Origin: Escherichia phage ETEC-TG
DNA length: 64,000 bases
Reading direction: 5' to 3' (one strand)
Sequence record: OR786310.1
Shown here: piece after piece, positions 1 through 64,000 of the stretch
Layout: each line of letters starts with the position of its first letter
Position numbering within the stretch: the first letter of the stretch is position 1
Made by a program: the position numbers and the translations under genes
The notes under the pieces: generated by a model
What the model was told of the DNA's origin: nothing
Databases searched by the model: none
The model's input: only the letters and a program-made list of their open reading frames with translations

Positions 1-6
1 CAAAAA

Positions 7-492
7 TCACTCGTCTTGGCATTCTTCCTCCTCAAATGGATCATAAGAATCGTACTCGTAAGTATCATCTTCTGAAAATTCTACTTCGAAATAAATATCA
101 AACTCTGCAAACAGACGTAGGATGTTAGACATGCTGTAATAATTATCGTAGGCAGATTCAGCTTCATAGTAAACATAAAGCAAATGGTTAGCCTTATCAT
201 CTTCCAAATATTTCCCGTCTGCATACGCATAGTCTGCATATGCTTTACCTGCATCTTCCACAAGAGAACGATCAAGCAGAGTAGGAAATGGTTTCTCTTT
301 TTCTTTTAGTTTGCTCACCAACCAATGTGCAATATCATTCCATTCTGCATCCATACCACTAAAGCAACTTGCTTCTTCTCCAAAAGAAGCTTCTCCTAAA
401 TCGCCACTAATACGAACAACATTAGATGAATTATAGCCACACGTTTCACAATCAGAGTAACTATTATGCACATTGACATTTACTTGAAACAT
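7..492 (-). CDS. hypothetical acidic protein
   Basis: 161 aa ORF, D/E-rich, tightly packed with neighbours on the same strand. Confidence 0.4.
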   Translation of the reverse strand: MFQVNVNVHNSYSDCETCGYNSSNVVRISGDLGEASFGEEASCFSGMDAEWNDIAHWLVSKLKEKEKPFPTLLDRSLVEDAGKAYADYAYADGKYLEDDKANHLLYVYYEAESAYDNYYSMSNILRLFAEFDIYFEVEFSEDDTYEYDSYDPFEEEECQDE

Positions 493-550
493 ATTCCCTC
501 CTATAAAAGAAAAGCCCCCTGAAACAGGAGGCTTTGTTCAGATATCGGCA

Positions 551-1204
551 CTATACCAGACTTTCAAGGTATTTGTCAAGGGCTTCTTGATCACCTTGAC
601 AAACATAGCAACGGAAGTCTTGAGCCGAAGGTTGTTTATTTTCATCCCAGTCCCAATAAACATTACCCTTATAACGTGAACCAGGAAACTCAAAAGAGGC
701 TGTATGTGTAATGTACCCTGGGCCACCAGTGAAATCACAGAATGAGAATTGGGGGTATGCCGCCTTTACTGCCTCAATAAACCAAGCTTTACGATCTAAA
801 GCTTCATTGATGCTATACGCATGTCTCTCCATTTCTTCCCACGTTTTCCAGACACTTCTCTCATCAGGAGAAAAGACAAGCCATTCTGGAAGGTATAGAG
901 TGTCATAGTAATCATCATATTCGATCTCGGAGGCGCACGAAGCTGACTCCTCCAGTTTTGAGTAATCAAAAGCAGAATATACCCACCAACCATCTTCCAG
1001 TAAGGCTTTGATAGGGACGAAGCCTTTATCAGCATATTGATCGAATTGTTTGACACGGTGGCTTGTGCAGTCTTCAAACTCACATTCTAAACGATATGCA
1101 CCTTTTCGACGAGCCTCAAGACCGTGTGTACTGAAAATAACAACACTTCCTTCACCATCATTACGATCTACTTGATAAGCAACCACTGGTTTTGAATTTG
1201 ACAT
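551..1204 (-). CDS. hypothetical protein
   Basis: 217 aa ORF; no recognisable motifs by eye. Confidence 0.4.
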   Translation of the reverse strand: MSNSKPVVAYQVDRNDGEGSVVIFSTHGLEARRKGAYRLECEFEDCTSHRVKQFDQYADKGFVPIKALLEDGWWVYSAFDYSKLEESASCASEIEYDDYYDTLYLPEWLVFSPDERSVWKTWEEMERHAYSINEALDRKAWFIEAVKAAYPQFSFCDFTGGPGYITHTASFEFPGSRYKGNVYWDWDENKQPSAQDFRCYVCQGDQEALDKYLESLV

Positions 1205-1887
1205 TATTTCTCCTTATCTAGAAGATTGTTAGACAAAAACACTGCACGAGCAAAACCACGTGCGGTTAGTGATCTAAGTTGTTTTGTTTTTGCACTAGCT
1301 CCACCTAAGCTTTTCCAACCCCAGAAGCAGCCTATATGATCTACTGGTTTCTTCACTGGTTGAACAAAACCGTTGCCGTGCCAAATACAAGTTTTCTTTG
1401 TATACCCATCACGGGTAGGCATTTTAGGATGAAAGCTTCCTTCCTCTTCAAACAAATACCCACCATACTCATAAGGATCAAAGTAAAAATCGGGTTTACG
1501 CCATAAGGTTGAAAGTTTACCTACTGGGTTCTCAATCATCCAAGGAACATTATATTTGTTACCCAAAGCTTCCACTACACGAATATTAGCTAAAGCTTCA
1601 TCCAATGCCTCTGTGCTGCGTTCGTGTTTGCTACCACTACCTGCTAACATAGTGCAAGGTGGAAATCCAAAAATAATATCGGGTTTAGGTATCCCATGAT
1701 CTTCAGGGTTGAATGTAGAATCTATCCAGGCATTCACATAGGTTATGTTTGGGTGCTCCATCCTAACCTCGTATTTACCGTGATCCCCTTCATCAGCGTT
1801 TACACAAAAACATTTGTGACCTGCTTCGGCATAACGTAACACCATGATCCCAGATCCGTCAAACATAGACAAAACTGTTTTACTCAT
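1204..1887 (-). CDS. putative DNA (cytosine-5)-methyltransferase-like protein
   Basis: Motif I-like SMFDGSG, Cys-containing GFPPCT (PCQ-like) and ENPVG (ENV-like). Start moved to internal ATG (MSKTV) preceded by GGAGG, overlapping upstream stop as ATGAGTAA. Confidence 0.45.
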   Translation of the reverse strand: MSKTVLSMFDGSGIMVLRYAEAGHKCFCVNADEGDHGKYEVRMEHPNITYVNAWIDSTFNPEDHGIPKPDIIFGFPPCTMLAGSGSKHERSTEALDEALANIRVVEALGNKYNVPWMIENPVGKLSTLWRKPDFYFDPYEYGGYLFEEEGSFHPKMPTRDGYTKKTCIWHGNGFVQPVKKPVDHIGCFWGWKSLGGASAKTKQLRSLTARGFARAVFLSNNLLDKEK

Positions 1888-2293
1888 TACCCCTCCATTC
1901 AAGACAAGCCATAACTTTACGCCAATCACTTTCTGTAAGAAAAATCTCGTTTGCTTTCTTCCACAAATCTAAATCGTGAAGGGTTGGAATACGATATGTT
2001 AGTTCACAGAATCTATGCTCTTCTTCTGTAATATAACCAAAATGCAGAGCCACATCGTGAAACCAACACCAACCATGCATCTCTCGAACAACATGGTCAT
2101 GTTGAGACATTATTTTATGCCGTAAACCTAACCAACAAGGAACAGATACTTTAGTAGTCTTTAATCTGTGATCAACAGTATTAGAGTATTCAATAATAGC
2201 TGTCAGTTTCAATCGTGCTTTTTCTAAATCCTCATGGGTCACTTTGAAATAACTTTCTGAAAGATATCCACACATATTAATAACCTCCTTCAA
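1880..2293 (-). CDS. hypothetical protein
   Basis: 137 aa ORF, translationally coupled to neighbours. Confidence 0.4.
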   Translation of the reverse strand: MKEVINMCGYLSESYFKVTHEDLEKARLKLTAIIEYSNTVDHRLKTTKVSVPCWLGLRHKIMSQHDHVVREMHGWCWFHDVALHFGYITEEEHRFCELTYRIPTLHDLDLWKKANEIFLTESDWRKVMACLEWRGNE

Positions 2294-3218
2294 AAGGCTT
2301 AACTACATGTTGATTAGCTTTAAAACGTTCAACATAGTCGTTTTCGCCCATGTTTTCATATAGCTTAGTAATAACATAAAAGTTTTCCCAAGCATATTCC
2401 CTAAACCAACCACTAGTGATGGATGTGCAGACTTTAGATAAAGCCATTATAAAACTTTGCTTAGGGGTTGGACCTCCGATCTCTTCACCGAAAGGAATTT
2501 GTGAACGTTCCAAAGCCAAAACACACGCTTCTTCATAAACACCTAACAGGCGCACATGTTTTGGTTGAGCAAAAAACTTTTCTTTGCTGGTCATAACTTC
2601 ACTTCCATCTTTCATATAAGATTTATATGCTGGAGCATCCATTACCGCGATTGCTTCATGGATAGAATCATGATCATAAACATACGGAACCTCATCACCT
2701 TTAAAGAAGTCTTTACTTTTTACGTTTAAGTTCGGATGAGAGTAAGTGTATGTTTCTTTCTCACGCAACTCATAAATACTCTTAAGATTTTCTGGGATCT
2801 TTGCACCCAGTGACCGCATGAAATGAATATCTTTCATAGTTTTAAAGAAGTGAGGACTATCCTTTTTAAAACGATGACTCATTTTAAGAAGGTAGAGCAC
2901 ATCTAAAGGAGCAACAACATGTCCAGCGTAAGTTCGACGAACATCATCAGAATCTTCACAATAACTAATCAAAGCTTCTGTGCTATCTCCTTGAGAAGCA
3001 ATATCGTATTCCAAATGTGCACCAGCTATCATTTTGACATGGCCTTTGTTTCCTTTACGTTCTACAAGTTCAACAAACTCATCTTGAGAGAACATTTTTG
3101 ATAATTCTTCCCACTCTTGTTCTGTACACAGGTAATCTAAATCTACACAAGGGCGATACAAGTCTTTTCCCATGTCCATAGCATGAATTTGTAATGCACG
3201 GCTACCAATTAACACCAT
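2277..3218 (-). CDS. hypothetical protein, possible nucleotidyltransferase fold
   Basis: 313 aa; N-terminal GS followed by CVDLDYL resembles the hG[GS]...[DE]h[DE]h signature of Pol-beta-like NTases. Confidence 0.4.
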   Translation of the reverse strand: MVLIGSRALQIHAMDMGKDLYRPCVDLDYLCTEQEWEELSKMFSQDEFVELVERKGNKGHVKMIAGAHLEYDIASQGDSTEALISYCEDSDDVRRTYAGHVVAPLDVLYLLKMSHRFKKDSPHFFKTMKDIHFMRSLGAKIPENLKSIYELREKETYTYSHPNLNVKSKDFFKGDEVPYVYDHDSIHEAIAVMDAPAYKSYMKDGSEVMTSKEKFFAQPKHVRLLGVYEEACVLALERSQIPFGEEIGGPTPKQSFIMALSKVCTSITSGWFREYAWENFYVITKLYENMGENDYVERFKANQHVVKPFEGGY

Positions 3219-3275
3219 AATATTTCTCCTCTATTGGTTGATAGGTTAAGTTTATCAAGCTTCCAGATTCCTGTC

Positions 3276-3300
3276 AATAAAAAACCCGCCGAAGCGGGTT
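3276..3300 (-). terminator. intrinsic terminator (UUCG-loop hairpin plus U-run)
   Basis: Minus-strand reading CCCGC-TTCG-GCGGG followed by TTTTTT, downstream of ORF 3309..3581. Confidence 0.6.
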
Positions 3301-3308
3301 ATTATTTA

Positions 3309-3581
3309 CTAACACATTGAGGAAGAAGAGATCCAAACACCTCTTGTGGTTAAACCATTTTCATCCAACTCTACACCATAATCTTCACAAATGAAATCAA
3401 TATAGTGATCTGCGGCTGGCGTTCCTGTAGGGTAATAAGTTTCTCCGTTACCGTAGTCACCTATCCAAGCTTGTTCCTGAAACTGTTCACAAAGTTCTTC
3501 AATTTCCTTACGAAACTTTCTTTGTGCTTGTTCCATCTCTTTAACTTTCTTTTTTATCAGCAGTTCGCCTTCAGACTCCAC
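3309..3581 (-). CDS. small acidic protein, W-x-SSS-C tail family
   Basis: 90 aa ending RGVWISSSSMC; same C-terminal tail as two neighbouring ORFs. Confidence 0.45.
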   Translation of the reverse strand: MESEGELLIKKKVKEMEQAQRKFRKEIEELCEQFQEQAWIGDYGNGETYYPTGTPAADHYIDFICEDYGVELDENGLTTRGVWISSSSMC

Positions 3582-3590
3582 AATCCCTCC

Positions 3591-3809
3591 TTAACAGCTA
3601 CTACTGTGCCAAACGCCTTGAGAATTAACGACGAAACCATCATCACCTTCACCATAACAAGAAGAGGATTGCCAATCTTCAAAACAGATTGCGTCATTTT
3701 CTAAACTAAGACCAAAACCAGCATCTTCAGCTTCTTTTGTAAGTTCGTCCACTAAAGCCATAATAGCTTGGGCTTTTTCAGTTAATTCTTCAACATTACG
3801 ATCACTCAT
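3591..3809 (-). CDS. small acidic protein, W-x-SSS-C tail family
   Basis: Start taken at internal MSDRN; contains internal WQSSSC and ends QGVWHSSSC. Confidence 0.45.
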   Translation of the reverse strand: MSDRNVEELTEKAQAIMALVDELTKEAEDAGFGLSLENDAICFEDWQSSSCYGEGDDGFVVNSQGVWHSSSC

Positions 3810-4083
3810 TAGTATTTCTCCTCTGGTTGGAAAACTGAACGACAAGCCCACATACTAGCTTCTTTTAAATGTTTAATAGCACAACGGATTTGATCAATAC
3901 GTTCGTATGCAAGATCTAATTCTTTTTCTGTGCCGTCAAAAGACCCATGATATGCTTCACAATACTCTTCCTCTAAAGCTTTGAAGATTAAACCTAAACG
4001 CTCTTCTGCATCTTTAATAGCGTTAACCTTGCCAATCTTATCGTCAGTATGCGCCTTATAACCTTTGATATCTTCGATTCCCA
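3809..4083 (-). CDS. hypothetical protein (GTG start)
   Basis: TAGGAGGT then aaa then GTG gives VGIEDIKGY...; the ATG-extended form in the ORF track lacks an RBS and overlaps the upstream gene. Confidence 0.4.
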
Positions 4084-4095
4084 CTTTACCTCCTA

Positions 4096-4293
4096 TTAAC
4101 AACTTAAAGAAGATGGATGCCAATTTGTTCCAGTATTCTCATTTTCATCTTCTGGATCATAATAGCCACCCATCCCATATTCAGGGGAGAAACGGAAACC
4201 TTTACCAGTCTCATCTGCTAACTGCTCTGCTTCGGCTAAAGCCTCATAAGCTGCTTTTACGGCTTCTTCTACTGTTTTAAACTTGGTCGTCAT
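4096..4293 (-). CDS. small acidic protein, W-x-SSS-C tail family
   Basis: 65 aa ending TNWHPSSLSC. Confidence 0.45.
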   Translation of the reverse strand: MTTKFKTVEEAVKAAYEALAEAEQLADETGKGFRFSPEYGMGGYYDPEDENENTGTNWHPSSLSC

Positions 4294-4567
4294 AAAATTT
4301 CTCCTCTCCTAAAGACATGTTGACATGAAATGCACGATATGTAAATTCGTTGTCCGTTGTGTTTGAATAAAACTCAAATTGAACAACACCGTCTTGAGAA
4401 GACAGATACATGCCAATTTGAACTGTTCCTTCTGGTACCAGGTAAGCATACTCTGGACGTAGTGTTACATTGTAAAAATAAAGTTCCCCAACACCCATTT
4501 CATCCCAAGCTTCCCAAGCGGTAACGAAGTTACTTTCAAAACTTGTTACTGATCCGAACTCTGCCAT
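4277..4567 (-). CDS. hypothetical protein
   Basis: 96 aa ORF. Confidence 0.4.
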   Translation of the reverse strand: MAEFGSVTSFESNFVTAWEAWDEMGVGELYFYNVTLRPEYAYLVPEGTVQIGMYLSSQDGVVQFEFYSNTTDNEFTYRAFHVNMSLGEEKFYDDQV

Positions 4568-5058
4568 AAAACCTCCTCAATCTTGTAGTTTGACTCCATC
4601 TCCAACACATTTCCACGAACGTCTCTCCGAAGAAAGGCATAAGCTTTATTAGGTATTGTAGACTCATATTTAACCATATCTGGCACAGCAAAAGATACTA
4701 CTACTCCTGCTGGGCTTCTGTCAAGAGCCTTATTAATATTTCTAAGGATATCGTTAGCCAAGATTTCTGCCAATTCTCCAAGAACGGTTTCGGTTATATC
4801 TTTATATCCCATTAAGTATTTGTTGATATCTTTCATCTCTGTATTGTTCAGAGTATAATCCAAAGGATAGAAATTCAAAGCGGAGTCACTTTTATGTGTC
4901 CACATGAAATGCACCCGATCCGAGCAGAATCGTAACCCTCTTTGAAGAATATCTTCTACAACAGGCAGAATTTCTTTTGTCACATCATTAACCATGTTGT
5001 AATCTAAGATTTCTGCCAAGTTTGTTCTTTGTTCACCACGTTTACGTTTAGGAATCAC
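4546..5058 (-). CDS. hypothetical protein
   Basis: 170 aa ORF. Confidence 0.4.
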   Translation of the reverse strand: MIPKRKRGEQRTNLAEILDYNMVNDVTKEILPVVEDILQRGLRFCSDRVHFMWTHKSDSALNFYPLDYTLNNTEMKDINKYLMGYKDITETVLGELAEILANDILRNINKALDRSPAGVVVSFAVPDMVKYESTIPNKAYAFLRRDVRGNVLEMESNYKIEEVLWQSSDQ

Positions 5059-5629
5059 TTGTTATTGCCCTCATTACCAAAGGTCGTAGAAAATCGTAAA
5101 TCTCTTGTTTTGTTTTCCCACGAATGTTTAAACAAGGAACATTATTGGCTTTAGCTATCTTCCAAGCCGTAGCTGTTCCACCTTTTGCATCTCCATGTTT
5201 ATCAGTATTAGCACAAGCCAACAAGAAACATGATGGAGCAGGATTCTCCAAATCTCTACCTAACACTTGATGCACATTACGTTGGTGCAATTTTCTAGCA
5301 CCCTGCTTAAGCTTTTCATAGGCTGGGTGAACATCTTTGATCCATTGCACAGAGATAGCATAGTTCATTGTATCTGGTTTTGCAAGAACAATAACATCCC
5401 CTGGAATCTGATTACCTTTGAAATTTTCCCAAGGAACATAAATCTCCTTGTTAGTAGGATTTTCAGACTCTTGGACACCTGTTTCAAAAGCAGAATCACT
5501 ACCCTCTGCCTTCCCAGACCTTAATTTAAACCCAAGGTTTGAAAGCCATTTCCCTATGCCTACCATCAAAGCCCACTCTTCTTCGGATATGTCTCTACTT
5601 CCAACTCCCGTATAGAACAGTTCTGCCAT
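5048..5629 (-). CDS. hypothetical protein, possible DprA/SLOG-like Rossmann fold
   Basis: Start at MAELFYTGVGSRDI preceded by GAGGTGA; G-x-G-S-R motif resembles DprA/Smf-type nucleotide-binding proteins. Confidence 0.35.
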   Translation of the reverse strand: MAELFYTGVGSRDISEEEWALMVGIGKWLSNLGFKLRSGKAEGSDSAFETGVQESENPTNKEIYVPWENFKGNQIPGDVIVLAKPDTMNYAISVQWIKDVHPAYEKLKQGARKLHQRNVHQVLGRDLENPAPSCFLLACANTDKHGDAKGGTATAWKIAKANNVPCLNIRGKTKQEIYDFLRPLVMRAITSDS

Positions 5630-5636
5630 AATCACC

Positions 5637-5945
5637 TCAACAAGTAATTTCAAAAGGTGTATAGGGTTCCGTATTTCTCATGATCCAAGGACTGCTAGGA
5701 TTGCTCGGATCATAAGGGCCAAAAGGTTTTATGGTAGGTTGTGTTTCTTTCTTCTGAATCTCTTCAAAAATACGACGAAGTTCAGAATATTCTTGATCCA
5801 CCATAAGATTCGGTGCATCTGATTCTACAGCTTGCAGGTTATCTTCCTTAAGAACAATCTCACGAACAAGATTAACATCTTCTGTTTCTAAGATAACTTC
5901 TTTACGGATATTGCCTACACTTTGAATAATTGTAATCTTATACAT
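5637..5945 (-). CDS. hypothetical protein
   Basis: 102 aa ORF. Confidence 0.4.
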   Translation of the reverse strand: MYKITIIQSVGNIRKEVILETEDVNLVREIVLKEDNLQAVESDAPNLMVDQEYSELRRIFEEIQKKETQPTIKPFGPYDPSNPSSPWIMRNTEPYTPFEITC

Positions 5946-6688
5946 TAATCCTCCTCAAGAGTTGAATAAAATTGAAGACCACCGTCCATATCGAAATAAG
6001 CAAATGTTAAGTTATTATTGAACACAGATCCAGTATCCATATAAACACGATTCGCATTGATAACAGGTGTTTTTACATAAGAGTGTCCATGAAACACATA
6101 ATCCACACCCATCACAACAGGAAGTTTCATTCCCTCTTTAGCACAGTCTACCATATCTCTGTCCCACATAAGTGCTTCAGCAAAACGGTTTTCCTGTGTT
6201 TTTGTCATCTTCGAAATGTATTCTGGAATATCTGTTACAGGGAGATATTCCAAAGAAGATGGATACCCACCATGAATAAACGCAAGTTTCATGCCTCTGT
6301 AGTTAACAATGAGAACAACAGGTAAATCTTCTGTCATCATTGCTAAGGCTGTAGCTCCTTCTTCACCACATTCTTCAAAGACCGTATATCCTCCATTTTG
6401 ATACCAACACTCGTAGTAGCTACGATCTCCTTCCAGCATACCTTTAATCATCATGTCTTCATGATTGCCACGAATAGCGTAGCGATTGTGTTTACGAGTA
6501 AATTCTAAAACACAACGAAAGTTTTGCTTTCCACGGTCAGTAAGATCTCCTAGAGATACAACCACATCTGTATCTCGGATACCTAACTTTGCCTTTCCTT
6601 TTTCATACAAATTATAACAACCGTGTAGATCTCCAATTATAAAAAGATCTTGATCGCTTTTAACAGTAATTTCTCTGTGTATGATCAC
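5945..6688 (-). CDS. Ser/Thr protein phosphatase (calcineurin-like metallophosphoesterase)
   Basis: GDLHGCYN, GDLTDRG and RGNHE motifs typical of lambda-PPase/ApaH-type phosphoesterases. Confidence 0.75.
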   Translation of the reverse strand: MIIHREITVKSDQDLFIIGDLHGCYNLYEKGKAKLGIRDTDVVVSLGDLTDRGKQNFRCVLEFTRKHNRYAIRGNHEDMMIKGMLEGDRSYYECWYQNGGYTVFEECGEEGATALAMMTEDLPVVLIVNYRGMKLAFIHGGYPSSLEYLPVTDIPEYISKMTKTQENRFAEALMWDRDMVDCAKEGMKLPVVMGVDYVFHGHSYVKTPVINANRVYMDTGSVFNNNLTFAYFDMDGGLQFYSTLEED

Positions 6689-7014
6689 TTATCCTCCTCA
6701 AAATCTAAGAAAATAAAAATATTCACCTTTCCTTCAATCTCTTGTTCTAAAACAAGATCGGCAAATTCTGCATAAGCTTTCTCTTCAACTTTTTCAATAT
6801 GTTCTGCGGCATCTTTAAAAGGTGTATCCCCATCCACCTTTACTAATAAGAAAAGAGATCGCATTTCGACGCTTTTACTGTTACGAGGAAGGAAATCTAC
6901 AGCTTCAACAATTCTCCAACCCAAATAGCCAGGGGTTTTATGAATCTCCCCTAAATACTTTTCTAAGATTTTACGACCCTCGTCGATAAGGGCTTGTTCT
7001 GTAGTAATTTCCAT
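6685..7014 (-). CDS. hypothetical protein
   Basis: 109 aa ORF. Confidence 0.4.
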   Translation of the reverse strand: MEITTEQALIDEGRKILEKYLGEIHKTPGYLGWRIVEAVDFLPRNSKSVEMRSLFLLVKVDGDTPFKDAAEHIEKVEEKAYAEFADLVLEQEIEGKVNIFIFLDFEEDK

Positions 7015-7024
7015 TCCTTCCTCC

Positions 7025-7615
7025 TCAAATTATTAACGAAACCGCATGACTAAATCTTGGTTCAGATATAACCTCTGCTACAGTCACATATGTATCGTGC
7101 AGCCAAAAAGATTCTACTCTACAAACACAAATACCGTTGATAATGAAATCTACACAGGCTTTATTATTTTCGCACACTTGTTGACTATAAACAACCCCTA
7201 AAGAGTCATAAAGTGATCTCACTGTTGCTACCATTTCATCTGTTTCGTCTTCCTGTGAAACAAAGAAAACGAATACAGACAAGTTATTAGCGAAAGTATT
7301 GCTATTCTCTACTTCAACCGACTTACAAGGTAAAAAGGAGTAATATTTACCGTTAGGTATCAATTTCGCCTCAACCTGGTTAAGTATGCTTTGAGATGGT
7401 TTTGTTACATAAAAAAGATTTTCTGTTGGGTTTTCAACATTACTCCTTACTATGCAACGAGTGGGGTTCGAAGGATCAAAAACATGATCGAAATCGACAC
7501 ACACAGGTAAGTTAACAACTTTAAACTTTTTGCTAAGAATGCTTACTGCTGTAAAAATCAAACCAGCATTTATTTTGCCAGTGAAAGTTGAACGCATAAC
7601 TACTCCTCGGATCAT
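7025..7615 (-). CDS. hypothetical protein
   Basis: 196 aa ORF. Confidence 0.4.
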   Translation of the reverse strand: MIRGVVMRSTFTGKINAGLIFTAVSILSKKFKVVNLPVCVDFDHVFDPSNPTRCIVRSNVENPTENLFYVTKPSQSILNQVEAKLIPNGKYYSFLPCKSVEVENSNTFANNLSVFVFFVSQEDETDEMVATVRSLYDSLGVVYSQQVCENNKACVDFIINGICVCRVESFWLHDTYVTVAEVISEPRFSHAVSLII

Positions 7616-7806
7616 TCTACCAAAGAGAATTCCGCCTCTTCCAGGTAGATTACAGACCTTGTTGCATGATATTTAACGCTCCAGAAATTACCTTCGCGCC
7701 GTAAAAGTATCTCATTCACATCAAGATTGCTTAGAAAAACCATATAACTTAAAGCTTGTTGACGCGTTGAGAATTGTTTCTCTAAAAGTTCTTCTCCGCT
7801 CTGCAT
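7612..7806 (-). CDS. hypothetical protein
   Basis: 64 aa ORF, overlapping stop/start with neighbour. Confidence 0.3.
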   Translation of the reverse strand: MQSGEELLEKQFSTRQQALSYMVFLSNLDVNEILLRREGNFWSVKYHATRSVIYLEEAEFSLVE

Positions 7807-7851
7807 AATCCCTCCTTAAAATACTCCCTCCGAAAAGGGAGTATAAGTATA

Positions 7852-8055
7852 TCACGTAGTTGTTATGTTGTCTTCTTGGATACTAGAATCCACTTCTGCA
7901 AACATATCTTCTGCACTGTAATTATTTCCAGTCCAGCGTGATAAAAGGATAGCACCAATCTCTTTTGCATGAGATTCGGACTCCGCATAAACGTTAGTCC
8001 CAGTGTCACCTTTTTTCTTTTCATGTGCATAAATGCAGTAATAATTGTAAGCCAT
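7852..8055 (-). CDS. hypothetical protein
   Basis: 67 aa ORF. Confidence 0.3.
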   Translation of the reverse strand: MAYNYYCIYAHEKKKGDTGTNVYAESESHAKEIGAILLSRWTGNNYSAEDMFAEVDSSIQEDNITTT

Positions 8056-8291
8056 TAATCTTCCCAGTCATTGCCCTCGGTAGAGTGAACTAAAGCTCGC
8101 ACGATACCACCGTAATCTACTGCCTGATTTGCAGCATGTTCGGCATAAACTTCAATGGCTTTTTTGAAGAAAAGAGCAGTAGCTGCTTCAATATTATCCA
8201 TTTCACCATCTACGTCAGTAGAAAGTGAAAGGTTGAGGCTTTCATCTACTTCATCAAAATCAATAGCCACTGTCATAATTAGTTTACCCAT
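8055..8291 (-). CDS. hypothetical acidic protein
   Basis: 78 aa ORF. Confidence 0.35.
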   Translation of the reverse strand: MGKLIMTVAIDFDEVDESLNLSLSTDVDGEMDNIEAATALFFKKAIEVYAEHAANQAVDYGGIVRALVHSTEGNDWED

Positions 8292-8303
8292 AGTTCACAC
8301 TCC

Positions 8304-8813
8304 TTAAACAAAATAAAATGGTTGAGAGAGGCCCAAACGATTCTTTGGGTCGTATACATACCAAGCGTATGCTGTCTTATCTGTTCCACCTGCAACAAAC
8401 GAAGGCCGTTCTGAAAGGACTATAAGGTTTGTTGGTGGATTCTTTTGATGGAACTCTCGTCGTTTCTTTGACTCCAAGAAGCCCAACCGAAGAAGATAAA
8501 TACAAACATCCGCCTCTTTTAAGCTCTTTTCCAAGAACTCCATTGCTAACTTAAATGGAGGGTTTGTGATTATAATGTCGGGACGATTTTCCCATTCATG
8601 ACTAAAATAATCTTTACCTTCTTCAAGTTCGCAATATTCTGAACCTTCAGGAAAATGGCGATAAATCGCTTCAGCTTCACCTCTGCAAGGTTCTGCAAAA
8701 ACCCAACCTTCTTCCTTTAGATTTTTGAAATCTATAACACTAAACAAACTATTGATTGCTTTTTGCGGTGTCGGATAATAATCGCTCGTTGGGCGATCAT
8801 AATCTAATGCCAT
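8304..8813 (-). CDS. putative DNA methyltransferase (N6-adenine or N4-cytosine type)
   Basis: DYYPTPQ (AdoMet-binding-like) and NPPF (motif IV of amino-MTases) in a 169 aa protein. Confidence 0.55.
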   Translation of the reverse strand: MALDYDRPTSDYYPTPQKAINSLFSVIDFKNLKEEGWVFAEPCRGEAEAIYRHFPEGSEYCELEEGKDYFSHEWENRPDIIITNPPFKLAMEFLEKSLKEADVCIYLLRLGFLESKKRREFHQKNPPTNLIVLSERPSFVAGGTDKTAYAWYVYDPKNRLGLSQPFYFV

Positions 8814-9231
8814 CTAAAATCTCCTCTTTTGTAATATTATCCAACTCTTTAAAAGATGAAATCTCGTTTAATAATCCTATTTGATCAGCCTCTAGAGGAT
8901 AAGTGTTTTTATCTGTTTTTCTAGACAGAATATCTTCAACAAACTTATCAATAGCCAAAGAAGAATCATAAAATTTTAAAAGTTGGTAATCCATAGGAGA
9001 TATTTTATCATCTCTTAGAAATATTTCTAACATGTTTTCAGGAGTATCGTGGTTTAGTTTATGTTCACCAAAAATATTAACTTCGTAAACATCTTTGCCA
9101 AACCAACGTTTTTTCTTTTCAACAGTATAGGTTTTTGCCACCAGACCATCTAAACAGTTTCTTGCCCTCTTACATGTTTGACGGTAAGAGTGGATAGCGC
9201 CTTCAACAAACTTAGCAGGAACTTGTAACAT
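8797..9231 (-). CDS. hypothetical protein
   Basis: 144 aa ORF with RBS ATAGGAGA. Confidence 0.4.
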   Translation of the reverse strand: MLQVPAKFVEGAIHSYRQTCKRARNCLDGLVAKTYTVEKKKRWFGKDVYEVNIFGEHKLNHDTPENMLEIFLRDDKISPMDYQLLKFYDSSLAIDKFVEDILSRKTDKNTYPLEADQIGLLNEISSFKELDNITKEEILDGIRL

Positions 9232-9276
9232 TATTAATCTCCTATGTTTAAGAAATGCCCCCGAAGGGGCAGTTTG

Positions 9277-9969
9277 TTAAATAGCGGTTTCTTCGAAATC
9301 CGCCACATTTACGAGATTAATATTTTCAGATTTAGAAGTCAAGTTGTTTTCTGCAACAGATTTTTCTTCAGTATCCGCCTCGTTACCTGCCACGTTACGA
9401 GGTTCTTCTTCACCGTAGGGATTACCGAATTTCAAAAGATTGATTAATTCTTCTTTGGAGAAGTTTTCTAAATCATCATCTGTTAATTCAATAATCTCAT
9501 CTTGTTCTTCAATAAATGTTTCACCACCAGAAAAAGCATCTCGCTTTTTAGCTACTTCCATAGCCTGTTCTGGTGTTGCTCCTGCATCAAGAGCAGCTAA
9601 AGCAAAGTCTGACCCGCTTCCTACCGCATAATATTCTTCATCAATCGGATATGCACGTGTTGGGTTGTTACCTTCGTGCAGGAAAATACGTCCGTCTGGA
9701 TGAACAACAAGTGCAATAAACTCTTCATCTTCTTTATCTGGATCAGAGTGAATCATCAAACCAGGGACAGCATCACGTGCTGCTTCGCACTGTAGATTTT
9801 GTTCAAACCATTGAAAGAAAGAAAGCACGGAGGTCAGACGACCAGCACCACCTACAAGGTAATCTCCAATTTTTCGGACCTTTTTGAAATTAATAGAATC
9901 TACACGTCCACCAAAAGTTACCTTACCGTCACTCAAAATCTTATTTTTGGTCGCAATAATTGTCGTCAC
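9277..9969 (-). CDS. HslV-like (ClpQ) Ntn-hydrolase peptidase with acidic C-terminal extension
   Basis: MTTIIATKNKILSDGKVTFGG...KKVRK...GGAG...GSGSDFALAALDAG follows the HslV pattern (Thr2 nucleophile, GSG motif); about 90 extra D/E-rich residues at the C-terminus. Confidence 0.6.
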   Translation of the reverse strand: MTTIIATKNKILSDGKVTFGGRVDSINFKKVRKIGDYLVGGAGRLTSVLSFFQWFEQNLQCEAARDAVPGLMIHSDPDKEDEEFIALVVHPDGRIFLHEGNNPTRAYPIDEEYYAVGSGSDFALAALDAGATPEQAMEVAKKRDAFSGGETFIEEQDEIIELTDDDLENFSKEELINLLKFGNPYGEEEPRNVAGNEADTEEKSVAENNLTSKSENINLVNVADFEETAI

Positions 9970-10472
9970 TATTCTTCCTCCTCTGTTAATGTTTTAAGAA
10001 CCGCTTTCCCGCCATTCACATATTTGCAGATGTATTCTATCGCACGTAGTGTCTCTTTGTCAACAAAAATTTGATCAGACGTTGCGAGCGGGTTATTAAG
10101 AAGATCACTGCAATCACGAACAAGCAGTGCTTTCTTATTAAACAAATTACTTAAGAACAGTAACTTCGCCTCTTCTTCTGTTATGTGCAGAAGGCTAGGA
10201 TCGGAGCCAGCTATTCCTATTATACAATCAAACAAGCTTTCTTTACTATCAGAAAGTTCTTGAAAATGGTTTAAAAGCCAATCTTCTCCTAGACACCAAC
10301 ATTTAAACATTTCCAGTTTATCTCGGAGGGTCATATTCTCTAAAGTAAGAGCAATCTCTTTTTCAATATGGTTTACACAAATTTGACGAAATTCGTTAGG
10401 TTTTACGAGTCCCGTTTGATAGCACTCATCTATACCGCTTCTTCCGATAGCTATTGTTGCTACACCCATCAA
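9969..10472 (-). CDS. hypothetical protein
   Basis: 167 aa ORF. Confidence 0.4.
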   Translation of the reverse strand: MMGVATIAIGRSGIDECYQTGLVKPNEFRQICVNHIEKEIALTLENMTLRDKLEMFKCWCLGEDWLLNHFQELSDSKESLFDCIIGIAGSDPSLLHITEEEAKLLFLSNLFNKKALLVRDCSDLLNNPLATSDQIFVDKETLRAIEYICKYVNGGKAVLKTLTEEEE

Positions 10473-10504
10473 TCCTCCTTATAAATGGCTTCCCTGCCAC
10501 ATTA

Positions 10505-11264
10505 TTAAATAAACACTTCAGTAATCAGTTTAGACAAACGTCCACGTTTATTATCGTCCGTTGTCAGTTCAACATATCCAATAAAATCTACAATTGGCTC
10601 ACGAACACCTTCTTCATTCTCTGGATATAAAAGTTCCAAAATTTGATGCAGACCATTGCTACGTTTTTTAATTGCATATGTCTGGCGAACATCGCCTAAT
10701 ACAATAACATGCGTATTAATACCTGCACGTTCAATAAGAAGTTTAAGTGTTTCTGTTGACATAAGTTGTGCTTCGTCAATAATGACGATTGTATTATCCA
10801 GGGTAGCCCCCAACAAATAGTTAGGAATATTCAATTCGATCTTACCTGATCCAATATCGTTTTCCAATTTGTTGGCTGTCATGAATTGCTGGAAAATACG
10901 TTTTGTAGATTCATAGTGTGCTGCTAGTTTATCTGTTTTATCCCCAGACAAGAAACCAATCTGGTCATCTCCGACTTCAGTAGGGTTCTTGATAAAAAGT
11001 AGTTTACGGAAGTCTCCTGAACGAAGCATCTGCAAAGCTTTCCATAAAGCAACAGAGGTTTTACCAGTCCCTGCCGGAGCATTTACAACAGTCAGATCAT
11101 TCCAAATCATGCTTTGAACAATCTTATTTTGGTCCCCTTCAGGCATAAATTCATCTAAACGGTAATCGTCATTACCTACCGCTTTTGCTGCATAACGGCT
11201 TTCAATCTTTGCTGAATTAGCCAGTTTCTGCCGTTGTGTTTTAGCTGCGGTTTTATTTCCCATA
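10505..11264 (-). CDS. phoH: PhoH-like ATPase
   Basis: Walker A NAPAGTGKTSVAL and PhoH-like layout. Start moved to MGNKTAAK preceded by AAAAGGAG; the longer track ORF begins inside an upstream hairpin. Confidence 0.85.
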
Positions 11265-11300
11265 GTAGCACTCCTTTTAGAAGGGGCCGAAGCCCCTTTA

Positions 11301-11801
11301 TTAGTTGTAAGCATCTAAAGTTCCAGAAGTCAGAACTTTAATTACTCGTTCAGCACGGTTTGGCGTCTGGCTATACCATCGGCTTTTACGCATGTTTTTA
11401 CCTGCTTGAGTATAATATGCATTGCTGATTAAAGTCAAGCTATTTTGAAACCCTTCAGCACCTTTTAACCCCAACTGGAAAACCATGTTGATTATTCCCA
11501 ATTTACGAGTATCACTAACCTTATCATAGATTGGTGATAAGATAGTACTGTTTTTTATGTCTCTCTTCACTTTTGCAACATCGTCAGCAAAGATTTGACG
11601 GGCTTCTTTTTCTGTGATAACTCCATTAGTCTTACGACCAAGAAGATTATCTAAGATTTGAATAGCCTTTGCTTTATCTTTTATTTTAGTCAGAAGGTGT
11701 CCTATACCGACTGTCCAATAACCAAGATGGTCTTGATAAACAGTAAGCTTCAGTCCTTCATCGACTCGTAGCATATCAAACTCATCTACTACTTTAGCCA
11801 T
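11301..11801 (-). CDS. endolysin, T4-type lysozyme (GH24)
   Basis: N-terminus MAKVVDEFDMLRVDEGLKLTVYQDHLGYWTVGIGHLLTK matches the T4 lysozyme catalytic region (E11/D20/T26 context). Confidence 0.9.
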   Translation of the reverse strand: MAKVVDEFDMLRVDEGLKLTVYQDHLGYWTVGIGHLLTKIKDKAKAIQILDNLLGRKTNGVITEKEARQIFADDVAKVKRDIKNSTILSPIYDKVSDTRKLGIINMVFQLGLKGAEGFQNSLTLISNAYYTQAGKNMRKSRWYSQTPNRAERVIKVLTSGTLDAYN

Positions 11802-11963
11802 TTACTTCCTATTCGTCGTCTCCTACTCCGTGATCCAACTCGTTAAACAACAGATGTTCTGGAGAAGTTTCACGTTTTGGTTTCGTTTTCTTTATGTTGG
11901 ACTTCAGCTCATTTGCCAAAGCACGAGAAAAGATCTTACGTTTCTGTTTACTTTTCATAATTG

Positions 11964-12224
11964 TTACTCCGCAATTTGAGCCATGAGATCACGCAGTTCG
12001 GTAAAACCGCCTACGTATGTTACCTCCCCGTTCACTTCAGACAGAATTTGTGGAAATGTGCGTGGAGGAACTCCGGTAAGATCAACAACTGTTTTAGTCA
12101 TTGATTCTAAATCATAGTCTTGATCAAGACTTAAATATTCAAACTGTTTATTGCGCATGGTTAATAGTTGTTTTGACATTTCGCAAAATTGACAGTTAGG
12201 TTTACCAAAAATTACAAATTCCAT
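11964..12224 (-). CDS. glutaredoxin/NrdH-like redoxin
   Basis: 86 aa with N-terminal CQFC (CxxC) active site in thioredoxin-fold context. Confidence 0.75.
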   Translation of the reverse strand: MEFVIFGKPNCQFCEMSKQLLTMRNKQFEYLSLDQDYDLESMTKTVVDLTGVPPRTFPQILSEVNGEVTYVGGFTELRDLMAQIAE

Positions 12225-13066
12225 TACCTCTCCTTATTAAGTAATACTGCTAAAGACTGTTCAATACCTTTATTTAAATCTGATTTTGTAAGATAGTGAC
12301 TGGTTACTAGTTGTGACTTCACCGGACGTGCTGCTGGAGCATTATAGGTTGAAGCTGATACCGCCGATATCTTAACAGGTTCTGGCATCTGTGTCAAGAT
12401 CTTTTCCGCAAACTCCGCCCAAGAAATAAAATGGCTTCCTGCAAAATGGTAAGTCTTAACAGACCTTGACCAACCTGTTTTTAATACTTCAAAAATAGCT
12501 TCTGCTAAATCTGGAGCATATGTTGGACAAGAGAACTGATCAGCAACAATAATAAAATCACGTTGTCCATCATTATAGCGAGACAACATCGTTTTTAGAA
12601 AGTTATTTCCAAATTCGCTATATACTGAGGCTGTTCGAATAATATATGCATTTGGGTTAACTCCTCGCACCATTTTTTCACCAAGTTCTTTCGTATACCC
12701 ATAATTGTTTATTGGGTTAGGTGTAGTATCTTCAAAAATAGGATGAGAATAATTAAAAATATAGTCTGTAGAAATATGCACAAAATCAATTTTAAGTTTG
12801 CTGCACACTGCCGCAATATTTGCAGGTCCATACGCATTAACAGCCAAAGCAGTAGCAAAATCATGTTCCGCTTTATCTACAGCCGTATAAGCAGCGCAGT
12901 TAATAACACCGTCTACATAATCTTCAACAATAGCGTTTCGCACAGCTTCAAAATTTGTAATATCTACACGTTCTTTAGGATAAATTAAAGATACATTTGA
13001 AGGAACCACTTTACGTAAAGCTTGTCCCAGTTGTCCATTACCACCCAATACCAGATATGTTAGCAT
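12224..13066 (-). CDS. rmlD: dTDP-4-dehydrorhamnose reductase
   Basis: N-terminal Rossmann GGNGQLG, STDYIF and YGYTK (YxxxK) motifs typical of RmlD. Confidence 0.8.
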   Translation of the reverse strand: MLTYLVLGGNGQLGQALRKVVPSNVSLIYPKERVDITNFEAVRNAIVEDYVDGVINCAAYTAVDKAEHDFATALAVNAYGPANIAAVCSKLKIDFVHISTDYIFNYSHPIFEDTTPNPINNYGYTKELGEKMVRGVNPNAYIIRTASVYSEFGNNFLKTMLSRYNDGQRDFIIVADQFSCPTYAPDLAEAIFEVLKTGWSRSVKTYHFAGSHFISWAEFAEKILTQMPEPVKISAVSASTYNAPAARPVKSQLVTSHYLTKSDLNKGIEQSLAVLLNKER

Positions 13067-13626
13067 ACACCCTCACTACGCAACTGTTGAAAAGATTTAG
13101 CCATTGCATCTTTTGTTGATAAGATAGGTTTAAAATCTTCATCAAAAATCATATCAAAGCCCCAATCGATCCCTATATCAGGATCATCCCAACGTAAACT
13201 TTGTTCGCTAGAAGGGTCGTATGGAGTTGTGCATTTGTATTCAAAGATAGCATCCATACTCAAAACTATAAAACCATGTGCCAAACCAGGTGGAAGCCAA
13301 AATTGCGTATGGTGTCGTGCACGAAGAACAACACCGTCCCAAGCACCGTAAGTTGGACTATCTTTACGTAAATCTACAGCGAAATCCAATACTTCTCCAC
13401 TTACACAACGAACAAGCTTACCTTGCGGGTTGTTTGTTTGGAAGTGCATTCCTCGCAAAACACCGAAGTTTGATTTAGACATGTTATCTTGAACGAAAGT
13501 TTGTCTACCAATAATATCTTCGTATTTTTGTTCATTGTATGTTTCTAAAAAGAAACCACGATCATCTTTATAAACGTCTGGTTTGATAATTACCGCACCT
13601 TCAATTTTTGTTTTTTCTACTTTCAT
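13060..13626 (-). CDS. rmlC: dTDP-4-dehydrorhamnose 3,5-epimerase
   Basis: DDRGFFLETY and RGMHFQ cupin motifs characteristic of RmlC. Confidence 0.85.
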   Translation of the reverse strand: MKVEKTKIEGAVIIKPDVYKDDRGFFLETYNEQKYEDIIGRQTFVQDNMSKSNFGVLRGMHFQTNNPQGKLVRCVSGEVLDFAVDLRKDSPTYGAWDGVVLRARHHTQFWLPPGLAHGFIVLSMDAIFEYKCTTPYDPSSEQSLRWDDPDIGIDWGFDMIFDEDFKPILSTKDAMAKSFQQLRSEGVC

Positions 13627-13635
13627 TTTCTCTCC

Positions 13636-13962
13636 TTACCAGACATGTTGAGAAATAATAGTTTCCGTTTTAATGTTATATTTTTCAAGTAGCTCTGCAT
13701 AGGCTTCTTTTGCATTCTCATTTAATTGCTCAAGATCTACAGCTACGCTTCCTTCTCCGCCTTCTAAATAAATACCATATATGCAATAAGACTCATCAGC
13801 ATCGTAGAAAGGAGAGATGCGACTTAAGTCCAGACCTTCTTGTAAGAACCAGTTAAAATCTCCGTCAAATTCTTCTTCAATTCTAGGATCTTCTCCTACA
13901 GCCTCTTCCCACTTATTAAAAGGTGCACCCTGTAACATACGCCATTCGATATCAATACCCAT
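13636..13962 (-). CDS. hypothetical acidic protein
   Basis: 108 aa ORF. Confidence 0.4.
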   Translation of the reverse strand: MGIDIEWRMLQGAPFNKWEEAVGEDPRIEEEFDGDFNWFLQEGLDLSRISPFYDADESYCIYGIYLEGGEGSVAVDLEQLNENAKEAYAELLEKYNIKTETIISQHVW

Positions 13963-14254
13963 TTTTCATCTCCTCCTCTTGAGCAGCTTTAATAATTGCT
14001 TCATAAATATCGTAAGCAATGCCTCCACAACATCTAGCTTCGAAAGCTATTGCTTCTGCAATGTGGTCTGTTAGTTCTCGTGGAATTCGGACATACTCTT
14101 TTTCACTCTCCATCTTCTACCTCCGACCCTGCTTTTTCAAATACTACTACTCGTCCTTCACCATGACAATTCAGGCAAGGAAATGTTACCATAATTTCCA
14201 CTTCCATCTGTCCAGTCCCACCACACACAGGACAAAAAATAAGTTTTTCAGCCA

Positions 14255-14464
14255 TTATTCCTCCTTAATTATTTCAAACTTGGCAACACCATTTACAATA
14301 ATATGACCACAAGACATAACTCCTAGCCAAGGATCGCCGTTTTTCTTCAGGCGTTTACCGAATACATCACAAAAACCATTCTTCATTTCGGAGGCTTCAT
14401 AAGAAGCCCCTTTGTCAAAAACGTCTTTGAATGTGTCGATTATACCAACACATCTCAAAATCAT
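14255..14464 (-). CDS. hypothetical protein
   Basis: 69 aa ORF immediately downstream of nrdB. Confidence 0.35.
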   Translation of the reverse strand: MILRCVGIIDTFKDVFDKGASYEASEMKNGFCDVFGKRLKKNGDPWLGVMSCGHIIVNGVAKFEIIKEE

Positions 14465-15549
14465 TAGAAGTCAAGCTCCTCATCATCAGAGAGATCTTTG
14501 TTAGCTGAATTCAATTTGTAATTAGTTAACTGAATCTCTTGGGCTGCTGACTGAATCAAATCAGGATTCAACCATTTTTCCATCCAAGCTAAAGGACTAT
14601 GTTTAGGTGCTTTAAACTTGGCTTTCATTTTCAATCGACGATAAATAGGAGCAGCATTGAAATAAACCCACTGTTTAGACAATTCGGCGTTAAGACCTAC
14701 AATAAAACGACCTTCACTAAACAGGTAGTCACACCACTGTTCCTCTTGTTCAACAACAGTGTCGAGGATCAAAGTCAACTCTTCAATATTGTCTTCGTAA
14801 ATTTTACGCCAAATTGGGTCATGCATCAATGCATCAATTACAGCATAATCCATCTTAACATGCAAGATTTCATCTAGCATAATTTTCTGGATCAGCTTAC
14901 AAGCCCCAACAAACAATTGTTGTTCTGCCATAGCAAAAGTAGCAGAGAAGGAAGATATAAACTGAATACCTTCTAATCCAATCAGGGCTACCATCCCTTT
15001 AAGAATCAGCAATCGAAGTTCATCGTTAGCTTCAATCAATCCTAGAGCATACTTATGACCAGCTTCTTCCAACTGACCCATGATATCAGCAATGATACCC
15101 ATACGATTGAAAATTTTATCATTAATCATAATCTGATTGATGACTTCAATTGGATCTGGAGTACATTGACGGATTATTTCAGAATACGTTAACGCATGGA
15201 GAACTTCCATTTCACTCTGCTTCATCATCATAGCACAGGCTTCATTGTTACTCAAGAATGGAGAGAACAAAGTGATGATTGATTTTGCAAGAGAATCATT
15301 TTCCCATTGGAACGATAAGTTTTTAATCATAACATCGTAGTTGTTTTTAGAACAAGCTACGAAATCTTTACGTGTCTGATCCAAGTTAACTTCGTTTTCA
15401 TCCCAATCTTGTGCTTTTTGAAGTTTGTAGAGTTTGTGCATTTCTGGATAAGTTACGTTAACAGAATCAAAGATCCCTAATTGCTCCCCCAAAAATACTG
15501 GATATTTTCCTGTTTTGTAAACTTCGTTGTGTAAATTAATTGCTGCCAT
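14464..15549 (-). CDS. nrdB: ribonucleotide reductase class Ia small subunit
   Basis: 361 aa with diiron/tyrosyl-radical R2 layout, RBS GAGGAG, adjacent to nrdA. Confidence 0.9.
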   Translation of the reverse strand: MAAINLHNEVYKTGKYPVFLGEQLGIFDSVNVTYPEMHKLYKLQKAQDWDENEVNLDQTRKDFVACSKNNYDVMIKNLSFQWENDSLAKSIITLFSPFLSNNEACAMMMKQSEMEVLHALTYSEIIRQCTPDPIEVINQIMINDKIFNRMGIIADIMGQLEEAGHKYALGLIEANDELRLLILKGMVALIGLEGIQFISSFSATFAMAEQQLFVGACKLIQKIMLDEILHVKMDYAVIDALMHDPIWRKIYEDNIEELTLILDTVVEQEEQWCDYLFSEGRFIVGLNAELSKQWVYFNAAPIYRRLKMKAKFKAPKHSPLAWMEKWLNPDLIQSAAQEIQLTNYKLNSANKDLSDDEELDF

Positions 15550-15565
15550 TTAAAATTCTCCTCGA

Positions 15566-15590
15566 TAAAAAGGGGCCGAAGCCCCTTTAT
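15566..15590 (-). terminator. UUCG-loop hairpin plus U-run between homing endonuclease gene and nrdB
   Basis: Minus-strand GGGGC-TTCG-GCCCC followed by TTTTTAT, then the nrdB RBS. Confidence 0.55.
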
Positions 15591-15592
15591 AT

Positions 15593-16249
15593 TTAGCCTC
15601 GAAATACTGTTTTTGTTTCCGCCAGGTGCCAATAGAAATCCGCCTTGTTTACAAGAGTGTTGTACACCTCTGGATAAAAATGTTCTTCCTCTTTGTAACG
15701 ATCCGCTGTTTCCCTGATTGACTTAGCTTTATCCTTTAGCCAAGCGAAGTGTGCCTCTTCCTCTGTAGCGAAGTAGCCTAAATGCTTACCTTTACTTCCA
15801 GAAGCTTTTGCATAAATCTTACCATCTTTCCTAACATGTGCTCCTAGTAAGTATTTTCTTTCATACCTTTTAGCATAACTTAAGAGTGTATTTATGTAAG
15901 GAGGAACAAACCTACAATATTCAGGACAATAAACAGTATTTCCTTCAAGAACAAGATCTTTATCTAAAACAAAGCCTTCCACGCTATGTTCTTGATACCA
16001 GTTATCAAAGTTTGAAAAGGTGAACCAAGCATCACACACGGTAACATCTTTATAACCTGGTCTAATGTTTTCCATACGATATGCACGATTAAACATACCT
16101 TTCCAAGCTGCATAAGAAGGGTCTATGAATGTATTAACCCTTTTCCCATTGATAACACCACCTTCCCACAATCTACGTTCAACATCCACAATCAAGGGGA
16201 TTTCTCCCCTCTCTGTGAGAACGGTAACTTTACGTTTACCCTTCTTCAT
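15593..16249 (-). CDS. putative HNH-AP2 homing endonuclease (possibly degenerate)
   Basis: Sits between nrdA and nrdB; C-terminal LGYFATEEEAHFAW is AP2-like; central VLDKDLV...CPEYCRFV resembles an HNH-family core with altered catalytic residues. Confidence 0.5.
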   Translation of the reverse strand: MKKGKRKVTVLTERGEIPLIVDVERRLWEGGVINGKRVNTFIDPSYAAWKGMFNRAYRMENIRPGYKDVTVCDAWFTFSNFDNWYQEHSVEGFVLDKDLVLEGNTVYCPEYCRFVPPYINTLLSYAKRYERKYLLGAHVRKDGKIYAKASGSKGKHLGYFATEEEAHFAWLKDKAKSIRETADRYKEEEHFYPEVYNTLVNKADFYWHLAETKTVFRG

Positions 16250-16260
16250 CTGTTCTCCTA

Positions 16261-18504
16261 CTACATTTTACAGGCACTACACCCTTCGTCTTCAGAATCT
16301 TCTTGTGCTAAAGAGTCTGCTGATTTTGTTCTACTATTAAGGTAATACAACGACTTACCACCCAGTCTAGCAAAATTCAGAATAAACTGCATCTCAGCTT
16401 TCACTGATAAACGTCCACCTACCAATTTAGAATAATCTAGCCAAGAATCACAAGAAATTCCTTGGTCCGTAAACTTGGTAAAGATACCATACATTTCTGC
16501 AAGGTCTTTAGCCGGAGTGTCCCAGGCGGACTGGTAGAACATTTTCAGTTTTTCGTAGTCTGGAACAATAAATAATACACTACCTTTCTGACTTTGTTTA
16601 TACATAATAGTATCACGAACAGGATACAGAGAGTTAGTAGTATTGCTTACCAAACTGCTGGACTCATTAGGTGCGATAGCAGCCAAGACACTGTTACGGA
16701 TACCACCTTGTTCAATGATTTCAGCACGTAAGCCTTCCCAGTCCATTTTAAGATCAAAATTACCGATACTATCTACTGTTTTAGCATAAGTGTCAATTGG
16801 TAGCCAACCTTGAGGCCATTTGGTCTTATCAATCCATTCCGCATTACCTTTTTCCTTAGCCAGACGCAGAGAGGCTTTTGCCAACCAGAAGTAATGACGT
16901 TCTGCAAGTTCATGCATTAATTTTTTAGCATAAGCATCTGAATAATTTACAAAATTACTTGCCAAGTAATGCGCTAAGTTTGTAATGCCTACACCAATAG
17001 ATCTACGTGCTTTAGCAGTTATTTCGTTATGTTTAAATGGATAATCCATTGTTTCAATAACATTGTCAATTGTCAATACAGTGTAGTATGCAACATCCTC
17101 ATATTCTTCAGGTAAGACACGACCAGCAACAATAGAAGATAAGAAGCATAAAGCCAATTCTTGATCTTCTGTATTCTCCCCAGTAAAGAGATCCGGCATA
17201 CTGTGGAAAGCTTTAGTTGGTAAGAAGATCTCTTGACACAGGTTTGATTGATACACCGTATCCAGGAAAGGTGTATGGTTGTTAACGTTGTCAGCAAAGA
17301 ACATGTAAATACGTCCTGTTTCTGCACGTTGAACAATAATCTCTGTCAGAAGATCACGAGCCTTAACAAATTTTTTCTTAATGCGACGACGACTTACTTT
17401 GTCATAAACTGCATCAAACTCCTCTTCACTTTTATACAAAGCTTCATAAAGTTCAGGAGCATCATCACAACTAACTAACATCCAATCTTCGTTTTTTGCT
17501 GCTCGACGCAAGAACGAACGGTTAACAACAATAGAATAATCCAGTTTGTCTACTCGTTTATCTATAGGTGTTGTTGGATTTTTCAGTCGAATCAGATCGT
17601 CGAAGTCTGGTTCAAGTATGGTAAAGGTAACTGTAGCACTACCTCCACGGCTTGCTTGCTTCGAAGCTCCAACACTATCTTCCATCCATTTCAGATACGG
17701 AAGAAGACCACCATGAATAATACGATTATTCTTAACACCTTGACCTGTGGCACGAGTTTGAAGATTAACACCAATACCTGCGTTATTCAACGTATACTCA
17801 TGAGCTAAGTAATTAGCAATGGCTAAAGACTCTGCTGTGTCATCTGCACGGAATAAACAACAAGACGCACTTCCTTTGATTGGAGTTCGTAGAGTTGTCA
17901 GATATGGTGATGGCAGATTAATCTTAAGATCGCTAACATAAGTATACAGTTTTTTAATATCTTCTATACGGCGTTCTTTTGGTTGGATCTCCATAACCTT
18001 CATTGCGATACCAATGAAAAGAAACTGTGGAGACTCATGCACCACATCGTTTACTGCATCTCGGATAAGATATTTATCCACCATCTGACGTAAAACAGAA
18101 TAGCCATAAGTTAGATTTTTATTATGCTTTACAATCTTACCAATTTCTTTGATCTCTTCATCAGTATAATCCATTTTAGCCCAATGTCCACGTTCTACCA
18201 TATCATGATAAAAGGTATTCAGTGAAGGGATACTGTGGTATCCCCCATGAGCCTGTTTGTAAATCATACCCAGAAGAAGTCTTCCTGCCATATCACTGTA
18301 AGCTTGTGTTTTCTTGTCAATACACGCTGCAATCATTGCTTTATGCAGATCACGTGTAGACACACCGTCATAACACCGCTTCACAGCTTCTAATTCAATT
18401 TCAGACCAGTTTAGTTTACCTGCTGCAAATTCAGACCACTTGCGAAGTTTTTCTGGATTAAACTCCTCTGTCTTACCGTTAGATTTAGTTACAAAACGAA
18501 TCAA
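16261..18504 (-). CDS. nrdA: ribonucleotide reductase class Ia large subunit
   Basis: 747 aa, N-terminal ATP-cone-like region (VTKSNGKTEEFNPEKL), size and context with nrdB. Confidence 0.9.
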   Translation of the reverse strand: MIRFVTKSNGKTEEFNPEKLRKWSEFAAGKLNWSEIELEAVKRCYDGVSTRDLHKAMIAACIDKKTQAYSDMAGRLLLGMIYKQAHGGYHSIPSLNTFYHDMVERGHWAKMDYTDEEIKEIGKIVKHNKNLTYGYSVLRQMVDKYLIRDAVNDVVHESPQFLFIGIAMKVMEIQPKERRIEDIKKLYTYVSDLKINLPSPYLTTLRTPIKGSASCCLFRADDTAESLAIANYLAHEYTLNNAGIGVNLQTRATGQGVKNNRIIHGGLLPYLKWMEDSVGASKQASRGGSATVTFTILEPDFDDLIRLKNPTTPIDKRVDKLDYSIVVNRSFLRRAAKNEDWMLVSCDDAPELYEALYKSEEEFDAVYDKVSRRRIKKKFVKARDLLTEIIVQRAETGRIYMFFADNVNNHTPFLDTVYQSNLCQEIFLPTKAFHSMPDLFTGENTEDQELALCFLSSIVAGRVLPEEYEDVAYYTVLTIDNVIETMDYPFKHNEITAKARRSIGVGITNLAHYLASNFVNYSDAYAKKLMHELAERHYFWLAKASLRLAKEKGNAEWIDKTKWPQGWLPIDTYAKTVDSIGNFDLKMDWEGLRAEIIEQGGIRNSVLAAIAPNESSSLVSNTTNSLYPVRDTIMYKQSQKGSVLFIVPDYEKLKMFYQSAWDTPAKDLAEMYGIFTKFTDQGISCDSWLDYSKLVGGRLSVKAEMQFILNFARLGGKSLYYLNSRTKSADSLAQEDSEDEGCSACKM

Positions 18505-18520
18505 CTTCTCCTCCCTATTA

Positions 18521-18775
18521 TTAATGCATATTCAAAACATCTACATCATAACCGAACTTCATTTCATTAAAAAGTCCATTAGCATATAGAAAACCTTCAA
18601 AATGAGTTATGTCATCAAACCCTTTTGCTTTTGCTCGACGGTCTGCTTCTTGTCTTTTAGGAGATAAACGTTTTGAAGTGTCTAGAATTACAGTTACATT
18701 ACAACCAACAGTTTCATCAAAATAGACTTCGATTTCACAGCCTTCATATTTATTATCAGTCATTGTCCCTCTCAT
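18521..18775 (-). CDS. hypothetical protein
   Basis: 84 aa ORF. Confidence 0.35.
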   Translation of the reverse strand: MRGTMTDNKYEGCEIEVYFDETVGCNVTVILDTSKRLSPKRQEADRRAKAKGFDDITHFEGFLYANGLFNEMKFGYDVDVLNMH

Positions 18776-19182
18776 TGATTAGTATCATCTGCTTTCGCAG
18801 GATCATAAGAGTTACCGAAATCATCCATCTTAATATGTGACGCACCCCAACCTGTAAATTCTTCATCACCAAAATGAAAAATATCATTTTCTTGATAGAT
18901 TCGTTTAAAACCACAATTAGGTGAAACAGGGAAAGTGAAAAGCGTTGTATTTGCAAACACTACTCGCTTATCGTTATTGCTTCGGATATTCACATTACGC
19001 TCAACAGAATAGTGTGAATCTTCAGCCATACCCAGCATTACAAGCGACGCTCTAATAACAGCATTTTGTTTCTCGTGTGGGATATTGCCATTGTGTTTAT
19101 TTGATTCTAGTTTCCAGATAGGGGTAGACATTACAGTAGACATGCTTACGGTAGCCCAAGTTGTAGTATTTACTAATGACAT
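18772..19182 (-). CDS. hypothetical protein
   Basis: Start at MSLVN preceded by AAGGAG; the longer track ORF lacks an RBS. Confidence 0.4.
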   Translation of the reverse strand: MSLVNTTTWATVSMSTVMSTPIWKLESNKHNGNIPHEKQNAVIRASLVMLGMAEDSHYSVERNVNIRSNNDKRVVFANTTLFTFPVSPNCGFKRIYQENDIFHFGDEEFTGWGASHIKMDDFGNSYDPAKADDTNQ

Positions 19183-19280
19183 ATTTTCTCCTTCATTTTG
19201 AATGGGAGGACTCACCTCCTCCCAGTATTGTGCTATATTATACTAAAACTAATACTAAAGTCAATAATTATTTAAACAGA

Positions 19281-20279
19281 TCACCATTTAGTATGATTTG
19301 TTAAAAGTTGACGATGTTGAATCCAGCCTTTGAAATTGCCAGACCAAAACTTACCATTACGATCTACATGGGTAATACCTGGTTCCCAAGAGTTAAAATC
19401 CCAAGGAGCATTGATAAACAAATCTTCAAAACAGTTCTCCCCATATTGTTCGCATGTTTCTTGCATTGGGGTGGCTTGATGTTCAAACGGAGAAGCATGA
19501 ACCTTGCGCCCAGTCAGCAAACGACCATAGATATCTAAAGCTTTATCTTTAGTTGCATTCAAACGACGATAACTAACCTGTGCACAACACGAAGCTGAAA
19601 TAGCTTTGGCTTCTTCCAAAGTAAGCACAACAACTTCTCCAGATTCATCTTGAACATAGTATCCACCAAAAACAAAATGATCGTCACCTTCTGTGCCAAT
19701 ATTATCATAGAAATGGTTTACATAAGGTGTGTGCCATTGCCCTGGTTTCAGCACTTCTGGTGTAGATTCTTCATACTCTTTGTGCATCTCTTTAGCCAAA
19801 GCTTCGATAGTAGGATCGGCTTCTTTGTCATCACGTAGCCACCAGAAATTTTCATATTCTGTTGCTGTCAGAACTGTTTTAATTCGTTGGAAAGGTTCCA
19901 GAAGACGGTTTGCAACTTGTTTGTGGTACCCTGCCAAAGAGAATTCTTCTGCAAAACGTGCTGCACTAAGCGCGGCAAGATCCCACCACTCTTGAGCAGT
20001 ATAACCTGCATCAATAAGAGCATCATGGTCAACACCTTTGTCCTGCATACCAGGTTGGTTAGCCCCGAAACGATAAGGACGAGCAGGCTGATTTCGAACC
20101 ATTTCGATCAGTGTTTTAACAGGTATAGCACGGCTAGAAGCAGCATTACGACTGAACAGGCGGTGAGTCATCAGTTCTGAATGAATAATACGTGGATATT
20201 CAAGTTCGAAAGTTACAATCTCTTTTCCGTCTTCAGTGATGGAATGTGCAATAATACTAGCCGAAATCTGTTTTGTCAT
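19281..20279 (-). CDS. thyX: flavin-dependent thymidylate synthase ThyX-like
   Basis: ELMTHRLFSRNAASS matches the ThyX RHR-x7-S signature with the first Arg replaced by Thr. Confidence 0.7.
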   Translation of the reverse strand: MTKQISASIIAHSITEDGKEIVTFELEYPRIIHSELMTHRLFSRNAASSRAIPVKTLIEMVRNQPARPYRFGANQPGMQDKGVDHDALIDAGYTAQEWWDLAALSAARFAEEFSLAGYHKQVANRLLEPFQRIKTVLTATEYENFWWLRDDKEADPTIEALAKEMHKEYEESTPEVLKPGQWHTPYVNHFYDNIGTEGDDHFVFGGYYVQDESGEVVVLTLEEAKAISASCCAQVSYRRLNATKDKALDIYGRLLTGRKVHASPFEHQATPMQETCEQYGENCFEDLFINAPWDFNSWEPGITHVDRNGKFWSGNFKGWIQHRQLLTNHTKW

Positions 20280-20288
20280 TTTTTCTCC

Positions 20289-20897
20289 TTAGTTTTTAAA
20301 ATTGTTCAAAGTGTTAAAAACATCCAAACATGTTAGCCACTGATCTTCTAAACCTGTGATCACAACATTTGGTTTTTTCTTTAGTTCTTCTAGATGGTTA
20401 TCTTTATAAGGCGTATTAAAATATATTTTAACCACTTCATCTGGAAAATATAGTAGGTTATCAGCCCTGTCATCTATGGCTATATCACAAGGCAATAAAT
20501 ATTTTTCTTTTGTAGCAAAAAAGCCGTTACCAGATCCTTTGCTAAAATCAATCGTGTCCAATGTTCTTAAAACATGTTTATGTTTAGAACTTAAGTGACC
20601 ACCTTTTGTCACACTTGCGATCAAAAGATTGCCACCTTTCCTTGAAACATACTTTAAGAAATCTGGCATACCTGGAACAAAACCCATTGTATCGTAGAGA
20701 TGAGGATTATCCAGAAATCCGTAAGGATCTATGTTGAACTCTTCCCTGAAACCAGGAAAATAGTTGGTAAGATCGTAATCTGCATTTTTTGTGAATGTGT
20801 CGATTTTAACACCAAGGCCACTAATCTTATTCAACCATTCTAACCAAGCAACATCTAACGGAGCCACAACTAAATCCCAATCACATACTATCTGCAT
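20289..20897 (-). CDS. putative HAD-family nucleotidase
   Basis: N-terminal IVCDWDLVV (DxD-type HAD motif I) and later DDR motif. Confidence 0.45.
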   Translation of the reverse strand: MQIVCDWDLVVAPLDVAWLEWLNKISGLGVKIDTFTKNADYDLTNYFPGFREEFNIDPYGFLDNPHLYDTMGFVPGMPDFLKYVSRKGGNLLIASVTKGGHLSSKHKHVLRTLDTIDFSKGSGNGFFATKEKYLLPCDIAIDDRADNLLYFPDEVVKIYFNTPYKDNHLEELKKKPNVVITGLEDQWLTCLDVFNTLNNFKN

Positions 20898-20933
20898 AAA
20901 ACCTCCTCTCTCTTTTAGTATAGTTATCTTATA

Positions 20934-21509
20934 CTAACTTTCAATTTCCTGCAATAGGATTTTGACTATTTGTTTACGGCGTTTTGCTACTGTGCTTTCA
21001 GGTTCTATTTTACGCTTCTTCAGCCACGCTTTATCTTTCTTAGCTCTACACAAAGCTATCGCTTCTTTTTCAGCTTTTGCTTCTTCAAAAGATATGCCTT
21101 GCTTGTCTGCATAAGCAAGAATAGAGTTGCACAATTTACAAACCATTCGCAAATCTTCTTCTTTCACATAGATCAAACGGAAAACAAAAAGGGGAATATC
21201 CTCAAAACATTGAAGTTGTTTTGCTGCGTGAATATGATCCACTTGGAAGTCTTTCATTCCTCCTCTGTGTCCACATATTTCGCACTCACAATTCCAAACT
21301 TGTTTTGGTTTTCCAGTTTTCTTGTCTATCATCACATTGCCGTCTTTATCTACACGATCAACTTTAAAACGCCTTGCATTGATAACCTTAATTTTATTAG
21401 GGTGTCTCATCCATGCTTTTCTAAAACATCCCCTAAGATAAGTATAAAATTCAGCTTGTGTTTTCCAGGGTGTTCCTTCACCCCACATTATTTTTGGTTC
21501 ACCTGCCAA
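20934..21509 (-). CDS. hypothetical protein with HNH-like zinc-binding motifs
   Basis: CECEICG...QVDHIHA...CKLCN pattern (CxxC ... DH ... CxxCN). Confidence 0.4.
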   Translation of the reverse strand: MAGEPKIMWGEGTPWKTQAEFYTYLRGCFRKAWMRHPNKIKVINARRFKVDRVDKDGNVMIDKKTGKPKQVWNCECEICGHRGGMKDFQVDHIHAAKQLQCFEDIPLFVFRLIYVKEEDLRMVCKLCNSILAYADKQGISFEEAKAEKEAIALCRAKKDKAWLKKRKIEPESTVAKRRKQIVKILLQEIES

Positions 21510-21676
21510 TATTGCTCACCTTTTTAGCTGTATATTCCCCTGGTGGGATATTGTGTTTAAAAAACAAAAGGCGGTCTAACCCCGCCTTGCACATTGTTTC
21601 TGGAATAGTCAAAGTTAGTAAAAGTTTATCACCTTTTCGATTGAATATTTTATAAACTTCTCCTGCTCCATATTGT

Positions 21677-22078
21677 TTAGTATTGCTCGCCACTAATACG
21701 TTCCTTAAGTTGTTTAATAGCTTCAACTGCATCTACATAAGAAGAGTTATACATGTGTTTCAGTGCCACTCGGATTAAAGGATCTTTTGTGAAGAAATCA
21801 ATAAGAAGCATAGCTTGATCATGTTTAGCTGCATTTGTCATAGATGGATAATTTTCACGAACCATATACGTGTTATTTTGCATAAGGGTTCTTTCTAGTT
21901 CAATACAATGAATAGCTTTATCTAGGTTAATCTGACGTTCACCTTTAATACGTGTTGCGTATTTTGCCAATTTGCAAAAACAAGGTGTGCCACCAACCAA
22001 ATAAGCTAGTTCAATAGGTTGCATTGCCATTTTTGTGTAGTGATCACCGTCAACCTGATTATCAAAAGCATTAGACAT
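21677..22078 (-). CDS. hypothetical protein
   Basis: 133 aa ORF. Confidence 0.35.
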   Translation of the reverse strand: MSNAFDNQVDGDHYTKMAMQPIELAYLVGGTPCFCKLAKYATRIKGERQINLDKAIHCIELERTLMQNNTYMVRENYPSMTNAAKHDQAMLLIDFFTKDPLIRVALKHMYNSSYVDAVEAIKQLKERISGEQY

Positions 22079-22343
22079 AATTTTCCTCCTGAATTCCTAC
22101 TGCGCCTTCTTCTGGGTAATCTGTATAATAAGCTACCCTACCTTGATAGATAACATCACCATCATCATTGTAGATTGCTGTATCTTCTTGAATTGTTATT
22201 TCAACGTCAAGTAAATCTGGGTCTTTCTCGATGGTATAGTTTAAACCTAACATTTCAAACAGTTCGAAAATTTCGTTACCTGTTAATGTAATGCTCATAT
22301 TTCCTCCTTTTATTGTGGTTAGCAGAGTATACACTAATATCAA
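22071..22343 (-). CDS. hypothetical protein
   Basis: 90 aa ORF. Confidence 0.35.
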   Translation of the reverse strand: MILVYTLLTTIKGGNMSITLTGNEIFELFEMLGLNYTIEKDPDLLDVEITIQEDTAIYNDDGDVIYQGRVAYYTDYPEEGAVGIQEENYV

Positions 22344-22384
22344 ATTTTTGTCAATAAAAAAGGGAGCAATAAGCTCCCTGATTA

Positions 22385-23344
22385 TTAGATTCCAATAATA
22401 GTTGCTGCTCGTTTATCTTTGGATCTGGTGTTTGCTCTACTACGTGACAAACCTCCACAAGATTCACAACGAATGATATCGAAAGAACTTACCGCAGTGT
22501 GGTATTGCTTACCAGTAACAACGTGAACATGATCACTGCCGCAACGAGAACAACGGACTTTCTCATCTGGGTAATAAGCGGATAAGTTAGGATGCTGTGG
22601 AATCCACGGAAGGATTTTCATATACAAATCACGAAGTGAAACAACATCACCATCATTGTAAATCTGCATACGTTCAAAAGCATCACGATCACCTTCACAA
22701 CATGCTTTCCATAAAGGGAACCCCTCGTTATCCAGTTTTTCACTTTCTGTTTCAAAATACGCTCCCATCTCTTTAAGAGAATTGGAAGGAAGTGCAAACT
22801 GTTTCTTAGCTGCCTTCAAGGTATCAACAACTACATAGTTAGAAGGTGGAGCCATATCATGATATGCGAAGCGTTGGTTAATGTATGCACGGTCAAACTT
22901 GTACCCATTGTGAGCCACAACAACATCAGCTTCATTCAGAAGATTCCAAAGATCTTGGCAAAGTTCCCAATCATCTGTATGATCGATATCGAAAAGAGGA
23001 TAAGAAGATAAGTTCTTACCTTCTACTTCACCTGTATACAAATCAGCAGAAGAGTAAGATAACAAATAACCCCTACGAATTACCTGGTCTGGAGAAATGA
23101 AGGCTTTGAATCGACGGAAAGTATATGCAATCTCTGGTGCAGTTTCAACATCAATAATTTTAATAACTGGTTGTTTCTTTTTAACTGGCTCTTGTTTACT
23201 TGCACCGAAACGTGCAAGAAAATCATTTACTGTGCTTTTTCTTGTTGGACTACCTAAAACAATTGCTGCAATATTGCGAGAAGACATACCCTCTGCACTC
23301 ATACTAAGGATATCTGCTTTCTGCTCTTCTGTTAATCTGCTCAC
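22385..23344 (-). CDS. DEDDh 3'-5' exonuclease with N-terminal HTH and C-terminal zinc ribbon
   Basis: IIDVETA (Exo I), VAHNGYKFDRAYI (Exo II) and YNDGD (Exo III); N-terminal HTH-like ILSMSAEGMSSRNIA; C-terminal CSRCG...CESCG. Confidence 0.65.
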   Translation of the reverse strand: MSRLTEEQKADILSMSAEGMSSRNIAAIVLGSPTRKSTVNDFLARFGASKQEPVKKKQPVIKIIDVETAPEIAYTFRRFKAFISPDQVIRRGYLLSYSSADLYTGEVEGKNLSSYPLFDIDHTDDWELCQDLWNLLNEADVVVAHNGYKFDRAYINQRFAYHDMAPPSNYVVVDTLKAAKKQFALPSNSLKEMGAYFETESEKLDNEGFPLWKACCEGDRDAFERMQIYNDGDVVSLRDLYMKILPWIPQHPNLSAYYPDEKVRCSRCGSDHVHVVTGKQYHTAVSSFDIIRCESCGGLSRSRANTRSKDKRAATIIGI

Positions 23345-24459
23345 TCTGCCTCCTGTTGTGAGATGTATGACTGAAGCATACTCTCAAATGTTGTATCGTC
23401 ATTATCCCAGCGTTTCATGTATACCAACTGGAAAATTGTTTCTATCCATTCATCTGTTGTCATATGGACTTCTTCTCCATCCCAAGAAGTAAAATTAACG
23501 CCATCTGGGAACCACGAGTAGTAAGTATCTTTAACTGTTTGGAAAAGTTCTGCTTGAGTTTTACAAGCTGAAAGAAGATTAAAACAAGTAATATCTCCGA
23601 ACTTAATATCAAAATCTTGATAAGGTCGGATACTATCTGTTTTATCTCCCATTAGCATCTGATAGGCTAACCAATAACTTCCCCAACCTTTAACTTCTTT
23701 CTTTTTACCTTTATCTACGATCCATATGTCGCCAATAGACTCGTCAATAAGAATTATATCTGGATTTTTAAATACTCCATCCTCTTTGTAGAAATTAAAA
23801 AGGATACTAGGAGTATGTAAACTATCTTTATCTATAGACACTACGATATAAGAAAATTTACCCGTCCTTTTATAATCTTTATAACCTTGGAAACCATACT
23901 TCTCTAACTCATCGTCAGCCTCTATTACAGTAACAACATCACCATTGTGGAACTCCACAAGATAATCTTTGGTTTCTGAAAGCTGAAGTGGTTTGATATC
24001 TAATCGTTCAGATTTATATTCTACAGGCATTTTGAAGGCGTGTCTGAAAGTTTTTCCTACGCCAATAACTCCGCAATATTTTTCTAAACGTAGATGTTTT
24101 AGAATACCTAAGACTTTTGTTTTAGCTGCTTGGAAGGTGTGTCCGATATCTTCTGGCGGGTATTGCTTATCAATAATTTCGAACTCTTCCTTTGTGAAGG
24201 GACGTTTGTTTTTGGAGGCTCTTTCTGCATTTGTATCTCCTAGCCAACCTCCAATTTTAGTCTTACTTTTACCCCAAAACTCTGTCTTATTTTTAAATTC
24301 CTTTTGAGCACCTGAAGGGATGTGCTTCGCAATGATTGTTCTTTTCTCTAATGCAGACGCTGCTTGGAAAGCGATCTGATCATAATCAATTGCAGCTATT
24401 GTTTCTTCGTTGACATATAAATGAAGATCTTCAGGTTTAATTAAAATATAACCGCTAAT
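23341..24459 (-). CDS. hypothetical protein; N-terminus weakly resembles T4 RNase H / FEN 5'-3' exonuclease; no canonical start codon
   Basis: Open frame continues about 143 codons upstream of the first ATG (MPVEY) with no ATG/GTG/TTG; AAIDYDQIAFQAASAL resembles T4 RNase H ICLIDFSQIALSTAL; candidate ATT start 4 nt after AGGGGGG. Confidence 0.4.
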   Translation of the reverse strand: MSGYILIKPEDLHLYVNEETIAAIDYDQIAFQAASALEKRTIIAKHIPSGAQKEFKNKTEFWGKSKTKIGGWLGDTNAERASKNKRPFTKEEFEIIDKQYPPEDIGHTFQAAKTKVLGILKHLRLEKYCGVIGVGKTFRHAFKMPVEYKSERLDIKPLQLSETKDYLVEFHNGDVVTVIEADDELEKYGFQGYKDYKRTGKFSYIVVSIDKDSLHTPSILFNFYKEDGVFKNPDIILIDESIGDIWIVDKGKKKEVKGWGSYWLAYQMLMGDKTDSIRPYQDFDIKFGDITCFNLLSACKTQAELFQTVKDTYYSWFPDGVNFTSWDGEEVHMTTDEWIETIFQLVYMKRWDNDDTTFESMLQSYISQQEAE

Positions 24460-24472
24460 ATTTCCCCCCTAA

Positions 24473-24682
24473 TTATTCATCGTCATCCTCTGTTGAGAAT
24501 GTTTTAGTATACGGACATTGACGACTTTTCGGGATTGCTATAACTTCATCTTGGTTAGCGTTAGAATAGTAGCAATATTTTGTGTTGCCATTAACTTCAG
24601 GATCAGACAAGATTAAAGTAATTTGACCTGCTGCTACTGTGAAACTAAAAGCTAAAAGAACGACTGTCAGAATCTTTTTCAT
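24473..24682 (-). CDS. small secreted protein
   Basis: N-terminal signal peptide MKKILTVVLLAFSFTVAAG followed by acidic tail. Confidence 0.45.
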   Translation of the reverse strand: MKKILTVVLLAFSFTVAAGQITLILSDPEVNGNTKYCYYSNANQDEVIAIPKSRQCPYTKTFSTEDDDE

Positions 24683-24754
24683 AACGCCTCCTAAAAAGCC
24701 TACCTCATTAAGTAGGTAGGCATAATATCATAACTAATCCCGCAAGTCAAGAAC

Positions 24755-25633
24755 TTATTTAAGGATTGTTGCTTTGGTTAAATCTTCCATCAGACCTCGA
24801 ATCTCATTGAAGCACAGAAGGACTGAAGCTTCAATACTACCTTCTTCGTCTGCAAAATATTTCGGAAAACGTAGTTTAGAAAGTTTAAACTCTTTATCCA
24901 CTACAAAATCTACAACACCGTCATATTCAAGACCGATTGCAACCACATCTTTACCATCTTCTTTTAGTTCGACAGCTTTAGACTCATATAAGGATTCTTT
25001 ACTCCAAACAACAACGCCCTCGCTATCCTCCATTTTGATATAATTTCCGAGAGTAATACGATCTGCTTCGTGATTCTCCAGCAATTCACCAAAACCTTTT
25101 ACAATAGCTTCTTCGTGCACACTAAAACCTACTGAAGGGAAAGTCCCCAGAACGGAACGGAGGAAAGAAGTAATCTCTTCTGCAACCTTTTTACTTCCAT
25201 TAAGAACATAAAGAAGATTCGTAGTTTTATCCAAGACAACATAGTTAAAGAAATCTTCAGGTTCTGTTTCAGGCAATAGTGCAAATTCAATATCTTCCTT
25301 CATTGCTTTGACTACTTCTTTATCGACATAAAACTCTTTACCCTCGCTCTCCATGTCCTGACGCATTTCTTCTAGACGTTCATTCAGAATACGTTTAACT
25401 TTCTTTTTATCTACCTTCTTCACAGATTGACCTACATTAAGTAGTTCAAGATCTGAAAACTCTTTTACAAATTTAGAGTCATCTTCGAAACGAACAAGAC
25501 CGATAGTGTGGGACTGGGAGCCTTCTGCTGTTACAAATTCCAGAGGAATATCTGTAATGCTGTTAAGGGATGCTACAGAAGCATTGTCACCAACAACCAT
25601 AGGCAGAGCGGATTTAAAAGATTTTACAAACAT
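24755..25633 (-). CDS. hypothetical protein
   Basis: 292 aa ORF with RBS TAGGAGGAAAC. Confidence 0.45.
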   Translation of the reverse strand: MFVKSFKSALPMVVGDNASVASLNSITDIPLEFVTAEGSQSHTIGLVRFEDDSKFVKEFSDLELLNVGQSVKKVDKKKVKRILNERLEEMRQDMESEGKEFYVDKEVVKAMKEDIEFALLPETEPEDFFNYVVLDKTTNLLYVLNGSKKVAEEITSFLRSVLGTFPSVGFSVHEEAIVKGFGELLENHEADRITLGNYIKMEDSEGVVVWSKESLYESKAVELKEDGKDVVAIGLEYDGVVDFVVDKEFKLSKLRFPKYFADEEGSIEASVLLCFNEIRGLMEDLTKATILK

Positions 25634-25689
25634 GTTTCCTCCTATTTAATACATCTCACATTACCGCCCGTAAAGGGCGGCTTACAACA

Positions 25690-26415
25690 TTACTTGTTAA
25701 TAATACCTGCAATATTAGGTTTGACAAAGGTCGATGGTTTCATGATCTTACCTTTATCATCAAAGAACACATACACTTTCTGTTTTTCATTATAAACAGC
25801 ATGAACACCAGTGTATGCCCCTTCTGGACGATTGGCATTTCGTTCTTCAATTGCAGCGCATTCTTGTGCAATGGCTGAATCGATATCCGAAGTTTTCCAA
25901 GTTTTCAGCAACTGTTGTTTAGTTGGATACTTGGAATCATTACTTTTCAATACCTCTTTAATAACTTTCTTTTCTGGATATTTTGAACGGATTAGAGTGT
26001 CACGAGACATACGCATAATACCAGCAGCCATTAGTGCCATTTGAACTGGCTCTGTAAATGTTTGTTCCAAAGCATCAAAATCAGTATACACAGTTGGAGT
26101 AAAAACATCGCCTACAGCATAGTCCAAGAAATTCATCGTATGTTCTTCACCAAAGAACATGTAAGTCAGATAACTGGATACTACAAAAATATCTGCTGCT
26201 GCATCCAAGAGTTCTACATGATCGTTTACTTTCGCGGCTGTTTCATACTCTTTAAGCTCTTCACGAACGAACCCGATTTGGGACATAAATAGCTCTTGAG
26301 TGAATTCAGGTTGTTCACCACCTCGTGCTTTGGCATTCCAATCAATCACGTGCTTTGCTGCATTTTTGAAAAATTCAGTATCGAATTTAATATCTTTAAA
26401 AAAATTCTCAATCAT
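25690..26415 (-). CDS. MazG-like NTP pyrophosphohydrolase domain protein
   Basis: REELKEYETA...ELLDAAADIF resembles the MazG EExxE...E..D metal-binding helices. Confidence 0.5.
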   Translation of the reverse strand: MIENFFKDIKFDTEFFKNAAKHVIDWNAKARGGEQPEFTQELFMSQIGFVREELKEYETAAKVNDHVELLDAAADIFVVSSYLTYMFFGEEHTMNFLDYAVGDVFTPTVYTDFDALEQTFTEPVQMALMAAGIMRMSRDTLIRSKYPEKKVIKEVLKSNDSKYPTKQQLLKTWKTSDIDSAIAQECAAIEERNANRPEGAYTGVHAVYNEKQKVYVFFDDKGKIMKPSTFVKPNIAGIINK

Positions 26416-26424
26416 TATAACTCC

Positions 26425-26607
26425 TTATTTAAAATAGCTTTCTAGAAAGTTGCTAATATTTACTACAGTCTCACCCATGTAAATTCCTGCGAAACCGAAA
26501 ACAAGCATACGTGGAATATTGAAATACCATTTATCCGCCGGAAAAGATGCCAGAATTACAATAGCAATTGCTATCAACATCATAAGAATTGTTGCTAAAA
26601 TTATCAT
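26425..26607 (-). CDS. small membrane protein (two predicted TM segments)
   Basis: Start at MIILATILMM preceded by GGAGG; hydrophobic segments ILATILMMLIAIAIVILA and MLVFGFAGIYMG; ATGA overlap with upstream ORF. Confidence 0.4.
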   Translation of the reverse strand: MIILATILMMLIAIAIVILASFPADKWYFNIPRMLVFGFAGIYMGETVVNISNFLESYFK

Positions 26608-26798
26608 AAAAATGCCTCCAGGTATTTTGCACAATGGTAAGCTAAGAAACAAGAAACTACCGCATACCCAACTCCAGACATACATGAATCAATCGCAATA
26701 CATACGGTTCTTTTCTTTGAATTCTTAGGAAAGCTTTCCGAAGCATTCATACAATAAAAAGAAAGCACACTGAAAACGATTAAAATGGCTAAGAACAT
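26604..26798 (-). CDS. small membrane protein (two predicted TM segments)
   Basis: TAAGGAGG then aaaa then ATG; hydrophobic FLAILIVFSVLSFYC and GYAVVSCFLAY. Confidence 0.45.
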   Translation of the reverse strand: MFLAILIVFSVLSFYCMNASESFPKNSKKRTVCIAIDSCMSGVGYAVVSCFLAYHCAKYLEAFL

Positions 26799-26807
26799 TT
26801 TTCCTCC

Positions 26808-27935
26808 TTATTCTGCTGGTTCCCAAGTGCCTGGGATCATTTCTCGAATACGAACACCAACAGGTTTTGTTGGAATACCTTCATCTGAAAATTCTTCATA
26901 CTCTATTTCAACGAACTGATTAATCAAGGTAGAAGCATTCTCTGCTTTACGATAATTGATAGTCTCATGAGCATCTTTACGCATTAAGAATTCGACTACT
27001 TTACCATTTTCCATCTCACCTGTCAACACTCCATCACCATTTTTATCACTTTTTGAATTTGTTACTTTAACTTCAAGGGTGTGGCGAGGCTTACGTTTAA
27101 TAACGTCATAAGAACGTTTATCAAATTCGTAAACTCCGTGAGCATTACGATATACTACACCTTCAGCTTTCTCAAGTAAAGCTTTTTCATAGAAAGCATC
27201 AAACTGTTCTTGGTTTTCAATATACTCTGTATGAACTACACAAATAAGCTCGTCAAGACCATAATCTTCAACTACTGCCTTAAGAGCAGTAAGAACATCA
27301 ACACGTTTTTCAAACGGTAGATCTGGAACTGGAATATCATATACGTAATAATTCAGCAAAGGTGTATTTGCATTATGCTTCTTCCAGGCACTGTTAATTT
27401 GTTGCAGACTAAGGACACCTAACCCAGCAAACACTTCACCATCAAGAGGATGACCAACAACTTCACTAATAAAGTTTGGAATACCTTTCCAATGAGGTGG
27501 CAGGTTATACACTTCCCCAGCTTTTGATAAACACTCCCCTTTCATGTTAATCATAGAACGTAACCCGTTCAGTTTGTATTGTGCATAACCAGGGAACACA
27601 ACCCTTTCAGGATAATCTTTATAATCCTGGCATTTCATTGGTGTAGAAGGAACATGGTTTTCAGCTTCTTCTTTTGTTTTATAATAGCCATTCTTTAACT
27701 GTTTTGTCCATTTGGCAAAAGCTTCAAGTTCAGCTTGTTCTTCTGGTGTTGTTTCATTGGAACGACCGATGTTTTTTGCTTCTGCTGTATAAGATTTTTC
27801 TGTGATTTTTCCACCTACCCTTCCATGAGCTACAGTAACAACTGCACCATCTGTATACACTGTCCACTGTTTAAGTTTTCCTTTTGAATCTTTACCATAC
27901 AGCGTTTGATTTGTTTGTTGCATTAGTCCTCCCAT
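26808..27935 (-). CDS. ATP-dependent DNA ligase
   Basis: Motif I YKLNGLR (KxNG variant of KxDG), motif III DGEVF, motif IV EGVVYR, motif V VIKRKP; T7-ligase-like order. Confidence 0.8.
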   Translation of the reverse strand: MGGLMQQTNQTLYGKDSKGKLKQWTVYTDGAVVTVAHGRVGGKITEKSYTAEAKNIGRSNETTPEEQAELEAFAKWTKQLKNGYYKTKEEAENHVPSTPMKCQDYKDYPERVVFPGYAQYKLNGLRSMINMKGECLSKAGEVYNLPPHWKGIPNFISEVVGHPLDGEVFAGLGVLSLQQINSAWKKHNANTPLLNYYVYDIPVPDLPFEKRVDVLTALKAVVEDYGLDELICVVHTEYIENQEQFDAFYEKALLEKAEGVVYRNAHGVYEFDKRSYDVIKRKPRHTLEVKVTNSKSDKNGDGVLTGEMENGKVVEFLMRKDAHETINYRKAENASTLINQFVEIEYEEFSDEGIPTKPVGVRIREMIPGTWEPAE

Positions 27936-28144
27936 TTAAAAACTGAAATTTTCAATCTGTTACACACTTCATCCAAATCTGCGTCGAGTAACGTTGTAGA
28001 TGTTGCCAACATATAATCAATACTTGTGAAACCTTGCCCTTTGGCATAGTCAAGCATATCTTCATACATATCTTCAAGATCACCGTCATCAAAAGTAGCT
28101 AGAAAATCCTCGTCCCCGCTACGAACATAAAATGCAGTACTCAT
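27923..28144 (-). CDS. hypothetical acidic protein
   Basis: 73 aa ORF. Confidence 0.35.
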   Translation of the reverse strand: MSTAFYVRSGDEDFLATFDDGDLEDMYEDMLDYAKGQGFTSIDYMLATSTTLLDADLDEVCNRLKISVFKWED

Positions 28145-28329
28145 TCATCTTCATCCCAAGATTCAAAAACGCAGCAATCATCGGTTTCTATAATACCAAC
28201 ACGTCCGCAGGTATTGCAAGTGATTTTATCACCGTAGAATAAATAATTTTTATCACCCTCTGTGTTTACAGTTATGTCATTACTACCACAAGGGCAAGTC
28301 AGCCAACCAACAACGATATCTTTTTTCAT
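28141..28329 (-). CDS. small zinc-ribbon protein
   Basis: CPCG...CNTCG...CC cysteine pattern. Confidence 0.35.
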   Translation of the reverse strand: MKKDIVVGWLTCPCGSNDITVNTEGDKNYLFYGDKITCNTCGRVGIIETDDCCVFESWDEDE

Positions 28330-28338
28330 AATCCCTCC

Positions 28339-28665
28339 TTAAGCGTTCAGTTTGTTGTTGAGTTCGTAAATCTCTTCTTGAAGAGCATCAATCTCTTCCT
28401 CCAAACGGGAGATCTCTTCTTTTAGATATACCATTTCTGATTCTTTCTCTTCTAATTCATTTTCAAATTTTACTTTATTCGCCTCATTTTCATAATGCAG
28501 TTCAGCGTAATCATCACGCATTTGTTCAATAAGATGAATCAGAGATAAGATATAGTTATCCCCAGTTTCATCTCGCCACTCTTCCCCGTGGCGCAAGATT
28601 GTGATTCGTCCAGTGTTTTCATCTAAAATTGTCTCATATTTACGATCATCTGTATAAATCTGCAT
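28339..28665 (-). CDS. hypothetical coiled-coil protein
   Basis: E/L-rich heptad-like C-terminus. Confidence 0.4.
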   Translation of the reverse strand: MQIYTDDRKYETILDENTGRITILRHGEEWRDETGDNYILSLIHLIEQMRDDYAELHYENEANKVKFENELEEKESEMVYLKEEISRLEEEIDALQEEIYELNNKLNA

Positions 28666-28674
28666 TATTACTCC

Positions 28675-29079
28675 TTATTGAAGTTTAAGTGAACCACGAA
28701 GACGTTTCTCTTGCTGATCACGAATATATTGTGGAACCTCGTGAATTGAATCATTACCGTGCCTATTTTCAACAACTAAAGAGATAACTTGATAACCAAA
28801 CTCTTCAGCAAGAGTTAGATAAGGTTTAAGTTCTTTCTCTGTGGTTGAAGTGTTAGAAACAATAATCTTGTTAAGATTAGATGCCATAGCATCACGAACA
28901 ATACTCTGACACCATGCGTGTGCTTTACCTACATTTTCTGGCTTCCAATCGTAAACACCACTTTCTGTGTAATGGTATTGATCTGCCTCACAGATAGGCC
29001 AATAACCTTCAGAAATAATTTCTGCTACCGTAGATTTACCAGCACCTGAAACGCCACGTAAAATGATAAGTTGTTTCAT
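28675..29079 (-). CDS. polynucleotide 5'-kinase (T4 Pnk kinase-domain-like P-loop kinase)
   Basis: MKQLIILRGVSGAGKST parallels T4 Pnk MKKIILTIGCPGSGKST; later IIVSNTSTT parallels VIISDTN. Confidence 0.65.
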   Translation of the reverse strand: MKQLIILRGVSGAGKSTVAEIISEGYWPICEADQYHYTESGVYDWKPENVGKAHAWCQSIVRDAMASNLNKIIVSNTSTTEKELKPYLTLAEEFGYQVISLVVENRHGNDSIHEVPQYIRDQQEKRLRGSLKLQ

Positions 29080-30012
29080 TTATCCTCCAAAGAAGTTTTC
29101 GATTTTTTCACGTCGCTCTTGCTGATTTAAAGCAGCCCATTGAGTCTTCGTAAAATTATTTCGAATCCATTCTAACAAAGCGTAATATTCTTCGTCAACA
29201 ATTTGTTTGGCATTTTTTGGATTATCCCAAATCAGATCCCACTTTTTATCTCCACCACGCATAAGAAACTTCTTAGTAAGATAGTGTGGTGATTTAATTT
29301 TTAAAAGTAAGTTGAACGGATAGTTTGTTTCACGAACTACAAACCCTTCGTGTTTACAATGTTTAGACATTTCAACAACATCTGAAAACTTAACCATTGG
29401 ATGAACTTCAGGACGCTTAAATTTGGTGACAGAAGCAATTCCATCAAGAGCACCTTCAGGTAACATAAAACTTGTCCCATCAGGATTTTGAATTCTGGCA
29501 CCAATTAAGTATGCACCTGGTTCTTCTTCGACAATATGCGGATCAGAAGGATCACAGATTTCAAACAGGAAAGTTGCTTTTGCACTCTCTGCCCATTTGA
29601 TGAAATGTTCTATGTCATCGCACTCTGAAACAATATGATTCTTTGCAATACTTGCAAAATCTGATTCAAGGCTTCCTGTTGTCGATACAATAAGTTGACC
29701 TTTATATACACCTACAGAGGCCATAAAACCATTTACTTTACGAACCACATCTACAAGTTCATCCGCTGGTAGATCTGTGCCATTCTCAAAACGATTAAAA
29801 ATCTTAGTGAAAGGCCAAATAACAACATTGTCATCAGCATCAACAACGATTCCGCGACATTCTAGAAGACGAGAATCAATGCTCCATAAGTTATCCCAGA
29901 AAACTTTGTTCTTATACTTAAGAACAGATAGACCAGAATACTCTCCTTCTTTATATGTTTTCTTATGAACTAAACCTTTTTCAACCAAATCGTCGCAATT
30001 AAATTTAGTCAC
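29080..30012 (-). CDS. RNA ligase, T4 Rnl1-like
   Basis: LLECRGIVV (T4 ALECRGIMF), motif I KVNGF, motif IV EGFVVRE, motif V LLKIKS. Confidence 0.75.
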   Translation of the reverse strand: MTKFNCDDLVEKGLVHKKTYKEGEYSGLSVLKYKNKVFWDNLWSIDSRLLECRGIVVDADDNVVIWPFTKIFNRFENGTDLPADELVDVVRKVNGFMASVGVYKGQLIVSTTGSLESDFASIAKNHIVSECDDIEHFIKWAESAKATFLFEICDPSDPHIVEEEPGAYLIGARIQNPDGTSFMLPEGALDGIASVTKFKRPEVHPMVKFSDVVEMSKHCKHEGFVVRETNYPFNLLLKIKSPHYLTKKFLMRGGDKKWDLIWDNPKNAKQIVDEEYYALLEWIRNNFTKTQWAALNQQERREKIENFFGG

Positions 30013-30013
30013 A

Positions 30014-30565
30014 TTACTCTCCTTTGATTATTTTGTGATGGTCTACAGTCACGATATCTCGTTTACTCATCATAGAAATTATCTCATCAAAATGCAAGAT
30101 TTTTCCGTGTGCATCCCAACCCACATCTAACATTTTACCATAAGCTTCATCAGGGAAAGATCCGTGGGAATGCCCGTGTAGCATGATTGATCCACGACCT
30201 TGTTTATTCCAGGAGGCAATAGGGTAATGACTTAAGACGAAGAACAGCTTCTGGTATTTCACTTCGTCATAATACACCACTTCGCCATACTCTGCAAGCA
30301 CTTCTCGGTGCTTGCTGTAATCATGGTTCCCAACAAGATAAGTGATATCCCCTTGCAGACGGGAAGCAATCTTACGGGTATCTTCTTCAGTCCCGAAACA
30401 GAAGTCGCCCAAATGCCACATCTTAACACCAGGGGTAGTAGCACATTTGTTCCATGCTTCGATCAAGGCTTCTGTCATGTGGTCCATATCTTCCCACGGA
30501 CGATATTCAGGAGCAAACTCTCGAATGCGTTTATGCATAAAATGCAAATCGCTTGTAATAAACAT
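30014..30565 (-). CDS. metallophosphoesterase (calcineurin-like), candidate RNA end-healing phosphatase
   Basis: SDLHF, GDFCFG, GNHD and HGHSHG motifs of the binuclear metallophosphoesterase fold; coupled to the ligase gene. Confidence 0.7.
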   Translation of the reverse strand: MFITSDLHFMHKRIREFAPEYRPWEDMDHMTEALIEAWNKCATTPGVKMWHLGDFCFGTEEDTRKIASRLQGDITYLVGNHDYSKHREVLAEYGEVVYYDEVKYQKLFFVLSHYPIASWNKQGRGSIMLHGHSHGSFPDEAYGKMLDVGWDAHGKILHFDEIISMMSKRDIVTVDHHKIIKGE

Positions 30566-30921
30566 TAGTATAATCCCTCGCTAAATAATTCATGGTCGTG
30601 ACCATTACGCTCATGGTCGATCTGGTCAGCATTTTCCGCGATGATGTAAGCATCCGCACGACTCCACCAATTGTAATACTGATCGATAAAGCCTTGATTA
30701 TCTGGTGTGCACAAAGTTTTGTTGATTACACCTGCTTCTTTCAACACGTTTAACTGTGCATATAGTACAGGATTTGCATGTCGAACACAAGGAATAATTA
30801 ACTCTTCGCCATTATTCAAAATATACTTATTTGCAGCACAGACAATAACACGTTGCGCATAATGACCCTCACCCATCCAGGTAAGAGGTTGGTAACAAAT
30901 GTTGTTTTCAATACCACTCAT
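30565..30921 (-). CDS. hypothetical protein
   Basis: 118 aa ORF. Confidence 0.4.
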   Translation of the reverse strand: MSGIENNICYQPLTWMGEGHYAQRVIVCAANKYILNNGEELIIPCVRHANPVLYAQLNVLKEAGVINKTLCTPDNQGFIDQYYNWWSRADAYIIAENADQIDHERNGHDHELFSEGLY

Positions 30922-31080
30922 TGTTTCCTAATCCTCCTCTCTTAAATTATCCTCGAAAAAACTAGTATCTGGAAGTAAAAGATCATTGCTTGTGTCGGGC
31001 CAATCCTCTTCTTCTCTGTAGATAAAGTAACCTTCGTCCTCTTTTTGTTCCGACCAAACCGAATGATGCATGTTCTCTCC

Positions 31081-31437
31081 TTAGTAGTGCACACGAATCA
31101 TTTTAATACCATAACGCTGCATGGATTCTTTTGCAAGCATGAATTTATCCCCAGCGGCGGGATTAGAAGTATGCACGAAAATGGTAGGTGAACCAAAGCA
31201 AGGTTTACCAAACGCCAGAAGTTCTTCCAGGTGCAGGAAAACATCATACCCATCTTGGTCTGACTCCATACCTAAATCGTTGTCAAAATGCCACTCGTCT
31301 ACAAAACGATAACCCTTCTGCACCTCATTCATGTAACGAGAGGCAAGAAGTTCCTGTGAGGTTTTAAACCAGATTGCATCTGGACAACCATAATCTTTTG
31401 GATCACGTAAATCATCAAGCCAAATAATAGTACCCAT
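31081..31437 (-). CDS. hypothetical protein
   Basis: 118 aa ORF with IIWLDDLRDP and VHTSNPAAG motifs of unknown family. Confidence 0.4.
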   Translation of the reverse strand: MGTIIWLDDLRDPKDYGCPDAIWFKTSQELLASRYMNEVQKGYRFVDEWHFDNDLGMESDQDGYDVFLHLEELLAFGKPCFGSPTIFVHTSNPAAGDKFMLAKESMQRYGIKMIRVHY

Positions 31438-31447
31438 ATAACCTCCT

Positions 31448-31918
31448 CTAAGCTGGCATGATTAAAAAAGAACTCTCCACTTCAAAATGCCAATCATCCA
31501 CAAGCCCTGATTCCCAATCCTTCTCTTCATGGAAAGAGCAAATCCAACGGTACATACCTGGCGGTGTATTCTCAACATCTTCTGGCAACCCATAATCCAA
31601 AGCTGTCTTACCGTTCTCTGTAAAACCAGGATGGAGATTAGGAGCTTTCAGTACAGAAACCATACCTCCAACATCCACAGCTACGATCCACTCTGTCATG
31701 TATGGGCTGTCATATTGAGGCTCATCAGAACCTACCTCAACAGCCTCTGTGCGTAAGATGATAATAGCCTGCTCTGTGATTGGGGCTTTGACAATATACC
31801 CGTGATCCTCAAAAAGATCGATAACCTCGAACTCATCGCCGTTTTCTACACCATAACTCTTATTCAAAGAGATAAACTTCGGGTTATCATCGTAAGCTTT
31901 AGTTACTTTAATTTTCAT
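31448..31918 (-). CDS. hypothetical protein
   Basis: 156 aa ORF. Confidence 0.4.
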   Translation of the reverse strand: MKIKVTKAYDDNPKFISLNKSYGVENGDEFEVIDLFEDHGYIVKAPITEQAIIILRTEAVEVGSDEPQYDSPYMTEWIVAVDVGGMVSVLKAPNLHPGFTENGKTALDYGLPEDVENTPPGMYRWICSFHEEKDWESGLVDDWHFEVESSFLIMPA

Positions 31919-32139
31919 TTTTCCTCCTTCACTTTAACCTCAAATTCTACAGGCTTGCCCTCAATGTAAAAACACTGATACTCTGACTTATCATCCTCAT
32001 CACGAGGCCAAGTTACCAAGGAGTTATAGCAATCTTCTGGTGCTTTGAAGATGGTTTTAGTCTCCACAGTAACATTCCCATTAAGTGTTGCCAATACCAC
32101 CCACCCAGCTATATGGATCATAGTGCCTCCACTTTCCAC
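31915..32139 (-). CDS. hypothetical protein
   Basis: 74 aa ORF. Confidence 0.3.
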   Translation of the reverse strand: MESGGTMIHIAGWVVLATLNGNVTVETKTIFKAPEDCYNSLVTWPRDEDDKSEYQCFYIEGKPVEFEVKVKEEK

Positions 32140-32300
32140 GTTTTACCCTTATCAACCAAGGTCTTTGCTACAGCATACTCCTTCCCATTAACAAGGAAAT
32201 AATAAACGATAAAAGATTTCCCGATTGTTACTGTCTTAGTAACCTCTACACGTTTAACACCTTGCATGTATTTTGCCTTACCGGAATAGAGTAAAATCAT
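32118..32300 (-). CDS. hypothetical protein
   Basis: 60 aa ORF. Confidence 0.3.
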   Translation of the reverse strand: MILLYSGKAKYMQGVKRVEVTKTVTIGKSFIVYYFLVNGKEYAVAKTLVDKGKTWKVEAL

Positions 32301-32578
32301 TTTGCATTCCTCTTGTTGTTGATAACATCCATAGCAGTATATGGTTTATTAGTGCCATGATACTCCAGAATCATTGGAGAGCCTTCTTGCACTACTTCAA
32401 AGATACCATAAACAGAACTTTCAGCAAATACCATTTGCTTCGTTCCTTCATCATTTACAACAAGAGAAAACTTCTTGCCTGTTCCGTTGAGGATCTCGTA
32501 TTTCTTGCCAGCAGTGAATAATCCAGAGTACCACTCATTATCTGTTGCTTTTACACACTTCAGAAAAGTCTTGATCAT
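32297..32578 (-). CDS. hypothetical protein
   Basis: 93 aa ORF. Confidence 0.35.
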   Translation of the reverse strand: MIKTFLKCVKATDNEWYSGLFTAGKKYEILNGTGKKFSLVVNDEGTKQMVFAESSVYGIFEVVQEGSPMILEYHGTNKPYTAMDVINNKRNAK

Positions 32579-32928
32579 TTCTTTTTGCTCCTCTTTTTAG
32601 ATTTCTCATACAAACCTAACACAGCCGCTTCTTTTGCACAAGTAGGAACTGAAGTCATTCCTCTTCTTTTTGCTTCTGGCAGTTGCAAAGTCCATATTCC
32701 CCACCAATAAATTTGGTCTGCCGTGAGTGGTTCAGCCATTGGATCTGCCTCCTGCTCCTCAAGACGTTGCAACGCTTCTTCAATCTTCTCGATTGGTGTG
32801 TCAAAGACGAATGCCTCCGTATCAAATTTATCTTTCTTAGGAACTGATTTGGCTACTTTGAGAACCTCGTTTTTCGGTTTCTTAGTAACGTTCTTTGGCT
32901 TTGATAACTTCTTCGGTGTTTTCGCCAC
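32575..32928 (-). CDS. hypothetical basic protein (Lys-rich termini, possible nucleic-acid binding)
   Basis: 117 aa with K-rich N- and C-termini. Confidence 0.4.
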   Translation of the reverse strand: MAKTPKKLSKPKNVTKKPKNEVLKVAKSVPKKDKFDTEAFVFDTPIEKIEEALQRLEEQEADPMAEPLTADQIYWWGIWTLQLPEAKRRGMTSVPTCAKEAAVLGLYEKSKKRSKKK

Positions 32929-33117
32929 TTACTACCTCCATACGATCTAAAAAGTCATTCACAAATCTCCAGTAACGTTGACCTGTTCTAAGATCTTCAT
33001 AGATAACCACAGGATCAAACACTTTAGATATTCCGGCAGGTTTTGGAAATTCCACTACCGTATATAAACCACCTTTTGCTACACAAGAATAGGTTACGCC
33101 TGTAATTGGATAGTTGC

Positions 33118-33312
33118 TCATTTCTTTACGTACTCCATGATTGGGGTATGGTCGCCAGTAAGCGTAACACGGCTGTAGGACACATCTTGTGTCTTCAGTG
33201 TATCAATCCACTCTAAGAAGTGTTCTTTCGCTTCTGTGTAGTTCTGTGTGCCTTTAACAACGTGTATACCATCTAGAGTTACACGGAATACCATTTGAAT
33301 AACGTCTTTCAT
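33118..33312 (-). CDS. hypothetical protein
   Basis: 64 aa ORF. Confidence 0.35.
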   Translation of the reverse strand: MKDVIQMVFRVTLDGIHVVKGTQNYTEAKEHFLEWIDTLKTQDVSYSRVTLTGDHTPIMEYVKK

Positions 33313-33408
33313 TTCTTACCTCCTTTGTTATCAAAATAACTTACCAGAACATCGTGAACCACACACATGGCAAAAATCAGAACAATTGTTGTCAGGACCG
33401 GATTCTCA

Positions 33409-33732
33409 CTAATTAGTGCTATCATCTTTAACCACCTCCAATTGCCTTTCGAGTTTGACTTTGTTTGAGAACTGATAATGACACAACTTACATTGCATGT
33501 CAACAATCTGATCGTGATTTAACCCTACAATTTTAACTTCCTTTGCACCATCCCACTCCAAATACTCAAATCCATCCAAATGATTACTCTTGTCCAACAG
33601 GAATGCTATCTGCTGCCATTCAATCTGAATGTCATTTAAATGATATGCTGCACAGAAGATATCTTCATAGTAAAAGACGATCATTGTCATTGCTTCGTCC
33701 AGCACAACTACCTCTTGTCTTGTAAATCTCAT
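33409..33732 (-). CDS. hypothetical protein (first gene of the minus-strand block)
   Basis: 107 aa ORF with RBS AGGAGG, adjacent to the divergent control region. Confidence 0.4.
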   Translation of the reverse strand: MRFTRQEVVVLDEAMTMIVFYYEDIFCAAYHLNDIQIEWQQIAFLLDKSNHLDGFEYLEWDGAKEVKIVGLNHDQIVDMQCKLCHYQFSNKVKLERQLEVVKDDSTN

Positions 33733-33984
33733 TCTAGCCTCCTAAACGCGTCTCTGACGCACTTTTTATATATAAGATGATAAATCACCTTACCTAGTAA
33801 GTAAACTTGCTCTACGAGCCTCTTATGAAGCTTGTGTTATAGGCTATACTATTGCTACCTGTTTAAGCAAGGTTTTTGCACACAGAAAATAATTTTTAAT
33901 AAAACTCTTGACTTTTGTGTTCGAAGTATGCTACCCTAGAAATCTATTAACGAGCGCAGCGAGTTAAGGTTTTAAGGTTGTTGA

Positions 33985-34190
33985 TGTAGTACTCTGTACT
34001 CAAGTACTGTACTCCGTACTAGATTAATAATTATTAAATATTAATAATAAATAATTATTAGATCTAACAAACAGGTACAGTGTATCAGAACTGGTACGTA
34101 CAGATCAACTTCTATCAATTAAAAATAAAATAATAAATTATTATAAATAATACTTGATCTATAGATCGGTATGAAGTACAGTACGGAACA
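33985..34190. repeat. repeat-dense AT-rich divergent control region (candidate bidirectional promoter/origin)
   Basis: Five GTACT within about 32 bp (33989..34020), an AT-rich core with palindrome TTAATAATTATTAA (34021..34063), further GTAC copies at 34075..34101 and 34176..34184, palindrome GATCTATAGATC. Confidence 0.5.
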
Positions 34191-34214
34191 TCTTAACAAG
34201 AATGGAGGTGTGCA

Positions 34215-34400
34215 ATGATTAGTGAGAATCCGTGCAAATGGCATCATGTGCCTATTAAAGATTGTATGTCTTGTAATCCACGTTCTATTTATAACATTGC
34301 ATCTTATGATGATGACAATGTGTTAGACGATGATGAAGGCTGGGAGGATTTAGATTGGACTGGTTATGAAACCAAAAAGGATAAAATTATTCCTGGTTGA
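34215..34400 (+). CDS. hypothetical protein
   Basis: 61 aa ORF with RBS AATGGAGG. Confidence 0.4.
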   Translation: MISENPCKWHHVPIKDCMSCNPRSIYNIASYDDDNVLDDDEGWEDLDWTGYETKKDKIIPG

Positions 34401-34437
34401 CTTAAGATATCCTTCGTGCTAAACTAGAAGTGAGGAG

Positions 34438-34689
34438 ATGCCGATCACTCCCCATTTGGGGTTCGAAGGATATATGCAAAATAGCTTTTATTTTAGGTGC
34501 CGTGCTTGTAATAGGCATTTGACAAACCACTCCAGACGTGATAAAAATGGAGTCATCAAGGAATCAGACCTCTGTTCTATTTGCACAGGTTTGGCTTTTG
34601 ATGATAGTCCCGAAAGGGTTTATCAGCATCAATGTATAACAGACGTTCTCGTGTCAAACTTGGTAGAGGACGAACAACTAACAGATTAG
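34438..34689 (+). CDS. hypothetical Cys-rich protein
   Basis: 83 aa with CRAC...CSIC motifs. Confidence 0.35.
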   Translation: MPITPHLGFEGYMQNSFYFRCRACNRHLTNHSRRDKNGVIKESDLCSICTGLAFDDSPERVYQHQCITDVLVSNLVEDEQLTD

Positions 34690-34698
34690 GAGGAACAA

Positions 34699-34946
34699 TG
34701 TCTCTATTAGAAAAACACGTGTTTGAAGATGGTAACGGCAATGCAGTTTTTCTTTTCCATCCAGAAAAATACACATCTGAAAACAATGGTACAACTTCTA
34801 TTGTAATCACTAAAGATGTTAAAGTTATTGATTTCTTGGCTCTGATGCGAGAGATGGATCTTGAAATTAATACTTTTAACGCAGAAGCTTTGGTTGTTGC
34901 TCTTCTGGAAAAGAAAGATAGTGAAGAAGTAGCAGAATATGCTTAA
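34699..34946 (+). CDS. hypothetical protein
   Basis: Start at MSLLEKH preceded by TTAGGAGGAACA; the upstream ATG in the track lacks an RBS. Confidence 0.4.
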
Positions 34947-34953
34947 ATAACTA

Positions 34954-34983
34954 TTGACAAACGTATCCTTCATATGTTAGGAT
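34954..34983 (+). promoter_or_regulatory. sigma70-like promoter (TTGACA, 18 nt, TAGGAT) upstream of tRNA array
   Basis: -35 TTGACA at 34954..34959 and -10-like TAGGAT at 34978..34983. Confidence 0.4.
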
Positions 34984-35192
34984 ACGTTCATCAAGTGTGG
35001 TAACAGGGTCGTTGACTTTTGTTAAGAGGGGCTTGCACTGCGGTAGTGTTAGAGACTACTTCTTCAGAGGTTAGCTACCAAAGAGGAAAAGGAATAGTCT
35101 CGGCTCAAGAACTTTTACGCTGAAAGTTGGGCTTGGTCTTAGAGAATGTAGCGGTTCTCTACAATCGTCAGCGTCTCTGTTACCACATTTAC

Positions 35193-35267
35193 GGCCCTGT
35201 AGCTCAATGGGAGAGCTGTCGGCTCATAACCGATAGGTAGCTGGATCGAAACCAGCCAGGGCCACCA
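35193..35267 (+). tRNA. tRNA-Met (CAT)
   Basis: Manual cloverleaf: acceptor GGCCCTG/CAGGGCC, anticodon loop CTCATAA, T-stem GCTGG/CCAGC, encoded CCA. Confidence 0.65.
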
Positions 35268-35269
35268 AC

Positions 35270-35344
35270 GTCTTTATGGTGTAATGGATAGCACAGGAGT
35301 CTTCTAAACTCTTAGTCAAGGTTCGATTCCTTGTAAAGACACCA
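35270..35344 (+). tRNA. tRNA-Arg (TCT)
   Basis: Acceptor GTCTTTA/TAAAGAC, anticodon loop CTTCTAA, T-loop TTCGATT, encoded CCA. Confidence 0.65.
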
Positions 35345-35540
35345 GAACATTTTAACATGAATTAGCTCAAGTGATTTGAACCCACTACTGATCATGGTGG
35401 CAGAGAATGAGGCAAGTATGTCAGACATTATAAACAAAGGCCACGGTTATATTAGAAGACATAAATGCTCGAAGAGCACCGTTCGTGGAGAACGGGGGTT
35501 GGTGGAGTCACCATTCATGGTAAAATGTTTTAAAAAACTA

Positions 35541-35570
35541 TTGACAACTAACATTATTTTATGTTAGATT
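35541..35570 (+). promoter_or_regulatory. sigma70-like promoter (TTGACA, 18 nt, TAGATT) internal to tRNA array
   Basis: -35 TTGACA 35541..35546, -10-like 35565..35570, 8 nt upstream of tRNA-Ser. Confidence 0.4.
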
Positions 35571-35578
35571 ATAAGTAT

Positions 35579-35669
35579 GGAAGGGCAAATCGACGTGGCG
35601 ACGAAAACGGTCTTGAAAACCGCCGAGCTTGAAAGAGCCTTGGGAGTTCGACTCTCCCTCCTTCCGCCA
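35579..35669 (+). tRNA. tRNA-Ser (TGA), class II
   Basis: Acceptor GGAAGGG/TCCTTCC, anticodon loop CTTGAAA, long variable arm, T-arm GGGAG-TTCGACT-CTCCC, discriminator G, CCA. Confidence 0.6.
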
Positions 35670-35673
35670 GATT

Positions 35674-35759
35674 GGTAGATTGGTGAAATGGTAGCCACGA
35701 CAGTTTGCTAAACTGTAGTCGGAAACGGCGTGTAGGTTCGAGTCCTACATCTACCGCCA
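35674..35759 (+). tRNA. tRNA-Ser (GCT), class II
   Basis: Acceptor GGTAGAT/ATCTACC, anticodon stem-loop ACAGT-TTGCTAA-ACTGT, long variable arm, discriminator G, CCA. Confidence 0.6.
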
Positions 35760-35900
35760 AGTTCTTTTTAATATAGCTTACTTTAGCAGAGTAAATCTTC
35801 GGCAAGTGGCGGTAACCACTTTACCGATAACTCATAGTTAGTGGTGTGAACACTGGCTATTTTAAAAAGAATTTAAAAAGAATTTAAATATTAGTATTTA

Positions 35901-35988
35901 GGTGAGTTAATTCCGTAGGGGTAGCGGGGCAGACTGTAAATCTGTTATCATTGCGATTCGGGTGGTTCGACTCCATCACTCACCACCA
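35901..35988 (+). tRNA. tRNA-Tyr (GTA), class II
   Basis: Acceptor GGTGAGT/ACTCACC, anticodon stem-loop GCAGA-CTGTAAA-TCTGT, long variable arm, discriminator A, CCA; extra nucleotides between acceptor and D-stem. Confidence 0.55.
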
Positions 35989-35994
35989 AATTAA

Positions 35995-36080
35995 GATGAG
36001 TTGGCTGAATGGTTTAAGCGGCGGACTGTTAATCCGTGTTCGAAAGAACGATATAGGTTCAAATCCTATACTCATCGCCA
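35995..36080 (+). tRNA. class II (long variable arm) tRNA with GTT anticodon (Asn codons)
   Basis: Acceptor GATGAGT/ACTCATC, D-stem GCT/AGC, anticodon stem-loop GCGGA-CTGTTAA-TCCGT, variable hairpin GTTC-GAAA-GAAC, T-arm ATAGG-TTCAAAT-CCTAT, discriminator G, CCA. Confidence 0.55.
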
Positions 36081-36087
36081 GAATTAT

Positions 36088-36165
36088 GGACTTGTAGAGT
36101 TAAGGTAAACCCCCAGTCGCCAAGAGGCTTCTGGAATTGCAGGTATCGAATCCTGCCGAGTCCCA
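36088..36165 (+). ncRNA. irregular tRNA-like element (anticodon region not canonical)
   Basis: Acceptor GGACTTG pairs with CGAGTCC; T-arm GCAGG with 8-nt loop TATCGAAT; the anticodon position is a 4-bp stem CCAG/CTGG enclosing 14 nt; fills the slot between two tRNAs. Confidence 0.3.
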
Positions 36166-36170
36166 GCTTT

Positions 36171-36245
36171 GCTCCTATAGTATAATGGCTATTACAACGG
36201 TTTTGTAATCCGTGGATCTCTGTTCGATTCAGAGTGGGAGCACCA
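36171..36245 (+). tRNA. tRNA-Thr (TGT)
   Basis: Acceptor GCTCCTA/TGGGAGC (one GU pair), anticodon loop TTTGTAA, T-arm CTCTG-TTCGATT-CAGAG, CCA. Confidence 0.6.
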
Positions 36246-36522
36246 ACACAACATTAAGAGCACTGTGATTGATCGTCGTATCCTGTGCACAAGGTCTGTT
36301 CGAAAGACAGTGTTCTTAGTATTGTGTTGATCACACAAAAAAAGAGTTACCTGAAACTTGACCGGAGTAGGGTTGGATGGGGCAAAAGAAGAAGCGGCTC
36401 TCCCATCGACAGCAACGAAGAATAATATTTGACTTTGGTTTTGTATTATTTTAAGTTAGCTTACCGAACGTAGGGCTAGTCACCCAACGGGATACTCGTC
36501 ACTGTCCCACTCAATAAAACTA

Positions 36523-36552
36523 TTGACAACCAATAGTAAAATGTAGTATAGT
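36523..36552 (+). promoter_or_regulatory. sigma70-like promoter (TTGACA, 18 nt, TATAGT)
   Basis: -35 TTGACA 36523..36528 and -10 TATAGT 36547..36552, about 12 nt upstream of tRNA-Gly. Confidence 0.45.
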
Positions 36553-36563
36553 AAAGATGTAGG

Positions 36564-36637
36564 GCGTTCTTGGTGTAGCGGTAGCATTCCGTCCTTCCAA
36601 GTCGGCGGCACGAGTTCGATCCTCGTAGAACGCTCCA
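36564..36637 (+). tRNA. tRNA-Gly (TCC)
   Basis: Acceptor GCGTTCT/AGAACGC, anticodon loop CTTCCAA, T-arm ACGAG-TTCGATC-CTCGT, CCA. Confidence 0.6.
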
Positions 36638-36735
36638 AATTATTTAATAAAGGGTTGCCAGAAAACTTTCTCTTTTACTCATGGTTTTCTCCTTCTCTCA
36701 CACCTCTTCTGGTTGCCCTTCATTAAATGATTTAT

Positions 36736-36811
36736 TGGTTTGTAGTGTAGTCCGGTAGCACACGACACTTTGACTGTCGTAGGTTTGGTTCAAATCCAGA
36801 CAGACCAGCCA
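36736..36811 (+). tRNA. tRNA-Gln (TTG)
   Basis: U1-A72 acceptor TGGTTTG/CAGACCA, anticodon loop CTTTGAC, T-loop TTCAAAT, CCA. Confidence 0.55.
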
Positions 36812-36904
36812 TATAACAAAGGTGAGTCACTACCTCAAGTGTGAAGTTAAAAACGAGGAGCCGCCGAACACTTTCTTTTGCGGTGTACCTTTAGAATGTT
36901 ATGA

Positions 36905-36981
36905 CGGAATTTAGCTCAGTTTGGTAGAGTGTACGCTTTGGGAGCGTATTGTCGCAGGTTCGAATCCTGCAATTCCGACCA
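36905..36981 (+). tRNA. tRNA-Pro (TGG)
   Basis: C1-G72 acceptor CGGAATT/AATTCCG, D-arm GCTC-AGTTTGGTA-GAGT, anticodon loop TTTGGGA, T-arm GCAGG-TTCGAAT-CCTGC, CCA. Confidence 0.65.
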
Positions 36982-36987
36982 ATTAAA

Positions 36988-37061
36988 TGTTTCGTAGTTC
37001 AATGGTAGAACCCACGACTGATAATCGTGAGATACAAGTTCGATTCTTGTCGAAACAACCA
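36988..37061 (+). tRNA. tRNA-Ile (GAT)
   Basis: Acceptor TGTTTCG/CGAAACA, D-arm GTTC-AATGGTA-GAAC, anticodon stem-loop CACGA-CTGATAA-TCGTG, T-loop TTCGATT, CCA. Confidence 0.65.
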
Positions 37062-37063
37062 GT

Positions 37064-37133
37064 TTCCCGTTAGACTTACAGGATAAGAGTTCCACAATTT
37101 ATTGTGACGCTGGTTCGAATCCAGCACGGGATA
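37064..37133 (+). ncRNA. tRNA-like element with collapsed anticodon loop
   Basis: Acceptor TCCCGT/ACGGGA, D-arm with GG loop, canonical T-arm GCTGG-TTCGAAT-CCAGC, but the anticodon arm is CACAA-TTTA-TTGTG (4-nt loop); no encoded CCA. Confidence 0.35.
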
Positions 37134-37139
37134 CATAAT

Positions 37140-37218
37140 AGCGGGATAGAGGAGTCTGGTCGTCCTCGCCAGTTTCATATGCTGGAGATCATTGGTTCAA
37201 ATCCAATTCCCGCCTCCA
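37140..37218 (+). tRNA. tRNA with CAT anticodon (Met or Ile2)
   Basis: Acceptor (A)GCGGGA/TCCCGC(C), anticodon stem-loop CCAGT-TTCATAT-GCTGG, T-arm ATTGG-TTCAAAT-CCAAT, CCA; position 1 may be unpaired. Confidence 0.5.
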
Positions 37219-37333
37219 AATATCGCTTGCCAGCGGTATCTTTGAAGACCTTGCCTGGTTCCTTCTAAGATGGAGGGGTGCGACTCCTTAACGCACAATT
37301 ATAATAAAGCATTTCAAATTAACAGTATTTATT

Positions 37334-37357
37334 AGCCTCCTTATTGGAGGCTTTTTG
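37334..37357 (+). terminator. intrinsic terminator closing the tRNA array
   Basis: AGCCTCC-ttatt-GGAGGCT followed by TTTTT. Confidence 0.65.
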
Positions 37358-37375
37358 CTATCTATTGAATAAAAC

Positions 37376-37404
37376 TTGACTTATTATTTTTTATATGTTA
37401 AGAT
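37376..37404 (+). promoter_or_regulatory. sigma70-like promoter (TTGACT, 17 nt, TAAGAT)
   Basis: -35 TTGACT 37376..37381, -10-like TAAGAT 37399..37404, then RBS TAGGAGGA and ATG at 37426. Confidence 0.45.
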
Positions 37405-37425
37405 AAAGTTTAGGAGGATTTTATT

Positions 37426-37722
37426 ATGCCTAAACTAAAACGTGGTCGTGGAAGACCAACAGCCGAAATGCAACAGATTTACGCAATGGATGCGGCGCAA
37501 GCAAGTGTAAAAGAATTATTTGCAGAGCATTATTTAGAAGCTATGCGGTATATTGTTGAACTTGTTAATGATAAGGATGCAGCAAAACCTCTCCGCTTCC
37601 AAGCAGCTAAAGCTATTAAAGAGCAAGTAGAAGAATGGTTAGAAGAACATTATGAAGCTATGGAAGAAGAAACCCCTGCCGTGCAGAATACAGATGACGT
37701 TCCTAAAAAGATCGTAATCTAA
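37426..37722 (+). CDS. hypothetical DNA-binding protein, possible small terminase subunit
   Basis: 98 aa, N-terminal basic KRGRGRP, acidic C-terminus; about 1 kb upstream of the large terminase. Confidence 0.35.
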   Translation: MPKLKRGRGRPTAEMQQIYAMDAAQASVKELFAEHYLEAMRYIVELVNDKDAAKPLRFQAAKAIKEQVEEWLEEHYEAMEEETPAVQNTDDVPKKIVI

Positions 37723-37862
37723 TCCCTCTCCTCTCTTGGGGCTTTGCCCCTCCTCCTTGTTATTTTTAACACCCCTCTCCGAAAGGTTAGGGGCTTTTTT
37801 ATTTTTAATGCTTGCAATTGTATATCATTTTATGATAAGATCAGATATGAGGAGGATAAAAT

Positions 37863-38033
37863 ATGCGCAATTTTGTAGTTAAAAATGATTTTAACCGTTC
37901 TTCTTATCATAAAGATAAAAAGAATGATTACACACGGGCTTGGAACTTGGAGGAAGAACTTTATGATGACAGAGAAGACTTGGGAAGAGATCCTAGCGAA
38001 GGCTCAACCAATGGAAGTGAAGAAGATAGTTAA
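37863..38033 (+). CDS. small acidic protein
   Basis: 56 aa ORF preceded by GAGGAGG; preferred over the overlapping track ORF 37885..38100, which lacks an RBS. Confidence 0.35.
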   Translation: MRNFVVKNDFNRSSYHKDKKNDYTRAWNLEEELYDDREDLGRDPSEGSTNGSEEDS

Positions 38034-38083
38034 CAACGCCCCTTCTCTTCCTAAAATAAAATTTTATGAGGAAGTAGAAGATA

Positions 38084-38476
38084 ATGAATCTAAAGACTAA
38101 AACTGTATTAAGTTTTGTTTTAATTGTTGTTCTTATTCTTGCCGGAATGTTTGCTTATAACAAGATACGTGAGTCTGGCTACAAAGATGGTGTTGCCTAT
38201 CAAACGCAAGTATATCAAGCAGCCCAAGCAAAAGCAAAACAAGATTTTGATGTTCTTCAAAAAAGAGCAGATGAAGAAAGAGCATTATTAAATACTCAAA
38301 TAAACAACTTGTCTAAAAACAATGCACAATTAAAAGCAGATTTAGAGAAGAAGAAACAAACGATCAACGAGGATACAACGAATTATGCAAAAACTAATTC
38401 TGGCAGTATGTCTTGCTTTGCCCCTAATGATGACGGGTTGTTCATCATCAACAAAAGTTTCCCCAGTTCTTATTGA
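38084..38476 (+). CDS. i-spanin (Rz-like)
   Basis: N-terminal TM helix LSFVLIVVLILAGMFAY followed by coiled-coil periplasmic region; overlaps the o-spanin gene. Confidence 0.6.
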   Translation: MNLKTKTVLSFVLIVVLILAGMFAYNKIRESGYKDGVAYQTQVYQAAQAKAKQDFDVLQKRADEERALLNTQINNLSKNNAQLKADLEKKKQTINEDTTNYAKTNSGSMSCFAPNDDGLFIINKSFPSSY

Positions 38477-38711
38477 TGAGTGTAAGGCTGTAGCCATAGA
38501 AAAGGTTAAAGGTCCAGATTCGGACTTGATGGATAAAGTATCGACACCTGTGCCATACACTAAAAATCAAATTGCAAAAGGGGTTAGTAGATCTGAAGTT
38601 GTTAACAACCAAACTCAAAACAATGCTCTTTGGGAGCAAGATAGACGAAAGGTTCTAGGTTTACAAACATATATTAAAACACTGCAAGAAAAAGGTATTA
38701 TTGCTGAATAA
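38385..38711 (+). CDS. o-spanin (Rz1-like lipoprotein)
   Basis: Lipoprotein signal with lipobox LMMTGC, starts inside the i-spanin gene in another frame and extends past it. Confidence 0.65.
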   Translation: MQKLILAVCLALPLMMTGCSSSTKVSPVLIDECKAVAIEKVKGPDSDLMDKVSTPVPYTKNQIAKGVSRSEVVNNQTQNNALWEQDRRKVLGLQTYIKTLQEKGIIAE

Positions 38712-38720
38712 GGAGGGAAT

Positions 38721-40796
38721 GTGGCAAAGAAAAAGGCAGCAGGTAGTTTAGCTGGAGTAGATATTGAAGTAAAGGCTCAACCAGGTAAACAGACTCTTGC
38801 AATGGATTTAATGCCAGAAGTTATGATTTATGGTGGTGCCGCTGGATGTGTTTCTGCTGAAACGGAATATCTTACAAAAGATGGTTGGAGGCAGATTAGT
38901 GAATATTCGGGAGAGGATATTTACCAATACAATCCTAAGAATAAGCGTTTAGAATTGGTAACACCTTATTTTGTAGAATACGATTTAAATGGAGATAACC
39001 TATACAGAATAACAAATGGTGTAGGATTATTCCAAGAACTTAGTATGGAACACCGTTTTGTATTCTATAAGAAAAAGAAATCAAAGAAACATTTCGAGAT
39101 TCTTGTAGGAGATCTTATTGCATTACAGCAAATAGGAAAACCCCTGCAAGGTTATGTAGAAAATCCATTCGGTAAACGTGTTCCTTTTAACATACCTGGT
39201 AAAAAGAGCACTTACTTAAAAATACACGAGGTTATTTCAACAGATGATAAGAAATATTGTTTTGAGACTCCAAGCAGCTATATTGTCTTTAGACGTGGCG
39301 ATCACTGCTTCGTTACTGGGAATAGCGGCAAGTCTCGTCTGCTATTGCTGAAAGCTTTAAAATACGCCTACAAAGACCCTTTGTTTGGTGGAATACTTTT
39401 CCGTAAGAACACCACTGCTCACCGTAAACCAGGTGGTCTGTTTACAGAAGCAAAACGTTTGTATCTTCCTTTACAACCACATGTAAAAGAAAGTACAATG
39501 GATATCATTTTTGAAGCCACTGGTGGTGGAACCCTCAAATTTGACCATTTGGAAAATGATAACGTAACAGCAGAAACAAACCATCAGGGTACACAGTATT
39601 CAATGGTAGGTTTTGACGAGTTAACCCACTTCACACAATATGAAATGCTCTATCTTCTGGGACGTATGCGTTCAGAGTCAGAAACAAGTTTCATGTTGTG
39701 CACATGTAACCCTGACGCAGATAGTTGGGTTTTGAATTGGGTGTTACCTTATCTTGATGAGGGTGGTTATCCTAGAGAAGATATGTGTGGTAAACAAAAA
39801 TATTTCATCATTGTTAACGATGAACCTGTTTTTGCTGACACACCTGAAGAACTGAAAGAAAAATATCCAGAAAACTGTTTCATGGAAAACCCTAATACAG
39901 GGGAGACAGTTGTTATTGAACCACAAACTTTCGTATTTATTGGTGGGACAATATTTGATAACCCAGAACTCATTAGGCTTAACCCTAATTACTTAGCACA
40001 GCTTAAATCACAAACAGCTATCAAAAGAGCACAGCTTCTGGACGGTTGTTGGTTTGCACGTATCCAGAAAGAATCTTTCTTTCAACGTGAATGGTTACAT
40101 AAAATATCTTATAAAGATGTTCCTAACAATCTTAAACTAATGCGAGCATGGGATAAAGCTGTTTCAGTTCCTACAGAAACTTACCGTTATCCAGACTATA
40201 CAACATCTGTCAAAATGGGTAAAGACCAAGATGGTAATATCTACATCTTTGGCGACTATGATTATGATGCTGTGGATGAGAAAAGTAAAATTTTCGGAAG
40301 GTTTCGAAGACTACCTGGGGAAAGGGATAACCTGATTCTAAATCAATGTAAGATTGATGGACCAGAAGTTACAGTAGTGCTTCCTAAAGACCCATCTGGT
40401 GCTGGGACAATAGAATACACAGAGTCTGCAAAGAAACTTATTCTAGAGGGTTTTGTTGTTAAACCAGATGCTATGCCAGGCAACAAGAAAAAACTTCAGC
40501 GTTTTATGCCTTTTAGTAGTGCGTGTCAAAACGGCTTTGTTTATATTGTTGAAGATTCTTTCCCTAATGTGGAAACTTTAACCCACTTTTATAAAGAATT
40601 GGAATCTTTCAATGGTGAAAGATCTACAGCCACTATTAAAGATGACATTCCCGATGCTGCTGCCTCTTGTTTTAATACTCTGTCAAAAGAGAATACTTTC
40701 AAAGCAGTAGCAATCCCTACAACAACAAATGCTCCTACAGGATACAGTAGAATGAACAGCGGATTTCACCAACCGTATAGTGTCCGTAAAAGATAA
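38721..40796 (+). CDS. terminase large subunit (interrupted by putative mini-intein)
   Basis: 691 aa; Walker A split as ...YGGAAG | C...N | SGKSRLLL; position after spanins and before portal. Confidence 0.8.
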   Translation: MAKKKAAGSLAGVDIEVKAQPGKQTLAMDLMPEVMIYGGAAGCVSAETEYLTKDGWRQISEYSGEDIYQYNPKNKRLELVTPYFVEYDLNGDNLYRITNGVGLFQELSMEHRFVFYKKKKSKKHFEILVGDLIALQQIGKPLQGYVENPFGKRVPFNIPGKKSTYLKIHEVISTDDKKYCFETPSSYIVFRRGDHCFVTGNSGKSRLLLLKALKYAYKDPLFGGILFRKNTTAHRKPGGLFTEAKRLYLPLQPHVKESTMDIIFEATGGGTLKFDHLENDNVTAETNHQGTQYSMVGFDELTHFTQYEMLYLLGRMRSESETSFMLCTCNPDADSWVLNWVLPYLDEGGYPREDMCGKQKYFIIVNDEPVFADTPEELKEKYPENCFMENPNTGETVVIEPQTFVFIGGTIFDNPELIRLNPNYLAQLKSQTAIKRAQLLDGCWFARIQKESFFQREWLHKISYKDVPNNLKLMRAWDKAVSVPTETYRYPDYTTSVKMGKDQDGNIYIFGDYDYDAVDEKSKIFGRFRRLPGERDNLILNQCKIDGPEVTVVLPKDPSGAGTIEYTESAKKLILEGFVVKPDAMPGNKKKLQRFMPFSSACQNGFVYIVEDSFPNVETLTHFYKELESFNGERSTATIKDDIPDAAASCFNTLSKENTFKAVAIPTTTNAPTGYSRMNSGFHQPYSVRKR
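38847..39323 (+). mobile_element. putative mini-intein in terminase P-loop
   Basis: 159 codons beginning with Cys (CVSAETEYLTKDGW) and ending with Asn before Ser; removal gives GGAAGSGKS; no homing-endonuclease domain. Confidence 0.6.
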
Positions 40797-40897
40797 TTGT
40801 TGACAAAAGTCACTTTAAAGTGTATTATAACTAGATAGGTGAGGTTGTATATAATACAGCCTTGCCTTAACGATTTTATACCTGACTGGAGGAACAA

Positions 40898-42463
40898 GTG
40901 TCAACAGGAAAAAGAACGTACACTAAAAAGTCAGAATACTGGGACAAAGGTGCTGCAAATAAAGCTGCTCTCTCTCCAACAAAAGAAGCAGAGAAAGAGA
41001 AAACGTTACTCCTGTCACCTGAAATAGGAACGATCGGATTAAACTCAATCAAAGCATTTACGAATTTCATGCAACCTTATGAGACTCGTTTCCCAGAATG
41101 TATTCGCACTTTTAAAGAGATGGGTGAAGACCCTGATGTAGCTACTGCTCTTGACGCTACATATATCTTTGTAGATAGAGCATTCTTTGATTTCAAGATA
41201 AAATACAATGTAAACTCGGCAAAGTCAAGAAAAGCTGCTAAGTTTATTGATTACATGTTACGCAATATGCAAGCCCCTCTACGTCAATATGTTAGATCAC
41301 TTTTGACATATAAGCAATATGGTTTTGCATTCGCAGAGAAAGTTTATGAGTTGGATGAAGATCCTAAAAGTCCTTACTTTGGGTATTGGCGATTAACCAA
41401 ACTGGCTTTTAGACCACAAGACACCCTTCACATGGCTCAACCTTTTACATATTCGGCAGACGGACGTTCTATTCTATCTGTTAACCAGAATATCACCAAT
41501 ACGATGTTAGCTCCAGGCAATACAACTTTAGAAACTGGTATTAAAGAAATTCCTTTCAGTAAAGTTTTATTTGTTGGTAGCAACATTACAGAGAATAACC
41601 CATTAGGAGTTAGTCCGCTTTTAGCTGTATATCGTAGCTGGCGTGAAAAATCTCTTATTCAGGAATTTGAGGTTATTGGGGTATCTAAAGATTTAGGCGG
41701 TATGCCAGTTCTTAAGGTTCCAAGTGACATTCTAAACAGGGCATCTTTAGATCCTGCGGGGGATGAAGCACAATCTCTTCGAGTTCTCCAAGCCAACATC
41801 GCTAACCTGCACTCTGGTGAGCAAGCCTACATGGTGTTGCCTTCAGACGTTTATGAAGGCACAGTGATGCGTCAATACGATCTTGTATTCCAAGGTGTTG
41901 ATGGCACGGGTAAACAGTTTGACACTCAAGCACTAATCAAACAACGTAAACTGGATATTTATAACCGCTTTGGTGCGGGTGTGTTGATTATGGGTGATGG
42001 TGACGCAGGAAGTTTTGCGCTTTCTGACAACAAACAAACACTATTGTCTCATTTTATTGAGCGAGATGTAGATATTGTTGTAGAAGCTATAAACTCTCAA
42101 CTGATCCCTCAAACACTACGACTAAACAATATCTTCCTTTCTGATGAAGATATGCCTAAATTTGTCAGTGGTGAAATGGGTGATCCTGATATTGAAGTAA
42201 ATGCTAAAGCTATTCAGCAGTTGGTAGCCTCTGGTGCAATACCTTTAACCCCAGAAGTTATTAACGAGTTTCTTGAAAAAATTGGTTTTGAATATCGCAT
42301 CCCTGATGATATTGTTGCCAATAAAGAGAAATTCTTTGAATTCATGGATAACTATATGCCTGACAAAACTTCACGATCAGGAGATGGTTTAGCTACAGCG
42401 GGAACTGGAACGTCTGATACTGTTTCTGCTCTAGATCCTTCAGCACAAAACCTGTCGAATTAA
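40898..42463 (+). CDS. portal protein
   Basis: 521 aa ORF directly downstream of the large terminase; size and position typical of portal. Confidence 0.6.
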   Translation: MSTGKRTYTKKSEYWDKGAANKAALSPTKEAEKEKTLLLSPEIGTIGLNSIKAFTNFMQPYETRFPECIRTFKEMGEDPDVATALDATYIFVDRAFFDFKIKYNVNSAKSRKAAKFIDYMLRNMQAPLRQYVRSLLTYKQYGFAFAEKVYELDEDPKSPYFGYWRLTKLAFRPQDTLHMAQPFTYSADGRSILSVNQNITNTMLAPGNTTLETGIKEIPFSKVLFVGSNITENNPLGVSPLLAVYRSWREKSLIQEFEVIGVSKDLGGMPVLKVPSDILNRASLDPAGDEAQSLRVLQANIANLHSGEQAYMVLPSDVYEGTVMRQYDLVFQGVDGTGKQFDTQALIKQRKLDIYNRFGAGVLIMGDGDAGSFALSDNKQTLLSHFIERDVDIVVEAINSQLIPQTLRLNNIFLSDEDMPKFVSGEMGDPDIEVNAKAIQQLVASGAIPLTPEVINEFLEKIGFEYRIPDDIVANKEKFFEFMDNYMPDKTSRSGDGLATAGTGTSDTVSALDPSAQNLSN

Positions 42464-42556
42464 AAATATTTAATATTTTTTAATTTTTCTATTGACAAAA
42501 CAACAAATATCCTGTAGACTAAGATTTATGGGATATCTGTTTTTAAGAGGTTTCAA

Positions 42557-43036
42557 ATGGAACTCAATAAAGATACACTGTGGGAACTCTTCAAAACCTT
42601 CGCTGGTTTTAAAGAGAATTCTGAATCCCAACAAGATTCTATACCATCTCAAAAACCTGAAACTCTAGTCAAACAAAATAAATTTGATGAAGAAAAGATG
42701 CAGGTTATTGAGGTCTTGTATTGTCCACCTGAAGAAGACGATCTCCACGGAGAGCGCATGTCTGATTTGGAAATCAGGAAGATGGTTGACAACTTCAATG
42801 AGAATATTACCAATATTAGCGGTAATCTTGGTCATATGAAGAACACCGATAAGTTTGCTCCAATTAAAGCTTGGGTAAATGAAGTCGATTGTTACATTGG
42901 TGACGAACTCGTTGTGGAAGGAACTCCCCTCGTTAAAATCCAATTCAACGACCCTGAATTATATCAAGCTCGTAAAGACGGCGTTCTTAAAGGTTTGAGT
43001 ATAGGCGCAATGGGCGTTAAAGTCAAGAAGGACTAA
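42557..43036 (+). CDS. hypothetical head morphogenesis protein
   Basis: 159 aa ORF between portal and scaffold genes. Confidence 0.4.
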   Translation: MELNKDTLWELFKTFAGFKENSESQQDSIPSQKPETLVKQNKFDEEKMQVIEVLYCPPEEDDLHGERMSDLEIRKMVDNFNENITNISGNLGHMKNTDKFAPIKAWVNEVDCYIGDELVVEGTPLVKIQFNDPELYQARKDGVLKGLSIGAMGVKVKKD

Positions 43037-43038
43037 TC

Positions 43039-44154
43039 GTGGCAAATACATATTTAACTAACGTAGACTTTTCAGGAAAAGCTACGGAAGAGTCACTAGG
43101 TGCTCATATTGCTTACACTTTTGATTTTCAAGGTGGAGCGGCATCTGGTTATAATACCCCCCTTTTATTTAAGTCAGACGGATCTCCAGACATAACTTTT
43201 GAAAAGTTAGAAGCTCTCACTAAAATGGGAGAAGATGTTACAGAGTTACGTAAAAGCTATATTCAACAAGTGATGGATCGCATTTCTGAAAAAGTGCGTG
43301 AAAAATTTGAAGCTGGTTGGGATTGGGTTTACGTTATTGATGCTGACTTCGATGCGAACGTTGCAATTTTCTGTTCAGATAACGGTATGTTCTCTGTTGG
43401 CTTTAAAGTTGACGGACTGAATGTTGAAGTTGAAGAGGTTGCTAAACCTGTTGTTCGTGTTACTGATTATCAAGTTGTTGATGGTGATGTAATGATCTCC
43501 ATTGATTTCTTTGAGGACGTTTTAGACGATGCTTTGAGTAATCTCGTTAAGAGTTCCTTGAAACAAAGTCAAGTTAAAGATTATTTAGTGAAAGCTCACG
43601 CTAAAGCTAATACAAACTCTGTGGATGCAGAGGCTAACCCCGCAGGTGATAAATCTGCAAACACAACTGGAATCAATAAAGGAGAAACCCCTTTGGAAAA
43701 TATCAACAAAGAAGAATTCCTGAAATCTGCTGAATTCCAAGAACTGATGAAAGCACAGATCGCTGAAGCTGTAGAAAAAGCAGCAGCAGATGCACGTGCA
43801 GCCGCAGAACTTGAAGCACAGGAAAAAATCGCTAAGGCAGAACAGGAAGCAGAAGAACTTCGTAAAGCTGAACAAGCTCGTATCGAAGAAGAATATACAA
43901 CTGTTGTTAAATCCTATTCTTTCGTAGAAGAAGACAAAGTTGAAGCTCTCGTTAAATATCTGGTAGACAATAAAGATATCGCTGAAACTATCGTCAAAGC
44001 ATTCGAAAAAGCACGTGCAGAAGTGGACGCAGTTAAGAAAGAATTTGGAACAGAACGTGGTGTTGACGTGATCAATACTCAACCTGTAGCTAAATCTTCT
44101 TCTGAACTGATTAGTCAGAAAGCTGCTGAACTTAAAAAAGCCCAGAAACAATAA
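43039..44154 (+). CDS. putative head scaffolding protein
   Basis: GTG start after RBS; 371 aa, acidic, long A/E/K-rich helical C-terminus (AAADARAAAELEAQEKIAKAEQEAEEL). Confidence 0.5.
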   Translation: MANTYLTNVDFSGKATEESLGAHIAYTFDFQGGAASGYNTPLLFKSDGSPDITFEKLEALTKMGEDVTELRKSYIQQVMDRISEKVREKFEAGWDWVYVIDADFDANVAIFCSDNGMFSVGFKVDGLNVEVEEVAKPVVRVTDYQVVDGDVMISIDFFEDVLDDALSNLVKSSLKQSQVKDYLVKAHAKANTNSVDAEANPAGDKSANTTGINKGETPLENINKEEFLKSAEFQELMKAQIAEAVEKAAADARAAAELEAQEKIAKAEQEAEELRKAEQARIEEEYTTVVKSYSFVEEDKVEALVKYLVDNKDIAETIVKAFEKARAEVDAVKKEFGTERGVDVINTQPVAKSSSELISQKAAELKKAQKQ

Positions 44155-44173
44155 TCTTAGGAGATTAAATTAA

Positions 44174-44572
44174 ATGGCTAAAGGAATTACTTTATCTAAC
44201 TCTCGCCAGGAATTCGGACACCTGGTTCTGGGTGGAGTGTTTAGCTCTGACCTTGGACACTGTGTACGTGAAGTTAACCTGGTTAAAACAGCAACCATGA
44301 AAATTGGTTCTATCCTGAAAGCTGACAACACTGAAGCTGCTAAAGCTGAAGCTGCCGATGCTGCTAAAGTTCTGATTTGGACTGATGCTCTGTTCGGTAT
44401 TGACGATGTAGCAGTAGGTGACACTTTCACCGCAGTTGTTGGCGTACGTGATCTTACTCTGAACCGCTTTGCAGTATACTACAAAGATGGCTCCCTTGTA
44501 GATGAAGCTGGCGTAGCAGCACTGGAAACACATGATCTGAAACTGACCGAAAAAGTCGTTTTCACTTCTTAA
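44174..44572 (+). CDS. putative head decoration protein
   Basis: 132 aa ORF immediately upstream of major capsid gene (lambda D/E-like arrangement), RBS TAGGAGA, host-optimal codons. Confidence 0.45.
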   Translation: MAKGITLSNSRQEFGHLVLGGVFSSDLGHCVREVNLVKTATMKIGSILKADNTEAAKAEAADAAKVLIWTDALFGIDDVAVGDTFTAVVGVRDLTLNRFAVYYKDGSLVDEAGVAALETHDLKLTEKVVFTS

Positions 44573-44593
44573 TTTTAATAGGAGATTAATATA

Positions 44594-45595
44594 ATGCCAG
44601 CAGTAATTTTAGATCAGGTTGTAGATTTCAGCCCTATGATCGAACTTCAGGATTCCCCTGATACACTGATTGCCAGCCTGAATCTGTTCAGTGTTGACTA
44701 TCATTCAACTACCGCTATTGAAATCGGTAAAGAAAAAGCTGAAGATGCTCTGATCTCCGCTCGTGAGCGTGGTGGTGAGCGTAACTTCCTGAGCATGAAA
44801 AATCCAGAACTGAAAGCGTTCCGCATTCCGTTCTTCCCTCTGGATAAAAACATCAAAGCTCAAGATATTCAATCTTTCCGTAGCTTTGCAATGGCAGGAA
44901 TCAATGACTCTCTGCGCACAGACGCTGAAGTTGTTAACCGCTATATGTCCCAGATTCTGCGTGACGTAGCAAAAACCAAAGAGAAAATCTTTGCAGAAGC
45001 AGTTATGGGTCGTGCCTATAACGGCGTAGGTGGTGCAGCTAACTCTGCATACAACTGGTATACCGAATGGGGTGCTACCCAGAAATCTGTTGCTGTAGAC
45101 TTTGCTTCTACCACTGTTTCTCCAGCAGCCACTATCGAGAAAGAAGCTCGTGCTTACATCATCGATACTAAACAAGATGGCTCTACCGCTACTCGTATCG
45201 TAGCTCTGTGTTCTCGTGAATTTTTCGCATCTCTGGTTAACTCTCCATTTGTTCGCCAGGCATATCAGTATTTCCAGGGAACTCCTAACCTTCTGCGTGA
45301 TCGCCTTAGCGGTAACATGGATGTTCAGGTGTTCGAATGGAACGGTGTAACTTACATTGAAGATATCCACGGTAACATCCCTGCTGGTGAAGCATATGTT
45401 CTGCCTATGGGTATCGAAGGTATGTTCCAGGCGCACTACGCTCCTGCGGATACTCCAGAACTGGCTAACACCCAGGCTCGTGAACTGTATACCTTCATGA
45501 TCAGCCAGCACCGCACTATTCAGCTTCAGTCTGAATTCTCGCTGCTCGCAGTTAACACCCGTCCAGAACTGGTAGTTAAACTGACTACGGCTTAA
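44594..45595 (+). CDS. major capsid protein
   Basis: 333 aa, strong RBS, highly biased codon usage, followed by a terminator; position after scaffold/decoration genes. Confidence 0.7.
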   Translation: MPAVILDQVVDFSPMIELQDSPDTLIASLNLFSVDYHSTTAIEIGKEKAEDALISARERGGERNFLSMKNPELKAFRIPFFPLDKNIKAQDIQSFRSFAMAGINDSLRTDAEVVNRYMSQILRDVAKTKEKIFAEAVMGRAYNGVGGAANSAYNWYTEWGATQKSVAVDFASTTVSPAATIEKEARAYIIDTKQDGSTATRIVALCSREFFASLVNSPFVRQAYQYFQGTPNLLRDRLSGNMDVQVFEWNGVTYIEDIHGNIPAGEAYVLPMGIEGMFQAHYAPADTPELANTQARELYTFMISQHRTIQLQSEFSLLAVNTRPELVVKLTTA

Positions 45596-45617
45596 TAGAA
45601 CTCTGTTAAGATTAGAG

Positions 45618-45647
45618 GCTCGTCCGTGATGGGCGAGCCTTTTCTGT
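45618..45647 (+). terminator. intrinsic terminator after major capsid gene
   Basis: GGCTCG...CGAGCC hairpin followed by TTTTCTGTTT. Confidence 0.55.
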
Positions 45648-45679
45648 TTACAATAAGAGTTTACAACGAGGAGATTGAT

Positions 45680-46024
45680 ATGTCAAACCCAGAATTGAAA
45701 CGTTACTTTAGTTATCACGAAATGATTCGTGATTTCGAATCGCTTTCACCACTGATCGATGCTGATAAAACATTAGTATCTGCGCCACCAATGTCTTTCT
45801 ATCTGAAAGATGGTCGTATTGCATTAGGTGGAAACTTCATTCACTTCCTCACGCGTTTGAGAGAAGAAACAGGTATTCTTGTGCATCCTTTTGCAAGTGA
45901 AGAACACATGGGTTACTATCTTGTAAGTTACGAAGACTATGCACCTGTAAAAATCAAAGAAGAAGTTTTAAAAGTAGAAGCGGTAGACACTCCAGCTAAA
46001 AAACGTTCCCTTCGTAAAAAATAA
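45680..46024 (+). CDS. hypothetical structural protein
   Basis: Start at MSNPELKRY preceded by GAGGAG; the track ATG at 45626 lies inside the terminator hairpin. Confidence 0.4.
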   Translation: MSNPELKRYFSYHEMIRDFESLSPLIDADKTLVSAPPMSFYLKDGRIALGGNFIHFLTRLREETGILVHPFASEEHMGYYLVSYEDYAPVKIKEEVLKVEAVDTPAKKRSLRKK

Positions 46025-46033
46025 GGTGGGCTT

Positions 46034-46582
46034 ATGCTGAATGCGGTAGAGTTGGCACCACTGATCCGAATTCTTGTTTATAACCCTTCTCAAGAAGTAT
46101 TGCCAGATGCAATGCTGATTCAGATCATCCAAACTTGGATTGATATTATAGGGAATGAAGATAAGGATAAGTGTGCAGTATTGTGGAACAGCTTGATTTC
46201 TGTTTTAGAGTATTTATGGAACAACGATGTTCTTAACAATAGTACTCAAACAGGAGGAGCTATGTCCCGCAGAGAAAAGATGGGTGAAGTCGAAGTTGAA
46301 GTTAAATTTAACAACGGTCAAGTAACTTATAAGTCTCCGTGGGAAGATATCTATCATAACTATTTAAATGGTCTTATGGTCATTCCTGGGTGCACGGCAG
46401 GACGAGGGGCAACCAGTAAAGTTCTTATTGGCGGTGTTGATGCTCGTGAGATTGATCGAGTAAACAGCGATCCTAACTCTGTGAATGGTCTTGGTAATGT
46501 TGCAAGTGTTGATCGTAATACCCGCAACGTTAATTATTTGCGAAATTACGGACCTGTTTCTTTTTATCGTAGGGACAAATAA
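46034..46582 (+). CDS. hypothetical structural protein
   Basis: 182 aa ORF in head-tail joining position. Confidence 0.4.
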   Translation: MLNAVELAPLIRILVYNPSQEVLPDAMLIQIIQTWIDIIGNEDKDKCAVLWNSLISVLEYLWNNDVLNNSTQTGGAMSRREKMGEVEVEVKFNNGQVTYKSPWEDIYHNYLNGLMVIPGCTAGRGATSKVLIGGVDAREIDRVNSDPNSVNGLGNVASVDRNTRNVNYLRNYGPVSFYRRDK

Positions 46583-47070
46583 TGGAAAGTGAGATCTTAC
46601 CAGGTGACGATACAGATTGGGAAACCATTATCAAAAAGATGATGGACCTTGAACAAGTTCAAATCGAAGCTGGTTTTTTAACAAACAAAAGGCATCCTGA
46701 ATCAGATCTCACTATTCCTGCAATAGCAGCTATTCAACAATATGGTAATGAAACAAATAACATACCTGCTCGTCCTTTTATAACAGATGGTGCTGTTATC
46801 TCACAGAACAATATCGCTAAAAAGATGAAGCAGGTTTTTGCAAATTACCTAATGAACAATGTCGGATTAGCTGTTTTTGAGCCTATAGCGAGAGCCTCTA
46901 GAGAAGGAATAGCTCAAGCGATTGCAATGCAACGTTATCGTCCTTTATCTCCTGTGACAATTAAGATACGACAAGATAAAGGCAACTATTCTAATCATAT
47001 CTTAATAGATACGGCATATATGATAAATGCAATCGAAACAAAAATCACAAAAAGCAAGTCTAAAAAATAA
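46582..47070 (+). CDS. hypothetical structural protein
   Basis: 162 aa ORF, ATGA overlap with upstream gene. Confidence 0.4.
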   Translation: MESEILPGDDTDWETIIKKMMDLEQVQIEAGFLTNKRHPESDLTIPAIAAIQQYGNETNNIPARPFITDGAVISQNNIAKKMKQVFANYLMNNVGLAVFEPIARASREGIAQAIAMQRYRPLSPVTIKIRQDKGNYSNHILIDTAYMINAIETKITKSKSKK

Positions 47071-47115
47071 CTTGCATAAACTTTGTTTTTGATGTATACT
47101 AAAAAGGAGATACAA

Positions 47116-47532
47116 GTGTTACTAGATCAATTTACTCTCCTTGATCTAACTGAATACCAAGGTCGTAGACGAGTCTACAAAGAGGCAGTTGGTTCAGTTA
47201 TTGCTAACTTAGAAAGTAGTGTAGAATATGAACCATTTACTATTGAAGCGGCAAGCTTACAACCGATATCTGGTAAAACACTGAATGCACTACCTGAAGG
47301 TTACAGATCTAAGGCTCAATATAGTTTCTGGACTAAAACAGAAATGAAGGGGTTACAACAAGGAACAGAACAGTTATCAGATCAGATATTGATAGATGGT
47401 AAATGGTATTCTGTTTATTCCCTTAAAGATTGGACCAGAACATCTTTCTTAGTCCATCATCACTGTGTTGCGATATTAGACGATCAAAACAACTCCTGGT
47501 CTTATGGAACAGAAGGAGGAAACTTTGGCTAA
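47116..47532 (+). CDS. hypothetical structural protein (GTG start)
   Basis: AAGGAG then atacaa then GTG; the upstream ATG in the track sits in a promoter-like TTGCAT/TATACT region. Confidence 0.4.
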   Translation: MLLDQFTLLDLTEYQGRRRVYKEAVGSVIANLESSVEYEPFTIEAASLQPISGKTLNALPEGYRSKAQYSFWTKTEMKGLQQGTEQLSDQILIDGKWYSVYSLKDWTRTSFLVHHHCVAILDDQNNSWSYGTEGGNFG

Positions 47533-48163
47533 TATTTACCAACAAATAGAAGCATACGAAAATGCCATCTACTTAAATATAGGTGGCTTCCTTCAAGAAT
47601 TAGTGGGGTTGCCAGTCTATGTTATGGATAAGCCATTCATTAAACCGGATACTCCTTACCTAGCACTACGTATTATCACTTCCAGCGATTCTGGAGGTTG
47701 GTCTTACCGAAGCTCTATTCAAAATGATATGTATTCCTACGAGATGGATAATACCTACGAGATTGAACTTGTAGCCTATCGTGGAAGACCTACCACTTTG
47801 ATGAGCTATGTTCTGGCTGCTCTCCGTGGTGCAGAGGAATTAAAATACAAACATCTCTATTCTAAAGGTCTTGGTTTTTTAGGAGCCTCTAATATAGCTC
47901 AAGCCAATACAATTGTAGACGGAGATAAGACTGAATTAAGAGCGCGTATGGTTATGACGTTCAACACTCGTATGAGTATTGAAGATATTGCTACTACACC
48001 AATAGAAGCAATCAACATGCACATCCGTTCATTCAGAGATAGTTACAATGATCCTATCCCTTTAGATTTAATTCTAAACAGGGTTTATGCAATTACTTTG
48101 GTTCCAGGCGAATACTCGTCAGTTAATCAAAATGGATCATTATTTAACAACCCTACCGAATAA
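47504..48163 (+). CDS. hypothetical structural protein
   Basis: 219 aa ORF. Confidence 0.4.
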   Translation: MEQKEETLANIYQQIEAYENAIYLNIGGFLQELVGLPVYVMDKPFIKPDTPYLALRIITSSDSGGWSYRSSIQNDMYSYEMDNTYEIELVAYRGRPTTLMSYVLAALRGAEELKYKHLYSKGLGFLGASNIAQANTIVDGDKTELRARMVMTFNTRMSIEDIATTPIEAINMHIRSFRDSYNDPIPLDLILNRVYAITLVPGEYSSVNQNGSLFNNPTE

Positions 48164-48197
48164 ACTCATTGGAATTAAGTTTCTAACAGGAGCATAA

Positions 48198-49571
48198 ATG
48201 GCAACTTTTCGTGAAAAGGTAGCAACCGTAACTTTACTGTATGGTGCTACATCAATTCGTGAAACCCAGTTCGATATTCCCCTGATCCTTACAGGTCAGA
48301 ACGTAACTGGCGAAGCGATTCAATATTACTCTTCTTCCGATGCACTTTTGGAAGCAGGTTATGGATTAAATGATCCAGCGTATATTATGGCAGTCAAACT
48401 GTTTAACGGTTTGTTCCCACCAGATCAAGTCATGGTTGGTAAGCGTGAAGTTACAAACTTTACTCTAACTCCAATCGTAGAAGATAGTGCAACTTACACA
48501 ATTACCATCAAAAATGGTACCAAGAAAAAAGAATTTAAATTCATTGCTGATGACACTGCAACTGCACAAGAGATTGTAGTTGGTCTGACTGAAATGATCA
48601 ATGCAGATCTTGTTTATGGCCCACTGTTTACAGTAGCTAACAACGGCGCTGCAATGACTTTCACTCCAGTAGAAGGTAAGTTTGGTTCTATTGACAGCAC
48701 AGGTTTCACTCAAGAAACTGTCTATGCTAATGCTATTACGGAAGATATTGCTGCTCTGCATGATATTGATAGTAGCTGGTTCTGGACCCTTTCAGATTCC
48801 CATGAAACAGAAGATGTTCTAGCTTTGGCTGCATGGGTAGAAGAGAATGATAAAGTTTACTTCTTCTCTAGCTCTGAACCTGGAATTAAAACGAAAGCAG
48901 AAGATAACGTTCTGGAACGACTGAATGACCTCGGTTATAATAACACTTGCTTTGCTTTGTGGATGACCGATGCAGATTCTGTATTCCCAGAAGCAGCAGT
49001 TGTTGGTGCAATCTGTTCTCGTCAGCCTGGTTTAACTACTCTTCACGGTAAAACACTGGTAGGTGTAGAGATCGAGAAACTGGATCAGACTTCGGAAAAC
49101 AATATTGTTCAACAGAACGGTAACATCTATCGTAAAGAGCATGGAACTCTGTTCTATCGTGATGGATTGATGGTTAGCGGTTTCTTTGTTGACTATGTTG
49201 TTCATGCTTTGTGGTTTAAAGCTCGCACAGAAGAATCACTGTTTACACTGTTTAAACAACAGTCTATGCTGGGTGGTGGTGTTCGTGCTACTTCAAACGG
49301 TCTGGCTTTGATTCGACAAGCTGTTCTGGCTAACCCGATCCAAGTAGGTATCCTCAACGGTTCCATCGCTAATGAAGTTGTTACTTCTGAAGAGACTGGT
49401 TTGCGTGTCGATCTGAAACCTATTGTTTATATTCCTTCTCGTGCTGATATGACTGATGCGCAAATCAATGCTCGTCTGGTCGATGGAATGAAGATTGAAT
49501 ATGTTTACGCTGGCTTCTTCCATTACGTTAAAGTTCAGGTCAACGTCCTGACTAACCGTACTGCAAACTAA
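48198..49571 (+). CDS. putative tail sheath protein
   Basis: 457 aa, biased codon usage, immediately upstream of tube-like gene and chaperone/tape-measure module. Confidence 0.5.
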   Translation: MATFREKVATVTLLYGATSIRETQFDIPLILTGQNVTGEAIQYYSSSDALLEAGYGLNDPAYIMAVKLFNGLFPPDQVMVGKREVTNFTLTPIVEDSATYTITIKNGTKKKEFKFIADDTATAQEIVVGLTEMINADLVYGPLFTVANNGAAMTFTPVEGKFGSIDSTGFTQETVYANAITEDIAALHDIDSSWFWTLSDSHETEDVLALAAWVEENDKVYFFSSSEPGIKTKAEDNVLERLNDLGYNNTCFALWMTDADSVFPEAAVVGAICSRQPGLTTLHGKTLVGVEIEKLDQTSENNIVQQNGNIYRKEHGTLFYRDGLMVSGFFVDYVVHALWFKARTEESLFTLFKQQSMLGGGVRATSNGLALIRQAVLANPIQVGILNGSIANEVVTSEETGLRVDLKPIVYIPSRADMTDAQINARLVDGMKIEYVYAGFFHYVKVQVNVLTNRTAN

Positions 49572-49617
49572 TACGGCGGGGGTTAAGCCCCCGTTATCAA
49601 AATAAAGAGGATCTATA

Positions 49618-50097
49618 ATGGATAAAATGCTTACTGGCGTAATGGCCTACGACCCATCTCAAGTTATCCTTTCATTAGGTGGTTGGGAACCGTGGGGTTT
49701 TGCGGCTGATACTAAAATCGTTATTGCTAAATCTAACGATATTATCAACCCTTATTCAGGGACTGATGGTGACGTTTCACTAGCTTTGAGTCGTAACCGT
49801 TTGGGAACACTCACAATGTCTTTGCAACGCACATCTCCAGCTAACGAAGTACTTGCAACATATGCACAAACAATGTATTCTACTCGTCAAGTAGCATTCA
49901 GCGTTTACTTGGAAGACCCACGTGGCTATTACATTAGCACGATTGGATGGATTCAAAGTCAGCCTGAAGATACTATTGGCGAAATGATTACAGAGAACCA
50001 ATGGGTTATTGGTCTTAAAGATGCAAGCCTTCTGCGTAATGAAGTTGGTGTAGGTTTGAGCACCCTTAACTCAATCTCTGCTCTGACAATTCAATAA
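49618..50097 (+). CDS. putative tail tube protein
   Basis: 159 aa, RBS AAAGAGGA, followed by a terminator; sheath-tube-chaperone-tape-measure order. Confidence 0.5.
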   Translation: MDKMLTGVMAYDPSQVILSLGGWEPWGFAADTKIVIAKSNDIINPYSGTDGDVSLALSRNRLGTLTMSLQRTSPANEVLATYAQTMYSTRQVAFSVYLEDPRGYYISTIGWIQSQPEDTIGEMITENQWVIGLKDASLLRNEVGVGLSTLNSISALTIQ

Positions 50098-50104
50098 TAA
50101 ATAA

Positions 50105-50125
50105 AGGGCAGAAATGCCCTTTTTA
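50105..50125 (+). terminator. intrinsic terminator after tube gene
   Basis: AGGGCA-gaaa-TGCCCT followed by TTTTT. Confidence 0.65.
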
Positions 50126-50142
50126 TCATTAGAGAGGAAAAT

Positions 50143-50625
50143 ATGTCACAAGAACAAGATAACACAATTCAAAAATATGCTCGACCAGAAGAAGTAGTTG
50201 AGATTCCGTTAGATGGAAACAGATCTGTTACTTTCCGTATTATGAAGTGGAGTCCATCTAAAGTGTTTGACAGGATTCCAGAATTGGGTAGTGTTCTGGT
50301 TGTTCCTATGACTATGTACAGCACAGCAACAATGTCCGCAGACGAAGACCTTGAGTCACGTATTGCTATGGCACTGATCCAACTTTTTGCAGGTTTGGAA
50401 GAAAAGAATTTAACTGTCTTTTTGCGTAAAATTTTAGATGAGGTTTATACTCAAGACGGTTATAACGTTGCAGAAAATTTTGATGAATTATTTATGGCTC
50501 ACCCAGAACTAGTGTTAGATCTTACTGCTAAAGTTCTGGAGGTAAACTACGGCCCTTTTTTCAAACGAGGTTTCGGAAAACTGTTCACACAGCTTCAGGC
50601 GATGACGAGTTTAGCAGCAAATTAA
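50143..50625 (+). CDS. tail assembly chaperone (G-like)
   Basis: 160 aa ORF between tube and tape measure; contains slippery site near its 3' end. Confidence 0.5.
   Translation: MSQEQDNTIQKYARPEEVVEIPLDGNRSVTFRIMKWSPSKVFDRIPELGSVLVVPMTMYSTATMSADEDLESRIAMALIQLFAGLEEKNLTVFLRKILDEVYTQDGYNVAENFDELFMAHPELVLDLTAKVLEVNYGPFFKRGFGKLFTQLQAMTSLAAN
50556..50562 (+). promoter_or_regulatory. candidate -1 programmed ribosomal frameshift site (T_TTT_TTC)
   Basis: Heptamer TTTTTTC in the chaperone frame; the -1 frame is open from here to 50891. Confidence 0.5.
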
Positions 50626-50672
50626 CACCTGCGATTGAACATGCTATCGACACAGCAACGAAAACCCTTACT

Positions 50673-50891
50673 TTGAAGTGGTATGAGGTTATTCTTTGCA
50701 AAGTCGTTAAAGATACCTCGGAAACACTGAAAACATTGGATAACTACGGTGTAGATTATCTTTTAAAACTATATGAGTATTTAACATACGAAGAGTATGT
50801 TGAAGCCATGTATGTTAAAGACACTTCAATAAAGAGAAAACATCAAAACCAGACAAATAAAATGTCAGATTTGTTTAAGAAACTTGTTTAA
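50673..50891 (+). CDS. tail assembly chaperone frameshift extension (GT-like C-terminal part)
   Basis: Frame is -1 relative to 50143..50625 and open upstream through the slippery site. Confidence 0.45.
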   Translation: MKWYEVILCKVVKDTSETLKTLDNYGVDYLLKLYEYLTYEEYVEAMYVKDTSIKRKHQNQTNKMSDLFKKLV

Positions 50892-50911
50892 TCCAACACG
50901 AGGAACATACT

Positions 50912-52900
50912 TTGTTAGAAATTAACGCCTCCAAAATTAGTAACGTGGTTACGTTTAAGGTGGACAAGAACAGTCTCAAGGAAGCAAAAGATGCCGTGTT
51001 GAGTGTTCAGAAGTTTGCAAATAAAATGCAACCCACTATGAACATGACCAAGTTTAGACAACAAATGAAAGAGATTGAGCGTGAACTTAAGAAAGCTCAA
51101 ACTCAAAGTCAAAAACCTATGCGAGCACCTACTCCCGCTGGAGCGGGTGCTCCTGTAGGTGGATCTGGCAGACCAAGAACTCCTAAAACCCCGCAAGGAA
51201 GAGAAGAAGAAAAAGCTCGTAAAGCGGCTGAACGCGAAGCTAAAGCAGCAGCACGTAGGGAAGACTTAGGTAATCTTCGTTTGCAAAACTTTAACTACCG
51301 AGCAAAAGCATTTAGTAAAGCCAGCCCTGGCGCTATGCAAGAAGCTAGAGACGTTATGGGTAAAGCTGTAGAGCAATACAAAAAGGGTGAAATAACTCTT
51401 CAACGTATGAACCAAGCTCTTGCTCACCAGTTAGATGCCTTACGCAGATCTCATCGTGAAAAGAATGCTGAAATAGAAGACGAGGTTCGCGGTCGTCGCC
51501 GTATTCGTAGAGAGCTAGAAGCAGAAGCTAAAATGCGTATACGTATGCGAAATCGTGAACTTAGAGATATAGAACGCAACCGTAAGCGTGAATTAGCTCA
51601 ACAAAAACGTGATCGTGATCGTCGATATGGACAATTAAAAGAAGGTGCAGCAGGTCTTAATCCACGTATGATTGCATCCTCTTTGATAGGTGCTGGGCTG
51701 TTTGCAGGTGGTTCTGTAGTTGGTAACACGTTGATGAATACTAACGAAAGAATTAAACTTGTAAGTCGTGGCGCTGAAAACGTTCAGACAAACGCCAACG
51801 CTATTTTGGCAATGACAGCTTGGGGTGAACAGAACGGTGTAGACTCTGCAAATATTATTAAATCAATAGATAATATTAAAGACGTTCGTGAACGTCTTGG
51901 TAATACAGTTTTAGCCTCAAAATGGAATGAGAAAGAAGGGAAGTGGAAAGGCGGTGATAATGGCATAAATGACATTATGAACTTGTTTGGATGGAATCCA
52001 GAACAGCTTAAACCTTTACAGAACGACCCTTTAGCTTTTATTCAGGCTACTGTTAATGAAGGTGAGCGTCGAGGTATGAACTCTGCTCAAATCGGGCGAC
52101 TTCTTGAAAACCTTGGTGACGACCTTATGCACTACCAGCGCATGTTTAGTAAAAACGGCGAAGGGTATAATGAGGTATTGAAAATGCTTCAAAGAACAGG
52201 TGCAACATTAACTCAAGAACAAATAGATGCTTCTAAAGAGTTTACTCGTTTTGCTGCAACAGTTCAGCTTGTAGGTCAAGGTATGCAGAACCATTTCTTA
52301 GAGGGTTTTGTGAAAGCCTTACCTAAAGATGATTCTTGGTTGGATAACGTTAAAGTGCTAGATCAGTTTGCCAAAGATTTAGGTGAAGAACTTGGTAAAA
52401 CAACAGTTCAACTTGGTGGTTTTGCTAAAGAATTGGGAGATGGTTTCGGATCTTTTACCAATTGGCTTAAAGAAACATTCCCAGATACCTTCGGAGACAA
52501 CACAGATCCTAATAAATCTATGGTACAAAAAGCATACGAGGCAACGCAAAGTGGAGACAGTAACCCTGTAGCAGATTGGTTGTACAATTTAACAGGTATT
52601 GATACACAAGATATTGGTCGTATGTGGAGAGGAGAACAAACAAGGACACGTGCTTTTGGATTTGGTAATCCTCTTGAAGATTTACGTGAATCAGCCTATA
52701 CACCTAACGTAAGTTTGGCTCGTAATCAACCTGTTGTTGAGAATACGGTAGCAATACCAAGTGATCTTATCAAAGTTACGATCAGCCCTTCTTCCGAGTT
52801 TGGAAATATTCTTGATGCAAGAATTCAAAATAGCGGAAATAGCATTTTCCAACGTTTGTCTCTTTCAACTCTAAGTGGACAATCTAACACTGGTGGTTAA
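50912..52900 (+). CDS. tail tape measure protein
   Basis: 662 aa, K/R/E-rich coiled-coil N-terminal region, Gly-rich hydrophobic segment, downstream of chaperone pair. Confidence 0.65.
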   Translation: MLEINASKISNVVTFKVDKNSLKEAKDAVLSVQKFANKMQPTMNMTKFRQQMKEIERELKKAQTQSQKPMRAPTPAGAGAPVGGSGRPRTPKTPQGREEEKARKAAEREAKAAARREDLGNLRLQNFNYRAKAFSKASPGAMQEARDVMGKAVEQYKKGEITLQRMNQALAHQLDALRRSHREKNAEIEDEVRGRRRIRRELEAEAKMRIRMRNRELRDIERNRKRELAQQKRDRDRRYGQLKEGAAGLNPRMIASSLIGAGLFAGGSVVGNTLMNTNERIKLVSRGAENVQTNANAILAMTAWGEQNGVDSANIIKSIDNIKDVRERLGNTVLASKWNEKEGKWKGGDNGINDIMNLFGWNPEQLKPLQNDPLAFIQATVNEGERRGMNSAQIGRLLENLGDDLMHYQRMFSKNGEGYNEVLKMLQRTGATLTQEQIDASKEFTRFAATVQLVGQGMQNHFLEGFVKALPKDDSWLDNVKVLDQFAKDLGEELGKTTVQLGGFAKELGDGFGSFTNWLKETFPDTFGDNTDPNKSMVQKAYEATQSGDSNPVADWLYNLTGIDTQDIGRMWRGEQTRTRAFGFGNPLEDLRESAYTPNVSLARNQPVVENTVAIPSDLIKVTISPSSEFGNILDARIQNSGNSIFQRLSLSTLSGQSNTGG

Positions 52901-52907
52901 TAAAATA

Positions 52908-52930
52908 CCTCGCTTCGGCGGGGTTTTTTC
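52908..52930 (+). terminator. intrinsic terminator after tape measure gene (UUCG-loop hairpin)
   Basis: CCTCGC-TTCG-GCGGGG followed by TTTTTT. Confidence 0.65.
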
Positions 52931-53026
52931 GTTTCCCTTGACACGAAGTTTCTATATGTGTTACAATAATCAATATGGGAAGATCTTGCATCTTCCTTTT
53001 GGCATTATCATTACTACGAGGTTATC

Positions 53027-53728
53027 ATGGCAGCAATGACTCCACAACAGTCGGTGAGAGCCGTCTATAAGGCAGAACAGGAAATCAACTCTACCGAGAA
53101 TAAAAATACCTCGGCATCTACTGTAAAGGGTGATAATGGTTTCTGCATTTTAGCAAGTGTTTATAATAGTTCAAGTGATCAATACATTCAAAACTTTAAA
53201 GCAATTACTTTCGATTCAGTCCCTGAAATAGGTGTAACTCGTGAGGCAGATGTTACAAGTTTTCCAGTAGAATCAGGATCGGATGTAAGCGACCACGTTC
53301 AAATAAAAAACAACAGATTTAAACTTTCAGGTATAATTACCGAAACACCAATTCGGCTTATGCGAGATCAATTATACAGTGCAGGTGTAAATGGGGCAAG
53401 GATTTCTCAAGCAATAGAATATCTAGATCAAATATTTGAGTCAAGACAACCAATAGTTCTTTTGACAGAACACAGAACTTTTGAAAATGTTATTCTCAAA
53501 GGTTATTCATATGATTATAAATCTGAATTTGCTATGCAATTTGATTTAGAGTTTGAACAAATCCGTCTCGTTTCTAAGGCCACTACTAACGCTATTGCTG
53601 TAAAAACAGCACCAAATAAGTCAACTGGTGGTGATGTGAAAGGTCAAGTTGCTTCTAATGGTCCTAAGTCAGATATTACAGTAAGAACTGCTGAAGCTAC
53701 TAATACCCCAACAAACAATGGAGGTTAA
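53027..53728 (+). CDS. hypothetical tail/baseplate protein
   Basis: 233 aa ORF following tape measure. Confidence 0.4.
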   Translation: MAAMTPQQSVRAVYKAEQEINSTENKNTSASTVKGDNGFCILASVYNSSSDQYIQNFKAITFDSVPEIGVTREADVTSFPVESGSDVSDHVQIKNNRFKLSGIITETPIRLMRDQLYSAGVNGARISQAIEYLDQIFESRQPIVLLTEHRTFENVILKGYSYDYKSEFAMQFDLEFEQIRLVSKATTNAIAVKTAPNKSTGGDVKGQVASNGPKSDITVRTAEATNTPTNNGG

Positions 53729-53730
53729 TA

Positions 53731-54144
53731 GTGACAACTTATTCTAAAACAACAAGGTCTACAAGTAATACTGGCTACAGTGCAGTTTATCTGGAGGACC
53801 ATTCTACTTATTTTGCATGGTATCTGAAAACTGAAGAGTACCCCGATCAAACATATACAGTTACATTGGATGGAGTTGATTATGACATTCGTTTAAGGTG
53901 GAACACTAGGGACGAATCTTGGCAATGTCAAATGGGATTATCTGGAGATGATCCGAGTATAAGTTTCAAAGTTACAAATGGTTTAGATCTTCTTAAACCT
54001 TATAAATATCTTGAAAGTGTACCAGATGGTCAATTGTATATAGTAGATACAGTTAAGATTAATGGTCGTCCTGGGTATACAACTACAGGTCGAGATAAAC
54101 GTTTTGTATTGGTTTATATTGATAACAAACCTAATCAGGCGTAA
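53731..54144 (+). CDS. hypothetical tail/baseplate protein (GTG start)
   Basis: GGAGG then GTG; 137 aa. Confidence 0.4.
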   Translation: MTTYSKTTRSTSNTGYSAVYLEDHSTYFAWYLKTEEYPDQTYTVTLDGVDYDIRLRWNTRDESWQCQMGLSGDDPSISFKVTNGLDLLKPYKYLESVPDGQLYIVDTVKINGRPGYTTTGRDKRFVLVYIDNKPNQA

Positions 54145-54153
54145 GGAGATAAT

Positions 54154-55164
54154 ATGGCAGAAAGAGAGTATACAAAAGCTCCTGCCCCTAATTTAAACAG
54201 GGCATACAAATTATTAATTGGTTCTGCCACAAACACAATACAGAAGAGAACTAAGAACTCGGCATTTAAATCTACAGTAGATTTGGATACCAAGTTAGGG
54301 ACAACAGAAAAATCCTCTTCTAATTTGTATTTGTTGCAAGACCATCAAATAACCTTCAGTATTAAGAAAGATAATAACAAAGATCCTAACCAAGCAGAGA
54401 TTGTAGTTTATAACCTTTCAGATGATACTGTTAACTATATAAACCGTGGTATCCGAAATAACTTGGCTGTTGCTTTAGCGGTAGGATACGAAGGTGAAGA
54501 GTTGGTTATGATCTTCAAAGGAACTATCCAGTGGGTTAGTGATACTTTTGACTCGGTAGACAGGAAAACCACTTTACACTGTTTGGATGGTGGTATTAAC
54601 ATTGCAGAAGCAAGAACAAGCCGCAGTTACCCAAAAGGAACTAAAATCAAACGTGTTGTGACAGATTTGGTAAAGGATTTAGGGACTACAGAAGGTAATA
54701 TACATGTAGACAATGACCAAACCCTATCTTCAGCAACAGCTATGTGTGGGAACACTTCACATTACCTAGAACATATTTGTAAGAGTATTGATCACAATGT
54801 GTCAATACAAGACGGATCTGTTTATGTTACTCCACGTTCCCAAATGTCTAGTGCACGTAGCGCCTACATTAGTCCTGAAACTGGTTTAATAGGAAGCCCA
54901 GAACCATTCCACAACGATATTAAACCTACTAAAAAAGTTACCAAATCCTCTAAGAAGGCAAAGAAACCTACAGATGGTGTTAAATTTAAATGCCAAATGA
55001 ATGGTGCAATCTTACCAGAAAAAACAATCTGGTTAAAAAGCCGAGATTATGATGGTCCATTTAAAGTAGTCTCTGTTTCCCACAATGGGGATAAAGAAGG
55101 TAAAGAGTGGGTTACTGAAGTGGAATGTGTATCCGTGTCTGAAATAATGACTAAGGAGAAATAA
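54154..55164 (+). CDS. putative baseplate hub protein
   Basis: 336 aa ORF directly upstream of the spike gene; assignment by position. Confidence 0.35.
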   Translation: MAEREYTKAPAPNLNRAYKLLIGSATNTIQKRTKNSAFKSTVDLDTKLGTTEKSSSNLYLLQDHQITFSIKKDNNKDPNQAEIVVYNLSDDTVNYINRGIRNNLAVALAVGYEGEELVMIFKGTIQWVSDTFDSVDRKTTLHCLDGGINIAEARTSRSYPKGTKIKRVVTDLVKDLGTTEGNIHVDNDQTLSSATAMCGNTSHYLEHICKSIDHNVSIQDGSVYVTPRSQMSSARSAYISPETGLIGSPEPFHNDIKPTKKVTKSSKKAKKPTDGVKFKCQMNGAILPEKTIWLKSRDYDGPFKVVSVSHNGDKEGKEWVTEVECVSVSEIMTKEK

Positions 55165-55898
55165 TGGACGCATTAAATTTTGTCACAGCAATGCGTGGCT
55201 TAATGACAGAACAATTGGCAGAAGTCCATACAGCCCTGCCAGTCCGTGTGACTGGCGTTAATTATGGTGCTAAAACTGTCACTTTAGAATCTATTGTTAA
55301 AAACACACGATCTAGTGAAGATGAAATAGATTACCCTACTTTTGAAGATGTTCCTTTTATGGTTAATGGGGGTGGGACAGGAAGAATCTCATTCCCTATT
55401 AAAGCTGGCGATTTAGGAACTGTTATATTTTCTGAAAGAGATCCTTCTAATGCACTGCAAACTAGTGGAGAAACCTCTTCATCATCCACTTTTATGCAGC
55501 CTTGTGGATTATACCCTATTTGTTTTATTCCCAAAATAGCTACAGGAACAGATTCAACAGAAGCTGTAGATTCTGAAAAGGTAGTTATTTCTAATAACAA
55601 AAACACGTACGCTTCTTTCGACCCTACAGGTAATATTTCAATATGGAATAGTCAAGGGATGAAAATAGATATTACTACCTCCGGTATTACTATTACAGAT
55701 GGCACAGGAACTTTGGATCTAAAAGGTGGTAATTTAACTTTCAAAGGCGGCGTGGCAGATATCAATGGTCTTAAAATAGATCAGAACGGTTTGATGACAG
55801 ATGGTAATGGCATCGGATTCCATACTCACACGCACACGGTTCGTAACATTCAGAGCGGTAACTCAAGTGCCGAGTCCTTAAAACCAACAGGAGCCTAA
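55164..55898 (+). CDS. baseplate central spike protein (gpV-like)
   Basis: PIKAGDLGTVIFSERDPSNAL-type OB region and C-terminal HTHTHT His-rich apex motif. Confidence 0.55.
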   Translation: MDALNFVTAMRGLMTEQLAEVHTALPVRVTGVNYGAKTVTLESIVKNTRSSEDEIDYPTFEDVPFMVNGGGTGRISFPIKAGDLGTVIFSERDPSNALQTSGETSSSSTFMQPCGLYPICFIPKIATGTDSTEAVDSEKVVISNNKNTYASFDPTGNISIWNSQGMKIDITTSGITITDGTGTLDLKGGNLTFKGGVADINGLKIDQNGLMTDGNGIGFHTHTHTVRNIQSGNSSAESLKPTGA

Positions 55899-55899
55899 C

Positions 55900-56526
55900 A
55901 TGGGAATCCCTTTTGACTTAAAACTTGGACCAAACAACGACCTCATCATGGATGATGGGGATTTGGTCCTCACTACAACCAGAACAGAAATTGCAGCACA
56001 AACTCTTGGGATAACTCTGAACACGTATCGTGGGGAGTGGTTTTTAAATACTAACTTCGGTGTTCCTTACTTACAAGAGATTATTGGTGTTGCTAGAAAG
56101 AAAGATATTGTAGACAGAATATTTTTAGCAGAGATTGCCAAAAACGTTTACATAGATACAATAAACAGTTATAAATCTGCTTATGACATGGACCAACGTT
56201 ATTATTCAATGACAGTTATGGTCACAGTTGGAGCAGATACAGTAACATCTATATTCAATACTCAACCTTCTGAAGAGTTTATTTACCCTGAAGCTGGTGA
56301 AGACAATGCAGCGATCATTTGTGAAGCTTACAGTATTGTTGAGAATTCGAATAGACTTTATCGCTTTATCAACTTTGTTGGTTTGCCACGTGATACCTAC
56401 TCTACTTGGTGGAATGAATGGTCTACAGAGTCAGCAGTGGAAAGAATCATGGTTAACGAAAAAGGTGATGCATTAGCTACAAACAATGACTTCGGTATAA
56501 CAGCTATGACAGGAGTAGAAGAGTAA
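55900..56526 (+). CDS. putative baseplate wedge protein
   Basis: 208 aa ORF following spike; N-terminal GIPFDLKLGPNNDL...DGDL pattern. Confidence 0.35.
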   Translation: MGIPFDLKLGPNNDLIMDDGDLVLTTTRTEIAAQTLGITLNTYRGEWFLNTNFGVPYLQEIIGVARKKDIVDRIFLAEIAKNVYIDTINSYKSAYDMDQRYYSMTVMVTVGADTVTSIFNTQPSEEFIYPEAGEDNAAIICEAYSIVENSNRLYRFINFVGLPRDTYSTWWNEWSTESAVERIMVNEKGDALATNNDFGITAMTGVEE

Positions 56527-56999
56527 TGGCAGATTTAACTACGATCAAAATTTCTGATCTTACACAAACAACCTCTGTGTCTGATACAGATTTCTTTGTA
56601 ACAGATCAGGCTGGAATAACAAAGAAAACTTCTTTGAAAGTGCTGTTGAGTGGTGCAGGGGTAACTAGAAACCGTCTGAATGCACGGGGAACAGTAACTA
56701 GCACCTTGGCATTAGATATTAGTTCAGCAGAATATTTTTCTGCAACTTTATCTTCTGCAACGTGCACAATTAGTTTTACTAATATTCCAGTAGCAACAAA
56801 TGCAGTTTTAAACTTTACTTTAGCTTTGCGTCAAGGAAGTGGTGCAAATAAAGTCGTATGGCCTTCTTCTGTAAAATGGAGTTTTGGTCGCCCCCCAGTT
56901 TTGAGTTATCGTCAAGGTGCAACAGACACTTTTGAGTTTATCAGTTATGATAATGGAGCAACTTGGACAGGTAGCTTAGTTTTAGCAGGAGTTATTTAA
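56526..56999 (+). CDS. hypothetical tail protein sharing N-terminal motif with the distal fibre
   Basis: MADLTTIKISDLTQTTSVSDTDFFVTDQAGITKKTSLKVLL resembles the N-terminus of ORF 62046 (TNLPETSKVNGSDYLVLDQPDKTVKSTVSNFL). Confidence 0.4.
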   Translation: MADLTTIKISDLTQTTSVSDTDFFVTDQAGITKKTSLKVLLSGAGVTRNRLNARGTVTSTLALDISSAEYFSATLSSATCTISFTNIPVATNAVLNFTLALRQGSGANKVVWPSSVKWSFGRPPVLSYRQGATDTFEFISYDNGATWTGSLVLAGVI

Positions 57000-59875
57000 T
57001 GTCAAGAGTTAAGCACAATATTGACAACACGTTTCAGTTGATTGAAGGGTTGGTTCAGTTTTTGGAAAGAAATACTGGTCTTACCATAGATCCTACGGTT
57101 CAGCACTACATTATCAACCCACAAAACGTATTGGCGAACAACAGACACTTTATTAACTGGACAGCGCAGGAAGGGCAACCAAACGGTGACGCTACTACCG
57201 AAGGTCAATCTGTGCTTATCACTGGTTTTGCTTATGCATATTTGGCTACAGGAGATAAAAAATATCTTGAATCTGCCGAGAAGTATTGGCAAGCCTATAT
57301 AGATCACTTCTTCGGGGGCCAACCTATTCCTGATCCTCCAGCTAAGTATCGTCCCAACTGGATCATCAATGGTAAAGAACCACGTTTAGCACACTACCCT
57401 CTCACAGATGATGGGTATCCTACGCACGGTGGGTTCAAAGGTAGCATGATGACTTGGATTAACGGAAGGACTGTTATTCCTAAAGGTGCGCCACATTGGG
57501 GAGAATACTTAGATAAAGCTTGGTTTGCTTTCAATGGTAATCTTGGTTGGAACTCTGTTAACGCAACAGTGTATGCAACTAACCCAGATGGTTCAACCAA
57601 CTGGAAAGAATATGGAGATCAGTGGGACGTTGAATGGATTATAGATCGTCTAGGACGTAAAGTTGATTGGGATGGTAACATTTTATCCACTGGGCATAGC
57701 TTTGCAGAATATGGAACAGTGCAACTTAAAAACGCTTCTGTGAACGGAGACTATAAATTCAACTACGCTACATGCAATCCTGTAGAACACGGTGGATATC
57801 TGCTTAAGCGTAATGAGATGTGGCATAACCGTCCTGTAAACGTTCCGGTAGAGTTAGGTTATCAAGACAATGCTTCCGATGCTGAAACGTGGTGGTGTGA
57901 TGCAAACTACTTGATGTATCAGATCACAGGAGAGAGAAAATACTGGCTTTGCTGGCAATCTTCTTTATTGTTGTGTCAAGACTACTCAAACATCGATATG
58001 TTTGATAAATTCTTCCGTAGATCTACGACAGCAATAATTCCTTTTACAGATGGTATCTCGTATGATTACTCATACCCATCTACAGCAATACCTAAATATT
58101 CTCGTGACGAGTTAGGATACACAGTAATTCGCCAAGATGTTGCAGCACAAACAACTCTAGAACAACAGGCAGTTTGGTTCAGAGTGGATCAGAATTCAAA
58201 ACTGCGTATTGAGTTTCAAGGCGTAGATGATGCAGGGGAAGGTGTTCTTTTCCGTCCAGAGTTAGAATTAAGCAAGACTAAGAGTGAAACAGACACAGTG
58301 ACATATCGTTGTGGCTTACCTCTTGGTGCAGCTAATATGACTAAGATGGATATACCTTTATCCAGTTTTATGCGCACTGAACCTCCTGGAGGTGGTGTAT
58401 ATATTATTGCTGAACCTAGAATCATTGTTGACTGGGGAAGCAATACTGTGATACAATATAAATATGCAACTGGTATTGCTGGGACAAATAGTGATCAGAT
58501 AGTTTCTGCTAATATGGATTCAGATGGTGGTTTTACTATTGGGTTTTGGTTAACACCAACTAAAACAACCAATTTAAAATCTATTACGTATCGTTCATAC
58601 GCAGATGATTTTAACATCACTATTACGGATTCCGCAGGTTGGAGATGGTGGGCCATGTTAGAAAAAACAAATTCTGCATGGGTTACTAAAGCTTTAAGTC
58701 CTGCTGATTTCAAATTAAGTACTTGGCAACCTAATCACAATGACACAGAGACAAAACCTTCGTCAATAAACCTGACTGCTGTTGATCAGATGAACATTGC
58801 ATTGGATTCTGAACCTGCAAATGGCTTGACAGGGGCAATCGACTTTTATTGCGTTAACGATATCCCATCTTTGTATTCTTCAGCCGCTGGTGATGATTAC
58901 ACAATGTATTTCAGGGTTACAGTTTCATCTGAAAATCCTTATACAGCAAAACTTGGAGATTGTACAATACTGGACTACAAACTTGACAGTTTGAATTATA
59001 CTCCAGGAATCATCCCATTTTCCAATATTAGTGATCCTAATACAGCATTATATGACGGTTGGCGTGGTATTCCTTACCCAGGTTATCAATACCCATCCTT
59101 ATATTGTTTTAAAGGGAGAGATATTGACTGGGTTCGTATGAACAACAGTATAGACTTTTTATATGATTCACAAATGTGGTTTTATAATAAGTTTGCCCCT
59201 GTAATGCCTGGGCCAATGGCACAAGCTTATGTTTGGGATCGTTGGGATGCTCATAAATATGGAAACAAAAATGAGTTCACAATGTATCATTGGAACGATA
59301 AAGCTTGGGATGGTTATGAAGCAAGAGCATTCTTCTGTGCGTGTCATACGGTATACGAACTAAAGCGACGAGGAGCCGAAGTTCCTGAAAAACTTTTAAC
59401 AGTTTGTAAAAACTGGATCAACTACCTGAAGTGGTTCCAAGATAACAACGAAGGAAGAACACCAACAATATTTTATCCCAACGGAGAAGTGGCTGCGCCT
59501 GTAGATGACTTTACAAGTCACATGTCTGCGCTCTTTATGGCGGGATGTGCTATAATGGGGATGGCTGGATATGATTCAGAAATTCCTAACATTAGAATAG
59601 TAGCAGATCGCTGTTTTGAACTTATTCAGGAAAACTATATTGTTCTTGGTCCTAATCACGTCATGAATGGTTGTTGGAGTGCTGCTCCTAGACCAGACAG
59701 TGATAACGGAGTCTTCTTTGGCTTCCACGCTGGAGAGTTGTTACGTGGTTTTGGGTTGTATGCTTTATACAAAAAACTTAATCCCCAAAATGCATTACCT
59801 GTTTTGGATTCGAGCAATATTCCTGCACTTACTGTTTTGACAATGGCAAACATTAGTGTGGACGTTACCGAGTAA
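56999..59875 (+). CDS. large baseplate/tail fibre-associated protein
   Basis: 958 aa, Trp/Tyr-rich ORF in baseplate module. Confidence 0.4.
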   Translation: MSRVKHNIDNTFQLIEGLVQFLERNTGLTIDPTVQHYIINPQNVLANNRHFINWTAQEGQPNGDATTEGQSVLITGFAYAYLATGDKKYLESAEKYWQAYIDHFFGGQPIPDPPAKYRPNWIINGKEPRLAHYPLTDDGYPTHGGFKGSMMTWINGRTVIPKGAPHWGEYLDKAWFAFNGNLGWNSVNATVYATNPDGSTNWKEYGDQWDVEWIIDRLGRKVDWDGNILSTGHSFAEYGTVQLKNASVNGDYKFNYATCNPVEHGGYLLKRNEMWHNRPVNVPVELGYQDNASDAETWWCDANYLMYQITGERKYWLCWQSSLLLCQDYSNIDMFDKFFRRSTTAIIPFTDGISYDYSYPSTAIPKYSRDELGYTVIRQDVAAQTTLEQQAVWFRVDQNSKLRIEFQGVDDAGEGVLFRPELELSKTKSETDTVTYRCGLPLGAANMTKMDIPLSSFMRTEPPGGGVYIIAEPRIIVDWGSNTVIQYKYATGIAGTNSDQIVSANMDSDGGFTIGFWLTPTKTTNLKSITYRSYADDFNITITDSAGWRWWAMLEKTNSAWVTKALSPADFKLSTWQPNHNDTETKPSSINLTAVDQMNIALDSEPANGLTGAIDFYCVNDIPSLYSSAAGDDYTMYFRVTVSSENPYTAKLGDCTILDYKLDSLNYTPGIIPFSNISDPNTALYDGWRGIPYPGYQYPSLYCFKGRDIDWVRMNNSIDFLYDSQMWFYNKFAPVMPGPMAQAYVWDRWDAHKYGNKNEFTMYHWNDKAWDGYEARAFFCACHTVYELKRRGAEVPEKLLTVCKNWINYLKWFQDNNEGRTPTIFYPNGEVAAPVDDFTSHMSALFMAGCAIMGMAGYDSEIPNIRIVADRCFELIQENYIVLGPNHVMNGCWSAAPRPDSDNGVFFGFHAGELLRGFGLYALYKKLNPQNALPVLDSSNIPALTVLTMANISVDVTE

Positions 59876-59883
59876 GGGGTAAA

Positions 59884-62037
59884 ATGAAACAAGCTATATT
59901 TACTGTCACGCGAGACAAGAGAGTAAATGCGAGTTCATTTAACTACACGACTGTTGACGGAACAGCAGTCGCTGGTAGAGATTATATTGCAAAATCGGGA
60001 ACACTTGTGTTCCCTGATGATGCTGATTCTGCTACTATTGTGGTTGAAGTATTTGAACGACCAAAGAACTCAATAGATCTTAACTTCTCCCTCCAAGTTT
60101 CAGGGATTAGTCAAAATAACATGATGGTTGAAACAACCATCAATTGTATTATAACTACTATCCAAGAAAATACTACTCCAATAACTTGGACTACAAAAGA
60201 CGTTAAAATGTTCTCTCCTATGTATTGGACAATAGATTCTCAAGCAACGGAAAGTTGTTCTATTGTATCTCATGGAGACTCTTTTACTGCAAGATTTGTA
60301 AACAGAACAACAGCAGGTTTGGCAGGGGTTATCTGGAGCACAGTTGACAAATATGACCATAAAGGTGTTGGGTATTTGCCTCACACAGATTTAAGTTCAG
60401 AGAAACTTTGGTTTAAAATGGAAATTAGTCAAAACATGCCAGGTTTTAAAGAAGAACCTTTGGTGCCGACTTTGACTGTAACTCTCCTGGATAAAAGTGT
60501 TCATTATGTCAGTTTAGGATTCTACGCTTCAGATATTTCAGAAGATGGTAAAACAGCCACAATAAAGTTAGATTTTGGTAATATCTTTTCTGGCCCTAAT
60601 AATGATATTCCTTTGGATATGAGTGCTGTAGATAATATTTTCTTCTCTTTGATTACAGCAAGGTATGAAAAAATAGAAGAGGTTGTACCTATTGACAGTC
60701 AAGAGGCTTGGTTTACTTTCACTCTTCTTGAACCTACTTCTGGTTACAGTATGATGAAAGTCAGCAACCTTGTCCAGCCTGAACATGATATTCGCATGTG
60801 CACATCTTATGATGATATGTATAACCTGACTCCAGAGAGAGTTATTTATAATACATATGCACTAGGTTATCGTGGAATGATTAACCATTACAACGGAATG
60901 TCTCACTATTATGAGTTCTCATGGAACGGAACATCTTGGGCTTTAAATAGATCTGTTTTCCTGAATCCGGCTACAGAAGCTTGGCTAAATAGTTTCCATT
61001 CTATAGCAAACGAGAAGGGCTACACGATAATGAACTCTTTAAGTTTTGAATTGATGAGCACAGTTTGTCCTGTAGAATGGGTCCAGCATGATTGGAACGA
61101 TGCTCTTGCAGCAACAGGGTATGAACCTCCTAGTTATGTGTTGTCTCCAACTATTGACGAAGGTATGGAATATTTGCAAAATGTTATTAACAAAATAGCA
61201 TCTATTTCGCAAGCTAATAATATTCCAGTTGTCATTCAAATTGGTGAGCCTTGGTGGTGGTATAATACAGCAAGTAAAATGCCTTGCATATATGATTACA
61301 CTACCAAACTGGCATTCAACACAGAAACAGGCTTATTTGCACAAGATGCAGGAACAATAGATAATTATAAAACAGGAACACCGTTTGACGAATACTATGC
61401 ATTTTTGTCTCGTAAACTAGGGTTAAGAGTTACAAAGTTTGCAACAGACACTAGAGCAACTTATCCAGGAGCTAAAGTAACATTGCTGCCATTCTTACCA
61501 TCAATTATCGGCAATGGTTTAATGGAGAAAGTTAACTTTCCGTCTGATTACTACATTCCTGAAGCTTTTGATTTTTATTGTTCAGAGTGTTACGACTGGC
61601 TTCTGGAAGGTAAAATGATGAAAGCATTTGATGCAATTACCATACCACATGAAAAATTAGGTTTTGAATATTCTGATATTCACTATCTTGCAGGTTTTGT
61701 TCCAGATGCTACTCTTGCACCTTTGTATGGCTTTGATCCTGAATCAAACTACCGCACGTATCTTTGGAAAATGATTATAGGTAACATAGTGTTGAACGCC
61801 AATAAGTTCAATGGACTTACACAATATATATGGGCCTATCCTCAAATAATGCACGATTCTATCACGGTAGTTAATTCTCAATCCCAAGTTTTCTATATGG
61901 GTAACGTGCCTTTGAACGCTTATTTACAGGATATCACTCTTAAACAGGTAAATGTTGAGATTGCCACCATAAGTGGAATTACATTAGCCACTAAATCTGG
62001 AGAAGATTTAGTAACAACACAAAAATTTTATATATAG
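59884..62037 (+). CDS. tail-associated protein with N-terminal Calx-beta-like motif
   Basis: 717 aa; N-terminal SFNYTTVDGTAVAGRDYIAKSGTLVFPDDADSATIVVEV resembles a Calx-beta repeat. Confidence 0.4.
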   Translation: MKQAIFTVTRDKRVNASSFNYTTVDGTAVAGRDYIAKSGTLVFPDDADSATIVVEVFERPKNSIDLNFSLQVSGISQNNMMVETTINCIITTIQENTTPITWTTKDVKMFSPMYWTIDSQATESCSIVSHGDSFTARFVNRTTAGLAGVIWSTVDKYDHKGVGYLPHTDLSSEKLWFKMEISQNMPGFKEEPLVPTLTVTLLDKSVHYVSLGFYASDISEDGKTATIKLDFGNIFSGPNNDIPLDMSAVDNIFFSLITARYEKIEEVVPIDSQEAWFTFTLLEPTSGYSMMKVSNLVQPEHDIRMCTSYDDMYNLTPERVIYNTYALGYRGMINHYNGMSHYYEFSWNGTSWALNRSVFLNPATEAWLNSFHSIANEKGYTIMNSLSFELMSTVCPVEWVQHDWNDALAATGYEPPSYVLSPTIDEGMEYLQNVINKIASISQANNIPVVIQIGEPWWWYNTASKMPCIYDYTTKLAFNTETGLFAQDAGTIDNYKTGTPFDEYYAFLSRKLGLRVTKFATDTRATYPGAKVTLLPFLPSIIGNGLMEKVNFPSDYYIPEAFDFYCSECYDWLLEGKMMKAFDAITIPHEKLGFEYSDIHYLAGFVPDATLAPLYGFDPESNYRTYLWKMIIGNIVLNANKFNGLTQYIWAYPQIMHDSITVVNSQSQVFYMGNVPLNAYLQDITLKQVNVEIATISGITLATKSGEDLVTTQKFYI

Positions 62038-62045
62038 GAGTAAAA

Positions 62046-64000
62046 ATGTCAACTACAATTACTAATTTACCCGAAACATCAAAAGTTAATGGTTCTGATT
62101 ACCTGGTTTTAGACCAACCTGATAAGACTGTTAAAAGCACAGTTTCCAACTTTCTTACTGACACTGGGGTGGTTTTAGCCACCCAGTTGAAAGATACAGA
62201 TGGAGCTACCAAGTATCCAGAACTTCAGATTGCACGCTGGCGAGACGAGGGAGATATCAGAGGGTGGGGCACGGAAACAAACGGTGATGTTACCGAAGCA
62301 ATCATTGAGGCGGTAGCGGCGACAAGCGGCACTATCATTGTGCCACCTGGTGACTATGTTGCCACACCTACGCTGGCCGAAGTTCCGGCTGTGCTGAAAT
62401 TGCTGTCCCGCGCTGATTTTCGTGGCAGGTTGACCATTAATCTGCCAGCTGGGACGGTCAATCTGAACGAGCAGACAGTCATAAATTCTAACAGGAGTAA
62501 TCTGTGCAAGGTCATTGGCGTAGCGCTAAACACGAGCGTTACAGGGCTTGTTTCTGTAGCTGGGTCAAGCAAGCAATATTCGATAACTCTGTCCCTGGCA
62601 GATGCCTCGCAGGTGTCAGTCGGTGACTATGCCATCTTCAGGCACGATCTGACGGGAACTGGTTTTTTCCACATACACTGCGGGGGCTGGCGGGTAACGG
62701 CTGTGTCCGGCAATAACGTGACCGTGCTCAACACATGCGTCTTGGATTCATTCCCTTCGTCAACCGTTACCGGTGGATCAGTCTCCATTATCAAGTCCGT
62801 TCTGAAATACACCGGCTGTGATGGGATTAGACCGGAGGGCGGCGACTGTATCGGAATTATTGATAATGTCGCCATCGTGGGTGATTACAACCTTGCTACC
62901 GGCGCAGGGACAATCGGTGCTCACGGCGTAATATCCTCAACACCCGTAGTAGTCACCGACGCCGCCAACGCATCCAACAACGTAGCGAATATGGCGGCAG
63001 CGCTGGCCCTGGGACGAAATATTGCAATCAGTGCCTGGGGTGAGCAAGGGCTGGCAGTGTCGGGTCGCTCTGCGCTTGTGTGTAACTTCATCGCATCCTG
63101 TGCCAACCGTAAGCGTGGTATTTATGCGGAAGGTGCTCATATACGCGGGAAATTTATGATCGCCTCCGGAAACGGAGAGGACGGCATTATTTCAGATACC
63201 ACTGGATTTGTGCAGGCTGCATATGCCGTTTGCTCGGGTAACGGATTAAACGGGTTCTGGTCAACAAACCTCTCTCTTATTGCGGCGGCAAGGGGAGTGG
63301 CTTGCTGTAACAAAACAAATGGTGTGGAGGCAAGGGGGCAGACAAGGCTCGCATTTGATCTCGGCCTTTCCTACGGAAACGTTCTAAACGGTGTCAGCGC
63401 CTCTGATGGGGGCATGATTGACTTTGATGGCGGCATGTCAAGAGACAATCTCGTTGACGGGATCGCAGCGACATACAATGCAGTAGTTGACGCGAACAAC
63501 GCCTCCAGTACCACCAATGGTCGTTACGGTACTAACGTGACCTCCGCGTGCATTATCATTTCAGGGACTGGTACTATATCTGGGAATACAGGGGCGGATG
63601 TTCGTGATAACGGCAATGGGATGGTTGTCCGACCAGACGGCACGATCTACCCATTCACTGGGGTCGCACAGGGTAATCTGTCGCTAAGAAACACCGTCAG
63701 CGGCGCGGGGGTTGACATTGTTCCTACAAGTATAGGTGACTTAATTCTGAGCTTTAAAAACTCAGCAGGCGGAACGCTTAACCCGTTATACAACTTCAAA
63801 GCCGACGGTACTCAGTACCCTCAAAATGACGCGACGCAAAGCCTTGGGCGTGCCGCTAACCGATACAATGTCGGTTTCTTCGCTGGCGGAACACAGTCAA
63901 CTTCAGATGCCACACTTAAAGACCCTATCCGGGAGTTCAATCAGGCCGAACTTAATGCAGCAATGCGAATCGCAAAAATGCTGGGTTTCTGGACATGGCT
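62046..64000 (+). CDS. tail fibre/tailspike protein, 3' end beyond window; GC-rich distal module
   Basis: RBS TAGGAG, N-terminal adapter-like motif, then from about 62290 visibly GC-rich and Gly/Ala/Thr/Asn-rich sequence; open to the window end. Confidence 0.55.
   Translation, partial: MSTTITNLPETSKVNGSDYLVLDQPDKTVKSTVSNFLTDTGVVLATQLKDTDGATKYPELQIARWRDEGDIRGWGTETNGDVTEAIIEAVAATSGTIIVPPGDYVATPTLAEVPAVLKLLSRADFRGRLTINLPAGTVNLNEQTVINSNRSNLCKVIGVALNTSVTGLVSVAGSSKQYSITLSLADASQVSVGDYAIFRHDLTGTGFFHIHCGGWRVTAVSGNNVTVLNTCVLDSFPSSTVTGGSVSIIKSVLKYTGCDGIRPEGGDCIGIIDNVAIVGDYNLATGAGTIGAHGVISSTPVVVTDAANASNNVANMAAALALGRNIAISAWGEQGLAVSGRSALVCNFIASCANRKRGIYAEGAHIRGKFMIASGNGEDGIISDTTGFVQAAYAVCSGNGLNGFWSTNLSLIAAARGVACCNKTNGVEARGQTRLAFDLGLSYGNVLNGVSASDGGMIDFDGGMSRDNLVDGIAATYNAVVDANNASSTTNGRYGTNVTSACIIISGTGTISGNTGADVRDNGNGMVVRPDGTIYPFTGVAQGNLSLRNTVSGAGVDIVPTSIGDLILSFKNSAGGTLNPLYNFKADGTQYPQNDATQSLGRAANRYNVGFFAGGTQSTSDATLKDPIREFNQAELNAAMRIAKMLGFWTW

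Follow-up and report, generated by a model that had tools for sequence, protein, structure and literature searches.

What a phage does with some 480 bp of A/T-rich, non-coding DNA at the point where its two transcription blocks diverge is the question raised by positions 33733-34214 of a 64-kb stretch of Escherichia phage ETEC-TG (OR786310.1; the whole 64,000 nucleotides are hereafter called the window). The region had been predicted, from its letters, to be an origin of replication and/or a protein-bound bidirectional promoter switch with repeats placed symmetrically about an A/T core, and all of the elements listed in that original prediction are present in the sequence. The window is a segment of a Phapecoctavirus (phAPEC8-like coliphage) genome, and phages of the phAPEC8/phi92 group are widely isolated for therapy and biocontrol; literature searches returned no experimentally mapped origin, early promoter or regulator for this group, and no transcriptome. 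We put at about 0.5 the explanation as a whole, in which these 480 bp form the main divergent early-transcription control region of the Phapecoctavirus genome, with promoter activity predicted from sequence, and a selected GTAC array within the control region acts as an operator-like switch.

The region is 95-99% identical to its counterparts in more than 60 phAPEC8-like phages, and lies between a leftward gene block, which encodes replication and nucleotide-metabolism genes, and a rightward series of small ORFs that leads into a tRNA array (Table 1). Homologues of the 107-aa protein open the leftward block also in phiWec-like phages, phi92, FKP3 and Tr1; Pfam and NCBIfam searches with this protein gave no match, and a related-locus search found none with the single sequence and three loci with an alignment. 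The 61-aa rightward protein matched nothing in Pfam, and what lies downstream varies, being this 61-aa ORF followed by small ORFs and then tRNAs here and a PRPP-synthetase operon in phi92, FKP3 and Tr1. Common to the subfamily Stephanstirmvirinae is the layout itself, which runs from the leftward promoter(s) through P_R1, the conserved box, a pure A/T tract and P_R2 to the first rightward gene. Two elements, the five-copy GTACT array and one A/T tract of the pair, were added in a single clade and resemble local duplications, sister lineages having ATACT repeats or none in place of the array. The comparison separates subfamily-wide features from the additions of one clade, and it gives a testable map of the putative main early control region, with a pair of tandem rightward promoters, a conserved box that occurs once and an A/T tract resembling an UP element.

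Table 1. Features of the region and of the genes that flank it, in window coordinates (promoters are predictions)
Feature	Position	Strand	Basis or remark
First gene of leftward block, 107 aa, conserved CKLCxYQF motif	33409..33732	-	ORF list; matches phrog_14390
Leftward promoter candidate TTTACT-17-TATCAT, over conserved block AGGTAAGGTGATTTATCATC	33777..33805	-	consensus scan; putative function
Second leftward promoter candidate TTGCTT-16-TATAGC	33843..33870	-	read from sequence; putative
P_R1: TTGACT, 18-nt spacer, TGC-TACCCT (extended -10, TGCTACCCT); predicted start ~33944	33908..33937	+	sequence
Leader box TTAA-CGAGCGCAGCGAG-TTAAGG, possible small 5' hairpin	33947..33969	+	unique in window and in 149-kb relative
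TTAAGGTT tandem repeat, 2 copies here, 3 in anhysbys, UP17 and Ro121lw	33964..33979	.	TRF and alignment
GTACT array, five copies, spacings 7, 8, 5, 7	33989..34020	.	specific to core Phapecoctavirus clade
A/T tract 1, 38 nt, no G or C, clade-specific	34023..34060	.	longest pure A/T run of genome
Middle segment: GATC, CTAACAAACAG, GGTACAG, GGTACGTACAG, GATC	34061..34106	.	sequence
A/T tract 2, 36 nt, UP-element-like, adjoins -35 of P_R2	34117..34152	.	pure A/T run search
P_R2: TTGATC, 17-nt spacer, TACAGT; predicted start ~34189	34154..34182	+	sequence
AGTACAGTAC, perfect 10-bp inverted copy of GTACTGTACT (34004-34013)	34175..34184	.	repeat search
Ribosome-binding site GGAGG (34204-34208) and first rightward gene, 61 aa, Cys-rich	34204..34400	+	matches phrog_26411

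Matches to sigma-70-type promoters with correct spacing face both ways across the region, which bears out the proposal of a bidirectional promoter region, and the two rightward ones, P_R1 and P_R2, each with sigma-70 hexamers at appropriate spacing, keep both position and sequence across five lineages of the subfamily. Counterparts of the two stand at corresponding places in phiWec179/190, PsgM04F, phi92, FKP3 and Tr1, those of P_R1 reading TTGACx, 17-18 nt, TG(C/A)TACCCT, and in these phages as in the window the distance from the -10 of P_R1 to the ATG is 242-277 nt. Homologues of P_R2 read TTGACT-17-TAGAGT in the phiWec lineage and phi92 and TTGACC-17-TACACT in FKP3, with GATC or something similar in each spacer; the spacer here holds the palindrome GATCTATAGATC (34156-34167), and GTACs at 34176 and 34181 overlap the -10. 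On the leftward side the AGGTAAGGTGATTTATCATC block is conserved in phiWec-like phages and phi92, and the second candidate has a stronger counterpart, TTGTGT-16-TGCTATAGT, at the aligned place in the phiWec lineage. As consensus matches backed by conservation, P_R1, P_R2 and the leftward promoters are predicted to be active. Tract 2 ends 2 nt before the -35 at 34154, a position from which it would be expected to stimulate P_R2 as an UP element, and a pure A/T run of 23-35 nt stands at the same place in phiWec190, phi92, FKP3 and Tr1. Several strong sigma-70 promoters in series likewise open the early region of T7 (A1/A2/A3), and an A/T tract directly upstream of a -35 is likewise the UP element of rrnB P1; unlike these systems, the present one is a divergent pair predicted from sequence, whose rightward promoters stand about 250 nt apart and enclose non-coding DNA of conserved length with a single-copy box and, in one clade, the GTAC array. 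Promoters of a similar TTGAC(T/A) type are numerous on the coding strand of the window, and the third-longest A/T run of the genome (42458-42488) adjoins a TTGACA promoter at 42492.

The internal arrangement of the region differs from the one first proposed. The A/T-rich core is not one segment but two pure A/T runs, the two longest of the whole genome, and although the 14-bp palindrome TTAATAATTATTAA that had been seen in it is real (34024-34037), it is not improbable because it lies inside a pure A/T stretch. Symmetry about the core does not hold either: the actual order is repeat group, tract 1, repeat group, tract 2, repeat group, and tract 1 resembles a duplicate of tract 2, being together with the GATC that follows it a direct copy of the latter (39 nt, 72% identity, 103 bp apart). 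In a multi-lineage alignment tract 1 has no separate counterpart in other lineages, and it and the GTACT array appear as insertions. The copies described as inverted GTAC(A)G are inverted in their flanks (CTGTAC twice on the left, GTACAG three times on the right) but not in the GTAC core, and because GTAC is itself palindromic the term is true of the flanks only. A GATCTAACAGAC-type block of the middle segment is common to the phiWec lineage, phi92 and Tr1, in all of which the GTAC at 34098 aligns with ATACT; the GTACT array is absent from the phiWec lineage, and phi92 has three ATACT copies in the equivalent segment. Comparison of the repeat layout in related phages, which had been suggested as a check, thus finds it kept in the core clade and absent or replaced by ATACT in the sister lineages. 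Confined to one clade, the GTACT repeats are therefore not the conserved core of the region's function. The four GATC tetramers found here in 110 bp are matched in density elsewhere in the window. The TTAAGGTT repeat carries a repeat_region annotation in anhysbys.

What sets this clade-specific addition apart is its composition. The five GTACT copies that had been reported in about 32 bp are confirmed (starts 33989, 33996, 34004, 34009 and 34016), and five further GTACs start at 34075, 34094, 34098, 34176 and 34181, giving ten within 196 bp. That some ten GTACs in 200 bp far exceed expectation proves to have been an understatement: the whole window holds 53, where 225 are expected from base composition, 186 from a second-order Markov model and 166 +/- 12 from dinucleotide-preserving shuffles, and GTAC is the most depleted of the 256 tetramers (observed/expected 0.29). 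At the density outside the cluster 0.135 would be expected per 200 bp, for which the Poisson estimate of at least ten is about 5e-16. The ten sites are not independent events, the left array being an irregular tandem repeat and GTACGTAC and GTACAGTAC short local duplications. The next densest 200-bp stretch of the window has three, and in the complete relative 536P1 (149,471 bp, 137 GTACs in total) the sole cluster is again here, with ten, and no other stretch exceeds three. Depletion to 0.29-0.31, the lowest rank of all 256 tetramers, is found across the core clade; single phi92-like and phiWec-like phages give ratios of 0.77 and 0.60, and 50 kb of sampled E. coli sequence gives 0.90. GATC, at 0.96, is not avoided. 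The array is an unusual addition, a dense accumulation of a tetranucleotide that the same genomes lose faster than nearly any other.

The rate of that loss is visible among close relatives. Of the GTAC sites that lie outside the cluster, 13 of 38 in 536P1 and 5 of 17 in DIJ07P2 are not as in the window (29-34%), the highest differing fraction of any tetramer in both comparisons, the medians for the other tetramers being 7.1% and 8.7% in the same two genomes, whereas the cluster retains 10 of 10 in each; the test consists of these two related genomes, which have a partly shared history. Given that GTAC is lost elsewhere and yet ten sites persist, the array is probably under selection, and the contrast between loss and retention amounts to a natural experiment that would mark it as selected and should make its binding partner findable. 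The GTACT array is kept in nearly all core-clade genomes. Ten GTACs were counted in the clusters of Schickermooser, UP17 and two metagenome contigs and read from the alignment in ESCO13 and Ro121lw; phAPEC8 and anhysbys have nine, and dw-ec has eight. BI-EHEC was rejected as a case of an array losing its GTACs, since its assembly is from Nanopore reads alone and the changes resemble motif-specific miscalls. A search of IMG/VR with the GTACT array pattern returned six unrelated contigs and no comparable cluster in a comparable context, and a search there for P_R1 plus box, together with a metagenome search for the box, gave mostly chance matches, the relevant ones being phi92-like, phiWec-like and two core-clade contigs.

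These same data must be weighed against the rather unlikely alternative that slippage and local duplication, in a spacer between two promoters that tolerates them, left the GTAC repeats behind as a by-product with no function, persisting by chance or youth. The array is clade-specific and adjoins an 8-nt repeat of variable copy number, its spacing (5-8 bp) is irregular and out of helical phase, and indel variants exist (dw-ec lacks 13 nt, and nieznany has a variant of 63 bp), all of which speaks for this alternative. Within the core clade, moreover, a manual count gives 3 change events in 40 GTAC columns and about 28 in 442 other intergenic columns, a density similar to that of the rest of the spacer, and constraint on the array is visible only relative to GTAC sites elsewhere. 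It is this relative measure that speaks against a by-product: the pressure that removes GTAC should act here too, but every site is kept in the two genomes in which 29-34% of the others differ, and no core-clade genome examined, phAPEC8 and the metagenome contigs among them, is without the array.

In the preferred reading, the array is a selected element that most likely provides protein-binding sites over the -10 of P_R2 and in the P_R1 leader. Host RNA polymerase would start leftward into the nucleotide-metabolism and replication block and rightward from two tandem sigma-70 promoters, of which P_R1 would yield an untranslated leader of about 270 nt that opens with the conserved single-copy box, and P_R2, 25 nt upstream of the ribosome-binding site, would be assisted by the preceding pure A/T tract as its UP element. 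In the core clade the stretch between them would have been enlarged by local duplication, giving a second A/T tract and three groups of GTAC repeats, while GTAC was being lost rapidly from the rest of the genome, most plausibly through GTAC-specific restriction. A DNA-binding protein for which the array is the set of binding sites could then sit over the -10 of P_R2 and cause polymerases arriving from P_R1 to be blocked or to pause, the result being a timing or shut-off switch for early rightward transcription. A partial precedent is found in the GATC clusters of oriC and the P1 pac site, where a short palindromic tetramer is likewise concentrated in a regulatory non-coding segment around a central region, although the word here is GTAC, not the Dam site, and one that the remainder of the genome strongly avoids. 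No DNA-binding domain was recognised in the flanking early proteins with Pfam, NCBIfam or PHROGs, and these proteins also occur in lineages that do not have the array; among clade-specific adjacent genes considered as binders, those for an Acb2/Tad1-like protein, an HNH nuclease, a kinase and an RNA ligase were set aside, none being a regulator.

Another reading takes the GTAC sites as operators for the host tryptophan repressor TrpR, built from GTACT/AGTAC half-sites. The units are those of the trp, aroH, trpR and mtr operators, five GTACT, one GAACT and four AGTAC fitting the half-site GNACT, and the E. coli mtr operator TGTACTCGTGTACTGGTACAGTGCA, with three GTACs in 18 bp, has GTACTC, ACTGGTAC and GGTACAGTG in common with the phage arrays, that is, words of up to 8-9 nt. 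Unlike those operators, however, the arrays have no 18-bp dyad of the defining spacing, since the outer GTACs need 14 bp and the available spacings are 12, 13 and 15; GNACT-N8-AGTNC is unmatched even with one mismatch, and a matrix made from the four operators scores at most 5.6 here, whereas the trp, aroH, trpR and mtr sites themselves reach 23-26. Operators for TrpR are consequently highly improbable. Selection could also act on the array as a sensor of GTAC modification, such that the methylation state of the incoming genome sets early promoter activity or protein binding; that the state in turn would depend on a GTAC-specific restriction-modification system in the previous host is, like the sensor itself, a long shot. 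That hosts with GTAC-specific restriction-modification exist is suggested by the BI-EHEC assembly, made from Nanopore reads alone, in which GTAC is miscalled systematically. The two phage methylases (1207-1887 and 8307-8813) gave no Pfam or NCBIfam match and from PHROGs simply the label 'DNA methyltransferase', and no methylase of GTAC specificity is known for the phage. If true, the sensor would give the early switch an epigenetic memory of the last host.

Whether the repeats act in RNA rather than in DNA bears on the same sites. GUAC repeats might fold the P_R1 leader, with the helix 34004-34013/34175-34184 serving as a processing site, stabiliser or attenuator, and both the perfect 10-bp inverted repeat and the predicted folds that use it (z-scores -2.5 for RNA, -4.1 for DNA) are in keeping with this. 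Such z-scores are nevertheless modest for a sequence rich in a self-complementary word, the helix partners are absent in sister lineages, phAPEC8 has a change at 34005 without compensation, and an Rfam search of 33400-35400 at a permissive threshold returned tRNAs only. What RNAalifold keeps across five lineages is a small 5' hairpin at the box, its sole helix (eight pairs, covariation term -0.2, weak). An RNA element of this kind is improbable.

Of the two functions originally proposed, the origin of replication obtained no specific evidence. Cumulative GC skew, a check suggested at the time, does have its global minimum here, but the genome has four transcription-strand switches, and because the sign of the skew flips at every one of them it is uninformative on the origin; skew that follows transcription has also been reported for rV5 (PMC3606486). 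Iterons are missing, the repeat search giving two-copy families and 5-nt GTACT units spaced 5-8 bp apart; the count of relaxed DnaA boxes is one (33874-33882), with 1.5 expected; and pattern scans for DnaA, IHF, Fis, Fur, the oriC 13-mer and LexA yielded nothing above chance, with no match to the IHF or Fis consensus. A LexA-like CTGT-N8-ACTG was dismissed as a side effect of the GTAC repeats. The A/T tract, which adjoins the -35 of P_R2, is adequately explained as an UP element, and the GTAC array is absent from sister lineages that have the rest of the module.

A tentative reading, less likely than the preferred one, is an origin of a different type, promoter plus A/T tract, in which the region doubles as promoter region and transcription-primed origin, resembling ColE1, the T7 primary origin and T4 oriF/oriG: P_R1 would supply a primer or R-loop RNA, the A/T tracts would unwind, and single-strand initiation would be signalled by the box on the displaced strand. 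The two pure A/T runs, 38 and 36 nt long and the most extreme of the genome, lie 75 and 170 nt downstream of P_R1; the layout of promoter followed by A/T tract holds its length across the subfamily despite the differing downstream gene, and the adjacent block carries replication genes. Promoters leading into an extremely A/T-rich segment are what is found at the T7 primary origin (1.1A/1.1B and a 61-bp A/T-rich region) and at T4 oriF/oriG (promoter and unwinding element), with the differences that the promoters here are of host type and that the tract occupies the UP-element position of the next promoter. The most specific observation concerns the box, whose core CGAGCG(C/A)AGCGAG shows no variation, or almost none, across five lineages. 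As found here, CGAGCGCAGCGAG is identical to a 13-mer within a 61-nt ori-proximal segment of the ColE1 family, a segment that matches many plasmids; the match to ColE1/pMB1 DNA has the same sense as the primer RNA, and, at 13 nt, carries a look-elsewhere risk. An ssiA does exist downstream of the ColE1/pMB1 ori (PMC3167613). In both the plasmid and the phage a promoter reads into non-coding DNA, but the phage region has no RNA I/RNA II control region and no extended similarity, and its box lies at +5 to +20 of the transcript, whereas the ColE1 counterpart lies about 150 nt past the RNA/DNA switch. A further difference is that the phage family has a primase-helicase of its own, reported for rV5 (PMC3606486). 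The 13-nt identity between box and ColE1 ori-proximal DNA is a specific lead on where these phages might start replication.

The P1 pac site consists of clusters of a short palindrome flanking a central segment, which the palindrome clusters of the present region recall, and one GenBank record (nieznany) begins inside the region. That the region is a packaging (pac) site or genome terminus is hardly credible all the same, for the nieznany contig is circular, and the ends of its record form an assembly overlap of 209 bp that includes an indel variant. BME3, of a sister genus, has a 342-bp terminal repeat in a different non-coding region (PMC12210895), the counterpart of which in 536P1 lies at about 92-95 kb, some 50 kb away and outside the window.

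The gap of about 480 bp at 33733-34214 very likely represents a region of divergent early promoters, of which the rightward ones lie in tandem (probability about 0.85). With its flanks it is 95-99% identical to more than 60 Phapecoctavirus phages, the phAPEC8-like E. coli myoviruses of about 150 kb in the subfamily Stephanstirmvirinae. Genes left of 33732 are transcribed leftward, and in an annotated relative the syntenic leftward block carries ligases, exonucleases, ribonucleotide reductase, thymidylate synthase, two methylases and dTDP-sugar genes; the rightward genes from 34215 are three small ORFs and then a tRNA array. Given the gene strands on either side and a genome made up of four transcription blocks, the region is one of two divergent junctions. 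Its arrangement of promoters is nothing unusual among lytic phages, and promoters comparable to the two tandem rightward sigma-70 candidates (P_R1 and P_R2), with a TTGAC(T/A) element, are numerous on the coding strand of the window. On sequence grounds, A/T tract 2 would most simply be read as a UP-like element of P_R2; the one other long A/T run in the genome, 42458-42488, likewise abuts a -35 (TTGACA). A/T tract 2 also includes, at 34142-34149 and 5 nt upstream of the P_R2 -35, an exact copy of the T4 late-promoter consensus TATAAATA, one of six in the window; a related motif has been reported at rV5 late genes (PMC3606486).

Features of the divergent junction, from left to right
Feature	Coordinates	Strand	Remarks
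Start of leftward gene and small hairpin in its leader	left edge of region		
Leftward promoter candidate	33805-33777	-	
Leftward promoter candidate	33870-33843	-	
P_R1	33908-33937	+	extended -10: TTGACT, 18 nt, TGC-TACCCT
Box TTAA-CGAGCGCAGCGAG-TTAAGG	33947-33969		CGAGCGCAGCGAG itself at 33951-33963
Variable 8-nt repeat TTAAGGTT	33964-33979		two copies in window
GTACT x5	right of TTAAGGTT repeat, left of A/T tract 1		
A/T tract 1	34023-34060		pure A/T
GATC-CTAACAAACAG-GGTACAG...GGTACGTACAG-GATC	between A/T tracts 1 and 2		
A/T tract 2	34117-34152		pure A/T
P_R2	34154-34182	+	TTGATC, 17 nt, TACAGT; spacer is palindrome GATCTATAGATC
Ribosome-binding site GGAGG, then ATG	ATG at 34215	+	

All elements named by the original prediction, which proposed an origin and/or a bidirectional promoter switch, are present. 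The enrichment of GTAC (ten starts, at 33989, 33996, 34004, 34009, 34016, 34075, 34094, 34098, 34176 and 34181, the last two overlapping the P_R2 -10) is far stronger than could then be known because GTAC is the window's most avoided tetranucleotide, with 53 observed against 186 expected from a second-order Markov model and 166 +/- 12 in dinucleotide-preserving shuffles. Likewise, 536P1, a complete relative, has 137 against 443 expected, and its sole GTAC cluster is this one, with 10 per 200 bp and 3 in the next best 200-bp window. Observed/expected ratios are 0.29-0.31 in core Phapecoctavirus, the lowest of 256 tetramers, compared with 0.90 in a 50-kb sample of E. coli K-12, 0.77 in a phi92-like and 0.60 in a phiWec-like genome; GTAC avoidance is a trait of the phage clade, not of the host. 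The avoided 4-bp palindrome varies among lineages of the same subfamily (GTAC, CTAG, GGCC): the phiWec-like PsgM04F has zero CTAG in 46 kb, and the phi92-like lineage chiefly avoids GGCC. Other parts of the prediction need amendment. The supposed single AT-rich core is in fact two pure A/T runs (tracts 1 and 2), the two longest in the genome, and the 14-bp palindrome, although present at 34024-34037, is all A/T and unremarkable within such sequence. Inverted orientation holds for the flanks, with CTGTAC twice on the left, GTACAG three times on the right and one perfect 10-bp inverted repeat (34004-34013 / 34175-34184), but not for GTAC itself, a palindrome. The density of the region's four GATCs is not unusual.

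The equivalent junction was compared in four further lineages: phiWec179/190 with PsgM04F (a divergent Phapecoctavirus lineage), phi92 and FKP3 (both Justusliebigvirus) and the Citrobacter phage Tr1. Common to all are P_R1 with its unusual TG(C/A)TACCCT -10, the box CGAGCG(C/A)AGCGAG just past the predicted start, GATCTAACAGAC-type blocks and a distance of 242-277 nt from the P_R1 -10 to the ATG; 536P1 (149 kb) has the box only once. The further lineages each have one pure A/T run (16-35 nt by genome) and a P_R2 just before the first gene (TTGACT/TTGACC, 17 nt, TAGAGT/TACACT), and spacer length is kept despite a different downstream gene, PRPP synthetase, in phi92, FKP3 and Tr1. The GTACT x5 array and A/T tract 1 are limited to the core clade. 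There is no GTAC anywhere in the phiWec-lineage spacer; phi92 has ATACT x3 in the segment equivalent to the array, FKP3 two GTACs in that segment and one in its P_R2 region, and Tr1 one GTACTCCG in its P_R2 spacer. Lack of conservation in relatives, which the original prediction had taken as speaking against it, is seen by half, since the repeats are kept within the core clade but absent beyond it, where the rest of the module persists. Further, tract 1 and its GATC directly repeat tract 2 and its GATC, at 72% identity and a distance of 103 bp. Given this copy and the clade limits of the array, local duplication and slippage would best explain the clade-specific part. The TTAAGGTT unit is also a small copy-number-variable repeat, with three copies in anhysbys, UP17 and Ro121lw against the two here.

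Of 38 GTAC sites that lie outside the cluster, 13 read differently in 536P1 (1.8% divergence), the highest share for any tetramer (median of the others, 7.1%), and in DIJ07P2 (2.3% divergence) 5 of 17 do so (median 8.7%); cluster sites are intact, 10/10, in both. If decay equalled that of other sites, the chance of keeping all ten would be about 0.016 and 0.03, respectively, for lineages that are not fully independent. Ten are also counted in Schickermooser, UP17 and two metagenome contigs, and ten are read from the alignment in ESCO13 and Ro121lw; phAPEC8 and anhysbys have nine, and dw-ec eight after a 13-nt deletion. Within the clade, GTAC columns are about as variable as the remaining spacer columns, so the pattern is one of not being purged rather than of being more conserved than the surroundings. 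Retention is moderate evidence for selection on the array, which has probably been kept by it; that the array is a functionless product of slippage is improbable. The most likely mechanism, put forward tentatively, is that a protein bound at the array would occlude P_R2 and block read-through from P_R1. In the nieznany record (MN850598) both ends lie inside the region with a 209-bp overlap, and one copy is without 63 bp (window 34080-34142), a difference that reflects either variation in the population or an artefact of assembly.

In BI-EHEC (OL505078), nearly every array GTAC reads ATAC or GTAT. A 40-kb comparison with the window shows differences at 19 of 37 GTACs, 17 of them G:C-to-A:T changes, and in coding sequence 6 of 11 GTAC changes are non-synonymous, compared with 11% for its other substitutions. 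The assembly relied on Nanopore reads alone, base-called with 2020 software (PMC8686590). The changes are most simply read as miscalls specific to the GTAC motif, at a modified base, which would mean that this virion DNA is modified in a GTAC context; dozens of these errors are probably present in the deposited record. A few differences are real because they are common to 536P1. Consequently, BI-EHEC provides no basis for calling the array dispensable. Its changes suggest that some hosts modify GTAC specifically and hence restrict it, which would account for the GTAC purge. The window itself encodes two small orphan DNA methylases, at 1207-1887 (-) and 8307-8813 (-), one C5-cytosine-like (FDGSG and PPC motifs, phrog_757) and the other amino-methylase-like (NPPF motif, phrog_799); neither has a Pfam or NCBIfam hit.

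A transcription-primed origin on the same DNA as the promoters is unlikely, although a promoter ahead of such an extreme run of A/T resembles the arrangement at the T7 primary origin and at T4 oriF, and the non-coding module keeps its length whatever gene comes next. The conserved box CGAGCGCAGCGAG is identical to a 13-mer in a 61-nt segment of ColE1/pMB1 ori-proximal DNA; this segment matches 2,129 plasmid records over 80% or more of its length, and 933 records at 99% identity or more. In ColE1/pMB1 the 13-mer reads in the sense of the primer RNA and presumably falls some 150 nt beyond the RNA/DNA switch, at the site of the PriA-dependent signal ssiA. The existence of ssiA is confirmed (PMC3167613). 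The ColE1 match is a lead, not a test. The cumulative GC-skew minimum does fall at the region, yet the skew changes sign at each of the four strand switches, which undoes the proposed use of skew as an origin signal; the same conclusion was reached for the related phage rV5 (PMC3606486). A repeat search of the region found no iterons, and a pattern search of it returned one relaxed DnaA box, where 1.5 would be expected, and nothing for IHF, Fis or the oriC 13-mer. The region is without description in the literature searched or in GenBank annotations, where it is at most marked 'repeat_region'. What appears to be new is that an array of a purged restriction-type word has been retained, and that a single-copy box matches ColE1.

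Other readings fare less well. The spacer has no Rfam match; RNA folding gives z = -2.5, and the five-lineage consensus fold comprises a small 5' hairpin around the box only, with weak covariation. The phage arrays resemble E. coli TrpR operators, sharing 8-9-mers with the K-12 mtr operator TGTACTCGTGTACTGGTACAGTGCA (promoter locus L071, 1570-1600), but the region has no 18-bp dyad and a best matrix score of 5.6, compared with 23-26 for real sites. Nor is the region likely to be a pac site or terminus: the assembly ends of the only record that starts in it overlap, and the terminal-repeat region of the phi92-like phage BME3, which has a 342-bp terminal repeat (PMC12210895), has its counterpart about 50 kb away. 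That region of BME3 (PP239276, about 146.9-147.3 kb) carries near-perfect Fur-box sequences (ATGATAATCATTATC and a second copy) within a non-coding stretch of about 3 kb, whose 536P1 counterpart, at about 92-95 kb, is outside the window.

Three leftward loci of the window are absent from the syntenic block of PsgM04F: an Acb2/Tad1-hairpin protein (3809-4123), likely a sponge for immune signalling nucleotides; an HNH endonuclease between two ribonucleotide reductase genes (15593-16249); and an AAA_33 kinase and T4 Rnl1-type RNA ligase pair (28675-30012), likely for tRNA repair. The records of Campylobacter phage B15, Acinetobacter phage ABPW7, Pseudomonas phage PsgM04F and Klebsiella phage ZCKP1 are near-identical to these coliphages, and some of these host labels are doubtful. 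Finally, a mosaic or foreign segment may occupy the right end of the window (62000-64000), where GC content jumps to 0.51, identity to 536P1 is only about 85% and 63508-63818 holds five GTACs in 310 bp.

Follow-up and report, generated by a model that had tools for sequence, protein, structure and literature searches.

The stretch analysed here (the window; 64,000 nt of Escherichia phage ETEC-TG, record OR786310.1) carries a tRNA gene that combines the Asn anticodon GTT with a long variable arm. In ARAGORN the gene comes out as a plus-strand tRNA-Asn (gtt) that spans exactly 35995..36080 and has its anticodon at position 34, in agreement with the coordinates and the anticodon of the initial annotation of this DNA. 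The Rfam tRNA model RF00005 (gathering threshold 29 bits) aligns over its positions 1-71 to 35995..36077 with a score of 62.0 bits (E=2.6e-12), and both this score and the ARAGORN call identify 35995..36080 as a tRNA. About 12 nt of the region that separates the anticodon arm from the T arm are inserted relative to the Rfam model. In the minimum-free-energy (MFE) structure from RNAfold, the 86 nt form a cloverleaf of four arms, and a fifth hairpin, ((((....)))), occupies the variable position. The z-score of the 86-nt tRNA in RNAfold is -1.71, a modest value in the usual range for single tRNAs. Coding potential over the site amounts to nothing beyond non-ATG ORFs of at most 48 aa. The gene and its parts are the following.

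35995..36080, plus strand: whole tRNA-Asn(GUU), 86 nt, with long variable arm and encoded CCA (ARAGORN, Rfam, MFE fold, GenBank annotation)
35995..36001, plus strand: 5' strand of the acceptor stem, GAUGAGU, with G1:C72, A2:U71 and U3:A70 (sequence, parse)
36004..36019, plus strand: D arm GCUGAAUGGUUUAAGC, three Watson-Crick pairs and G13 opposite A22 (sequence, fold)
36021..36037, plus strand: anticodon stem-loop GCGGA-CUGUUAA-UCCGU, the same as positions 27-43 of E. coli tRNA-Asn
36028..36030, plus strand: anticodon GUU, with the U33-G34-U35 context and A37 present
36038..36052, plus strand: variable arm, 15 nt, with a 4-bp GUUC/GAAC stem, a GAAA tetraloop and unpaired 3' GAU (fold)
36053..36069, plus strand: T arm AUAGG-UUCAAAU-CCUAU (Rfam alignment, fold)
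36070..36080, plus strand: 3' strand of the acceptor stem, ACUCAUC, followed by G73 (36077) and CCA (36078..36080) (sequence)

U8 and G9 stand before the D arm, whose stem GCT/AGC includes C11:G24, and the acceptor and T stems have the canonical 7-bp and 5-bp layout in both the Rfam alignment and the fold. The variable region reads GTTCGAAAGAACGAT (15 nt). Each cloverleaf element of the initial annotation (7-bp acceptor, D stem, anticodon arm, T arm, G73 and CCA) is thus found in the sequence, and its central claim, a long variable arm of 15 nt on a GTT tRNA, is borne out by ARAGORN, by the Rfam insertion and by the RNAfold hairpin.

Bacterial tRNA-Asn had been described in that annotation as class I, and E. 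coli tRNA-Asn(GUU) is indeed a class I molecule of 76 nt, in which the variable loop has 5 nt (AUGUC), the first acceptor pair is U1:A72 and the D stem has 4 bp (reference sequence verified in 5425 of 5426 genomes). The phage tRNA shares with it all of positions 26-43 (GGCGGACUGUUAAUCCGU), G73, the anticodon GUU, A37 and U33-G34-U35, the last being the context used for queuosine. It differs in G1:C72, in G9, in a D stem of 3 bp with G13 opposite A22, and in its hairpin arm: where a class I tRNA-Asn has a short variable loop of 4-5 nt, the phage molecule has 15 nt with a 4-bp stem.

Cluster context and the only Asn decoder

The window has ten ARAGORN tRNAs, every one of them on the plus strand, from 35193 to 37218. 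The cluster is 96-99% identical to Phapecoctavirus genomes, with vB_EcoM_ASO2A as the best match (99.2%), and by its sequence the window comes from a Phapecoctavirus, a phAPEC8-like coliphage of the Stephanstirmvirinae. In near-identical GenBank records the gene is labelled tRNA-Asn-GTT, and it is 96-100% conserved across Phapecoctavirus records. ASO2A is annotated with two further tRNAs that ARAGORN missed in the window, tRNA-Ser-TGA and tRNA-Tyr-GTA. These and the other elements around the gene are listed here.

35541..35570, plus strand: promoter-like site upstream of a Ser-Ser-Tyr-Asn-Thr block (consensus match only)
~35579..35668, plus strand: tRNA-Ser-TGA (ASO2A annotation; Rfam 37 bits; missed by ARAGORN)
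35901..35988, plus strand: tRNA-Tyr(GUA), the upstream neighbour, with a 6-nt spacer before the Asn tRNA (Rfam 39 bits; ASO2A annotation)
36088..36168, plus strand: tRNA-like element directly downstream, a homologue of T5 'rna3' (alignment with T5, AKFV33 and phi92)
37334..37352, plus strand: terminator-like hairpin past the last tRNA of the cluster (rho-independent terminator annotated directly behind the last cluster tRNA in ASO2A)

The tRNA-Tyr and the tRNA-Asn probably share one precursor transcript. Promoter-like sites in the region are no more numerous than in shuffled sequence, and the one at 35541..35570 is weak. The downstream element folds with acceptor-like and T-arm-like helices (z=-2.6). 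Its counterpart in T5, rna3, is annotated as a 'putative tRNA-like RNA', and an rna3-like downstream context is common to the window, to T5-like phages and to phi92. T5.081 ('tRNA amidotransferase'), a candidate partner protein, has no homologue in the window.

No second tRNA-Asn was found by ARAGORN in the window or in a 149-kb relative with 99.2% identity in the tRNA cluster and the same ten ARAGORN tRNAs. The earlier observation that the window holds no conventional tRNA-Asn is therefore correct by ARAGORN and extends to this relative; because the relative is without another Asn tRNA, the long-arm tRNA is taken as the only Asn decoder of the phage. The window has a GC content of 38.9%, and its long ORFs use 54 Asn (AAY) codons per 1000.

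A phage family with a covarying arm

Among 50,697 phage records searched by BLAST, 225 match at least 80% of the 86 nt. The design was confirmed by the tRNA tools in phi92 (85 nt), an Epseptimavirus (86 nt), the T5-like phage AKFV33 (83 nt) and a Proteus Novosibvirus (85 nt), all of which have GTT, G73, CCA and the extra hairpin. The 83-nt version occurs in 290 T5-like records, T5 itself being without it. When long-arm members were searched by pattern (GGTTCRA placed 12-22 nt after an Asn anticodon arm of the E. coli type), 88 stretches of IMG/VR fitted, and these together with other fetched loci gave a set of 69 distinct long-arm Asn tRNAs of 79-91 nt, which lie mostly within multi-tRNA clusters. 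A scan of IMG/VR for class I Asn tRNAs gave at least 120 matches. The same pattern was found in only 21 stretches of 185,579 species genomes (one genome per species), where the genuine cellular members sit in arrays of more than 30 tRNAs in Micromonospora/Verrucosispora or in phage-like clusters of metagenome-assembled genomes. A BLAST search of 5,426 E. coli genomes gave no match to 80% or more of the tRNA; the sole match was spurious, 35 nt of yobD. The comparison with related phages suggested in the initial annotation thus shows a design that recurs across hundreds of phage genomes: the long-arm tRNA-Asn is a widespread phage family and not a one-off.

We define this family by the anticodon GUU, G73, the 7/5 layout, a variable hairpin of 2-6 bp (mostly 3-4) that is usually GNRA-capped, and about 3 unpaired bases 3' of the hairpin. 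The window tRNA has every one of these features, as do 68 other distinct sequences. In phage clusters, similar hairpins also turn up on tRNAs of other isotypes: Thr (among them Thr(UGU) in T5-like contigs), Trp, Glu, Lys and Cys, and above all Ile(UAU). About 3% of the normally class I, non-Asn tRNAs in phage clusters carry one.

The pairing in the arm was examined in an alignment of the 28 distinct members with 15-nt variable regions. All four arm pairs vary on both sides, and 92% of the cells of the arm helix are in standard pairs. Counted over three helices, 96.7% of cells pair; shifting the 3' partners by 1-3 columns lowers this share to 31-43%, and the observed covariation score was reached by 0 of 500 shuffles. 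The compensatory nature of the changes can be read directly from the stems of the tool-confirmed members (GUUC/GAAC, GAAC/GUUC, AUCC/GGAU and GUC/GAC). Since 4/4 pairs covary and 92% of cells pair, these results argue that the variable arm is a selected structural feature, although the covariation could mean the upkeep of a once-neutral insertion and not an adaptive function. The loop is GAAA in 37 of the 69 members, of the GNRA type in 47 and UUCG in 3. Counts for the 15:48 pair are mixed (G15:C48 in 20, A15:U48 in 6), the numbering in the D loop being unreliable.

The geometry of the arm is also distinctive. The hairpin of the long-arm Asn tRNAs is flanked by 0 unpaired bases on the 5' side and 3 on the 3' side in 37 members, and by 1 and 4 in another 14; the usual 5' and 3' flanks are 1 and 1 in phage tRNA-Ser, 1 and 3 in tRNA-Tyr, and 1 and 2 in tRNA-Leu. 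For SerRS, the size and orientation of a long variable arm are the main determinant. With its 4-bp stem, no unpaired base 5' and three 3', the window arm is Tyr-like in geometry and unlike that of Ser, whose stems in phages measure 4-7 bp.

Amino-acid identity and origin

The features that would decide the charging of this tRNA can be compared with published identity elements. Recognition by E. coli AsnRS depends on all three anticodon bases together with G73 (PMC9976931), and the window tRNA has these four (G34, U35, U36 and G73). Bacterial tRNA-Ser has conserved G1:C72 and G2:C71, C2:G71 is an antideterminant against SerRS, and U1:A72 is both a hallmark of bacterial tRNA-Asn and the GatCAB identity pair (PMC9976931). 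The occurrence of these elements in the family and in class II tRNAs of phages is given below; G73 played no part in the search pattern for the family.

G73: long-arm Asn 64/69; phage Ser 40/70 (p=1.2e-6); Tyr 0 (all A73, 39/39); Leu 0 (all A73)
U1:A72: long-arm Asn 41/69; phage Ser 0/70; Tyr 0/37; Leu 0/43
G2:C71: long-arm Asn 31/69; phage Ser 67/70 (96%); Tyr 19/39; Leu 11/44
A3:U70: long-arm Asn 4/69; phage Ser 63/70 (90%); Tyr 13/39; Leu 11/44
C2:G71: long-arm Asn 26/69; phage Ser 0/70; Tyr 10/39; Leu 32/44

The acceptor signature of tRNA-Ser (G2:C71 and A3:U70) is absent from the window tRNA, which has A2:U71 and U3:A70 in these places; of the Ser acceptor pairs only G1:C72 is present. 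Members of the family in T5-like phages do have G1:C72 and G2:C71. Nor does the window tRNA have the A73 and GUA of a class II tRNA-Tyr, having G73 and GUU.

Both the likenesses and the differences are seen best against the nearest class II molecules. The phage tRNA-Ser(GCU) at 35674..35759 is likewise 86 nt long, with equal element lengths and a 4-bp arm stem closed by a GAAA loop; it is 64% identical to the window tRNA-Asn outside the anticodon arm, and the two anticodons, GCU and GUU, are one base apart. The second acceptor pair is G2:C71 in this tRNA-Ser and A2:U71 in the tRNA-Asn, and the unpaired bases beside the arm number 1 and 2 in the former, 0 and 3 in the latter. The two anticodon stems also differ, that of the tRNA-Asn being the stem of the host tRNA-Asn. 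With bacterial tRNA-Tyr(GUA) the window tRNA shares a long arm with a 3-4 bp stem and about 3 unpaired bases 3', as well as G34 and U35, but tRNA-Tyr has A73 (39/39) and A36 where the window tRNA has G73 and U36. The allo-tRNAs of Mukai et al. (PMC5389517) also combine a long variable arm, G73 and a foreign anticodon in mobile or phage contexts; they differ in an 8/4 or 9/3 split between acceptor and T stem and in Sec-like D arms. The window tRNA divides its 12-bp branch 7/5.

The charging identity had been called ambiguous in the initial annotation. That view is legitimate in principle, since long-arm allo-tRNAs with G73 or U73 and non-Ser anticodons insert Ser in E. coli (PMC5389517), but the comparative evidence favours Asn. 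On the strength of the anticodon arm identical to that of the host, the retained G73, U1:A72 in the family, the missing Ser signature and the geometry of the arm, AsnRS charging appears more likely than SerRS charging for the window tRNA, and we consider it quite probable that host AsnRS charges this molecule with Asn. The same features point to a family of true Asn tRNAs that gained a hairpin, and not of Ser tRNAs with an altered anticodon. AsnRS belongs to class IIb, and such enzymes approach the tRNA from the side of the variable loop, so tolerance of the arm is not guaranteed; G73 with a long arm is, moreover, a combination that suits SerRS.

As to descent, the one-base difference from the adjacent tRNA-Tyr that had drawn attention at the outset holds for the loop only; the whole 17-nt arms differ at three positions, A29:U41 of Tyr being G29:C41 in Asn, and A36 of Tyr being U36. 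The anticodon arm of the phage tRNA-Tyr shares 16 of its 17 bases with the E. coli tRNA-Tyr arm; that of the phage tRNA-Asn is identical to the E. coli tRNA-Asn arm. Because each arm copies its own E. coli counterpart, their likeness reflects host mimicry and not ancestry, and the hinted relation to tRNA-Tyr is superficial. Analysis of the nearest isotype within each locus revealed no consistent class II parent and gave no support to a recent duplication of a neighbouring class II tRNA. Among profile HMMs for phage Ser, Tyr and Leu tRNAs, Tyr is best for 60 of the 69 members, all scores being weak; the window tRNA scores 18.2 bits on the Ser profile and 13.2 on the Tyr profile, weak values again, and the Ser training set includes its own neighbour. 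The U1:A72 acceptor stem of 41 of the 69 members argues for a hairpin inserted into an Asn tRNA rather than an anticodon change in a class II tRNA.

Role of the arm and weighing of the explanations

A possible connection of the arm with antiphage defence was considered through PARIS. AriB of PARIS cuts E. coli tRNA-Asn at 40|41, its recognition extends to the D loop and to 'other parts of the tRNA', and the Lys, Thr and Asn tRNAs of T5 jointly neutralise the system (PMC12409363). In the molecule studied here the 40|41 site lies three bases from the start of the arm. The rescue experiments used T5's own tRNA-Asn (PMC12409363). This tRNA resembles the window tRNA in being a phage-encoded Asn decoder followed by an rna3-like element, and its slot (Cys - Asn - rna3-like - Asp) is that of the long-arm gene in other T5-like phages, most of which have the long-arm gene where T5 has its class I tRNA-Asn. 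We rejected it as a long-arm type: it is a class I tRNA of 78 nt whose degenerate anticodon stem, GCAUC/GUUGA, alters the AriB site, whereas the window tRNA keeps the host AriB site and carries the extra arm. The published rescue data are therefore not transferable to the long-arm tRNA. Phage Bas34 needs an extra tRNA-Asn against PARIS, its own being insufficient (PMC12409363). Bas34 is phage SelmaRatti, and its copy is of the long-arm type with a broken acceptor stem, a truncated annotation and no ARAGORN call; because of this broken stem, Bas34 says nothing on the role of the arm. The window tRNA has the host sequence at the AriB site (positions 36-41), with no substitution of the escape-tRNA kind. 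The primary target of AriB is tRNA-Lys(UUU), a tRNA that the window phage is without and that phi92 encodes in the corresponding slot. A PARIS-specific role is for these two reasons not supported for the window phage.

The hairpin sits on diverse Asn backbones, is nearly confined to mobile elements and is found on other isotypes as well, which suggests an advantage specific to phages. We tentatively propose that the arm serves to evade host tRNA-binding factors, for example tRNA-targeting defence nucleases; structural stabilisation and a neutral, integrated insertion together stand about level with this proposal or slightly below it. A more specific version, which we offer as speculation, is that the variable-region hairpin provides an escape based on shape and not on sequence, in which host synthetases would still charge the tRNA while immune nucleases or toxins would fail to bind or cut it. 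Such an escape would be recurrent for tRNA-Asn and occasional for Thr, Lys, Trp, Glu, Cys and Ile(UAU).

Our preferred reading of the locus, with a probability of roughly 60%, is a functional phage-encoded tRNA-Asn, the only one of the phage, in which the Asn identity set is joined to a short GNRA-capped variable hairpin, the tRNA being charged by the host and its arm selected. Transcription of the gene would take place as part of the phage tRNA cluster and would probably give a Tyr-Asn precursor. Host AsnRS would charge the product with asparagine by reading G34, U35, U36 and G73, and the charged tRNA would decode AAC and AAU for an AT-rich phage with about 54 Asn codons per 1000. The extra arm would alter how host tRNA-binding factors see the molecule and would leave recognition by AsnRS intact.

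The explanation that comes closest to this reading is a true tRNA-Asn whose arm has no part in anti-defence, being either an insertion or class II relic or a stabiliser of the core of an under-modified, AT-rich tRNA. Covariation shows only the upkeep of pairing, the loops are of the thermodynamically stable GNRA or UUCG type, the AriB cleavage site is that of the host in a phage without tRNA-Lys(UUU), and the bodies of the family score best on the Tyr profile (60/69) and have Tyr-like arm flanks. We nevertheless hold this explanation to be unlikely, though a serious contender: the hairpin recurs on U1:A72 and on G1:C72 acceptor stems with arms of 11-19 nt, it appears also on Thr, Trp, Glu, Lys, Cys and Ile(UAU) phage tRNAs, and it is nearly absent from cellular chromosomes, a recurrence and restriction to mobile elements that suggest an advantage to phages. 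Descent as a class II relic has further against it the lack of a consistent nearest isotype for recent Tyr or Ser descent and the U1:A72 pair in 41/69, which argues for insertion into an Asn tRNA. That the gene is a non-functional pseudogene, or a software call on tRNA-like sequence, is hardly credible. The z-score of its single-sequence fold is modest (-1.71), and degenerate copies exist, as in Bas34/SelmaRatti with the broken acceptor stem; against this, the stems of the window gene are all intact, with a canonical T loop, an encoded CCA and 62 bits in Rfam, it is 96-100% conserved in Phapecoctavirus, compensatory changes extend across genera, and it is the only Asn tRNA of the phage.

A tRNA that accepts Ser, or both Asn and Ser, would have SerRS reading the arm and G73, irrespective of the anticodon, and would insert Ser at AAC and AAU, a missense recoding like that by allo-tRNAs. 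The long variable arm, G73 and C11:G24 are all present, allo-tRNAs with G73 or U73 and long variable arms insert Ser at Leu codons in E. coli (PMC5389517), and the closest tRNA in the cluster is tRNA-Ser(GCU), 64% identical outside the anticodon arm and of equal element lengths. The slightly better score of the window tRNA on the Ser than on the Tyr profile (18.2 vs 13.2 bits) points the same way, but it comes from a set trained with its own neighbour, and all profile scores are weak. We regard both Ser acceptance and the recoding that would follow from it as improbable. The G2:C71 and A3:U70 pairs of 96% and 90% of phage Ser tRNAs are missing, the 4-bp arm is a short one whose flanks (0, 3) resemble those of Tyr and not those of Ser (1, 1), and the anticodon stem-loop is the same as that of the host tRNA-Asn. 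In the family G73 is kept far more strictly than in tRNA-Ser, and U1:A72 occurs in 41/69 members compared with 0/70 for Ser. For a sole Asn decoder, systematic Asn-to-Ser substitution would hit every protein of the phage.

The gene itself is already in public records. Long variable arms in bacteria are held in textbooks to be restricted to Leu, Ser, Tyr and Sec tRNAs. We found no description of a long-arm tRNA-Asn in the literature searched, which lay outside the older T5 and BF23 tRNA papers, and databases label all the long-arm members simply 'tRNA-Asn'. In a well-studied group of coliphages the only Asn decoder has such an arm, and its relatives occur in hundreds of phage genomes. The long-arm scaffold could serve as a naturally orthogonal-looking yet host-chargeable tRNA. 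PARIS, retron effectors, PrrC and Schlafens are newly described defence systems that act on tRNAs, and an escape based on shape is therefore directly testable with simple constructs. If the tRNA is charged by AsnRS, then this class IIb enzyme tolerates a bulky class-II-type arm on the face of the tRNA that class II synthetases approach, the arm alone confers no Ser identity when the acceptor signature is missing, and phages have reason to remodel the shape of their tRNAs.

The tRNA cluster around the long-arm tRNA-Asn

Among the features surrounding the long-variable-arm tRNA-Asn(GUU) of the window (35995..36080), four tRNA or tRNA-like ones and a conserved spacer stand out, all on the + strand:
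35193..35267, +, CAT-anticodon tRNA, called Met by ARAGORN and annotated tRNA-Ile-CAT in the close relative ASO2A
35579..35668, +, tRNA-Ser(TGA)-like gene, annotated tRNA-Ser-TGA in ASO2A
35760..35885, +, spacer (about 125 nt) separating tRNA-Ser(GCU) from tRNA-Tyr, well conserved relative to phage phi92
35901..35988, +, tRNA-Tyr(GTA), 88 nt, Rfam score 39 bits, 6 nt 5' of the tRNA-Asn
36088..36168, +, tRNA-like element homologous to rna3 of phage T5, directly 3' of the tRNA-Asn

The ASO2A label for the CAT-anticodon gene denotes a lysidine-type Ile tRNA. No ARAGORN call was obtained on the tRNA-Ser(TGA)-like gene; its top Rfam match, to tRNA-Sec, scores 37.4 bits against a threshold of 47, and in phi92 the corresponding gene carries a pseudogene flag. 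The spacer contains segments capable of forming hairpins. Just 3' of the matching spacer, phi92 carries an inserted tRNA-Lys(UUU), whereas the window has none. The tRNA-Tyr(GTA) likewise received no ARAGORN call, and its Rfam score is low. Its D arm is odd, whereas its anticodon arm shares 16 of 17 positions with that of E. coli tRNA-Tyr. Its counterparts are annotated as tRNA-Tyr in some relatives and as "tRNA-Pseudo-GTA" in one.

The element that follows the tRNA-Asn presents acceptor-like and T-arm-like helices, with a long hairpin replacing the "anticodon" arm. Its homologues are T5 rna3, a putative tRNA-like RNA according to its annotation, and the sequences 3' of tRNA-Asn in the T5-like phage AKFV33 and in phi92. 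The tRNA-Asn and the rna3-like element therefore constitute a module common to two phage families.

Long variable arms beyond phage tRNA-Asn

In phage tRNA clusters, hairpin variable arms are also found on further isotypes that are normally class I, among them Thr(UGU) (83-87 nt), Trp(CCA) (84-87 nt), Glu(UUC), Cys(GCA) and Lys(UUU). These arms occur in two T5-like contigs (L013 and L054) and in loci L010, L014, L032, L036, L046, L078, L103 and others. Among distinct non-Asn tRNAs of class I isotypes, 24 of 714 in these loci and 13 of 489 in control loci reach at least 80 nt, and most of these owe their length to a hairpin variable arm.

Phage tRNA-Ile(UAU) genes, as sampled in 13 loci (L017, L031, L070, L081, L103, L122, L128, L181, L190, L196, L199, L202 and L213), are mostly 91-97 nt long with a variable region of 22-25 nt, in which a CCAGAUUAGCG-like motif recurs (CCAGAUUAG/CCAGAUAAG, sometimes CUAGAU...). 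These tRNAs have A73 and a 7/5 layout, whereas allo-tRNA(UAU), the commonest allo-tRNA described in PMC5389517, has an 8/4 layout.

In cellular genomes, three actinobacterial chromosomal loci (L096, L097 and L100, from Verrucosispora and Micromonospora) hold over 30 tRNA genes in dense arrays; among these genes is a long-arm tRNA-Asn of 90 nt that has U1:A72 and G73. Seven loci from metagenome-assembled genomes of Saprospiraceae and other Bacteroidota (L095, L101, L102, L104, L108, L111 and L112) match the long-arm sequence pattern without an ARAGORN tRNA call. At L102:5498-5796, three copies lie at 128-nt spacing and adjoin a normal 75-nt tRNA-Asn; they may be repeated partial copies of tRNA-Asn.

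Asn tRNAs of T5, its relatives and Bas34

Two tRNA-Asn genes of other phages were compared:
T5 (NC_005859), L235:6953-7030, -, class I tRNA-Asn, 78 nt
SelmaRatti, i.e. Bas34 (MZ501103), L242:8599-8681, +, long-arm tRNA-Asn, full gene

The anticodon stem of the T5 gene (GCAUC/GUUGA) pairs poorly, and ORF T5.069 overlaps the gene's 5' end. While T5 itself has the class I type, about 290 other T5-like records carry an 83-nt long-arm tRNA-Asn, and in AKFV33 and an Epseptimavirus this type occupies the same Cys-Asn-Asp slot as the T5 gene.

The annotation of the Bas34 tRNA-Asn (77 nt) misses the first 6 nt; the complete gene is of the long-arm type. Its acceptor stem is broken (GGGUCGU against ACCCGCU), position 32 is U, and ARAGORN gave no call on it. 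Bas34 needs an extra tRNA-Asn against the host defence PARIS (PMC12409363), a need that may be explained by the defect in its own tRNA-Asn gene.

Follow-up and report, generated by a model that had tools for sequence, protein, structure and literature searches.

The window analyzed here is a 64,000-nucleotide stretch of Escherichia phage ETEC-TG (OR786310.1). The phage is phAPEC8-like, and the 3-kb region around the element studied here is 99.4% identical to Escherichia phage vB_EcoM_ASO2A and 97 to 99% identical to phAPEC8 and dozens of other genomes of Phapecoctavirus, a genus of ~150-kb E. coli myophages in the Stephanstirmvirinae. ARAGORN calls ten plus-strand tRNA genes between positions 35193 and 37218, and Rfam adds two matches, a weak tRNA at 35901 to 35985 and a match to the tRNA-Sec model at 35579 to 35665. 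In the last part of the array, a promoter-like site is followed by the Gly, Gln, Pro, and Ile tRNAs, the element, and the second CAU tRNA, and an intrinsic-terminator-like hairpin closes this operon (Table 1). The element was placed by an earlier note between tRNA-Ile and the second CAT tRNA; the ARAGORN calls agree, with these neighbors only 2 nt and 6 nt away. All five tRNAs of the operon encode CCA, and the element does not. Overlapping ORFs of 28 to 59 aa cover the element on both strands, as do "hypothetical protein" calls in the UPEC06 and WPEC records; they run through tRNA genes and were judged spurious.

Several observations concern the rest of the array. The second CAU gene, tRNA-Met(CAU), is 79 nt long and has an A1.C72 mismatch, an enlarged D loop, and an Rfam score of only 50 bits. 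The phAPEC8 and Mt1B1_P17 records label it "tRNA-Pseudo-CAT" despite its 95 to 97% conservation in the sister genus Justusliebigvirus. The weak Rfam match is a tRNA-Tyr(GUA) (39 bits, no ARAGORN call) that is marked "pseudo" in several relatives. Across eight Phapecoctavirus genomes, ~26% of this segment and its preceding spacer is variable, a pattern suggestive of allele replacement. Similarly, tRNA-Pro(UGG) at 36905 to 36981 has 23 to 37 variable positions among close relatives, with flanking tRNAs that are near invariant, and different alleles have been swapped in. The 87-nt tRNA-Sec match (37.4 bits against a threshold of 47, no ARAGORN call) is listed as tRNA-Ser(TGA), a tRNAscan-SE call, in the ASO2A annotation. 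Further, an insertion of ~700 bp near window position 36510 is found in metagenome contig OBRO01000001 (L008, ~2851 to 3555) and in Klebsiella phage ZCKP1.

Table 1. Positions of the tRNA-like element, its parts, its neighbors, and other features discussed (window positions unless a locus, L017, L025, or L027, is named)
Feature	Position	Strand	Basis or remark
tRNA-like element, non-decoding cloverleaf	37064-37133	+	MFE cloverleaf; family model R1, 100.8 bits
tRNA-Ile(GAU), encodes CCA	36988-37061	+	ARAGORN; Rfam 72.2 bits; ends 2 nt upstream of element
tRNA-Met(CAU), second CAU tRNA	37140-37218	+	ARAGORN; Rfam 50.1 bits; starts 6 nt downstream of element
Promoter-like TTGACA-18-TATAGT	36523-36552	+	Consensus scan, 11/12 matches; candidate site only
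Intrinsic-terminator-like hairpin and T run, closing the tRNA operon	37334-37352	+	Annotated terminator in ASO2A
Acceptor stem, 5' strand, UCCCGU	37065-37070	+	Pairs with 37126-37131
Acceptor stem, 3' strand, ACGGGA	37126-37131	+	Sequence reading, MFE fold
D-arm region, weak stem around loop UACAGGAUAAG	37073-37091	+	MFE stem 73-77/87-91
Anticodon-position hairpin CACAA-UUUA-UUGUG, 5 bp and 4-nt loop	37093-37106	+	Sequence reading, MFE fold
Variable region, 2 nt, AC (AU in most relatives)	37107-37108	+	MFE fold, family alignment
T arm GCUGG-UUCGAAU-CCAGC, consensus T loop	37109-37125	+	Sequence reading, MFE fold
3' tail and spacer UACAUAAU, no CCA	37132-37139	+	CCU or CCC in other haplotypes
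P-loop kinase	28675-29079	-	PF13671
T4 Rnl1-type RNA ligase	29080-30012	-	PF09511
Metallophosphoesterase	30014-30565	-	phrog_547
Cyclic-phosphate-processing receiver domain protein (cREC_REC)	31081-31437	-	PF20274
Enterobacter-phage tRNA-like genes	L017 1504-1581; L025 6251-6328; L027 505-582		

The unconstrained MFE fold of the element is a cloverleaf (-20.8 kcal/mol, z = -2.97; 2 of 200 shuffles were equally stable). Direct reading recovers the 6-bp acceptor stem and the perfect T arm described in the earlier note, and the MFE cloverleaf contains the hairpin with a 4-nt loop that the note had seen at the anticodon position. The D loop holds the expected G18G19-like GG at 37081 to 37082. At the outer end of the acceptor stem, U64 (37064) faces U132 (37132) as a mismatch, and the element's 3' tail is AUACAU, with no encoded CCA, also as described. 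Two features go beyond that description: the variable region is only 2 nt long, and the D stem, 78 to 84% paired across the family, is weak and can be drawn in more than one register.

The earlier note had named an alternative fold with a normal 7-nt anticodon loop as the finding that would count against its claim. Enumeration of hairpins in 37086 to 37110 gave no 7-nt-loop hairpin with at least 3 bp; the interval otherwise allows only a 6-nt loop on 4 bp or an 8-nt loop on 3 bp. Because the loop is 4 nt and has no 7-nt alternative, no anticodon can be presented from it, and decoding is impossible. Two other pairings were set aside. A helix between AUAAG in the D loop and CUUAU in the anticodon loop, which appears in MFE folds of the commoner haplotypes, is impossible in A7_1, UPEC06, and phiEB49 and was taken to be coincidence. 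A GGA(U)/(A)UCC hairpin, which the T90A variant would strengthen, would form at the expense of the anticodon stem, and nothing independent supports it.

Standard tRNA finders pass over the element. The covariance-model scan proposed as a check in the earlier note, run with the Rfam tRNA model (RF00005), gave no match over 37064 to 37133 at the gathering threshold (29 bits) or even at E<=10. ARAGORN makes no call at its default or 90% threshold, and the element is uncalled in all ~20 public annotations checked. A canonical tRNA has a 5-bp anticodon stem and a 7-nt loop with U33 and a purine at position 37; the element has a 4-nt loop, UUUA. Similarly, in place of a 7-bp acceptor and a variable region of at least 4 nt, it has 6 bp plus U.U and 2 nt. 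The 5-bp T stem, a UUCRANY T loop, and the D-loop GG are present. Models of known tRNA-like RNAs also find nothing on the element. The sole match to YrlA (RF02553) lies off it, at 36950 to 37011 (21.1 bits, E=0.39), and the ORFs scanned in 28.6 to 45.6 kb include no Ro60-like (rsr) gene. The sole match to mascRNA (RF01684) is on tRNA-Arg at 35270 to 35340 (20.3 bits, E=0.93).

BLAST finds the element in ~70 Phapecoctavirus records, and four Vequintavirinae phages (A7_1, A73, W70, and UPEC06) carry a homologue directly 3' of tRNA-Tyr. We built a covariance model, R1, from the Phapecoctavirus and Vequintavirinae copies; its E-values are rough. Within the window, R1 identifies one copy, the next match being tRNA-Met1 at 32 bits. 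Outside it, R1 assigns 67 bits to a gene of phiEB49 (Drexlerviridae) annotated as tRNA-Val(AAC) (JF770475, 43830 to 43906), 46.6 bits to the tRNA-Arg of phiEB49, and at most 32 bits to unrelated tRNAs. The tRNA-Val(AAC) gene is 70 to 76% identical to the element and has the same T arm, a variable region of 2 to 3 nt, the D loop UACAGGAUAAG, and homologous anticodon-stem pairs with compensatory changes. Unlike the element, it encodes ACCA and has a 7-bp acceptor and a 7-nt loop (UUAACAA, in which U33 and A37 are present). Even so, its Rfam tRNA score of 24.6 bits falls short of the 29-bit threshold.

The Vequintavirinae element is the nearest relative outside the genus (79% identity) and, like that of the window, is non-decoding and lies directly 3' of a tRNA. 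It is unannotated, and neither ARAGORN nor Rfam reports it in A7_1 or UPEC06. Its anticodon arm, however, has the canonical length of 17 nt, with a self-complementary loop (CGUAUCG or CGUCUCG) that is predicted to close into a 7-bp hairpin with a UAU or UCU triloop. It also differs in having a full 7-bp acceptor, and CCA is readable after a 6-bp stem. In Phapecoctavirus the arm is 13 to 14 nt long with loop UUUA, CUUA, or CUA, position 1:72 is U.U or U.C, and the tail is CAU, CCU, or CCC. An odd 11-nt D loop, the one given above for phiEB49, and a 2- to 3-nt variable region are common to all members. The UCU triloop of UPEC06 prompted us to consider ancestry from tRNA-Arg(UCU), which we rejected; an identity of ~60% is baseline support only.

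A group of ~76-kb Enterobacter phages carries unannotated tRNA-like genes directly after tRNA-Gln, scoring 55 to 59 bits with R1 and 33 bits with the Rfam tRNA model. These genes encode CCA and have a 7-bp acceptor; their variable region is 2 nt long, and their "anticodon" loop, (A/G)ACUUAAGA, is 9 nt long. They are possible further members of the family. Scans of IMG/VR, metagenomes, and genomes returned only more Phapecoctavirus, a phiEB49 contig, the Enterobacter-phage group, and ordinary tRNA-Lys and tRNA-Arg genes (38 to 41 bits, with the T arm in common); no clear functional ancestor was found in these scans. Searched for a host origin, 5,426 complete E. coli genomes gave no match. The element is absent from Justusliebigvirus, where the tRNA-Met homologue is kept at 95 to 97% identity and tRNA-Leu lies upstream of tRNA-Met. 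The element appears to have spread horizontally among unrelated coliphages of the Stephanstirmvirinae, Vequintavirinae, and Drexlerviridae.

Alignment with related phages, another check proposed earlier, reveals an excess of variation over working tRNAs, at a level like that of spacers and with disruptive variants. Across eight aligned Phapecoctavirus arrays, 4 of 70 sites in the element are variable, compared with 7 of 700 in nine working tRNAs (Fisher p=0.013) and 32 of 1180 in the spacers (no difference, p=0.14); the within-genus sample is small, with 8 to 19 genomes and 4 to 10 variable sites. In the same eight arrays, pi is 0.028 for the element, 0 to 0.012 for tRNAs, and 0.005 to 0.027 for spacers. 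Among 14 sequences, the element has 8 substituted and 2 indel columns, tRNA-Ile 1, and tRNA-Met 6; the tRNA-Met changes include a compensatory pair (37193/37205), and the element has none within the genus. Ten element haplotypes occur among 19 genomes. Most of their substitutions in stems break pairing: T90A and G87T fall in the D stem, and G109A, the A.C mismatch of MirsaeidiM, in the T stem. In ESCO25 the T loop carries one additional A and is 8 nt long, and the anticodon-position loop varies between 3 and 4 nt. These disruptive variants occur in viable isolates. When the folds predicted for all haplotypes are compared, no helix other than the acceptor stem and the T arm is present throughout.

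Between lineages, the element is the most similar tRNA-like gene when Phapecoctavirus and A7_1-type arrays are compared, at 79% identity versus 60 to 71% for the others. Comparison of the window with A7_1 and UPEC06 reveals two double-sided stem changes, C66-G130 to U-A and G109-C125 to A-U, in a Vequintavirinae sample of four sequences, two of them distinct; the second pair is G-U in phiEB49. In this comparison, 92.9% of cells are paired; sliding the 3' partners lowers this to 29 to 52%. Adding phiEB49 and the Enterobacter-phage group gives 12 of 21 doubly changed pairs, in an alignment that is model-fitted and contains real tRNAs. No difference between the window and A7_1 falls in the D loop, T loop, or anticodon stem, an outcome with a probability of ~0.001 to 0.006 at a neutral divergence of 15 to 20%. 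Further, the presence of the element and its 2-nt and 6-nt spacing are invariant in all ~70 Phapecoctavirus records found, in an array otherwise subject to indels and allele swaps. Selection acting on a non-decoding RNA could account for the conservation between lineages; an equally good account is that the element was transferred recently and that each lineage then lost the loop on its own. If the closed hairpin of both lineages is ancestral, the structure would have been preserved after decoding was lost.

Judged from its sequence, the element is tRNA-derived, and on balance we incline toward reading it as a decayed, non-decoding tRNA gene to which no independent function is assigned. A decaying tRNA gene in a phage tRNA cluster would be fairly ordinary. 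The earlier note had offered a decaying pseudogene, a decoy for tRNA-targeting nucleases, and a processing signal. The first of these fits best, and a decoy for anticodon nucleases is unlikely because the loop is gone. Several observations argue for decay. The element is homologous to a tRNA of phiEB49 with a normal loop, as judged by R1 and by the D and T arms in common, and its place is in a tRNA array. The anticodon loop, the CCA that the other operon tRNAs encode, and the first acceptor pair have all been lost. Its variation within the genus, in the small sample above, exceeds that of working tRNAs and equals that of spacers. The sister genus lacks it, only its acceptor stem and T arm hold constant among haplotype folds, and the arrays contain other sub-par tRNAs. 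Against decay, all of the Phapecoctavirus records found keep the element with its spacing unchanged, and it is the best-conserved tRNA-like gene between lineages, with two fully compensatory stem changes and an unaltered D loop, T loop, and anticodon stem. The closed anticodon hairpin of both lineages also counts on this side if it is ancestral.

On this decay reading, the element would descend from a tRNA whose phiEB49 relative keeps the 7-bp acceptor, 7-nt loop, and ACCA. In the Phapecoctavirus lineage, the anticodon loop would have shrunk to 3 to 4 nt, leaving no anticodon to present; U.U or U.C would have replaced the first acceptor pair, and drift would have turned the CCA into CAU, CCU, or CCC. 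Because it lies inside the tRNA operon, between the promoter-like site at 36523 and the terminator at 37334, the element is probably co-transcribed with its neighbors. The acceptor stem, T arm, T loop, and D-loop GG are left intact. The acceptor/T-arm half is the part of a tRNA recognized by RNase P, the 3' trimming enzymes, TruB/TrmA, and the CCA-adding enzyme. Because this half is intact, RNase P probably still cuts the precursor at the 5' end of the element. Such a cut would free tRNA-Ile with a 2- to 3-nt trailer and release a ~70-nt non-decoding, tRNA-shaped RNA; given the 2-nt and 6-nt spacing, both neighbors would be left with short trimmable flanks. Small size and clean excision, which would keep the maturation of the neighbors working, may explain how such a relic persists. 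RNase P is known to cut tRNA-like domains whose acceptor stem is complete, and these also receive CCA (PMC4201824).

If the element is a relic, the point is a modest one, namely, that standard tRNA finders and the annotations checked miss a tRNA-derived gene. The phiEB49, A7_1, and Phapecoctavirus forms would then make up a decay series in which the half recognized by RNase P lasts longest. The closest described counterparts in such arrays are the pseudo-tRNAs labeled "tRNA-Pseudo-GTA" and "tRNA-Pseudo-CAT" in phAPEC8 and Mt1B1_P17. Like the element, they are tRNA-derived, lie co-oriented in the array, have lost canonical features, and vary more than working tRNAs. These neighbors, however, keep a 7-nt loop and pass the Rfam threshold at 39 to 50 bits, whereas the element has no presentable anticodon, is missed by tRNAscan-SE, ARAGORN, and Rfam, and is unannotated in the records checked.

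Non-decoding cloverleaf RNAs are known from other systems. mascRNA/MEN-beta (RF01684) is a cloverleaf with a degenerate anticodon loop that directs cleavage by RNase P and RNase Z, releasing a small RNA that bears a CCA tail but is not aminoacylated. It may work as the element does, but it is an element of mammalian nuclear lncRNA and has no sequence relationship to it. The tRNA-like RNAs of MHV68 (Murid gammaherpesvirus 68) and the stable RNA species 1 and 2 of T4 are processed and non-decoding, with unknown or accessory function. They resemble the element in being virus-encoded and tRNA-shaped or located in a tRNA cluster, but they belong to other viruses with other transcription (RNA polymerase III in MHV68), and no homology to the element is expected. 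The tRNA-like domain of YrlA (RF02553) has acceptor, D, and T arms. RNase P, TruB, DusA, and the CCA-adding enzyme all recognize it, and some phages encode it beside tRNAs (PMC4201824). In YrlA, however, a long Ro60-binding helix replaces the anticodon arm and the gene lies near rsr, whereas the arm of the element is a 5-bp hairpin. By analogy, the proposed mechanism most resembles that of mascRNA- or YrlA-type tRNA-like substrates, and the element is a member of neither family. A literature search found no paper on the element, no small-RNA data for Phapecoctavirus, and no phage tRNA-like decoys.

From the sequence, the element could plausibly act as a processing signal for RNase P, because only the acceptor stem and T arm stay constant. 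It is a further step, and one that we consider unlikely overall, to suppose that the relic is exapted as punctuation, under selection as an RNase P site that separates the 3' end of tRNA-Ile from the 5' leader of tRNA-Met. Without the element, tRNA-Ile would carry a 78-nt structured trailer. The spacers of just 2 and 6 nt never vary in length, as such a role would have it. The acceptor stem (65-70/126-131) and T arm are not only the sole helices constant in haplotype folds, but are invariant in sequence save for singletons, and the element shares the interval between promoter-like site and terminator with five tRNAs. It is established that closely packed tRNAs of E. coli operons are parted by RNase P, as reportedly described by Mohanty and Kushner in 2007. 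The behavior of full-acceptor tRNA-like domains as substrates for RNase P and CCA addition (PMC4201824) points the same way. However, the sister genus matures the same tRNA-Met without any element, an A.C mismatch in the T stem and an 8-nt T loop each occur in viable isolates, and punctuation needs no conservation of the anticodon stem or D loop.

The minus strand of the window carries an RNA-repair-like cassette at 28675 to 31437 (Table 1), which resembles the Pnk/Rnl1 answer of T4 to anticodon nucleases. Conflict with tRNA-targeting defenses is relevant to this phage, since this kinase, ligase, and phosphoesterase cassette lies only a few kilobases from the array. It is conceivable, although we hold it doubtful, that the element is a functional non-decoding tRNA mimic, a stable RNA kept to bind or sponge a protein that recognizes the tRNA body. 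Candidate targets would be a host defense effector that acts on the elbow or the acceptor end, a modifying enzyme, or the RNA-repair enzymes that the phage itself encodes. A broader and similarly tentative version posits an undescribed family of mimics that moved horizontally among unrelated enterobacterial phages, with the anticodon arm deliberately closed and with a protein sponge as the product; its members would be the copies in Phapecoctavirus, in some Vequintavirinae, and possibly in the ~76-kb Enterobacter phages with their 9-nt loop. If true, such a phage-encoded mimic would bring RNA decoys, as an additional layer, into the contest of phages with tRNA-targeting defenses.

The deep conservation with compensatory changes, the closed anticodon hairpins in two phage subfamilies, and the apparent horizontal spread across Stephanstirmvirinae, Vequintavirinae, and Drexlerviridae, with a possible Enterobacter-phage group, are all consistent with a mimic. 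The kinase, Rnl1-type RNA ligase, and phosphoesterase of the cassette indicate pressure from tRNA-cutting defenses, and phage tRNAs are known as counter-defenses (PMC10264068, PMC11464382, PMC11555353). Those documented counter-defense tRNAs, however, are decoding-competent and have 7-nt loops, and these papers make no mention of decoys or pseudo-tRNAs (PMC10264068, PMC11464382, PMC11555353). A T5-type counter-defense tRNA, which evades PrrC, PARIS, or retron effectors, decodes through an altered 7-nt loop and takes the place of a cleaved host tRNA, whereas the element can present no anticodon, and the anticodon nucleases read precisely the loop that it is missing. Nor is its variation within the genus lower than that of spacers; disruptive variants are tolerated, the CCA is decaying, and the sister genus does without the element.

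An unconventional decoding tRNA, for example a frameshift or suppressor tRNA with a 3-bp stem and an 8-nt loop, is highly improbable. Such a stem with the loop AAUUUAUU can be drawn, and ARAGORN, at an 80% threshold only, calls a "tRNA-Asn(att)" at 37065 to 37132, which we rejected as a forced fit. Against this stand the differences in the loop among close relatives (UUUA, CUUA, and CUA in Phapecoctavirus, UAU versus UCU in Vequintavirinae), along with the missing U33/R37 context, the 2-nt variable region, the lack of CCA, the 1:72 mismatch, and the silence of the Rfam tRNA model. Chance resemblance of spacer DNA to a cloverleaf, for which one could cite only that standard tRNA finders miss the element, is virtually untenable, being refuted by homologues with compensatory changes in three phage families, and it fits poorly with a fold z of about -3, a T loop that matches the consensus perfectly, and the spacing of a tRNA array.

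Other degenerate tRNA-like sequences came to light in related arrays. In A7_1 and UPEC06, weak tRNA matches of 34 to 36 bits with no ARAGORN call lie just upstream of tRNA-Met (L002 1442 to 1520 and L003 1069 to 1147). In the Justusliebigvirus phage alia, an unannotated segment between tRNA-Met and tRNA-Ile (L028 1637 to 1719) reads by eye as a degenerate tRNA with a CUCCAAA loop and a Trp-like anticodon, CCA. A further weak match in phage alia lies at L028 360 to 431, and relics seem to be common in these arrays.
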